A stretch of 63,254 nucleotides of DNA, the filler included, from Platydemus manokwari (taxonomy: Eukaryota), in the NCBI GenBank assembly GCA_037951405.1. It is 6 parts of 6 records of this genome, joined end to end, with 100 filler letters (N's around TTAATTAATTAA, not from the genome) between each part and the next. Parts side by side here need not be neighbours in the genome. Positions count along the whole stretch, not along the records: positions 43,419 to 53,421 come from JBBMOY011180100.1; 5 more parts are not named here. One strand, 5' to 3'. Under the pieces are notes generated by a model. It ran no database searches. It saw nothing but the letters and a program-made list of their open reading frames with translations, and was not told the origin of the DNA. Shown here one piece after another: positions 1 to 63,254 of the stretch (within the stretch, counting starts at the first letter, position 1; each line of letters opens with the position of its first letter). Position numbers and translations under genes: made by a program.

Positions 1-12700: not shown

Positions 12701-14449
12701 ATGGTAAGTGGAAATAATTTTTTAGCTAGATATTTGTTGTTTTGTTTAATATTATATTGATTTAATTTTACTTATAATTTTTTTTACAAATTATCATTTC
12801 AATTTTCATAATGGCACTTTTCATCTGCTTCTTTTTCAATCACTCATAAAATCACTGCTTAAAAAATAAAATTTCTAATCCAGAATCAAATGATGGAAGA
12901 AAAAATTTCTTGGATCTTTTCCAGATAACCCCCCTATCTTTTGACAGCCTCAATTAAATCCACACACGCAACCTTGACCTATTTCTGATGTCTAGACATT
13001 TGCTCATGCCATAAAAACAACTCTTTATCCGCCTCTAGGCTCATCTTGTGCAAAAATTTTTCTACTTTCGCACGTCAAATCAGAAATGAACTTTCTGACG
13101 CTTTCGACTCTCATTCATGACAAGGAAACGGCAATATGTTCTTTGCAAGCCCACAGTGTGATCCATCACAACCTTTATGCAACAATAACTACCAAATTTC
13201 ACCCTCCTCAATAAAAACTAAAAGTACAAGTTTCATGTCCTCTTTTTTATAATCTTTTTTGGATGGTGGGGGTTAACTTTTTGGCGGAGCTTATCTGGAA
13301 AAGATACGATATCTTAAGGCCATTTATATATTTTACTTTTAAAATACAATCAAGATTAATATTTATCAAGATTTATAAATATAAATACATATATATAGTT
13401 AATTAATTCAATCTCAATTTATAGATCATACTGAAAGGCAGCGGTCTAAAAGGAGCTTGGGTTGGACAGAATGCCAAGTTTGTAGTGGACACTTTTAATG
13501 TTGGTCATGGTAAATTAGTTTTAAATCTGAATGCTATGAACTCTGAAATGGACAATATTCCAATCATTGTTGATAGACAACCAAATGGCACATATGATTG
13601 CAGTTATCAACCATTGATTCCCGGTAAAATGTGAACTGTACCATGAAGAGTTTTGTGACATTTCTATAGGAAAATATTTACTGCATGTCATTTGGGGTGA
13701 CACAATGGTAAAAGGTAGCCCATTTCCGATCAATATATGGAGTAAAGATCCAGCTAGAGAAATAAAATGTCGAGGAGATGGATTAAGTCATGGTTTAGTT
13801 GGTGAGACGAGTAGTATAGTTGTTGACACCAGTGATGTGTGCATAAAACATTTAACTAAACCCTATGAAATGGAATCAATGTTAACAGCAGTGATGATTG
13901 GACCAGATAAATCATCCACAAATTATGATTTCATCAAACAAAGGTTAATTTGGCATAACATGAAATCATATTTTATTATTAACAATCAAGTGATTTGCTA
14001 TATCAAGTGAATCTTCAACCTGATATCCCTGGTCGCTATCAACTTAATATAATGTATGGAGATGATCATATTCCAGGAAGCCCATTTTATCCATTTTTTA
14101 CTGATAAACAAAGTCTTGATAAACTCAAAGTATTTGGACCAGGACTCGAGTCAAGTCGACTTGATAATTTTCAGAGCTTTTTTACCGTGGACACCAGTGA
14201 AGCCGGAGTAGGAAAATTACGGGTAAAAGTTAAAGGTCCAAAAGGTTTGAATTATATACATATGATGTATAATCAGTAGATATTTGTCCTGTTTCAGAAG
14301 CCTTTAGAGTCGAAATGCAAAAAGTTTCCACAGATAATCGATTGATAAAATATTCATATCATCCTACAGAAATTGGAGAATACACCATATCCATCAATTG
14401 GAGTGGATGTCCCATTAAGGGATCCCCATTTCAGATATTATTAAATTGA
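12701..14449 (+). CDS. Filamin Ig-repeat protein (three repeats), jitterbug C-terminus-like
   Basis: Exons 12701-12703 (ATG|gtaagt, inferred), 13425-13623, 13670-13943, 13991-14244, 14298-14449. Each repeat has a G.GL start and GSPF end; KVKGPKEAFRVEMQ...Y.PTE.GEY...W.G....GSPF resembles the last jitterbug repeat. Confidence 0.85.
12908..13311. mobile_element. MITE (Tc1/mariner-pogo-like) in filamin intron 1
   Basis: Perfect 15-bp inverted repeat ATCTTTTCCAGATAA (12914) / TTATCTGGAAAAGAT (13291-13305); no coding capacity. Confidence 0.6.
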
Positions 14450-14729
14450 ACATGATTGATTAATTAGAGATTGATATCATTAATAAATTGTAATGTTGTG
14501 TTATAAAGAGCCGTTTAATGCACATCATAGCAGTATCACATTACTGGGGCAAGTTGCTAGAAATCAGATATTGCTGATAATGTAGATCCAATATCCCCAT
14601 ATTTGGAGACATGATATCAGATAACGATCACTCTGATGATCATCTCACAACCATACACCAACACATACACATCGTTTATCTGGAACAAGAAAATATGAAA
14701 GAGAATAATATTATTCACAAAATCTTGAT

Positions 14730-15700
14730 TCATAGCATGTCACAAACTCTTAGTGAAATAAGACCTTTCATTTGCTTAGTATCTGATGGATCATCTAGTG
14801 GTTTCAAATCATTATTGGCATTCCCGTCTTTGCTATTGGATATGATTGTCGGTTGTGCATCATGATGAGATTTCATTGAGCCCAATCTGAATAAACAATT
14901 GGAGTGTTAAGGGAATATTAAGATTAATAAATTTTTTTTAATGTGAATATTAATAGTATCGAATGAATGAATACGTTGAGCTGTATTTTTAGTATTACAG
15001 AATATTCTCACTGTAATAATTGTTGCTTATTCATTAATGATGGAATCGTTTGTGAAAAAAATGTTTTATTTGAAACGTTTCCTTACTCATTTCTGCCCAG
15101 AGCAGCTCTGTCTCGCTGGCGTCGATTTTTGAACCAATTGCCTACTTGAGTTGCAGTGAGACCAGTTCTGATTGCTAATTCACGTTTTCTACTCGGATTT
15201 GGGTAAGGATCTTTTGAATAGCAATCTTTCAGTAAGCAACGTGTTCTCTCTTGGAAACAATGTGTTCTTTGTTGTCCATCCCATATAGTCGACGGTAACG
15301 GATGGCGTTTCCTAACGCGATATTTATCCACTGGTCCCAGAGCTCTTCCTCTCAATTTTTCAGCTTCCGAATAATGAGCATCAAACCAAAACGTTTGTAA
15401 TTTCATGTGGGATTGAGATGAAAATCGATGATTTTCCAAAATAAAATACAATTCAGCAAAATTTCCACTGTGAAAAGCTACCATAGCACGTGATCTCAAT
15501 ACGACTTCATGGTGAAGAAGGCTATTCCATAATGTTTGACAACTAGATAAACACCACAAAAATCTTGCCAAACGTTTGATATCTCCACTCTCTTCCAGAT
15601 TCTCACAAACCTGACATATTTGAGTTATGGAAAAATTGGGAATTTTTAAATTTGTTGGAATTGGCAATAGTGGATGAGTTAATGAAAATAATTCATTCAT
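14730..15700 (-). CDS. six3/6: SIX-family homeobox protein, Six3/6 (Optix) subfamily
   Basis: Exon 1 (15700-15087) has the SIX domain ([28 protein letters not shown]) and homeodomain [12 protein letters not shown]...[13 protein letters not shown]...[15 protein letters not shown]; QRTH is closest to the Six3/6 QKTH signature. Intron 15086-14887 follows the homeodomain; exon 2 is open to TGA at 14730 (further 3' splicing possible). Confidence 0.93.
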
Positions 15701-16721
15701 ATTTAAAACGCGTAAATCCCATGATTGATGTTTTTATATCATTGAATTTTGTTTAATTTTATTGGTGGGTTTTAAGATGCGCTCAAATATGATTGGATGA
15801 TGTGTAAATGTTATGATGTGGAATGATTTCAATTAAAAGTTTGAAAAATTATTAATATTTTTCATTATATGATCTTATGAAAGAATATATTTTCATCGAT
15901 AGCTTCGTTGTTATATTAAAACAACAATTAAGATATTTTTTGAAATTAAAAAGTGGGAAAAGAAGAGCTTAATTAAAATCTCATCATAATATTCCCAAAG
16001 CATCTGAAATGATAAATGTGCCTAAGGAAAGTCATTAATTGATTATCTACAAGAGTAGTACTCAAGGATTTATAATGAACAAATGGAATGGTTGAAAATG
16101 TTCTTTTTGAAATTTTGTATTGAATCTTATAGAAGTTACTGATGATGCATTTCTTTTCCAACCTCTTAGATATATCAGCATCTATTCATAAATTATTAGC
16201 ATTTTATAAGGTCACACCTAATAACACATATTAATAAAGTATATGAATTGAAAGATAAAATCCCAGAATTTCGAGACAGATATATTTAAGATATTTAGAT
16301 CCAGATATCTTGTGACGCTCATCGAATTATATCAACTTCAAACCATGGCGAATTTTATGGATTTTGTCAAATAACGATAAGAAATCATATGATATCTGAG
16401 GATAGTTTTATTTATTTTATATTGAAGGCACATTGTTTATTTTAAATATTTATCCATCTAGTAAAGAAGTATTGATTACCTTATCTCAATTCTTTACAAT
16501 ATGAAAAAATTCTAAATCTAATGAAACGACTCTGTAGTGATTTATAGAAACGAGCTACAAATTCCCAACCATATCTTCAAATAGCCCTTAATATATCATC
16601 AGGATTATCCTCACAACCATCCATGTAATCACCAACGATATCGACTGCCATATCCCAACAATTATCCATCACTAATTTAATTGCAGATACTCGAATTGTC
16701 ATTATTCATTTACTCCTAATA

Positions 16722-17142
16722 TGTTACAGTGCCGTCCCCGAGTGTCACATCACCAATCAGGACGTCGATTTGTAGCAGCAAAACTTATGTCATCGATAGA
16801 ATACGCAGCAACAGTTACAATTAACACACGATAATTGCTCGCCACTCCTCATTCTGAGTACTGTAGACCATTGTCCACTGCATCTTTCTCTTGGGAGCTC
16901 TTTTGACTTGACTGAAAACTGAGCGTCCACCGAATGATAATGAGTCTACTTCGAGTCTGCAAGATCAAATCAAGTGCTTATTACCCACTGCAATTCAACG
17001 GAACGTGATCAAGCTCTCCCCAGCTCAGATGCTCAACAGTAGTAATGACTGGTTTTTGAAATTTAATTTCTCTCTTGTAATTGTTTTATCCGTCTTTTTA
17101 AATTTGCTTTGACTAATCAACATTAAATACTCGCGTCACGGA
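16722..17142 (+). mobile_element. Possible solo LTR
   Basis: GC-richer island starting TGTTACA, ATTAAA near the 3' end, AATA on both flanks; 3' end is GA rather than CA. Confidence 0.3.
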
Positions 17143-19806
17143 AATATTGTTATCGATGTGGCGAAGAGAATAATGACAACAAAAGAACAATATCTTATGA
17201 AGATATATTTGTCGTTTCAATAAATATTTGATCATTTCACCGCAAATAATTATGGGCTACATTATAACAACAATTAGATGAAAAATTTGAAAATCAGTTT
17301 GTTTGCTTGATGCATTTATATGAAATTCAATAAATTACATATATATATATATATATATTTGAAGATGTAAAGATTTATTAAAAACAAAAATTTCTCGTTT
17401 GATTCTCAAAGTCAAGAATTTTGGTTTTTATATTCCAAATTTTTTAAGTCTTAGACGAATTCAACAAGCATGGATATATTTGCTCTGTGCTAGTTTCGCG
17501 ATCACCCCATACTTCATCAATTACCAGGCTAAAATCTAAAAACAGGATATAGTTGTGAAATAATAATAAAATTCATCTCCGTGGCGGAGTTTTTTCTGAT
17601 CTAAAATGAAAATGCAAGATAATATATATTCTATATACTATAATCGATTTATACATGGTTTTCTCCATGACGAGATGATCTCAGCAATCAAGATAGATGC
17701 ACTCTACCACACGATAAAAATGAATAATAAGGTAGAGAAGACTATACTATCTCTCAGATAAACCTTATAAAAACAGGCAATAACAACAATAATAGAAATA
17801 CCTATATTTACATAACTTCAAAATTTATTCACTCACCTAATTTATCGTTCACATTTGATAGTTTTTTTATTTAAGTCTGCAAATTCTTTGTCAACACAAA
17901 TAAGATCCTTCGTCAGATTCTGTTTAATAAAACATGTGCTAAGAATTAAGATAATTATTATATAAAATAATGACCTTCGATTTGTATTGAATAAACCAGG
18001 TCTATCTATCATTAGTAAAAGGTAATTTCATTGTGCTATAAAGTATAAATTGAATTATCAAGCAAGCCAATATTCTGCAAGTAATAAGCAAAACTAAATC
18101 CAATGGTTGGTATTGATATTATAAATGTCATCATGAGGAACAACTCAAAATAAACGAGACAAGTCGTAAGTTTTGGTGAATGTGACCGAAGTTCTTTGGT
18201 TATCAAATCAAATAAATAATTATTTAAATATGCTCAGATAATTTACACAATATTTATGGTTGGATAAGATTATGAAACTGGTTTATTTTTGAAATAGATT
18301 TGATTATTATTTCGATATTAATTTACAATGTTTCGTTACTGAAATAGGAATTTTTATTAATTGTTGAATGCACTATTATCTGCTGCATAACGAAGTAATG
18401 GCTGTAGTACAAAGAGATTGTGTTCTGTATGAAATAATATCTACCATATATTATGATGATTTAATAATAAAGTAAACAGAATTTATTCGATAGGAGCTTG
18501 TTAAAGATAAAAAACCAAACACAAAGTATACTTACTAGATTAGAAAATAACTCAATTAAATGTTATTAGTGCAAAAAGTAAGGCACAATAAGAGCTTGTA
18601 GAAATTGTAGATAATTAAAGTGGACAAAAATGCAAACCTGCTTTTGCAAGGGTAATACTATGAAATTTATGTGATGATTTTCGTTAAATGTAATTTAATT
18701 TATTTGGAAATGGATTTGCACTTTTAATTTTTCTCTCGTGGATTTGGATTTATTATGAAAATTTCAGGGTTAAAAATAATTTGAAAATAAGTTAATTACT
18801 TACCATAATATAGTAAAATATTTATCGTAATAAAATAATATATCAATCAAATGTTTTGATTTCATCCAAAATGTGTTTATTAAAAAATGTGGAGTCCCGA
18901 ATGTTTCCCAAAATGAGAAACAAATTAATGCAATTAAAATAAATAAAATAAAAGAGCTTTAATTTGAGTCTGTGTAGAAGTAGTTTCTAACCGGACTGGG
19001 TGTCCTCGAGATCCTGAACACAACATTTAAATTGTGTTTAAATTGTACCCTGGCCTTTAAAGCCATAATTTTTGGATAAAATAAAATTTATTAATAATGA
19101 AGTCGAATTTTAGATGAATAATCAAATTAAAACAAATAAAATTATCAAAACAACAGAACAGAGATTTGGTATCGGGCATCACCTCGATAATTCATTTCTT
19201 TAGTGTCTGCTTAATAAAATATTGATTTTGTGTGATGCAAATAGTTTGATCAAGATTTTTGTGCACAATAGTTAAATTTTGTGATAGGGGTTTATAGTAA
19301 ACAGCTCTAGTGGTTAACTCTCTTTAGCCTGCATACAGAGTTAAGGAATTGTGATAGCTTGATAAAATATATCAAGGCCGAAAAGAGCAAATTATATCTA
19401 AAAATTTGAATAATTTTCAGTATAATAGGAATGATTTTTGAAACTGAAGATCGATTCTTCTACACTTTTGGTATTGTTTGAGATAGATTTTAATTTATTC
19501 TCTCCCTGTCGATTTATTTTTAGCCAAAATTTAGTCAATTTTTTTTAATGATTCATAATTTTATCTTCAATTTTAATGGTTGTTTCTTTCATCGGGAAGT
19601 TTGACTTTTTAGTGGATTTTATGATATTTAATGAAGTTTAAAAAGCCGATAACATTTAATCAATAATTAAATTATCGACTTTGAAATACTTCTTCAATTC
19701 TTTACTTCAGTAATAAACAAAGCTCTGTGCAGTTAATAATTCGAATAATTTAAAGCACTATATAAAAAATGTGTAAACTGTCATTCTTGGGAAATGAAAA
19801 AGCTGT

Positions 19807-21985
19807 AGTAACGTGGTTAAATAAACAAACATGTTATATTTTTTACATAATTGATTGACGGATTGTTTAGTTTTTTAATGTTAATGATGTAACTGCCGAC
19901 CACGCCAGCTACTGGAGAGCTTGCCGAAACAAGCATAGGAGACTCTTAATTTTAATATCCGAAAATTTGATGGAAAAAATTCTAATAAAGCTTCAAAGTG
20001 AATACGAGATATAGAGGAGTGGCCATTCATTAATGATCTCAGCCTGATTAGCGCATTCGATTTACTGCTTTCAAACGAGGCAGGTATTCTGTGGAAAAAT
20101 TTCAAATCTGATAACACCAAGGAAGATTCAACTAAATCGTTGTTTGGAGATACGTTCACGATCAAAGAATTTATAATGGATATGATTTTCGAACTTGCAA
20201 ATGTTCAACAATCGAGATAAATTCCGGATAATAGTGAAAGATATCATCAGGATGAGAACACGATCGAATGGGTTAAAAGACGCTATTGCCCTAAAGTCAG
20301 ACAGGGATATAATTGGAGTTAGGAGTGCTGTAAAGGTCTTCGGAAATTTGAAATAAAGTTTTTAACGAGATTCCCAGGTAGTCAATACAATCCGTAGAGA
20401 TATCTATGCTCAAGCCTTAAAAACTGGAAGAAGCAACTGGTGGAATAACCAATTCAAAAAAGAAAGCAATGAGCCAAGTGCTCATAAACCACTACATACT
20501 ATCAGTACATGAAACCTCGAGCCAATAGCTTCAGAACAGAAGTTCGTTTCAGGTATAGAGAAACCAGCATTTTCTGGGAGAAAGCGATCACAACAGAAGC
20601 CAGTGCCACCTAAAACACAAATGTTTAATATACTGACAAGAAGGCCATCATTTCAGATCTTGCCATTGAATACAAGGTACCAGACACAGAGTAGAAATTA
20701 GAATTTTATGTGTTCAGGACGAGGTCGAGAAGCAACTTGATTCAATCGAAAACCCAGTGATGCACGAGGTAGAAGACCAAAAAACCGCTCCAACTCCGTC
20801 GCATGCATTTCATAGGTGAGTTTGAATCAATAGATAATAAGAAAATTTGAAATTGAAGAGAGATATTTAGATGTAGAGAGATATTTAAGAAGGACGGCTG
20901 TTGGATTCGAGGACATCTATCACAGTGATGAACGAAAGCTATTGGAAGATACCCAAAATTGTAGGATAACTTGATTACGCTTAGTTGAGTGTTTTCAACA
21001 GGTACTGAACATCCTCTGGGTTATGCAGAAGTGATGGTCAAGTGGAAAGGAAAGAAAAGGAAAATTAGGGTTGGGATTCCAAAATGAATTTGCCCCGACT
21101 TCATCGGATGTGTCGACACTATTAATGCATTCGGGATTCAGCTGAAAGAGGTAGCCACAATCGATTCATCACAATTTAACTGCAAATTTATAGATGATGA
21201 AAGATTGAAAAACGCACTCGAAATGATCAAGACTGAGAACACTGTTATAATTGATAAACTCATCAAGGAATACGGAAAATATGCATGGTTTCGAAATTAG
21301 ATTTAGGCAGAACCAACTTAGTTGTTCAAGATATTATAACTACCGGAAATTCTATTTCGCAGAATCCCAGAAGACAGCCTATGCATTTAGAAGCAAAAAC
21401 TGAAGATGAGATAAAAAAACTTTCTCGAAATAGGAGTAATAAGATCGCACAAGAGTACTTGGAATTCACCACTGGTCATCGTAGGGAAAAAGGACGGATA
21501 TGTCCGGTTGTGTGTAGAATATCGAAGACTCAATGGAGTAACAGAAAAATTTAGTTTTCCCACGCCTGATATCCATCAACTTCTAGACTATTTAGTGGAT
21601 GCTAAATATTTCTCCTCGATAGATTTAAGCCAGGCTTATTACCAAGTCTAACTAAGTTCGAGGTCCCGAGATTGCATAGCTTTTAGCTAAATTAACCGGC
21701 CAATTCTGTTTAAAAAGACTCTCGTTTGGCCTATCTACAGCACTAGCAAGTTTACAAAAGCTAATGCATAAGCTGGGGGATGGATTGATCTTTAACGGTG
21801 CTGTGGTATATTTGGATGATGTGCTGATATGCGGGAAAACTCAGCAAGAGCATGACGATCTACTGGAAGCCATGTTTCAATGAATTCAAGAATCTGGTCT
21901 GAAAGTCAATCAGGAGAAATGTACACTAATCAGAGATGACGTAAGGTTTTTTGGCCACACGGTCAGTGCGAAGGGCATATAGACT
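19807..21985 (+). mobile_element. Ty3/gypsy retrotransposon, family A copy 1 (5' LTR, PBS, gag, protease, RT; decayed, 3' truncated)
   Basis: LTR 19807-19894 (AGTAAC...GTAACT); PBS-like TGCCGACCACG; RT motifs YFSSIDLSQAYYQV, VYLDDVLI (~21806-21829) and GHTVSAKGI; gag region alignable to 51330-51780. Confidence 0.85.
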
Positions 21986-23093
21986 TGTTGGGGTTTCCAG
22001 AAAGTGACTAATAATTATGATAATATTGTGTATAATAGTGAAAATATTCAATGTATAAAAGTAGAAAGTATGAAATATCGATGTATATTATAGTAATTTA
22101 TAATTTTTATAATTTGGTTGATTTTTAACGATTTTTTAGCTATTGAAAAATGTAGCGTTTATCGATGCCTGAAGTCGATTGAATTTTTATGATATTGCTA
22201 AAAATCGGAACATTTAGTTGCTATTGCATGAAGCAATTATTTTATTTTATTTTATTTTTACCGCAATGTAGCGACATATTTTAATTTATCGCATTGTAGT
22301 GATATAGTTTTAATTTTTCTTCACACTGTAGTGAATTTATGTAGCAATTTTTATAATCGCATTGTAGCGATATTTTTATGACGGCACTTCTGAGAGAAAA
22401 ATAAATATATTAATTATTGCGTAATAATTTATGTTACAGCATTTATTTAAAATGAAACATATTTTATATATAGATGAATTTCATGGCAATAAAAAAATAG
22501 CGGAAAGAATAAAGGAACTTATATATATTTTCTAAAAATGTATCTAAATATTTTATTTGGTAGGATTAAAAGAGCCGACTTTCAAACCTTATAAATAGAA
22601 GTTGCAATCATTACAAGTCGCCCTTATTGTGAAACCACTAGGATTACGTGAAGCTCGGCCCATTATAAGAAACCACTAGAGAAAGTGAAGTCAAATTCAA
22701 CACCAACAAGAATACGTGAAGATACATATTGCCATAAGAAGCCTTTGCGTTATATGCCTTTCGATTTTTGCCATTGAATTGATCAAGTTTTAAGTGAGTT
22801 AGATTGTTTTGTAAAATCATAATTTGTATTATATATCGTATTATCATTTATCTCGTATCATCGAGCTGTGTCTCAAATTCCCCAGTTAACTGGTTTTGCC
22901 TCAAAAGTGTAGGATCTATTAACATCAACTTGTTCAAAGAAGTTGTTAAAGTTAGTGTAGCATTAGAATTATCTCGTAACTTTTGTTATTATATTATTTG
23001 TTAAGCAGTTTTATTGTTATATATTGTAGTAAAAAGCCTTCTTTATTGATTAAATAGAGAACACAAATAATTGCGCATTATCATTGGTGTCAG
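21986..23093 (+). mobile_element. Long LTR (~1.1 kb) plus PBS of a second LTR family abutting the copy-1 RT
   Basis: Starts TGTTGGGG exactly where RT homology stops; ends ...ATTATCA (23083) followed by TGGTGTCAG (tRNA-Leu-type PBS); internal TATAAATA and short tandem subrepeats. Confidence 0.6.
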
Positions 23094-23897
23094 CGATTTT
23101 AGGAATTCCAATAAGATGCATAATTGATACTTATATATGAGATATATCACTATTGCCACACCTATTGCCTTCACACAATATGTTATACGAGGCGAGCATT
23201 AGACAAAATACAGTAGATTGCTCTTTTGTCCTTAATCAAGAGGCTTATTGACACAATAAAGATATAAAATAAAAATAAAATTAATAAAATAATTAAATCA
23301 ATAATGCCCGAACATAACATTTTGATAACTCTAAGCATAATTGTTTTATCACTCCAGATCATTTTTCATTTTCTTCAATATCATGTTCGAAAACACAATT
23401 TACTGATCTGAAATTGTTTTCATCTGAAGGTTTTAGCGGTTTTCTTGTTTTCTTCAATGATTAGCAACCTATTACTAATTGCTCAAGTTTTCCTTATTCA
23501 ATATGGATAATATTTCGTCTGGTATTCACTTTATGTCTGGTTGATCGCTTTTAAAACCAGAAACTTTCTTTTGCTTTCTGATCAAATTTCGGCGCTTCAA
23601 TATTCAAGCAGTGAAATTGGACTCAAAAATCAAACACAGTGCCAAGGTTTTGCTAACTTAATTTTTTTATAACAAATGTAAAATAAACTTAAAAGAAAAC
23701 AAAAGCTTCTTACAACATTATTTCTACTTAATATTTGTCTACAAGCTCCAAATAATAGTTATACGTTTTAGCTTATAAAATATCATTTTATCAGTAAAAA
23801 TTATGTATAAACTTTATAAAATGGAATGAACACAAACAAAAATTATTGTTTCATAGTTGATATACAATATAAACGATCAAGTTGATATATATATATA

Positions 23898-24276
23898 GTA
23901 CAGTCCATCATTTTCAATGACTCGAAGTTATCTTTCTGCCAATTGCTCGATCACATGGCGATACCAGTCAGGCGTCTTGGAAGCGAAAAATTTGGTGATT
24001 CCAGTTTTGACCTCTTCCTCAGAAGCAAAGNNNNNNNNNNNNNNNNNNNNNNNNNNNNNNNNNNNNNNNNNNNNTTAATTAATTAANNNNNNNNNNNNNN
24101 NNNNNNNNNNNNNNNNNNNNNNNNNNNNNNACCTTTCGTATTTAACTGATGATGTCGCCCAGTGACTGCTGCACAGCGCTGCCATCTGGTATTGCTTGCT
24201 AAATGACGAATACGGAAAATTTCGCATCCATGCCTTTTAGTCCGACATAACTTTTATGGATGTTACATGCCTTGTA
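23898..24276 (-). mobile_element. mariner transposon spanning an assembly gap
   Basis: Minus-strand FASEEEVKTGITKFFASKTPDWYRHVIEQLAER... matches mariner transposase C-termini; a probable element 5' end lies after the gap. Confidence 0.7.
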
Positions 24277-25803
24277 CACTTACTTTTGGGACATTCCTCG
24301 TATTAATTTATGCCTATAAATGAAAATTTGTGCACGAATTTTACCAGGTTTTAACAACCGATCATTTGTACTTTTCCCCTCTTTTGAATTTACATAAAAC
24401 AGAATCTAAATGAGCGTTAGACGAATAATTATAATAAATGATTTTGCAAGTGATTTGGAAAAGAAATATGTTTATTTGGTTTCAAATAGTTATCTAATGG
24501 ACTTGATTTTTATTAGAAAAAATATTGGATTGATTTGCTTTTATCTGAACAAGATTTTAATATTTTTAGATGCTCGATAAAGAAAATATTTAGAAATATT
24601 GATTAATAATAAAGAACAGCAATATTGAGACTGGGACACACTTGACAATGGTACGTTAATCAAAACTAGGACCCCAGAATAAATTAAAAATAAATCTTTT
24701 CAAATAGATTGTAAAGATTAAATAAAATGTATTATATATGATATCAAAAATGGTTTATTCTGCTAGAAATAATAAATACAGCAAAAAATAATAATCTATA
24801 ATACAAGCAATTCTACTAGATTTCCATGGTAACGACCAATGTGCTTCAGGCTACAATGTTAATAAGAAAAAAATTCAATACAATCTGTTGCTACTGTTAT
24901 TGTGAAAATGTGAACAGTTTTTCACCAGAAATATCAGATATAATTTTGTCATTTATTCGACAAAATGTGGTATTGCAGAAACATTTTCAAGATTAAAAAG
25001 CTTTAGAAATACGTCGAGAGTTAAACAATTTATTATTAATTTCAATAACTGATATGAAAAAACAAATGATATAAAAATATTCAACAACGAAAAACGTTTG
25101 AAGAAAATGTTTTGAAAATGATTTTAATGGTCAATTAGAGCTCAACATTTCTCCATTAATATGTCAATATTGGTTGATAGTTATAATTTATTTTTAAAAA
25201 TAATTATTTATATTCACAATAGCTGATCAATTACTATAGTAAACAATTCTTGATATAATGATTTAATAAATAATAATAAATTTATTAATGTATATTTTTG
25301 CATATTTGAAAAGAATGATTTATTATTATTATTATAAAAAGAGAATCGTTACCATGGAAACGAACTCAAAATTATTAAAAATAATTATTATTTTCATTTT
25401 ATTATTGATTGTGAAAATCGCAATAAAAATTCCAAAATTTCTAAAATTAAAAATCAATACAGATTACAAAATCATTCACATCTTTAATTGGGAATTATAT
25501 TAAAAATACAAAAAAATAAGGAAAAGATTCAATTTCCAATGTAATTAGAGATAAAGAATATTCAAATGATATAAAATTAAATGATCAGTTATTGTTCATT
25601 GTGATCGTCAATCATGTCATGATAAAAACATTGACAAGCCAGACAGACAAAAATTTCCAAAGATTTCTTAATAAATACTCTTTTAGTTAGGGCGCCGGCT
25701 GAAGTGCTCTCACAACAATTAACATCTGTCGCATTCCAATTGGGGAAATTATTGTATAAAGTTCAAATATATGCTTGGTATTGTTAATATGGTGGAACAA
25801 TTA

Positions 25804-26582
25804 ATAAGTTGTTGCATAAATTCCCGACGTTATATGGAACTATTTGTTCTACAAAGACTTTTTGATGTTTAGCAAAGTGTTATAAACCATTAGGAATCCC
25901 GTACTATGCTCTATAAGATTACAGTAATCGTTTCTGCCTATATTATTTTTTTTGTCCTTTTACAGAACTGTCAAATGGATTGTCAAGTCGACAAAAAATT
26001 GCTCTTTCGGCACCTTATTTTCGCCTTTAATCGAGGTCAAAAAGCGAATGAAGCTATCAAAGATATTTGTGCCATGTATGAAGAGGTCACTATAGCTGAG
26101 AGAACCGTTTGGGATTGGTTTGCCAGAACCAACTCGAGGATCTTTTGAAGGAAGATGGCCACCAGACATGCAGAGCATTGGGCGAAAAGATGAATTGTGA
26201 TTTTGCGACAATTTCACTTCACCTTCAGTCAACGGGTTTCACTCTAGAGAGTTTGGGTTCCGCAGAAACAGAAGGATAAGCGGTTTTCCATTGCTGCTCA
26301 AGGTCTCGCTCGATACCAAGGAACCAATGGCCACAGCCAACGTTTCTTACACACAGTCGTCACTAATGTCTCTATGTGAATATGAAGCACAGGAAAGAGT
26401 GGGTGAGATCCATAGTTCAAGATCAACAACTTCTTCGATACTCGGACTAGGGATTTTCTGGCGAAATGGAATCAATGAACTGATGGAAAGATGGGAACAA
26501 TGAAGGAGAGTACATAATTGAGTGTTGTTAAGATTCTTTGAAAATAAATGTTTAGGCAGGAACTTATGAAAAAACCCAATAT
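25804..26582 (+). mobile_element. Internally deleted mariner element
   Basis: TIRs GTTGTTGCATAAATTCC / GGAACTTATGAAAAAAC; N-terminal HTH FRHLIFAFNRGQKANEAIKDICAMY...AERTVWDWFAR; C-terminal FWRNGINELMERWE. Confidence 0.85.
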
Positions 26583-27154
26583 AATAGAGAATTTATTGAT
26601 ATTTCGCTATAGAGATCATTATTCTAGATAGGATACCTCACAACCTACAACCCTTAATTCACTTTCATCACTAATTATAATCCAAGGTAGTTCATCTAAC
26701 ATCACTAATAACTAATATCTGCTTTCTCTGTGTGTTGTAAAGGCTTATTGTCGATTTAAACACTGTATATATTGTAAATGACAAGAACAATTCGCTATAT
26801 TATTAAAAATATGCGACTCAATGGCTTTAATAAAATTTTGAAGCTTATGTGATAAATCCCTATCTATCGCCTTAACTAATGCAAAAATGCTTCAAACAAC
26901 TGAATATCGCTGATAAAGTGGGGATTTTATCTCCTGTCTCGAATAAAAATGGCACAATTATAATTTATAAAATTTTAAATAGATATTGATGATAATCATA
27001 ATCGTCTTCATATTATTGATAAACAAATCGATAAAAAACCTCTTAAAATGAAGAAAAACTTTATTAATATTAATAATAATTGAAAAAATATATATTTTCT
27101 AACTTTATCAAATATTATTTTACATTGAAATCAAATGAAAACGAAATTTATTAC

Positions 27155-27880
27155 CTGTTGTTCAAGTTGGGGCAATTCGAGAGCATTTATCAACTCAACA
27201 GGATCTACCGTTCTTCAAATCATGGAAAAAATAATCCATAAGAAAAGATAAATAAAAGTCCCAATTAAAATACTTGTGAACAGATAATTGCATTTGAGCG
27301 AAAATAGTTTGCAAATAACTGATTATTTCATCGGGGATATCTGTGAAATTTATTACACATATACACCATTACATCAATTACCTTCGACTGGAAATCTAAA
27401 AATGGCTTCTTTCAATTCGATGATGTTAAAATAAACTTGAAGCAATGAATTGAAATAGCAAGTATTTCCATAATTTTTCAAACCTGCTGCGAAATTCTAA
27501 TAGAAATTATTACATAAATAAATGAGTCAAATTATTATCAACTGTATCAGAATTCAAAGGAAATTTATCATCGATATCAGTCAATCGACTTGTTTCCAAA
27601 GACCATTTAGATTCTCCCAATTTATTGATACAATATAAATTATCATTACAATTCCGTCTGGTTACAAAATATTTGATTCATTTATTTTTTTCATAAAGTA
27701 TTTTTACTTGCAACTGTTAATTTTGCACGGTTTCTTATCTAAATTATAGATAGTCAAAAACTGTTTTGACATAAATTCATCCCAATCAATATTTTCGAAA
27801 TTCCATTTCGATTTACGTTTTGTTTTCCTAAATTATAAAATTTGAAATTTGGTAATAAATTTATTTTCAAAATCCTACAT
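27155..27880 (-). CDS. USP48: USP48-like ubiquitin C-terminal hydrolase, 5' exons only
   Basis: Spliced frame MKTKRKSKWNF...IYNLDKKPCKINSCKRNCNDNLYCINKLGESKW...AAGLKNYGNTCYFNSLLQVYF...ISYLQTIFAQMQLSVHKTVDPVELINALELPQLEQQ. Has a Cys box and USP48-type N-terminal C..RNC..N..C motif; introns are ~41-60 nt; downstream exons not found. Confidence 0.8.
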
Positions 27881-28449
27881 TTTATTTTAAGAAATTTAAA
27901 TTTGATATTATTTAAACAAGTGGATTTTTTTTATTAACGAAAAAACGTTAAAAAAATTTTTAAATATTAAAAATATATAACAGAATCTTTAAAATATTTA
28001 TGATATTATTTTTTTAAAATTTACTTTAAAAAATTAACAATGAATATCAGTTACTACAATTACAATCCATATTCCATATGTCTTGAATTTTAATAATACG
28101 GAAGCTTTCCCATAAATGGGTTGATAATAAGCATCAACTAGAATTTTAGATGAGGAAAATTATTGTTTCTCTGATAAATTAGTTGTGTGTCGTCAATCAT
28201 AAAAGCTGAGCAAGTAGCTCATTCCTTTTTCTAAATAAAAATACACACATAGTGAGATAAGTCAGTTCCATTATTACACACTCTGTTTGGTAGAAATACA
28301 TATATTCATACGCAGTCGAATTACGCGAGTTGTACTTAGTTTATCAGTTATTTGATTGTTTTAAACGATTCCAATATCTAGAAAGCAAGCAAATTAATAT
28401 TCTTGAAGAAATATTGATTTCAATTCCTCCATTATAGAACAGAAGTACT
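27881..28449. promoter_or_regulatory. Probable bidirectional promoter region (USP48-like / Rab3)
   Basis: The inferred start codons diverge about 570 bp apart; positional inference only. Confidence 0.45.
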
Positions 28450-28659
28450 ATGGGATCTACTAAAGACTCAAGTTCAGATCAAAATTTTGATTACATGTTC
28501 AAAATTTTAATCATTGGAAATTCATCAGTTGGAAAGACATCATTTTTATTTCGATATGCTGATGACAGCTTCACATCTGCTTTTGTTTCAACTGTTGGTA
28601 TTGATTTCAAAGTTAAGACAGTATACAAAGATGATAAAAGAATAAAATTACAGATATGG
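28450..28659 (+). CDS. Rab3: Rab3 GTPase, first coding exon
   Basis: [49 protein letters not shown]...KRIKLQIW followed by a GTAAGT donor; the DTAGQE exon was not found in the window. Confidence 0.92.
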
Positions 28660-31600
28660 GTAAGTTGTTTATTTTGTTTAAGTAAAAAAGTTTTAATTTA
28701 TTTTTAATGAATGAAAATATTTTTAATATTTTTAATTATTTACGGAAAAAAACAAATTTTTTAACTATTAATTAGAATTTAGTTATAATAATAATTATTA
28801 TTGATACTTAGTTTCTTAAAGAATTATTAATTTTATTCTTAAATTTTTTTTAATTTAATTATTTAATCATTAAAACAAATACTTGTAGAAATAAATAAAA
28901 ATCATTCTATAAATTTTTATGGATACCATAAATGGAATAAGCATGAAAACTTAAACAATCAATTATAGCTTAAATGTTTAATTTTTGTTTAAATGAGACA
29001 GACAGAATGTTTAATTTTCAAAAATCGAATAAATTTATCATAGCATTATTATTTAAATTTTTATAAAATTATTTTTGTTTATAAAATGTTTTTTAAAATA
29101 ATAATTATTAACTCAATTATATGAAAATGTTCTCCCCGATATTTTAGATTGGATCGAATTTTTCACGAATTAAAACAATTTTTTTTATTGTTAACAAAAC
29201 CAAATTTAATCGTTTTGTCAGAGAGATTAAAAATCGGTCGTGCTGGGATTAAATTTGAAAAAATAACACAATTGAATCCGATTATTTCTAATCGATTCCT
29301 TAATCGGAATTAATAAATCAATTTAAGAGCCATTTTTCACAGATAATAACTAGTTGATAATTTTATTATTATCACAAGTTTATTGTAATGAAATCGATAG
29401 TGCAATTTAATATATAATAAAACAAAAAAAAATAATTATAATTAATATTTTCGTAGTTATATATAATCGTCACAGATATATTGGCATAAATTTAAATAGT
29501 GGCTCGAATCAATTCGAATTTTATGGCTCAAGCACAAAAAAGTTACAAGATCCATAATGAAATGTATTTGCCTGCCATTCATGAATATGTTTAACAGAAT
29601 GTCGTTTATTTCCCTTTAATTTATATTAAACGTCGACAAGGAAAAAGAACATGAAAATATTAATAATAAAATGTTGATATTTACGTCCTTTCACATTTTC
29701 TGTCCCAAAAGATAAAAATAGCATTGTTATATCAGGGCAATGTTTTATTTACAGTTTTCAGACAACTACAAATCCAATGTGTTAGCGATTAAATGTGAAA
29801 CTTAATTATCGTTTTTTGTTTTCATATTTTGTGTTTTCCTTTGATGTATATCACCCGTCACACATCAATAGATCGATAAAGGAAATTAATTTTAATAAAA
29901 TACATTATCGATTTAACTTCATATCCAAACCAATCTCTCTCTAGATATTGTAAAATCATGGTATGGAATATTAACGTTCTTTATAGAACATCCGTTGGAC
30001 TACTTATTCTTTGTGGAGAAGTAATTGAGTAACAAGTTTTTGTGTTCGATAAAGTAAACATGGTTTGCAAAAGTTAGGCACGTTTATTGATTGAACCATT
30101 GATAATATAAACAAACATGCTATTGGTCAACCGATTTCGTAATCTTGTGTGATCTACTAATTATTAGACAGTAACCACTTTCTCTGAATTCATTTTCATT
30201 AGATTTTGATTATCTTTCACCATATCCCTCACAAACATACCTATACATCGGATTTACAATCATTGGCATCATTACATAAGATCTCGTTTCAACTATTCAA
30301 AAATTCGCTAAATCGGTTTTTACAAACGCCTTATTTTAATGAGATATGCGACAATAATTTCATAAACTAATACTTTCAATTGTTTTTGGAATCATCTTAT
30401 AGTTATAATTATCAGTATCGCCAAGTTTAACTTATTGATATCACTCGATTTTTGATGTTCCAACTATACACACGGATTCTATGATTCTGAGTTTAAAAAG
30501 TGTGCCAATTCTAAATGGTTTATCGTTTGTTAAGGTTTTTATTTGCCACAATACCAATATTGATATTGGAGAAAATAACAGCAAATATTTATTTAAGACC
30601 TATCGGTGATTACGTAATCCAGATAAAGATAAAAAATGAAATAATCATTACTTAAATAATCATTGAATTTCGTTTGGAGAATGATACGATGTAATTAAGG
30701 AGTAAAATAAAGAGTGAGCGAAAATTATAAAATCATATGTCATACCAAAGTAGAGTGGTGGCACAAAAGACGATTCGAATTCATTGTCGAGTTTCATTTA
30801 TTAAACGAATATAAAAAATTAAAAATCATATTTATTGTTGTAAAAATAACAGTTTTAAAATAATCTTAAAATTTAAAAGGAGTTTTAATTTTTTTGTAAT
30901 TACTGAGATTCTTAATTAAGTTTATTATTTATTTAAAGTTATACTTTAATAATATTATGGATATCCACCTAATACGCTTATACGACATTGTTTCCTCGAG
31001 TTATTTTGATTATGATATTTGATTAAGTATAATATTGTTGTTAAAAATAAATTTGTAAAAAATAATCATAAAATTGTAAATAAATAATTTTACAAAAGTT
31101 CATATCAAATAAAATAATGAATAGAATATTCTGGAATATTTTGTTTAAATAAATTATTATAAGAAAGGTCAACCCATGGCAACAGTTGTCTGGTTTTGTG
31201 ATCGATAAATAGTTAACTATCTTTCTCATTCTTTTGGATGCTGAACCCTCTTTGTGATTTGATATTGATTATCGGACTGACAATTATTTTGTTTATTGAC
31301 GTTATCGATCGAATAAACGATATTAAATTTCAATATTTATCAATTCCAAAAGCTGTATATTATTGACAATAATTCGTAATCGATATCTTTTAATTTTAAA
31401 AATTTATCGATCGATAAACATTTGAAAATCGATCATATGATTGCACAGATGATAAAATATTTTTCCTTTTCGATATTTCCTAAAATTTATCCGAAATACG
31501 CTATTGGTTAAAATCGTCATTAATGATACCAATGAGACATTTAGTTGGCATGGCAACCATTTATTCGAGTTCGTTTGTTTTAATATTATTATTGGAAACA

Positions 31601-32164
31601 TTTGCTTTTGTTTTCACTTATTAGAAATTCGTTGAACAATTCACTTCTCAATTATTGTAGAAAACTTTTCAAGAATCTCATTAATGACTCTGCCATCTGT
31701 TTGATGGAGATATCAGTTGAATATTTTCATTAAAATTTATCAATAATATATAAAACATCGTTTTTATATTTTAGATGAAAGATATTTCCTTTAAAACTTC
31801 ATCTTTAGTCGATTGTACGCAATATTTCCAATCGAATAGAGAATTTTAATTAATTTATCAATATTTATTGGTATTGATTTTTTGCGATGAATTTATTGAC
31901 TTTAAATTAATGGAACGCATTTATTGATGATGGTTTTAAAATTATATCGATCGGTTTAGGCTATTTTCTTGTACATATTTATGATCAATGAGATATCATC
32001 TTTCGAAATAAGATATCGCGCATGTTCCCGCTTAATAAGCACGAACAATTTCTAAAAATTGTTTTCCAGTTGAAAATACAAGGCGCTTTATCTGAATTTA
32101 GATGTGATTATAAATGTTAATATTTATATCCTGTATTTTTACCACTATTCTAGCTCTGCGTTGT

Positions 32165-32610
32165 TAGCTATTGTAATCCACTACTATGTTATAAATCACG
32201 CATTGAAAACGAACTGAATAGTCTCGACATCACATTATATATTTTAATACAAATATATAAACTAATTAATATAATTTTATATATAATCTGAATTAAATTT
32301 TTAAAATTCTCTAACCCCCGCTTTCTTTAAAATCTTTGATTTTATTTGCGTGTTTAGTCGCCTTTCTATTGAACACTCTAAATATCTATCTGTATAAAAT
32401 CTCTAATTCTTTATATCTTCTGTATACCTCCTTTATATATTTATAACTTCTCTAAATCATCCATTTATATTCTCTTTATATTTTCTATGTCTTCATCCTT
32501 CTCTTCCAATATTTATCAGTCATTGATCTTCGCAAATTCGAATCCAAAATGCGTAGTCGCCATATTAGCCGCTACTATTTGATAACGCACGCATTGAAAA
32601 CGAACTGAAA
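32165..32610 (+). repeat. ~390-bp unit bounded by a direct repeat (CTACTAT...CACGCATTGAAAACGAACTGAA), copy 1
   Basis: Motif at 32197 and 32588; the whole unit aligns by eye to 35570-36050. Confidence 0.75.
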
Positions 32611-34149
32611 AGCCATCTAAATTTAATTTATTTAAAAAAATATCGCAGTTATATCGATTGAAAATTCGAATTTTTATTTATATTGAATATTTATTTATAT
32701 TGATCTCGTAATAATAATGATTCGATAAATGAGCACCTTTTAAAATCCCGACTAATAGCTAGTTTGTTGCGAAATAAGTTATTTATAATAAATAAATTTA
32801 TTAATTAAAATTAATAATAAATTAATTAAAAAACGCGAATCAGCAATAATTAATAATAATATATTAATAATCCAAACAATAATTTATACATAAAAATATA
32901 ATGATTGTAATAAAGATAAGAAAATATTAATAACAATAAATGTTACTATTAATAGCAATATTAATGATTTTAAATAATAATAATGAAAATAATAGCGATA
33001 TCAAATTATTATAATTAGATTTTTTAATGGTTTGAATTCTTAATCTATCGGTTATTTTGAAATCTTGTCTCTGTAGTGCCGAATAACTTTTCCAATGAAT
33101 AAGATTTTTTAATTGATCTGACTCAACGTTTAATATTCCCTGGCTCAAGTGTCAACATTGTTGTATGCTCTGTTTAAGTGTATTATATATGACCAAATAA
33201 TAATAATAATAATAATAACAAGCAGGTCACAATCAATACAATAAACCAAACAAATTTGTATTAAAATAAGTCTTGTAACAAACACAATAATAATAATAAT
33301 AATTATTATTATATTGGGTCTATAACTTAAAAACCGGAATTTTTTTAGAACAATTGAGTGTTTATTAATGAAAATCTTGTACAATTCTGTTATCCAAAGT
33401 AATGTCCATCGGAAGTTACAACATTTCCCCATCTTTCGGGCAATTTNNNNNNNNNNNNNNNNNNNNNNNNNNNNNNNNNNNNNNNNNNNNTTAATTAATT
33501 AANNNNNNNNNNNNNNNNNNNNNNNNNNNNNNNNNNNNNNNNNNNNCAACGAAACATACAAACTAAAAATGAGGTGAGGGATATCCCACCGCCTCGAAAC
33601 GAAAATTTTTATGTTGAAATAAACTTTAGCATTTTTTATATGGCAATCAACCAATCACAGTTGATTTGGATGAAAAGCGACAATTGGAAAAAGGAACATA
33701 GCTACACAACAACAAATACATAAGGATAGACAAATCTCAGACATGGAAAAACCAATAAGCTAAAAAGAAACATGAGACAAAAGTTACGCACAGATCTGGT
33801 GTATAAATACCGATGTAAAGATGCCCAACTGCCAGTTGAAAGCAGAATTATGGTTCCGTTTTTGAGATATTGTAATTGAGTTTTGGAATCATATCCAGTG
33901 GTACAGGTGCAGGTTGAAAACCGAATTTTGATTGTATTTTTATGCTACTTTGTGAGTCGTGCTGATTAGCACGTGAGTTAGAAATAAAGCTTACAGTCTT
34001 CGCTTTTTGGAGTCAGAAATTATGAAGAAATTATAAATAATTATAATGAAATAGGAAATTTAGTAGTCCAGCAATTCCAAAGAACATGCACCAATAAATA
34101 GAGTTGATAATTTGTAAGACCACCCTGTTGCTGATATTAAAATGCTACA

Positions 34150-34385
34150 AGAATGAAAATTCCCAACCCAAAATAAAAATTAGAAAGATTTATTATTGAA
34201 GGTATTATGGAAGGTAAAATTGCAATTGGTAAGTGGTTAAATAGTGTTAGAAAAGCTTAAGATTTAACGATTAGAAAAATATTTTTAAAGCCAGGTGAAA
34301 AAGAAGAAATAAACATGTTAAATCAGAAGATGAAGAATCATTAGCTAAACAATTACATTATGAATATAAAAAAAGAAATTTATAA
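34150..34385 (+). mobile_element. Possible Maverick/Polinton fragment (integrase N-terminus)
   Basis: SLAKQLHYEYKKR resembles the LA.ELH.P.RK start of Maverick integrases; short and decayed. Confidence 0.3.
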
Positions 34386-35569
34386 AATGGAAATTATTTT
34401 CGAAAGATAGGACTCATATTGTTATACTCAATTTTGCAAACAGGGACTGACGAATTATGATTAAAAAAACTCAATAAACACAATTGAAATTTGGGAAATA
34501 AAATGTCAAATTAAAATGTAACATACAAAAATACATGCTTTAAGTTAAAATTATTACTCGACGACGACCTATTGGCAACTGCAAGTCGATTAATTTTGAT
34601 TATATTATTTGTTTCGAGTAGTCAGACGTAAATCGATTAAATTTGAATCTGTTGTTGTAACTACTAGTTGTAATTGTTTATGATTGGTTATTTTATGAAA
34701 ATGAACGTACTAAGTAGGACGATTTTCTAGTAAATATAATTTGAGACCTTTACTTTGTTAGAATAAACCCAATACTTATAATAGAAATAAATAATTGGTT
34801 CTTCGAAATTTGAAATGATTCAAATGTTATTTCGCGTGACTATTCATAAATAAAAATAAAGAAATAATCTTAACTACTAATGCTAAACTTCGTTTCAAAT
34901 TTAGAATTTAGATTATTGGATAAAATATATTTTAAAACAAATAAAAATTTCATCAATGAAACGTTTTATTTCATATAATATAAAGAAAACCAAACATAAT
35001 AAGAAAATCGGTAACGCGAGAAGAATCAGGTAAAATATTAACAGAATTTAAAAATATTTAAATAGATTTAACTTTACTGACACAACAGCATCGATGGTGT
35101 TTTGCATATTCTTTAATTTACGCATCCTATGTCTAGCGACTAAGTTGAATTCTTGTAATGTGAACGATTTCTTATATTCTCTACGAATTTTGTATTGAAT
35201 GAAGACTGTGATGGCGATACTTGAAATGATTAAGTAAAGAATTGGGAATAAATATAATTTATTTGGATAGATCGCCATAGTATTTCTCAATCGAAATTGG
35301 CAATATGAATCTAGAATAATATCAAAATCTATATAAAATAATGAAGCAAATAAATAAAATAAATAATATTACTTACTAAGCTCTGAGTACCTATTGAGAT
35401 GTCATTTTAATCATTCAAAATAATGTATGAAAATCAGCTGATTTCTCATGATTTATAAATATTTGTTATATCTCTTTTATTATTTCAATTGAGTCTATAG
35501 CCTAATAAATTGCTTAGAATTAGCAGAAATTAGGATATTAAAAGAACAAAAGATAATGAGTTCAAGCCA

Positions 35570-36050
35570 ATACTATCTTATAATACACGCATCGAAAACA
35601 AACTGAAAAATCAAGACATCAAATTATGCATTTAGACAAAATTTTATAAACAAATTAATATAATTTTATATAAAAGCAAATCTTTAAAAATTTAAATCAA
35701 TTTAAAAATCTCACATCCCCATTCTTTAAAATGTTTGATTTTCTTTGCATTATTAATTGACATTGCATGGAATACTCTACATATTTATCTACATAAAAAA
35801 CCACTAATTCTTCTATCTTTTTATATCTTCTCTACATCTCCATTATATATACTCTACAAATCATCAACATCTTCCCCTTTCTTTTCCCTAATTTTCAGTC
35901 ATTGATATTCTCAGAATCGAATCCAGATCCGTGGTTGCCATGTAAGCTGCTACTATTTTATATAAAGCACGCATTACAAACAAACTGAAATGTCACGATT
36001 CCAAATTATATATTCGAATACAATTATTTAAACAAGTTAATATAATTTTA
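35570..36050 (+). repeat. ~380-bp unit bounded by the same direct repeat, copy 2
   Basis: Motif variants at 35586 and 35968; shares internal blocks TTCTTTAAAAT.TTTGATTTT and CAGTCATTGAT...TCGAATCCA with copy 1. Confidence 0.75.
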
Positions 36051-36303
36051 AATAAAAAATCAAATTTTATACAAAATTAAATCTTCAAAAAATTAATTTA
36101 ATTTAAAATTATCACAATGAGAAATGTTAGATATCTAGCAAAATACACAGTCGAAACTGAGACACTTACAACTATAATAATGATAAACAATTAATTCATA
36201 CATTTTTCTTTTAAAATAAATTTTTTGATAGAATTTTAGAAAAATATATAGAACAAATCATCAAATTCAATATTATCTTATAAATTAATTATAATCAAAT
36301 TAG

Positions 36304-36930
36304 GTCACACGCACCCTTTGCCAACTGAATTCTTCTCAAACTTTCAAAAACTCAAAATGAAATTGTAGGAAAAAAACTATACAAATCAATCGATTGAAAA
36401 ACTCAAAATAATGGCAGCCGAGATAAAAAACAACGCAATCGATTTGCCAGATATTCGATTGAAAGCATGTCAATATATCTGGCAAATCGATAAATGGGCT
36501 GATAAAGTCAGAGAGGCACAAGAGAGTAAAGACAGATTTTCATCCTTTAGAAGCACTGCTTTTTTAACGAATCCAGGTGGTTACACATTTCAACTCGGTG
36601 CAGTTATTTATGAACAGTTTAACCAATTCAATTTTGGTTTTTGTTTCCGCATTTTGAAAGGCGAATTTGATGACTTTCTTGAATGGCCATTCGATCGAGA
36701 TGTCGAGTGTGCTTTGATAAATCAGAAAACTGGAATGGCTTACGAAATATGCACGATAAAATGTTCCGAATATCTCGACGATAAAGGATTAAAGAAGCCA
36801 ATAAGTGATGAAATCATGCTATTTTGTGTCAAAAGTATTCCACTGGCGCCAAATATCAGATAATCCAGAATTGATCCTGAATGACCAATTATTTATCAAA
36901 TACTTTAGCTCCGCTAAGCTTAAAAAATGA
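36304..36930 (+). pseudogene. TRAF-type MATH domain gene, apparently disrupted
   Basis: YIWQIDKW...FRSTAFLTNPGGYTFQL...FRILKGEFDDFLEWPF...LINQ is a TRAF MATH signature. There is an upstream in-frame TAG at 36366-36368, and the terminal LILNDQLFIKY strand is in a shifted frame after ~36855. Confidence 0.75.
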
Positions 36931-38659
36931 TCTGTGATCAATCATAATACAATTGATTGTCTTTATGCAGAATCAAATCGACAAATCAATACCGAATTTT
37001 ATTGATTATTATCTGGTTTCCGTGATTATTTAAAATAATGTTATCTGTTTTTCAAATTTTTAAATCAATGAAAATCGAAAAATTATAATTTTATATTGGT
37101 CGATACATTAAATCAATAATCTTAATAATATCAATTAAACCCATCATTATTGGAGAAACCACTGGGAAGAACTTTATCACTTCGAAAAGAGTAAATATAT
37201 TAAAATCTGCAATCGTTTGTTTTATGCTCTACCAGTTTGTAGACCATTGCCAGTAAGCTTATGTTGGATATTGGGTTCATCAAGTATCTCAACAAGTGAG
37301 TTCGATGAGATACTCTGATGCAAACGTGCTGTGATCTGAATTGCTTGTATGACAAATCGGTGGAGGGTAAAACGGTTTCCCTACTCCGATATGTAAATTG
37401 AAAGAGAATTGATTTTAGTCTCCCCGACAAAATCGGCTTGACTTAGAGAGTAGTATAAATTAATTAGTATTATGATTAATATGTTATCCTCATACGTATT
37501 TATGTGTTACAATGGATATCCGACAGTTAGCGTTAATTAATTGATCTTCTCTAGCTTTGATAGTCAACAACTCATATGGAGGTAAGTAGAACGGCGTAGA
37601 TAAAAATTTTATATTGCTTTAAATCCTATTAATTCATCTTCTTTTGTCTCACTGATTTTATTAATATCTTCATCAGTCTGGATTGATTTATTAATACACT
37701 ACAATATACCGATAAGTGATAAATGATAATGAAATCTAGTGGAGAACCATCCTATCAATATAAGCAACCAAAATAATTATAAACAATAAGTAAAAAAATT
37801 TAAATGACATAGAAACAAATCAATTAAAAAAGTATCCATAAAATTTTATAAATTAGTTTTATCAAATAAAAATTAAATTTTTTTAATCGGCTTCAATATC
37901 ATAAGGGAAACAGATAAGAGGTTGTTGTCGCTTAAACACTTGGTTGGTATAATAGAAATGATTTTTAAATATATACGATAACAAAATAAAATAGAATAAA
38001 TAAAGCAAAAATATAACAGAAACAAAATGTATTAATCGACAACAATTAATAATCTAATCACAATAATTTTATAACACTACAAGACGATATTCGTTATTGT
38101 GGAAGCAGAATAGTAATCAAGAAACAGTGAAGGGCCTATCACTAAGGTGCTCGGGTAAGCCTCTCAAGAAAAAATGACAGTTGGGAGCTTGAAGTTGAAC
38201 TTGTAGATTTTAACGGGCATACAAGCGTAAGACTAGCCGTGGGTGTAGATTTAATTAAACAAACAATAAATTTACTCATGGGATGCATAAAAGCTTCGTA
38301 AATAAATTTCTTCAGAACTCAATGAGCATTAACTCCTTCAAAATTGGCATACATTAAATGGTTTGTAATAATGGGCTTCTTTAGAGCGCTGAAATCGTCA
38401 TACAGTGAAATTTCTTGTCAAAAATGTGCATTGAAATTGTGCAATTGCTGTCGGTTGCTCTTTGCTTTTATAGCTGCTTAACTGCTTTGTGTGCAATGTT
38501 AGCTATTTCGTCCACATCGGTTACTATTTTTAGCAACACTTACATGTCAGTGTTAAAAATAGTGACAATCCACAAACTTAGTTGATAATGAACCTAAATT
38601 GGGAAGTAGTGGTATTATGATGGTTCTAAGTCAAGTTCACAATAAATTCGGGTTCAATA

Positions 38660-40540
38660 TATTCTTTTAATTTACTTGTTAAATCTCGCAATATTTCGTC
38701 CCTATCTAACCTAAATTCAATAAATAAAGAATCACAATCACTTTACAATATTTCATATTTATTTTTACAATAAACATCCAAACAATCATAAATAAACTCA
38801 TACACTAAATATTTAGAATACTCTAAAACCGCAAACACAATATAATTAAATTTGTTAAAAAATATTGAGGGCTATTTCATGTGACAAGCTACAACATTAT
38901 TACTCAATGACTTAGACCTTTCATATGATGGTTTAGAAGCTAATAATTGAAATCTTTCTGGGGCTGTTACAATTTCTATATATTGCCTATTTCGAATATT
39001 TTCTAAAGTTTTTCCATATATTGAATTATTTAATAACTTATAAAAGAAATCCCCAAAAGTATCACCATTCTTTTTTGCTTGATTTCTTTTCATTATATTA
39101 TATCTTATATATGGTTCTAACCATTTGGATTTCTTAAAGTTTAACTTTTTATGAATTTGTTTTATTTCCATCCCATGTTGTACATACCAATCTAGCATTG
39201 TCCCTTCCATAACATAATTATTTTTATCAAACTGATTTAAAACTAATTTTTGCAGTTATTTCATTCACAAGATTATTTAATTGAGATTGAGATAATAAAT
39301 CTTATATTTTATTTTTAATATTTCTGGACAAAATGAAAAGTTCTTTGTATACTCATGTATCTCTTTTGGATATAATAAACCAGCAACACACATATATATA
39401 TAACCATATTCTTCTTTATCTATTAACTTTTCTAACCTTTGATTGATTTTTTCTCTAGGAGTATAAATTGGTTCAACCTCTTCTATTTCTCCTGTGGGTA
39501 AGGCAAACACATACAACTAGAATACAATAAATTGTAATCATAATATTTTATGTGTTTCCTTATTGTTAGGGTTAAAAAAATCTTTAAATTCAAAATTTGT
39601 GTTTGTTATTTTATTATTACAAACTGTACTTCTTTTTCCATACAGTCCAGCAATTCCACCTCTTATTCCTTTTTCAATTGTTAAAAGATTATTATATGTT
39701 TCTTCTTTAAAATATTTTAATTTTGTTTGAAAAAATTTCATTCCAGCATTCCAGGTGTACTATAACAATAACACGGATCTATTTCATAATCATTATAACA
39801 AGTTTCTCTAAAATTATTAAATTCATCAGCTAAAATTAAAACATCATTTCTTATATATTGTATATTCTTTTAAATCTTTCATATTTTTAAAATCATCTAA
39901 AGCTAAACCATATTCTTTTCTTGTTATCCTTTTGTTCTTTAATTTTGTAGAAAACATTTTTCTTGATGGAAATGTTGTTCTTTGTAATAGATTATCTATT
40001 TCATTCCAATTATTTCCAACAAGATATTCATAAGGAAATATTCCTTTTTCAGGAGCAAGATTATATTTTTTAAGAATTCGGTATTTTTTAGATATTTTTA
40101 ATTTATTCCCTAATTCATCTATAGTACAAGTTAACATTTTAAAAGAATCTAAGAATCTAATATTTTTAATACTAAAGGAAATACATTCTTCATCAGTGTG
40201 GGGAATTATGTGATGTAACTCATTTTGAAACCTGCTAACTATTTATTCAAAAAACAAATGATTATCATATCTACTTGCATTATGGAAATAACATGGGATA
40301 AAGAAATCTTTTAATGATCTTTAATTTAAATTACAACTATTGTGTGCATAACCCCTAAAATTACCACTTAAATGATCATAATCTAATACCAAATCTTTAT
40401 ATATAGTTTTCTTACAATAAACAATCGTTTTATTTTTATTTTTATTTTCTAAATTATTATTTTCTATTGGTATAGTATTTGTTTTTATTATTTCTGTTAA
40501 TTCATCATTTATTCCCATTAATGTATCAATAAATCCTACT
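38660..40540 (-). mobile_element. Maverick/Polinton protein-primed DNA polymerase B, decayed
   Basis: Colinear motifs DHLSGNFRGYAHNSCNL, YFHNASRYD, FLDSFKML, KGIFPYEY, IEKGIRGGI, WLEPYIRYN..KR, YKLLNNSIYGKTLENIRNR and SDCDSLF, interrupted by stops and frameshifts. Confidence 0.9.
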
Positions 40541-41155
40541 GGTCCTACGGTCCCAAGACCTTGATGTTTTGATAATTGCGTCGTCTGTCGGTTCCGTCTT
40601 GATTTTGTCCTTTATTTCAATCGGGCGACTTTTTCGAGCTATCTACCCGATAAACCACTCCATCTCAGTTTCCGTCCTTATCTAATTCTATGCTTTTGAT
40701 GTATGTTGAGGTCCTTAGGGCACTTTCCCAACAAAAGCAATATTTACGGAATTGATATTTAGTTAATGTATAAAGCAGACTTAATATTAAAAATGATGTT
40801 CAGATCAATAAATTGGTTCAAAAAATTATAAGACTAGCTTAAATATTTTAACAAATTATCGATTAATATTAAATAATACGTTTATAATAATTTATATAAA
40901 ATAAAATAATTCATAAAAATAATTATAAAATTCACAAATTACCAATATTCAGACTAAAATTTATGAATACATAACCCAATCGATGAAAAGTGATAAGTAA
41001 AAGAATTCTCAATATTTGTTTCACATGTAAATGAACCGAAACAATATGAACATATCATTATGTCTAAAACGATGAGCATTTTTATTATTTGAATTTTCAT
41101 TGTCATTTTCCAAGAATTTTCTTCGAAAACAAGTAATACTTTTATTATTTATATC

Positions 41156-41474
41156 TGTGAGGTTTAAAATTTTAATTAAATAATTTTAAATTAAATTTAT
41201 TAAATTAAATTTAATAATTTACAAAAATTATTTTTCCTTGTTTATATTTAAAATATTTAATACTTATCTTGTTCAGACAATTATTGTAATCTCTCAGAAT
41301 TTAAAAAATAATTTCTTCAAAAACAAATTAAAATGCGTTAAAAATAATTTTATATTATTTATTAAAGAAAGAATATTTGTTTAGATAATCCGTAAAATGA
41401 AATATATTTTTACACATTGAGAAATAAGAGTTTTAAATATGACTTACAAAACGAAGAGGTGTTAGCAGCTAACA
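41156..41474 (+). mobile_element. Solo LTR of gypsy family B
   Basis: TGTGAGGTTTAAAATT...AAAACGAAGAGGTGTTAGCAGCTAACA aligns end-to-end with the LTR at 46041-46594. Confidence 0.65.
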
Positions 41475-43242
41475 CATTTAATTATAATAATAATGATAAT
41501 TATATTTATAATAATGTATTTAATTATATTTTTATAAATTATATTTATATTCAAGTTTCTAGTAATTTTATAATCAAATCTAAAATTATATTCATTATAT
41601 TATATAATTATATTAATATTTATAATCATAATTTTATTTAACGCCACACTTTTATTTATATTTATCATTATACTTATAATTATATTTATATTTATATTAA
41701 TAGCAATAAATAATTATTAATTATCACATTAAATTTATAATGGATAAAGGAAAATTTGAGCAAAAATATTCATTCATATAATTCGATATTTATTTATATA
41801 TGATTTAAAAATAAAGAAAATGATTTATTTGTTCGTCTAACACGATCTGAAGTATAATTGGGAATATTTTTCAAAATGAATGACAGATAAAATTAAGAAA
41901 TTTATATTCATTGATGAAGGAAACAGAAAAAAATATATTATTTTTTCCCTCTTCTCAATTCATTTCAATGAAACAAAATGATTATAAAAGTCACATTATT
42001 CACAATCGTTGATTTTTCATTTCATATAATCAATTTTTTTTTATTAAATAAATTTATTAAATGGAAAAATCAATTTGGTTTTCCTTTATAGTAGATGAAT
42101 GGAATTATTTGTTTTTCGATTTATTAACGAATAAAAGTAATCAATCTAGAATTTAATTGATAATAATTCCATTGATGAATGATTAATTGTTGTTTGATAA
42201 TAGACAAATATCAACTCAAGTTATAAGTTAATTTAAACAAAAAAATAATTTAAAAATGAGCTAATAAATGTTTTCGTGAAAAATATTATATTTGAAAATA
42301 AATTGCTTGAGACGTTAAAAATATTTCAACATCTGTGCCTTTTTTAATCGGTTGTTTGAACTGGTTAGTTACTGTAAAGTTTTATATATATCTAACTATA
42401 TCTAATAGGTTTTATTATTATTCTACAATCTGACTCGAAAGATTGGTGTAAAACTATGAGAATAATTTGACGTTTAAATTATGAATAAATATCCATAAAT
42501 AATACGATAAATCAATAAAATTTAATTGAGGCAATAAAAATATTACAGACTGATTGAAACACAAAATAAGATCGGCAAATGGCTATCGAAACAATTACAA
42601 ATCAATGATAATAATTCATGTAAAAAAGTGACCAAAAGTTTTGTTTTCTACTAAGATTTATGATGATTGGTTCCAGGTTATCTGGAAAAAATAAAATTTT
42701 GAAGTTCTGAATGCTGGTATGGACAGCAAAAGCTCTACATTTGCTGTAAGTTTTAAAGGTGGCTAGATCTAAAGTCTTTGTTATTCAATTTATTTGATTA
42801 CGTTTATGGCTTTAGTTGGATGAGATCCAAGTTAAAGAATGTCTATAAGGAATAAGAACAATACAATTAAAATAAATCCTTAAAATTGATTATTAATAGA
42901 GAATCAGATACTTTAATACTTCGACTTTTCGATTGAAGTTACAAAATTTCCTCAACTAACTGTTCTGGTGACAATATTTATTAATCAGATTTAGTTTAAT
43001 TTTTTACCGTGAGCGATGAAATGATTTTGTTCAGTACGTCGATCAATAATTTATTTCTTTAATAAATTTCATTAATTAATTTCCTTCAATAATTTTTAGT
43101 CATGTCGGTTTTCAACTTAATATTGACACTTTTCATATTACTTGGAATCAAGACTGTTTAAGAAACTATGTAGTGGGCGTTTTCCTTAAATTTATTTTAT
43201 TTGTTAACATTAATTATCTTAATTATTTTCTTTTTTATCATT

Positions 43243-43263
43243 TGTTATTATTATTATTATTAC

Positions 43264-43318
<55 letters not shown>

Positions 43319-43489
43319 NNNNNNNNNNNNNNNNNNNNNNNNNNNNNNNNNNNNNNNNNNNNTTAATTAATTAANNNNNNNNNNNNNNNNNNNNNNNNNN
43401 NNNNNNNNNNNNNNNNNNCGTATCAAACTATTTCCACATCATTATAGATTATTATTGCTTATAATTAAAATATATGATAAGTTTTAAAA

Positions 43490-43552
<63 letters not shown>

Positions 43553-43575
43553 GCACACAAGAATAATAATAATAA
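43243..43575. repeat. (TTA)n and (AAT)n microsatellites either side of a gap
   Basis: Triplet runs at ~43243-43318 and ~43492-43575. Confidence 0.9.
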
Positions 43576-44471
43576 TGTTACTAATTATCAATATTTTACC
43601 ATAAATAAATAAGTATTTAATTTCATATACTCATAATGATCCCAAAAGAATAACATGTATATATTTCTACAAGTAGAGAACTTCCTGTTAATTTGTGGAA
43701 TTTTCATTTTGATTTCATGAAATAACCTGAATTATCAAAATTGCAAAACTGGCCACCATTGTGTATATGAGCGTTAAAAATTAGAAATAATATTAATAAC
43801 TCTGAAGGTCATTTTTATAAATTAAACTATATCATTGTTATTGATTGTTATATTGATTAGTTAAAATTTCAAATTGCTTCTTTTATCTACTAAATTATCA
43901 ACTAAATGTCGAATAAACAATCAAATTTAGAAATGTGATTATTTGATTAATTCATACATTTCGATATTGTTATGGAAAAAAAGGAAAATGAAAGAAACTA
44001 TAATGGTGAAATGATTTAATTCTAATAAATATTTCAATTTTACTGGTCAAAATTACTCAGCGAATTAATTCCCAATGGAATTTCGATGTGATAAAATCTG
44101 CGATTATTAAAATAGATTTGGCATTTCATATTTTTAGAAACAATGCCAAACTGACGAGAATTTCTTTACCAAACTAATTGTGTCATTAGATTCGCAAAAG
44201 TTTATATTTTAGAAAAATAGGAATAAATTTAAAAGTGAGTAGCTTAGAAGATGATATTTTAATATAAACAAGTAATTCGTTTTTACTATTTCAATGGAAT
44301 AGATTTCTCTGATGAACAAAAGAATTTTTGATTTATCGACTCTTAGAAATCAGTGGAGAGCTAAAATTGATTTTAATTTCGCGAATAATCGTTCAACATT
44401 TGAAGATGTTTTTAATTAATGGATTAATATAAAAATTGAAAGCATTAAATAAACTATTTAAATTGACTTAC

Positions 44472-44572
44472 GTCTCATCACTTGCAAAAAAATCAGGCTC
44501 ATCTGCTAAAACTGGAACATTTGTAAGTTTCGCTCGAAACTCTTGCAGCAACTTTTCACTCGAAGACGACAT
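44472..44572 (-). CDS. Probable first exon of a CRAL-TRIO/SEC14-like protein
   Basis: MSSSSEKLLQEFRAKLTNVPVLADEPDFFASDE(T) followed by a GTAAGT donor; resembles the CRAL-TRIO N-terminal helix preceding 'D.TLLRFL'; later exons not found. Confidence 0.4.
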
Positions 44573-46040
44573 GAGTTACAAAAATACAATTGTGATGATT
44601 ACACTTTTATCCACACAATTAAACGTGAAACTTACACAAATATATTTTTGTATAACAAATGAGAGTGAGCACAATCATTTCAGCAGTAAGCACACAACCC
44701 TAAGAATACAGAAAAATTAATTATGCTTGTGTCTGTGTGTGTGTTTGGGTGTGGGTGATTTGTAGATCGTTCTGTTAATGAAATGTTAATAATATCGTAG
44801 TATTGATTATCTCAATTTCATTGTAATGATTAGTTTTTAGTATTTTTGAGAACATAACAATCATATTATGATTTAGATTTGGTATAATTATCTATTAAAT
44901 ACTGAAAACTTGTAGAAATTGGATTGTAAGTTTGATCAATGATGCAACATTTTATAAGGAACGTTCTTTATATTTTCGAATTGCTTGTCATATGTAAAAC
45001 GCTAGGAAAGGAATTTAAAGTTATAAAATTTATAAATATTATGATTATGGATAGAAGAAACTTAAACCTTTGTTGATTTTTTTATATCCAATAATTCAAG
45101 CTCAAGTTGGGTAGCTTTTTCAAAAAAATAATTAAAAGTAAATATGTTTTGCATTTATTATGAATATGCATAATAAATTTTTAATTGTCATGAAATTCAA
45201 ATATTTTGAATCAGAAATTCTTGGTGGACATTAACTGTAAATTCAAAATAGTTTTTAACTGTTCCGACTACTGGAAAATTATGATAAAAATCATTTTTGA
45301 ATAATCTAAAGAATTTAGAATTAATCTTAACGACTCTTTGAATAATATAAATGTTTCTTCAGTAAATGGTAATATTTTTTATTTTTACAGCAATTCTTTT
45401 ATTTTCAAATGAAAATCATATTTGATCCATTATGAAACTATAATGAAAAATCTGTTGGTTTTCTGGCTAATGAATTACAATTATATATATTATTGTAAAG
45501 ATGTTATCTGATCACATTGATTCCACTCAACATTAATCGATAACGGCAACAATTATTTAAAATTATCATTAAATTATCAGTTGGTAAACTGTGGTGAAAT
45601 TAACAAAAATATTTATCGACTCATTTAACTCCGTTACCGGTTTATGTGAAATAAATATCCGACAATCATTATATTCGTTTTGAAATCAAGAATTTTGGAT
45701 TTTCATCTACGTACATGAGATTATTATATTCTAATTAATTTGAAATTTTTGTGCGAACATTTTAACTTTGAGCGGAGATATGAGTGAGTTTTATTTTATT
45801 TCGAAAGAGCATTATTTCCTATAAAGTAATTTACTGATTATTTTAAATATTTGTTATTATTATGAATGCGAAAATTTTTGTTCTTATGATCCCCTCCGTC
45901 AACTTTGGTTTACTGAATATCTACTTTCGTAGTGTATCAGGTATTGTGTTCTTTTGCTTTGAAATTATTTCGATTTCTAAAATATATATTGTAAAATAAA
46001 AACTCTGATTTGATTTGATCAAATAATATTTGGTTGTAAC

Positions 46041-48465
46041 TGTGAGGTTTAAAATTAATAATTACGATTAATAATTTTAAAAAAATTTTTAATTGATTAT
46101 ATTAGAAATATTTAACACTTTGACTGACATTTGTGTCTATAACCGTCAAAACGAAATTCACTATGTGGCATGACAGCAATGCGGCTATAGCGGCACAAAT
46201 GTGCATTTACTGACGTACAAATAGAAGACTAGTGTCATGTTTTGGAAACAATTCTTTCGGTTGAATTTTGTTTCCACCTATTATACGACTTGTATCTTAA
46301 GTACGCACATATAGTGTTAAATTTCGAGCTTCATTTGTTCCTACTGTCCTTCAATGTGTTAATATTTGTATTTATCTTGATTAAGTCATTACTGCAACCT
46401 CTCAAAAATAATTCATAAAATTTAAAATAAAAATGTGCGAAAAAATAATGTTTATATTAATGGCAATTTAAAGAAGGCTAAAAATAATAGAATATTTGCT
46501 TGGAAAATATGTAATATAAAAATATTTTTTTGTGCTTTAATAATGAAGACTTTTGAATGCAACATAAAAAACGAAGAAGCGTTACCAACTAACGTGGCGA
46601 TCACGCACGTGGATGTGATCTTAGGTTCGCTGTTGCCAGACAGATTCAAAATGGGGATAACGTCGAACACTTTATTAAAAAGTGTAATCGATATTTCGAG
46701 GCTGGGGAAATCCCAAAGCGCGTCCAATTGGCTATCGTATTAGCACGATTGGACGACAAAATGAGGTACGAGGACAGACTGAGGAAGGCCTTTGGCCAAA
46801 AGAAATCCTTCGCTCAGGATGAGATGAAGGCCCTAAGGTTCAGAAGGAATGTCTCTCCCGATGATGTGGAGTTAGAGAAAGAAATTAAAATTAGGGATAT
46901 TGAGGAAGTGGATCAAAGAAAGGAAACCGTAAAAAAGATAGATGAAGTAGGAAATAAAGTAAAAAAAGTAAAGTAAAGTAAAGGTAGAGAATGGACCATG
47001 ATAGTCAGAGCAAAACCAAAACCCAGGTCTCTGGAAAGAAAGGTATATAATAGGACGTGCAATAGTTGCCAAAAACCAGGGGAAAAATGCCTGTCACCGA
47101 ATAGGTCACATGGCGAGAAATTGTACAAATGTCAAGTCTTGCAGATGTCGATACCGAGGACATCACGAGAGAGAATGTTACGCAAATTTAGAGAGAAGGG
47201 ACAACACAGGTCCAGCAACAAGCAAGGGATATCAATAATCACGAGAAGATTTGATCACAGACGGAGTACCAATAGAATAAAGGAAAACAGAAAGAGTTTC
47301 AACGGGCAAAATTATAAAATAGTGAAATAATAGACAAGTAGCGGCGTTTGAAGAAGAATCGGATTCAGAATACAACGAATAACACCCAAAAAAGAACGCG
47401 CCAACACCTGGCAATAAACTGAACAATAAATCTAAGTCTGAGCAAAATAACGAGAGTATAAGTAGTCATATTGATATTTATTATATAAGTAATTTAAATA
47501 AAATAAACAAAATAAAAACTAAAATAAGCAAACGAGACAGTGCCCAGAACAAAAAAATTGGAAAGTTGAAAAACAAATTGTAACCGGTAACAACTATGAT
47601 ATAGAATCAGAAAAGAGAGTACAATGGAAAGTTGTAAAATTTATAAAGAAAGGGATGGCTGACAATGTGGTGGAAGTACAAGGAGATGATACGGTAGTAA
47701 GTATATTAACGATCAAGGATTTAAAGCTTCCCCAGATTTCTTATGATAAAATGCAATGTAGACTGAGCATAAATATAAAAATAGAGAATAAAGAATTTGA
47801 ATGCTTGTTAGACACTGGCGCATGAGTAAATTTCATCGATAAGACGATATTAGAGACACTCAAATAAGTAGAAATCGAATATATAAGTGAAAGTTTACGA
47901 TGTGTCACCACAGTAGATTAGAGGTTGTTGGTAGGACAAGGATAAAAGTCAAGTTAGGAAGTCAGTCCGGGACGATATCATTCATAATAGTTGAGCACAT
48001 GAAACCAAAGATCATAGGCTGAATAGAGTTTCAAGAAGAATTTGGATTAGAGTTACGGTGGAAAAAGAACTCTCAGCACAAAGAAACAGAATTAAACACC
48101 TCCGTCTGTGAAATAACAGCGAGGTTTGGTAGGGGTATAATCGATGAGGATAGATTCAAGAAAACAAAATAATGTCTTGCGGTGAAAGAAGAATTTCGTT
48201 TATGGGGAATATTAAAAGCGAACAGTAACACATTCATGGCAGATCATTGGGACATTGATTGTACAAAGATAAGATTGTAACAAATGGAAGTCAAATAAAT
48301 ATCAAACCTCGGAGACAACCAGTAAATTTAGAATTTTTAGAATCCAAGTTAATTTGAATTTTAAAGAAGACTAAAAATAATAGAATATTTGTTTGGAAAA
48401 TTTGTAATATAAAAATATATTTTTTTGCGCTTTAATAATTATGACTTTTGAATCCAATAACTAAT
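46041..48465 (+). mobile_element. Ty3/gypsy retrotransposon, family B (5' LTR, PBS, gag, protease, deleted pol, partial 3' LTR)
   Basis: LTR 46041-46594, PBS-like TGGCGATCACG, zinc-knuckle-like CNSCQKPG, protease CLLDTGA (~47801-47822), pol-start IKPRRQPVNL; 48360-48455 repeats LTR sequence 46466-46560. Confidence 0.8.
46116..46316. mobile_element. Possible piggyBac-like MITE inserted in the LTR
   Basis: TTAA|CACT...AGTG|TTAA; the segment is absent from the homologous solo LTR at 41156; the TIR match is very short. Confidence 0.4.
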
Positions 48466-48715
48466 TAAAGAGTTTGTCTATATTTTTTGAATGTTCATTG
48501 TCATGTATCTTTAACATATAATTACACAATTTCCACATGGCTCTACCAGTGGAAACTGCAAGCAGCCTCACAACTCAAACAAATATTCTTTAACCAATCT
48601 AAATATAAAACAATTGTTGTTTAATTATAAATTATCAGGGGGAAATATTTATTAAGCGGGCAGATTAAATAGAAATTCATTAATGAGTTTTAACATTTTT
48701 AGAGTTATTATTTTA

Positions 48716-49020
48716 TATTAGGTTGTTGCATAAGTTCCCGCTGTTACATGAAATCATTTGCTCTATAAAGACTTTTTGATGTTTGGCGAAGTGTTACATG
48801 CCATTAGAAAGTCCGTGCTATGATCTACAAGATAAAGGTAATCGTTTCTGCATATATTATTTTTTTGTCTTTTTTAGAACCGTTAGAATAGATTGTCAAG
48901 TCGATAAAAAATCGCATTTTCGACATCTGCTTCTTTTTATCTTTAATCGAGGTCAAAAACGAATGAAGCTACCAGAGATATTTGTGCAATGTATGGAGAC
49001 GAGGCTATAGTTGAGAGAAC
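48716..49020 (+). mobile_element. mariner 5' fragment, same family as 25804-26582
   Basis: TIR TATTAGGTTGTTGCATAAGTTCCC and DCQVDKKSHFRHLLLFIFNRGQK. Confidence 0.8.
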
Positions 49021-49998
49021 TGAATTTTAAATGAATTTTAGCAAATATGATTAAAACATATTTTCTATGAAGGTGAGTTTTCAAGACTTAATTAGACTTA
49101 AAATTCATTCAAATAGTTTTAAAATATTTTTCAATGAGAGAGGAAACATTTTACAAAATCTATTTTTATTAACTAACATCAATGTTGATTGGTTAATTGG
49201 TTTCAAAATTATAATTTAAGTTTTGCATTTTCAATTTTTTTACTTGAACAATATAAAATAAATAATAAGATCAAAATATTATCTAAAATTTATAATTATA
49301 ATCGGTATAATTATAATTATGATAGTTCTAAATTGGAGATATAATGGTGGAAATATATTTTTAACATTGAAAACGAGGCGAAAAGTCACGGCACGAAAAT
49401 TATATTTAAGCAACAATTATTTAAAACATTGTTATATATGCTGAATATAACTAAATTGTACTGATTTGAAACAAAATGAAATAATAATGTCCATTTGAGC
49501 AAACCAATAAATCAAAAGCACAAATTCTATTTTAAAGAGTGGCCTAGTGCGAACTCACTTAAAATAATTCCAACATACTTGATATCAAATGAATTTAAAC
49601 AAAATATTTGTAAAATTTTATCTAATATTTATCAACCATTTAGACTAGTCGATAATATGTACTTTAGATAATAATTATAATTAATTATAATATAATAATT
49701 ATTATTTTTAAATAATTATCTGAATGAGCCACGATCACCCATCATAGTCGCAATTCAATCTATAATCCATAATGAATTCGATTCTTAAATTAAATATCTT
49801 TAAATTTTCAGACTCCGATGGGTTTTTTCCAGATGACAATAATGCCTCATAGTTTATTACCTGTCAGCTCTTTATAATTCCGTCGGGGTTTACATGACTT
49901 CTTTAATCACATCATAGTTATCCTGGATTTTGGATTACTTGATGAATTGGTCTCTGAATTAGTATAAAAACGAATATCTATTTTCTAAATTTCTTTTA

Positions 49999-50165
49999 GT
50001 CCTATCTGCATCTGGTCCGAGACACTGACGAGGCCTATGGAAGGACACTATCCGTATCATAAACATCCATTACCACCACCTCTCCTGAAGTTTCCAAAGA
50101 TATGTAAGTCCTATACATCTCTAGGTCGAGATACTGATTAGGGCTATGGAAGGCCGAAATAGGAC
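49999..50165 (+). ncRNA. Tandem pair of type III hammerhead-ribozyme-like motifs
   Basis: Copy 2 (50108-50165): GTCCTA-TA-C ATCTC taggtc GAGAT A-CTGATTA-GGGC tatggaa GGCC-GAAA-TAGGAC, with all three stems visible. Copy 1 (49999-50050), 109 nt upstream, has an intact CTGACGA-GGCC but lacks the GAAA box. Confidence 0.7.
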
Positions 50166-51309
50166 CAATTTTCAGAAAAAAGTAATTTTTAGAATATTTT
50201 GACTACTTAACAAAATTAATATTTTATAAAAATTCTATTTTAAAATATTCCAAATATAATTCATTTTCAAATCCTCACATTATTAATTAATGTAATAATT
50301 ATAATCATTATAATAATTAATGTAATAATTATAATATCTAAAGTCTAAAAATATTCTTAAAAGTTCTTGAGGATTCAATTAAGATATGAAGAAATGATGT
50401 CTCAATTAATTTTAATTTATTAAATGAAATTTATATGAGATTATAACAAAAAAAAATTCGTTTCAAAAATCAATTTACACTTTAAAACCAACTAAAATCA
50501 TATCAAAAATCCTTTGATCTTCGGGCTTTGATTTATGTTAAATTTAATTTAAATGAAACTCAAACGTTGGTGATATAAACAAGAATAACACTCGATATCG
50601 ATTATTATTAAGCATAAAATTATTGAATGAAAACTTATTATTTTAGATTGATTATTTTAAGATTTTTGTTGAGAAATAAGATTTCAGAGTAGTATTAGAT
50701 TTTTATTTAAAAAATTATTATGAATGAAAAATATTATTATCCACGAAATCATAAGACATTTAAAATTAGTTAAAACAAATTTCTACAAACACTTTAGAAT
50801 CAATTTTTGTGTTGAAGTCAGGCAGATTGTGTGAGCGCCTTGATAACACGTGAATGGAAAATTATGAATTTATGATTCAAAATATTTTCTGTGTATTTGA
50901 TTACATTGGTCATTTATTAAATTATCAGTTCTATTTTGACATTTCGATATTAAATTTCTATAGATTTCACAATCAAGCAACTGTTCACTTCAGAACGGTT
51001 CGTTTTTAATCGCAAAATTCTAAAGATGTCACAATCAAGCAATACGATAATTGTTTCATGAATAGTTGAAACAAATGTTTAATCCTTCGATGACATTAAT
51101 TTCAAAAACATTTTTCCATAGTAAAAGAAAATATTAATAAACAGGTTTTTCTTTAGATTTGCCAAATATTTTACAGTTTTGATTTACAGTTGAGATGTAA
51201 TCCACTGATTTTATTACAAGAAATACGGTTTAAGGAATGATTGTTTCATAATTTATTGAATGTAACATAAACAATAAGGTTGTGTTATCACTTTGGAAAA
51301 ACAAAATGA

Positions 51310-53351
51310 TAAATTCGTAGAGAAAGCTATGTTCAAGCTCTAAAAACGGAAAGAAACAACCGGTGAAATAACCAGTTTAAAAAAGAAAGCAACGAGTCCA
51401 GTGGTTATAAACCACCCCATTCTATCAGAACACGGAACCCCGAGCCAATAGCTTCAGAACAGAAGTTCGCTTCAGGTAGAGATGGAGATGAAATACATGG
51501 TCAGAAAACTTTACGATAAGTGCCGAGGCATGCCATATCCAAAAGGAGAACACTTGTGAGGAGAAAGTGGACACTACAGACGTCAGTGTACCTAAGGCGC
51601 AAATGTTTAATATGCGGACAAGGGGGCCATCATTTCAGATTGTTCCATGTAATACAAGGTACAAGGCACAAAGCAGAAGGTAAAAATTTATGTGTTTAGG
51701 ACGAAATCGAGGAACAATTTGATCCAATCGAGACCCAATAATGCACAAGGTAGAAGACCAAAAAACATCAGCAACTCCGTTTCGTTGGCCACATGTTCAG
51801 TGCCAAGGGCATAAAGACTAATTGCTACAAAATCGAACAGATACGAGTTGTCCCATTACCACAATATACTAGCAAACTGCGTTTCGATTTAAGATACAGA
51901 AAAGCAAAGAATCATAGCAACGCAGATGGATTATCTAGGATCAACGAGACACTATGTTCCCAGTGCAAGACGAGACACGATGAAGCAAATACCGAAAAGC
52001 CTAAAACCAAATATTTAGCCCAAATAAAAGTAAAATCGGAGATAATGCAAAAAATACAAGAAGCACAGTATGAAGATGCAGAAATATGGAGACATTCAGA
52101 TTTCTAAATGGCGAAATAACTCTAACTAGCGCGGAATTCTGGAATAAACATTCACTTTCGAGAATTAAAGGTAAGCTGAAGGTGGTCGATAATACGTTGA
52201 TGATGAAGAAATATGAGGATTTGGTTGCTATAATACCAAAAAATTTTGCCTCTAAATTTGTCAAGATAACTCACGAAGAACTCTGCCACTTAGGCTCAAA
52301 GAAAACCTTCGCTTATTTTAACGACAGTTTTATTTGCCCGACATGTTCAACACCATCAAAGTGATACTGAAAGAATGAATTTTCTGTGCAAAGAGAAAGA
52401 TTGATCAATTCAGAACTGAGGAGGTTCAGCTCTCTCGGTTAGACTCTGAGTTTCAAGAGCAAATCGTTGTTGACATTGCTCAAATGGACACGATGCATAG
52501 TAACAAGAAGTATCTAGTAGTCATTATCGACAGATTGAACAAGCTGGTAATCCTCACCGCTACATCTAAGTAGGACGAAAAGACAATTTTCCAGGTCATC
52601 TTGAATTCGTGGATTTATGGTTTTGGAAAGCCAAAGAGCATTCTATCTGATAACGGGTAGTAATTTGGATGCAAATTTATGAGGCGTATTTAAAATTGAA
52701 AATCAAACAAGAATTCAGCTCACCACACCAGCATCAATCGAAAGGGTTAGCGAAAAAAGTCATCAGGACTATACGAGTTATGATAACAGTTACCTTAAAG
52801 GATAAGAGCTCCGACAAATCTTGGGCTGAATTGTTGCCAGGAATAGAGTTCTGCGTCAACGCAACACATCAATCAACAACAAAGTTCTCGCCTTTTGAGG
52901 TAATCTATAGGTGGAAGATCAATGTTCATACGGATGTAAGTCACAGGAACCAAACTCGAGATGATATTACAGCAGCAGCTAGAGAAAATTCTAAAATGAC
53001 AGCCAACATGATGTCTAACCGAGAGAGGGGAAGAAGAACACATCGACTTTTTCATGTTTGAAAGAAGGTGCTAGTTTACGTAGATCCCCACAAGAGGAAG
53101 AAGAATGGATACCAAGACGAGGTCCCTTACCAAATTACCGGATTCAAGTCACACTGGCAAGTGGATATTCAATTCCCTCATGCGATAAAATACAGACAAT
53201 TAGAGTGGCTGAAATGATAAAACGGGCCTTAAGAGGAAGCGAGTAACGTGGTTCAATAAACAAACACGTTGTATTTATTTACATAATTGATTGGCGGAAT
53301 AATTCAGTTTTTTAAATAAATATTATATCTGAAAGTGTCAATGACGTAACT
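51310..53351 (+). mobile_element. Ty3/gypsy retrotransposon, family A copy 2 (gag part, deleted RT/RNase H, integrase, PPT, 3' LTR)
   Basis: YRKAKNHSNADGLSR; integrase THEELCHLG, VVIIDRL, KPKSILSDNG, FSSPHQHQSKG, NATHQSTTKFSPFE; PPT AAGAGGAAGCG then LTR 53242-53351, homologous to 19807-19894. Confidence 0.88.
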
Positions 53352-55879
53352 GAATTGGTAAATGAAGTTCCTATTCTAATCACAACACTTCTATATATTT
53401 TTTGAGTATTTAAATTTAATTNNNNNNNNNNNNNNNNNNNNNNNNNNNNNNNNNNNNNNNNNNNNTTAATTAATTAANNNNNNNNNNNNNNNNNNNNNNN
53501 NNNNNNNNNNNNNNNNNNNNNTTATTATTATTATTGATAATTTCTATTAAGAACTTGTTTTCACACAAACTGCTTTGATGAAAAATTCACCTCAATTCTG
53601 ATATTTATTTTAATGTGAAAGAAATGAAAATTGATGTCAATTGCTAAGCAGAAACGATCGACGAAATTATCATTTTATACCACTTATCAATTTATGTTAG
53701 ACATTTCTATTTTTCCCATGTTTCTCGCCTAACTGACATTTGGAATTAATAAAATGAATTTGTCGATCAAAATAACCCTAAAGGACTCTTTCAACATCCC
53801 ATACAATCTTTTAATTAAAAAATGAAATTTTGTTGTTGATTATTGCCATCAGAATTCGATTTTGTAAAGCAGATTAATACATCTTTCACAATTTACCAGA
53901 AACTCAGCAATGGATTAAATTTTCTTTTCGCTTGCTTGATAGGAAATTCATTTGACAGAGAATTTTATGAGACGTAATTGTTATCTTTCCGTTTTTATTG
54001 TTTTAATATGTGATCCATAATGACAAAAAAATTTATATTAAATTACAATTATTTATGTTGTGTGGCGTTACAGCAAAACATTTATCAAATTTATTGAATG
54101 GCATTTGGGTGATTTTAACATAATATTTTAATAATTGGAATTAGATTTGATCGGCAAAAATTATTTCGACCTTTTTATAAAAATTTGCACTTTATTCCAT
54201 TATATATTTTTTTCATGGTGATTTATTAGCATTTGTGAGCTTGTGCAATGTGATCGATTTAAAAATCCATTAAATTACTTGGGTTTCAGATAATAGCAAT
54301 AATTTATGTTCTCAGCTTCTTAAATATTAACATATAATTTTATTAATCTTATTTATCAGTTTATAATATTAATTATATTCTTTTGATGTTCGATAATATT
54401 AATAATAATTTGATTTAGTTATTGATTTTATTATATTTATAATGATTTTTAATTTAGATTGATTATATTTGATATGGTAATATTTAGATTTAGTATTTTT
54501 ATGTCTAGAATTCATATCGATTTATATTATTATATCTTCTACAATTATATTATCATCAAATTTAGAATTACCGTTTCTATATCATCCAACATATCTATTT
54601 TCATTTGTTACTTTAATTTTGGGGGATTTTGTAATATTATTTCGGTAATAAATTATCTAATCCATATCAAAGCAAATAGATTTGATTTTCACATGGATTT
54701 GAATATTTTATTTATCTTTTTATTAAATATCATATATTTTTCGTCTGTATTAAAAGATTATAGACTTGTCATTTCCAAATCATTTAATTGTTATAATTTT
54801 CACAAATGATAAACGTTAATTTGAGAATACATGTATTTAATTACCGACTAATATTACATGTTATTCAATCCCATAAGCAACATACCAATCAGCCATATCA
54901 TGCAATCTAATTATTCGAGGTCAATTATTCCTTTTAATGTGATTAATGACGGTTTATGTTATAGATGCATTTTAGATTAAATATAATTAAATATAAAAGT
55001 ATAAATTTAGTAATTGTATTAGTAATAATAATATTAATATAATACAATTAAAAGATAATATAATTAAATTCAATGGATCTCTCTTTTCTAATTCATTTTA
55101 AATGCTTGCCTTTACAAAAAAAGACAAAAACGATTTAACTTAGTAGCTATTTATTAAAATTTTCGAAAAAATAATAACAATCTTTAATTTTATTATTATT
55201 CTTATAGCTTCGATAGATAATTTGTAAAAGCTATAACTTCAATAAATAAAACTGCTAAATAAAAAATTAATTATATGACCGCATTTGGAGTTGAATAAAA
55301 AACAAATGCATTATTTATTCCACTTGAAAAACCACCCAAACTGGAACATCTATAAGAAATGTTTATGTTTCCAGTTGTGATGCTGAATAATTTTAATATT
55401 CCGTCATTTATGTGACTTACCAAGTATGCATATCGTTACTTAATAATTAAATAGCTTTCAGTAAATGAAAATTTATCGCTAGGGTTAAATGAATGAATTC
55501 AAGCATAAATGTAAACAAAAATAATTCATTTTTATATGGCTTTAAGCAGAAATTAGAGAATTTGTTATGGTAACTTGGAAGATTAATATTAATCTCATTA
55601 TTAATAGAGGTTCTTTTCAAATCACTACGAGATAATTTCTTGCCAGCTTTCATAATCAGAACTATATAAATTTACCATCAATGAGGATTATTTTTGAGCA
55701 ATATGATAATAGAAATAGATTAATTTTTTGTCTATTAAATAGGTATATATATTTATTTATTTAACCAGGTGTACAGATTAAAATATTCCCTCTATATACA
55801 TGAATTTATGTATTCTATATAGTTTATTTTTATTTTCTAAAACTGAATCGCAATTAACAAGTTTCATTACAACCTATAG

Positions 55880-58800
55880 GAAAACCAGTCATTAGTTGGC
55901 ATTGCTGGTCTCATAATGATTGTTTCGGGAATACTAGGCTCTCTAATTATTGGAGTAATCCTAGATAAAACAAAAGCTTTCAAGTAAGATCTATTATCTA
56001 ACTAGATATTGATAAATATAGCATAGGAAATAAATTATCTATTTCAATTATACACGTGTCAAATTCAGTGATGGTAAAAGTTTCGTCTCGAAATAGAATC
56101 ATTGATCACTCGATATGTTACCAAAACCCAACAGTATCGGCGAAAGCCAATATGCTAATAAAATCTTTTATTCAGATGTGATTTATATTCATCAAATCAT
56201 GAAAAATACAAATGATTTGAGTAACAAATTCGAATTTCCGATTAAAAATTTTGTGGAAACCGTAAAAAGTTGCGGGATTTTTGTTATTCTATTATGATTG
56301 TCGATTTGATATATGATAGTGTTGGATAAATATTTTATTTAAACAATATCTGAAAAAGAATTTTGAAATAAATTCATTTTGACATTTATGAAAAATTAAG
56401 TAAATCAAAAATTTAATTTAGTTACTTTGATTAAAAATAAATTCCCATATTATTAACGAATAAGGGAAATTTAGCAGAAATACTCTATGTTTAATGACAA
56501 AAAATAATGTAAAAAATTGATTGGCCAAATCCAACTGACAGAATTTCTCTAAATTGAAATGATTTAATATAATTTTATTGTATATATGTGTGAAAATATA
56601 AAATTATTATAAATTCATTTATAAATGAAATAATTTAAATTATTAATTTAAAATTTGAATTTTTGATTAATATTTCCAATTTGTAGAAAGTTTTTTTAAT
56701 AATATAAATAAATATCTTTGTTTGGTGAAAATCCTAAATTCATATTCGATACAAAACTTTGACATACACTTGACTTATTCGTTTTGCTCAAATTTTCAAT
56801 ATTTTTATTTACTTATGGAAATGCTATGAATTTTTGTTATCGCCCAATTCCTTTAGTCTGTATTTCAATAGACTTTCATCAAATTTATTTCATATTTTAT
56901 GAGAACCTTTAACTGTAACTTAATCTATTATTTACTTTTCTATATTTAGAATTAGTGTTGTAGTTGTCTACAGTTTCTCAGCGTTAGGTATGGTTGCCTT
57001 TACCAGTGGAATGTACCTGGAATCTTGGGCTGTGGTATTTGGTACAATGTTTTTACTGGGGTAAATATTTTTTATTAATTATAAAGATTGTATTGTATAT
57101 ATAATTATTCTTTAAATTCGATATACGTTATATCATTTTATTTATTTTAATTGACTTTGGTAGATTGAGTGCTGCGTTATAATTATACAATAACTAAACA
57201 ACATACTGGAAGGTATTGAGATTCTTATCTTTGATCTGTGGTTTTAAGTTCATGTTCTTAATTTAATGTTATATTTTAATATTAATGTGGTTTGTTGTTC
57301 ACATTGTCAATTTTAATTCAATCAATAATCAACTACTTTGATTTCGTTTTCCGGCTTAGAACACACCCTAGAAATGAAAAATTCTTTTTCAATCACCTCC
57401 AGATCTCTCTCGACACTGGCGAAAAAACAAGGAATATAGTAAAATATAATAATAATGACGATGCTGTAAAATAATATAAATTTTCTGCTTGGAAAATGGC
57501 TATGAATGATTTTGACATCAATAAAAGAATAAAGGAATTGAGATAAAAATAGATTTAAAAAAATTAATTAAATACGGAGGCTGAAGAAAAACAATATGCA
57601 AAAATTTTATTAAATCAAAATTTTACAGAAACAAAATCGGAAAAACAACAATAAAAATTTAAAAGATATTAAAAATAAACAAGAAGATATAAATTAAAAC
57701 TTTGGTTGTTTATTCAAAAACATATATTCATGAAAATAAACAAAAACCTGGTAATTTATTTAAAGTGAATTGGAAAACATTATACTCAAGGTCAGTTATT
57801 CCATCTTTAGAAGTGAAGATATTAGATCGTATGGATCTTCAACTCATAAAAATCAATGAACTTGAATTTTTAATTGTTGAAATAAATAATACTACTTAAT
57901 TAAATTCAACTGATAGAACTGATGTTTCACTAACGCATGGCTATATAGATGATAAACAATGAACACTTAAAGGTATTGAAACTTATTTTAAAGTTCTTAG
58001 GAAATGGGGCGTTTCATCACAACGTCTCGGAAGCATAGATTATCTTAAAAAGTTGAGACATATGACACTATAAGTTGAAAGCATCTATTGTGGGAAAAAC
58101 TAAATCCACAGGATTAAAGAACTCACAAAGCCAACTTTTAAAAATTTTAAGCCAAATATTCATAAATCATACCATATGATAATCAAACCAGAATTAATGA
58201 AAAATGATACTGACAAATCTCAATACATAAAAATTAATGATCCTGAATTTTTCCTTAACTAATTAAATGATATATTAGAGTTAACTCTAAATTCAGAGAT
58301 TGAATTAAATTTAAAATGCAATTTGATATAGCAAACAATAACCAAACAAACCCCTATTTATCATATGTCAGTTTATGTAAAGGATTATGTTAAATATGTT
58401 AGATTTTCAAAATTTATATTCAATATTTTGTTTTGATGTTAGTGCTCAAGATGAAACATTAATAATACATGGATACAATCAAAATAAAGAAATTAAAAAA
58501 TATTCTGATTTAAAATGTAGAGCTTATTGTTGTATATTAGAAGAAAAAGCTGTTGAAATATTAGTTCAAAAAGAGAACTATGTAGCATTCATGTGTCATT
58601 TCATTTTTTAAAAAATGAGTAACAAAGAAAAACTTTTAAAAAAAATACTTATATTTAATTTTATATTTAATTGTAAAAAGCAAAAAGTCAAAATCATTTA
58701 ATAAATAATAGAATAAAAAAATTTATATGAATAAAAAACAAGAATAAATTGATGTTTAGCCTTTATTAGCAGGATTTTCAGCAATAATATCAGGTTTAGG

Positions 58801-61784
58801 TTGAGTTGTAAGAATAGCTACAGGAATTGATAATGAAATAATCTAGCAAAACAAGCAAAAGAAATCAGACACGGATTTGGTTAGCACCTACTTTGATACT
58901 GATAAAATAAAAGAAAATACTGGAGTTATATGATTTCATAATCGGTAACTTTCATAAATGGAAAATAACTATTAAATGCTTATACATTTATTCTAGCAAT
59001 ATTTATTTTTATTCAAATATATTCTATCCTCTACGTTTACGTTTTAATAAACTATCATATGAATTTAGTGAAAAATCTTTTAACAATTTATCTTCATTAA
59101 TCGGCTCTATAATGATGTTTGAACTTTTTTATTGTTTTCTTTTGTAGATCAAGCCAATTTTGTGATAGATTATTATGGCTTCTTGCATAATAAGCAGACA
59201 TTATTTCTTGATTTTTTGTTATGTAATTATCATATATTATTATTTTTTTATTTTTATTTAAACCAGAAGGATTTGTAATTTCATTAAATTTTAAAGTCAT
59301 GGTTATAGAAGGAATTTCTTTCGATATATTATATTCGTATAGAAAGTTTTCTCAAATTTCTCTAATAGTTATATCTTTATCAAAATTATCTTGTTCCTTG
59401 AATATTTACGTTATATTTTCTTTGGGTAAAACTATGACATAAAATTTGATATTCACCTTGATAAACAGATTTGAAAATATTATTAAAGTTTTATAATATA
59501 GAAATCCTGGTGTAATTAAAAAATGAATGAGTTTTAACATAACCTGAACTTCCAACAATTATCATTCTATAAGTAGGAAACACATGTTCTTGATTGTTAA
59601 ATTAAATTTTATTTTTATTCTAGACAAACACCATTTTTTGTTATGAAAATGTGTAAAGTTCCTCCGAGTATAATCGACGAGATTTTGAGATTTGTAACAC
59701 AGAAATTTAAAAATTTAATAAATCAAAATATGAACGAAAATATTAACAAGTACGAGTTGAGTACGAAGGGTACGAGTACATATAATATGAATAATACGAG
59801 TAGGGATAGTACGAATACGAGTATGAATCGTATAAAAAATACAAATGTAATTAAGAAAGGTCCGAGTACAAATAAAAGCAGGAATAAAAATACAAAATTT
59901 ACGAAATACTCAGTTAAGCTGTCATCTGCATCTAATGGTGACTTTCAACAAGCAATTACAAATAATAAGCTTTTAAATAAATTTACTAGGGTGTATGTTA
60001 ATGGAGAGTTTCATTGAAGAAATATGAATCCATTTAATACAAGTAATTATGTACAAGATCTGGTACAAATATTCAAGAACATTTACAAATTATGATGAAA
60101 TTATTAATAATTACAATGAAACTGTAATGAAATTAGATATTCCACCAATACCTAAAGAAGAACATCAGCATGTAAATAGAATTGATGAAATAGCTATGAA
60201 ATAATAATTTATTACAAAATATAGTTAATAAGTATAATAACAAAATGTATTCCAGTATTAATGTTAGTAATGTGGAAGTGAGTAACAACCTGGAAATTAT
60301 TAAGGTGATAGAAAAACAAAATGATGAAACTTTTAGTTTGAATGCAGAACTAAAATTTGATGTTTGAGATTAATAAAGAATTTCTAAATATAAAAATAAA
60401 TTTGAAAAATATTACACAACAAAATATTCAGAAGAAATAGTTATTAATAAATAAATTTGTGAAACAAAATCTATAACTTATAAATCAATTGATTTAAATG
60501 GTGTAAAAATTCTTGTAAGGTGTTATGAAAATGAATTAATTTCTGATCATGATATCATATATTCATTAACATCATATTATAATATAATTTGTTTTGTTTT
60601 TTCGGTGTCTTGAGGGGACTTGAGGTGGTGAAAATTTTTGTTATATTGCAGGTTATGTTGTCATTGTCTGATCTTACTTTTTACTCTTGTTACATTAATT
60701 TTTTAATATATAAATTTTTTCATATCAGTATATAGGAATAGCCGATATTAGCACGATAGTTCTTTCATTGAAGTAAACCTCAAAAGCACCGAAACATTTG
60801 AGATGTACTTTCGCTTATCTAAAAATACATGTCAAGTTATAAAGAATCTTTTTCACAGAAATCATTCAATGTCATAGTGTAAAGAATATTTATGAAAAGT
60901 AATTCTTACATTGTTATCTTCGTATTTCATTATGGTAAAATAAAAAACATTTCCGCAGAGTTGTTTTTATTATCCTAAAATGGATTTTAATTAATTTTGT
61001 TTGTATAAAAATAATCTTGTAAATCATATCATAACGAATTGAATAAGCGATCTTATAAATCTCCTCTTTACACCGGTCCTTTACGAGTTGAGTAAATTAC
61101 AGATTGACAGCTTTGGTATGTACTGAAGTTCTTCGTTAACTAACATTCTGATTTCTAAGAGAATGTAACCTATTCAGTAATTTCTCAATGACATAGCTTA
61201 ATAAACCAGGCTCAGAAAAGATATTGATTATTTTTTTTAAAAGGAGTTCAGACCTAATTAATGATTACAATAATCCTTTAGAGAATTATCAGTAGAGTAT
61301 TTACTGGAATTATCAGTTGTTTAATCAACAAACCTCCGTAAACACAATATTGATCTTTTTAGAAAATTTATATTTGATTAATACAAAAATTTTAAATTTA
61401 GACTTTTTATGACCGGATATTTACCTCTTGGCTTTGAATTAGCCGCTGAAATGACATATCCTATTAATGAAGGACTGACATCTGGCATATTAAATCTTTC
61501 AGCACAGGTTTACCTTATAATTATTAATTAATTATAAATTAATTATTTATTACATGACTTCTATTTTCATAGACACTAGCAATTATCATGACAAATGTTG
61601 GAACTCTTATTCTTAATAAAACTAGTCCATTATATGCAAACGTATTATTTATCATTTGTCTAGCAATTGGATTAATATTAACAAGTTAGATTTATTCTGA
61701 TCAATTTCTACTGATTGACCCATGGTTTTAGTTTGTATGAAAATAGATTTAAAAAGACAAAAAGCCCAAAAGATGGTTAGTTGA
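55880..61784 (+). CDS. FLVCR/SLC49-family MFS transporter, 3' exons
   Basis: Exons 55880-55983, 56950-57060, 61402-61507, 61573-61684, 61732-61784 join in frame: ...[19 protein letters not shown]...[39 protein letters not shown]...[10 protein letters not shown]; 5' exons not identified. Confidence 0.88.
57360..60660. mobile_element. Collapsed Maverick/Polinton remnant within an FLVCR intron
   Basis: Minus-strand packaging-ATPase-like fragments ([25 protein letters not shown]...KNQ...[13 protein letters not shown]); plus-strand capsid-C-terminus-like [15 protein letters not shown]; imperfect inverted repeats at 57360-57430 and 60594-60659. Confidence 0.7.
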
Positions 61785-63254
61785 TAATGTTTTATTAATT
61801 ATAATATTTAATTCTGAATATTTCCACTCTTGTATCAACTATAAAATCGTGTGAAACAGAATATAAAACATAAAATTATAATTTGAAAACTCTATAATAT
61901 TTTATTTTCAAATACAGAATTTAATAGATTGCAAATCAAGATTTATTGCTAAAAGATATCTAGGATTCCTGAATTTTTTGTTGATTGTTCATGAATTCAT
62001 TAATATTTTATGAAAGAATTCTAAATCACTTTAGAAAGTGTGTCGGAACAGTTTTTATATTTATTCTTTTTAAATAAAAAACTATTAATTTTGGACTGCT
62101 AGATTTTTTTAATTTTTACAATATTAATTTTTTTATTAATATCACTTTCAAATAATAATAGTAATAGAATTTAATATTTTAAAATTACATAGTTGAAGTA
62201 TAGTTTCTGGATTTTTATCTCCTTCACTAAATGAAAAGGATTGCAGTATTATAATATATCAAATTGTAATTCAAGGTGAATAGAACCAATTTCCTAAAAT
62301 ATTTCGTGGTTAAGTTTTAAAATAAAATTTAAAAATTAACACGATGAGGTGTGTTTAATTAAGATTTTGAAGTGATTAAATATAGGAATATTTTGTTTTT
62401 TATTAATAGAGACATTTTGATATTTCATAAGTCGTTCCTAATGATCAAGGTAGTTGTCGATACTAAGAATTATTGAAAAATCTTAAATACAAAAAATGAC
62501 TTTCTATATAATTTTATAAGTTAGATTTATACTGTTTTACCATCTTTAGAAGATACCTTTAGTTTTATCTATAAATTTGTTTATTTCAAGTTTTACTTTA
62601 GTTTTTATTTTTTTCAAATTTTTATCCCAGCTGTTTTATAAATTGGTTATTTTATAAAACTAACGAACCTGAAAAATTTGTAATTGACGACATTAGTTTT
62701 TAAATGGTTTATATTTTTAAATCGCAAGGTCATTTTAAAGAAAAAACATTTAACGAGTGGGGTTTCAAAGACTCATAATATAATATATACGACTTGATTA
62801 AGAAAAAATATATAAATATTCGTGAAAAAAATTAGATGAAGTTAGATTCAAGTTAACTCACTTGTTTTCTAATATATTAATAATAAGCAGTAAAACAGTA
62901 GGGAGTATAATAAAATTGCAGGAAAAAAACAGAGCCGCAGAGGAAATAGCTGGAAAAAATTACTAACATACTTAAAAACAATAATATCCTAATAGTTAAA
63001 TACAATTAATGTCATTCAAAGGCTGCAATTGCTTTACATTATAAATAGCATTTTACTAAAGACTTATTTTCCCGGCTTTTACAGCTGAAGACTATAAGCC
63101 TTTCGTTAATTGCAAGTCATACAAAATTCTTATTTAAATAAGGCGCCTGAAAATCTCATAATAATAGCAGTCCATCGCGAGCGATGATGACGACAACTTC
63201 TGTCTTGTGCAGGTGCATCTAAATATTGTGCTTTCAAAGATAGCTATACAAATG

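What the first reader, a model, noticed from the sequence alone, without database searches (positions are those of the whole stretch)
49999..50165. Tandem type III hammerhead ribozyme pair with complementary defects
Seen: two copies 109 nt apart of GTCCTA-TH-[stem I]-CTGANGA-GGCC-TATGGAA-GGCC-GAAA-TAGGAC. Copy 1 keeps the AUC site, CTGACGA and GGCC but has lost GAAA and the stem III 3' strand. Copy 2 keeps GGCC-GAAA-TAGGAC but has CTGATTA (G8 changed) and a stem II mismatch. Known: tandem hammerheads mark retrozymes and Penelope-like element ends, and those described in animals are mostly type I. Inference: this is a small retrozyme-like family with type III topology. The 5' half of copy 1 and the 3' half of copy 2 could fold one complete core with a ~115-nt loop II, cleaving after C50006. 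No Penelope RT was seen nearby.
Basis: partly seen in the sequence, partly recalled or inferred. Interest (0 to 1): 0.8.

Follow-up and report, generated by a model that had tools for sequence, protein, structure and literature searches.

The report
Decayed copies of hammerhead ribozyme repeat
Two neighbouring, individually broken copies of a repeat that is present in hundreds of contigs of the same organism and whose usual form carries a textbook type III hammerhead self-cleaving RNA motif; the pair itself is most likely dead, but the family is worth a look because such type III families are described mainly from plants and this genome looks like an animal's.

Summary

The hammerhead likeness is ancestry, not chance. 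At 80% likeness, 913 contigs of the one public run that holds this locus lie on the region. Inside the motif the listed table shows six places where most of them differ from the window. Four restore a core base or a stem pair: G8 at 50139, stem II at 50143, and two stem I pairs at 50009 and 50010. The other two are neutral. Another 27 contigs carry, behind 50044, the ten letters with GAAA and the stem III strand that copy 1 lacks. The usual form is therefore a canonical type III hammerhead.

- **Tandem pair:** the 109-nt arrangement belongs to this locus alone, because the spacer has the depth of a single contig.
- **Rfam:** it finds nothing in the window, but it gives a textbook control only 27 bits.
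- **Composite fold:** it is possible (0.4% of the ensemble) but unsupported.
- **Retrozyme features:** I found no LTR pair, no tRNA-Met primer site and no RNA data. Element ends and mobility mechanism stay open.
- **Host:** a mariner remnant suggests an animal, where type III families are barely described.

Verdict: decayed members of a real hammerhead-bearing repeat family.

The parts
49999..50046 (+). Copy 1. It holds the 5' strand of stem III with the AUC site (cleavage would be after C50006), stem I with two inner mismatches (C50009/A50022 and A50010/G50021), the core CUGACGA, and the 5' strand and loop of stem II. It lacks ten letters (CCGAAATAGG) that other genomic copies carry behind 50044, so G12-A13-A14 and the 3' strand of stem III are gone.
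   Evidence: Sequence. Loose-end consensus behind 50044 in 27 contigs, and a 703-nt contig laid on 49914-50063 with 9 gap letters. AGG stands both before the missing stretch and at its end, which fits loss by slippage (read from the sequence).
50108..50165 (+). Copy 2, a full-length type III hammerhead-like motif with private defects. G8 is changed to U (50139). There is a G/G mismatch in stem II (50143/50153) and a C/A mismatch at the first pair of stem I (50116/50133). Cleavage would be after A50115.
   Evidence: The MFE fold is the three-way junction. Most contigs carry G at 50139 (depth 1050 of 1125) and C at 50143 (1066 of 1193). It is the only hit of the relaxed descriptor in the piece. 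Relative to the majority, A50117-U50132 replaces a G-C pair of stem I, a change on both sides.
49914..49998 (+). Non-coding part upstream of the motif. It is shared with the most abundant part of the repeat family.
   Evidence: Summed contig depth is 2400-9600 here, against 12-17 for single-copy DNA. Fifty contigs run on upstream of 49914 with a common sequence that resembles the window's 49884-49913.
49700..49913 (+). Further upstream part, shared with fewer contigs (depth 60-270). It may hold an older, very decayed unit. The 5' end of the element was not reached, because my stretch began at 49700.
   Evidence: a 1465-nt contig lies on 49703-49891 at 80% likeness, and joints skip 118-173 nt between 49746-49783 and 49902-49932. 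The local alignment of 49720-49845 to 49846-49998 is not above shuffles (z 1.5).
50047..50063 (+). Tail behind the motif of copy 1 (ACTATCCGTATCATAAA), shared with the family.
   Evidence: The loose-end consensus reads on as ACACTATCCGTATCATAAAA, and the laid pieces end at 50063.
50064..50090 (.). Spacer peculiar to this locus.
   Evidence: Depth is 15-17, that of one contig.
50091..50107 (+). Short stretch before copy 2 that repeats 49982-49998. Copy 2 is thus a 5'-truncated family copy of about 75 nt.
   Evidence: About ten contigs also share 25 nt or more of what follows copy 2, so there is a second variant of the 3' flank (depth at 50176-50187).

Best explanation
The locus holds two decayed members of a high-copy, non-coding interspersed repeat family. 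In its usual form the family carries a canonical type III hammerhead ribozyme:
- stem III of 7 bp, open;
- cleavage site AUC;
- stem I of 6 bp with a 6-nt loop;
- core CUGAUGA;
- stem II GGCC/GGCC with a 7-nt loop;
- GAAA.

Transcripts of intact copies would cut themselves after C17, leaving a 2',3'-cyclic phosphate and a 5'-hydroxyl. The most likely use is processing of the element's own RNA, as in retrozymes and other ribozyme-bearing retroelements. Both the cutting and that use are inferred, not shown.

In the window both copies are dead on their own:
- Copy 1 lost ten letters that include G12-A13-A14 and most of the 3' strand of stem III. It also has two mismatches in stem I.
- Copy 2 is a 5'-truncated copy. 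It has G8 changed to U and mismatches in stem II and in the first pair of stem I.

Their closeness comes from a local event, either a partial duplication or the landing of a truncated copy next to an older one. It is not the family's repeat unit.
For: -: 913 contigs of the run that holds the locus lie on 49700-50400 at 80% likeness or more. By likeness they split into 17 at 99% or more, 55 at 95-99%, 260 at 90-95% and 581 under 90%.
- The six places inside the motif that the table lists (42 further differences over the whole stretch are not shown) all have majority letters that complete or spare the hammerhead: 50009 C>T and 50010 A>C (two stem I pairs), 50139 T>G (G8), 50143 G>C (a stem II pair), 50022 A>G (U-A becomes U-G) and 50029 C>T (the free position N7).
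- 27 contigs carry CCGAAATAGGAC behind 50044.
- The spacer has single-contig depth.
- the 58-nt motif with those letters has all conserved core bases. Its hammerhead helices come to -21.1 kcal/mol, against an MFE of -21.8, and hold 12% of the ensemble.
- the MFE fold of copy 2 is the type III junction.
- Stem and loop sizes match what PMC7936874 gives as typical for type III (helix I of 6 bp with a 6-8 nt loop, helix II of 4 bp), apart from a longer loop 2.
- G8 and G12-A13-A14 are needed for catalysis. This rests on established hammerhead biochemistry, not on a test here.
Against: - No covariance-model hit in the window.
- No single intact genomic copy was displayed. Intactness is inferred from majority shares of 89-95% at each place, and several contigs shown at joints are themselves decayed (one has the core CCGACGA).
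- High conservation may reflect recent spread from one master copy rather than selection on the fold.
- No RNA evidence.
- Element ends, target-site duplications and the source of reverse transcriptase are unknown.
- The window copy of the element shows no excess secondary structure (z +1.15 and +0.35), unlike the retrozyme RNAs described so far.
Confidence: 0.75

Rival explanations
1. The pair works together as one discontinuous ribozyme. The 5' half of copy 1 and the 3' half of copy 2 form a complete core with a loop II of about 116 nt, and cut after C50006.
For: All conserved bases are present in the composite: CUGACGA from copy 1; GAAA and the 3' strand of stem III from copy 2; GGCC 50032-50035 pairs with GGCC 50152-50155. 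The best structure that contains it is -33.5 kcal/mol, against an MFE of -35.6. A discontinuous type III hammerhead with a very large insertion is known in mammalian Clec2 genes (PMC6155905).
Against: It holds only about 0.4% of the ensemble. Stem I of copy 1 has two adjacent inner mismatches, leaving 2+2 pairs. Copy 2's own 5' strand competes for the same 3' strand and lies nearer. The arrangement occurs at this locus only, so nothing has selected for it. Whether the locus is transcribed is unknown.
Confidence: 0.05
2. The region is a solo LTR, or a piece of one, of an LTR-type retrozyme as in plants. In that case the hammerhead lies inside a 300-400 bp terminal repeat of a non-autonomous Ty3/gypsy-dependent element.
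For: Plant genomic type III hammerheads mostly occur as isolated motifs inside family-specific stretches of 300-400 bp (PMC4918200). Here the family sequence runs for at least 300 nt upstream of the motif. Decayed Ty3/gypsy-like genes lie on both sides in the piece.
Against: - No second LTR or any long direct repeat in the piece.
- No tRNA-Met primer site near the motif.
- G+C is 34-38%, against more than 55% reported for plant retrozymes (PMC7229834).
- Only about 17 nt of family sequence follow the motif.
- A Mos1-type mariner remnant suggests an animal genome.
- The flanking retrotransposon pieces share no DNA with the region.
Confidence: 0.12
3. The likeness is chance: an ordinary local duplication in A+T-rich DNA, or a coding exon with a decayed duplicate. 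Copy 1 sits between ...TTTTAG and GTAAGT and lies in a 50-codon open frame.
For: No Rfam hit. Copy 1 is flanked by splice-site-like letters and lies in the open frame 49989-50138. Relaxed hammerhead look-alikes arise about once per 6 Mb of random sequence.
Against: The sequence is a repeat found in hundreds of contigs, and its majority letters perfect the hammerhead at every differing place listed. Chance does not predict that. The open frame has no Pfam match. Copy 2 has stops in all three + frames (read).
Confidence: 0.03

Closest known systems
Plant LTR retrozymes (Cervera, Urbina and de la Pena 2016, PMC4918200)
   Same: Type III hammerhead of the classic build (helix I of 6 bp with a 6-nt loop, helix II of 4 bp). 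Non-coding and multi-copy. The motif is often found singly inside a few hundred bp of family-specific sequence.
   Different: No LTR pair, primer site or polypurine tract was seen. G+C is about 35% rather than above 55%. The spacing of the two motifs is 109 nt rather than 600-1000. The host is probably an animal. No excess RNA structure in the window copy.
Animal non-LTR retrozymes and hammerhead satellites (Cervera and de la Pena 2020, PMC7229834; bioRxiv 10.64898/2026.07.22.740005)
   Same: Low G+C, short non-coding repeats, many decayed and monomeric copies, and probably an animal host.
   Different: Those carry type I hammerheads (helix I open, weak helix III), lie in tandem arrays with the motif in every unit, and go with Penelope-like elements. 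Here the motif is type III, the tandem is local only, and no Penelope-type gene is in the piece.
Type III hammerheads noted in insect genomes (PMC7936874; PMC7761336, 'in preparation')
   Same: Genomic type III motifs in animals. Elements with type III hammerheads in insects are mentioned as a possible source of plant retrozymes.
   Different: The published ones are atypical: long helix I with an internal loop and an extra hairpin, found as isolated motifs in termites and dipterans. This family has the classic short build and is high-copy. Whether the host is an insect is unknown.
Rfam RF00008 Hammerhead_3
   Same: With the family's majority letters the motif has the same core bases and helix order.
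   Different: Neither window copy reaches even E = 10. A canonical control reaches 27.4 bits, against a gathering score of 48.5.

Membership tests
Hammerhead ribozyme, type III | Core C3-U4-G5-A6-N7-G8-A9 | tested here: inconclusive
   Copy 1 has CUGACGA (met). Copy 2 has CUGAUUA, with G8 changed (not met). Most genomic copies have G at 50139.
Hammerhead ribozyme, type III | G12-A13-A14, then A15.1 paired with U16.1, and H17 at the cleavage site | tested here: inconclusive
   Copy 1: GAAA is absent because of a 10-letter loss (not met). Copy 2: GAAA at 50156-50159, the pair U50114-A50159, and H17 = A50115 (met). 27 contigs carry CCGAAATAGGAC behind 50044.
Hammerhead ribozyme, type III | Three helices around the core, with I and II closed by loops and III open | tested here: met
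   Copy 2 folds this way as its MFE structure. The motif with majority letters has helices of 7, 6 and 4-5 bp at -21.1 kcal/mol, against an MFE of -21.8. Copy 1 cannot form helix III.
Hammerhead ribozyme, type III | Covariance-model score at or above Rfam's gathering score (48.5 bits) | tested here: not met
   No hit at E up to 10 on stretches of 10 kb, 271 nt and 73 nt. The control L030 882-940 scores 27.4 bits, so the criterion is strict.
Hammerhead ribozyme, type III | Self-cleavage at the predicted site | not testable with these tools
   This needs transcription in vitro or mapping of RNA ends. No RNA run is on record.
LTR retrozyme | Two LTRs of 300-400 bp, each with a hammerhead, 600-1000 nt apart | tested here: not met
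   The only direct repeat is the 66-nt pair at spacing 109.
LTR retrozyme | tRNA-Met primer binding site and polypurine tract next to the LTRs, with 4-bp target duplications | tested here: not met
   TGGTATCAGAGC with up to 2 mismatches matches once only, at 52227 on the - strand inside an integrase remnant, which is chance level. Target duplications could not be judged, because the element's ends are unknown.
Non-LTR (animal) retrozyme | Type I hammerhead in every unit of a tandem array | tested here: not met
   The topology is type III. The spacer of the pair is single-copy.
Non-LTR (animal) retrozyme | Unit-length circular RNA | not testable with these tools
   No RNA run holds the stretch.
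Non-LTR (animal) retrozyme | Link to Penelope-like elements (RT with GIY-YIG endonuclease) | tested here: not met
   The open frames I scanned in the piece gave only weak Pfam matches, to retroviral protease and to the integrase zinc domain, plus a mariner HTH. Ten kb is a small sample.

The most novel reading that the evidence does not exclude
An animal genome, probably an invertebrate's, hosts a high-copy, mobile, retrozyme-like family built around a classic plant- or viroid-style type III hammerhead. It has none of the LTR-retrozyme features seen in plants and is not the type I kind known from animals. This would be a third kind of hammerhead retroelement, or the insect-side counterpart that de la Pena and colleagues invoked (PMC7761336) when they proposed horizontal transfer as the origin of plant retrozymes.
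Probability: 0.3. Interest if true: 0.7.

Novelty: new variant of a known kind. Interest (0 to 1): 0.5.

Why it matters
The held literature describes type III hammerheads in eukaryotic genomes almost only from plants, as LTR retrozymes. Animals are said to carry type I motifs. Type III elements in insects are mentioned only as 'in preparation', and the published insect motifs are atypical and isolated (PMC7761336, PMC7936874).

A high-copy family with the classic type III build in an animal would:
- widen the known range of ribozyme-bearing mobile elements;
- give a concrete candidate for the proposed link between animal and plant retrozymes;
- give a new natural set of variants for studying hammerhead sequence constraints.

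The two copies in the window are only fossils. Their value is as a pointer to the family.

Tried and rejected
- **Rfam at E up to 10** on 10 kb, 271 nt and 73 nt: no hammerhead. A control showed that the model is strict and the filters lossy.
- **Pattern scans of public collections.** The stem II block gave one viral contig and 27 prokaryotic contigs. None has GAAA or stems in place, and the count is in the chance range. The block plus GAAA gave nothing in the metagenomes. A helix III plus core pattern gave two G+C-rich metagenome contigs with true but unrelated intergenic type III hammerheads and nothing in the viral contigs.
- **Fishing for other family copies through translated frames.** The query was too short, and then no shared words were found.
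- **Exact look-up of a window ORF:** not on record.
- **Naming the organism.** Two Atlas searches gave mixed plant, fungal and animal taxa at weak scores. The exhaustive protein search found Ty3/gypsy-type pol relatives, but without names or organisms.
- **Exon reading of copy 1:** rejected.
- **tRNA-derived SINE:** no tRNA found. Several TTTT runs in 49914-49998 speak against pol III (read from the sequence).
- **Direct repeats around the region** (49519-49583 against 50227-50264): the alignment is barely above shuffles in A+T-rich DNA (z 2.5).
- **An older unit at 49720-49845:** suggestive by eye, but not significant.
- **The 2010 paper** cited for type III motifs in insects (PMC2941103) is not held.

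Full report
**What is there.**

- Copy 1 (49999-50046) runs GTCCTATC, an 18-nt stem I hairpin, CTGACGA, GGCC, TATGGAA, GG, and then goes straight on with ACACTATCC. GAAA and the 3' strand of stem III are missing.
- Copy 2 (50108-50165) runs GTCCTATA, ATCTC-TAGGTC-GAGAT, CTGATTA, GGGC-TATGGAA-GGCC, GAAA, TAGGAC.

The repeat finder gives a 63-nt direct repeat (49982-50044 and 50091-50153), 71% identical without gaps, at a spacing of 109. MAFFT gives 76%. The likeness starts 17 nt before the motif and fades right after GGAAGG.

Copy 2 folds, as its minimum-free-energy structure, into the type III hammerhead junction. Stem III has 7 bp and stem I 5 bp. Stem II has 4 bp in a register shifted by one base from the canonical one, which has the G/G mismatch. 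Copy 1 does not fold this way.

**Is it more than chance?** Taken alone, only just.
- A relaxed type III descriptor finds only copy 2 in the 10-kb piece, and one hit in 6 Mb of random sequence of the same dinucleotide make-up. It allows at most one core change and asks for stem III of at least 6 of 7 pairs, stem I of at least 5 and stem II of at least 3 of 4. That is rare for 10 kb, but common over a scan of gigabases.
- Rfam gives no hammerhead hit at E up to 10 on 10 kb, 271 nt or 73 nt.
- I checked how much that silence means. A pattern scan turned up two metagenome contigs with textbook intergenic type III hammerheads (L029, L030). Rfam missed both in a 7-kb search. On a 141-nt stretch it scored L030 at only 27.4 bits, against a gathering score of 48.5.
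- So the Rfam model is strict. A copy with a changed G8 and two stem mismatches is expected to fall below view.

**The decisive evidence: other copies in the same organism.** One public run holds this locus (73% of its sampled words, kept as contigs, organism coded). I laid its contigs on 49700-50400 at 80% likeness, and 913 contigs lie on it. By likeness they split into 17 at 99% or more, 55 at 95-99%, 260 at 90-95% and 581 under 90%.

Summed depth is 2400-9600 over 49916-50035 and about 1200 over 50132-50155. Single-copy stretches have 12-17. The tool warns that these sums are not copy numbers.

Inside the motif the table lists six places where most contigs differ from the window (42 further differences over the whole stretch are not shown):

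| Place | Change | Depth share | Effect on the hammerhead |
|---|---|---|---|
| 50009 | C>T | 4365 of 4622 | closes one of the two inner mismatches of copy 1's stem I |
| 50010 | A>C | 4345 of 4622 | closes the other |
| 50022 | A>G | 1055 of 1614 | turns the new U-A pair into U-G (neutral) |
| 50029 | C>T | 965 of 1060 | the unconstrained N7 (neutral) |
| 50139 | T>G | 1050 of 1125 | restores G8 in copy 2 |
| 50143 | G>C | 1066 of 1193 | restores the stem II pair in copy 2 |

None of the six harms the motif.

In addition, 27 contigs that end their fit at 50044 read on with CCGAAATAGGACACTATCCGTATCATAAAA. Copy 1 has therefore lost the ten letters CCGAAATAGG. AGG stands both before the gap and at the end of the lost stretch, which fits slippage. 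A 703-nt contig lies across 49914-50063 with nine extra letters.

**The usual form.** It is:
- GUCCUAUC, with cleavage after that C;
- stem I UGUCUC/GAGGCA with loop UGGUCC;
- CUGAUGA;
- stem II GGCC/GGCC with loop UAUGGAA;
- GAAA;
- UAGGAC.

Every conserved core base is present. Its hammerhead helices come to -21.1 kcal/mol, against an MFE of -21.8, and hold 12% of the ensemble.

The stem and loop sizes match what PMC7936874 gives as typical of type III motifs of plant retrozymes and subviral RNAs (helix I of 6 bp with a 6-8 nt loop, helix II of 4 bp). The exception is a longer loop 2.

Relative to this form, copy 2 has A-U where the majority has G-C in stem I (50117/50132), a change on both sides that keeps the pair.

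Caveats:
- The tool showed no single intact copy end to end. Intactness is inferred from majority shares.
- Several contigs shown at joints are themselves decayed.
- I assembled only this 58-nt motif from letters the tool reported. I built no consensus of the element.

**What the pair is.**
- The spacer 50064-50107 has the depth of one contig, so the 109-nt tandem belongs to this locus only.
- The listed 'joints' that skip 113-137 nt from copy 1 to copy 2 fit best as single hammerheads elsewhere in the genome. Their 5' part fits copy 1 and their 3' part fits copy 2.
- Copy 2 is a 5'-truncated copy of about 75 nt.
- About ten contigs share what follows copy 2, so the family has at least two variants of 3' flank.
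- Upstream, fifty contigs continue beyond 49914 with a shared sequence that resembles the window's own. A 1465-nt contig lies on 49703-49891. The element therefore runs at least 300 nt upstream of the motif, but only about 17 nt downstream.
- Its ends were not reached.

**State of the two copies.** By established hammerhead biochemistry, both are dead on their own. G8 and G12-A13-A14 are essential.

The best structure that contains it is -33.5 kcal/mol, against -35.6 for the MFE. It holds about 0.4% of the ensemble and rests on a stem I of 2+2 pairs. I cannot exclude it, and nothing supports it.

**What kind of element?** The tests for known kinds mostly fail.
- No long direct repeat or LTR pair in the piece, and no DNA likeness to the decayed Ty3/gypsy-like genes on either side (46593-48300 and 51340-53250).
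- No tRNA-Met primer site and no tRNA.
- No excess RNA structure of 49914-50063 or 49721-50063 (z +1.15 and +0.35).
- G+C of 34-38%, against more than 55% in plant retrozymes (PMC7229834).
- The motif is type III, not the type I of animal non-LTR retrozymes (PMC7229834; bioRxiv 10.64898/2026.07.22.740005).
- No RNA run holds the stretch.

The mechanism I commit to is self-cleavage of the element's transcripts at C17, serving RNA processing for retro-mobility in the retrozyme manner. It is an inference from the family's build and copy number, not a result.

**Host.** The organism is coded. A mariner remnant lies at 48720-49030.
- It has an inverted-repeat end, TTAGGTTGTTGCATAAGT, which resembles the animal cecropia/Hsmar1 type. 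That comparison is from memory.
- Read through one frameshift with X, it has a Mos1-type helix-turn-helix (Pfam HTH_48, E 9e-12, 45.4 bits).

This points to an animal. Protein-based attempts to name the taxon gave mixed or nameless results.

**Comparison with the literature.** Type III genomic hammerheads are described from plants, as LTR retrozymes (PMC4918200). Animals 'mostly show type I' (PMC7229834). Type III motifs in termite and dipteran genomes are atypical and isolated (PMC7936874). 'Elements with type III HHRs' in insects are only mentioned as work in preparation (PMC7761336).

Full-text searches found no description of a high-copy classic type III family in an animal. The 2010 paper that may bear on this is not held.

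**Verdict.** The family is real and of type III. The tandem pair is a local accident of two fossils. I rate it a new variant of a known kind, with moderate interest that depends on the host being an animal and on a census of the assembly.

Noticed in passing
window 48720-49030 (+): Remnant of a Mos1-type mariner transposon. It has the terminal repeat TTAGGTTGTTGCATAAGTTCC and a frameshifted N-terminal helix-turn-helix (Pfam HTH_48, E 9e-12 when read through the break with X). It is cut off after about 300 nt.
   Followed up: partly
window 46593-48300 (+) and 51340-53250 (+): Two decayed pieces of LTR retrotransposons that are not alike at the DNA level. The first has a gag zinc knuckle and the protease motif LLDTGA. 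The second has a gag knuckle joined almost directly to the end of RT/RNase H (NADGLSRI), then the integrase zinc domain and core. Pfam matches are weak. The integrase piece has 372 relatives at E up to 0.001, the best 53% identical. I only described these.
   Followed up: partly
window 50204-50347: A second repeated, very A+T-rich stretch, with summed contig depth of 440-3700 and its own loose-end consensus on both sides. Whether it belongs to the hammerhead element or is a separate repeat is not known.
   Followed up: no
L029 2009-2067 (-) and L030 882-940 (-): Two G+C-rich metagenome contigs carry canonical type III hammerheads. Each lies between a stop codon followed by a hairpin and the next ATG, as in phage-type intergenic hammerheads. 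Stem II differs between the two by compensatory changes (GGCCC/GGGCC against GGUCC/GGACC). Fold z-scores are -3.8 and -4.6. Rfam scores L030 at 27.4 bits, below its gathering score.
   Followed up: partly
window 43492-43576: (TAA)28 microsatellite. The whole piece has 30% G+C.
   Followed up: no
window 49741-49749, 49846-49853, 49911-49919, 50055-50061: The short word CATCATAG(T), or close variants of it, recurs four times around the hammerhead region. Some contigs join 49746 to 49916. This hints at old internal duplications of 105-170 nt. The alignments are not significant.
   Followed up: partly
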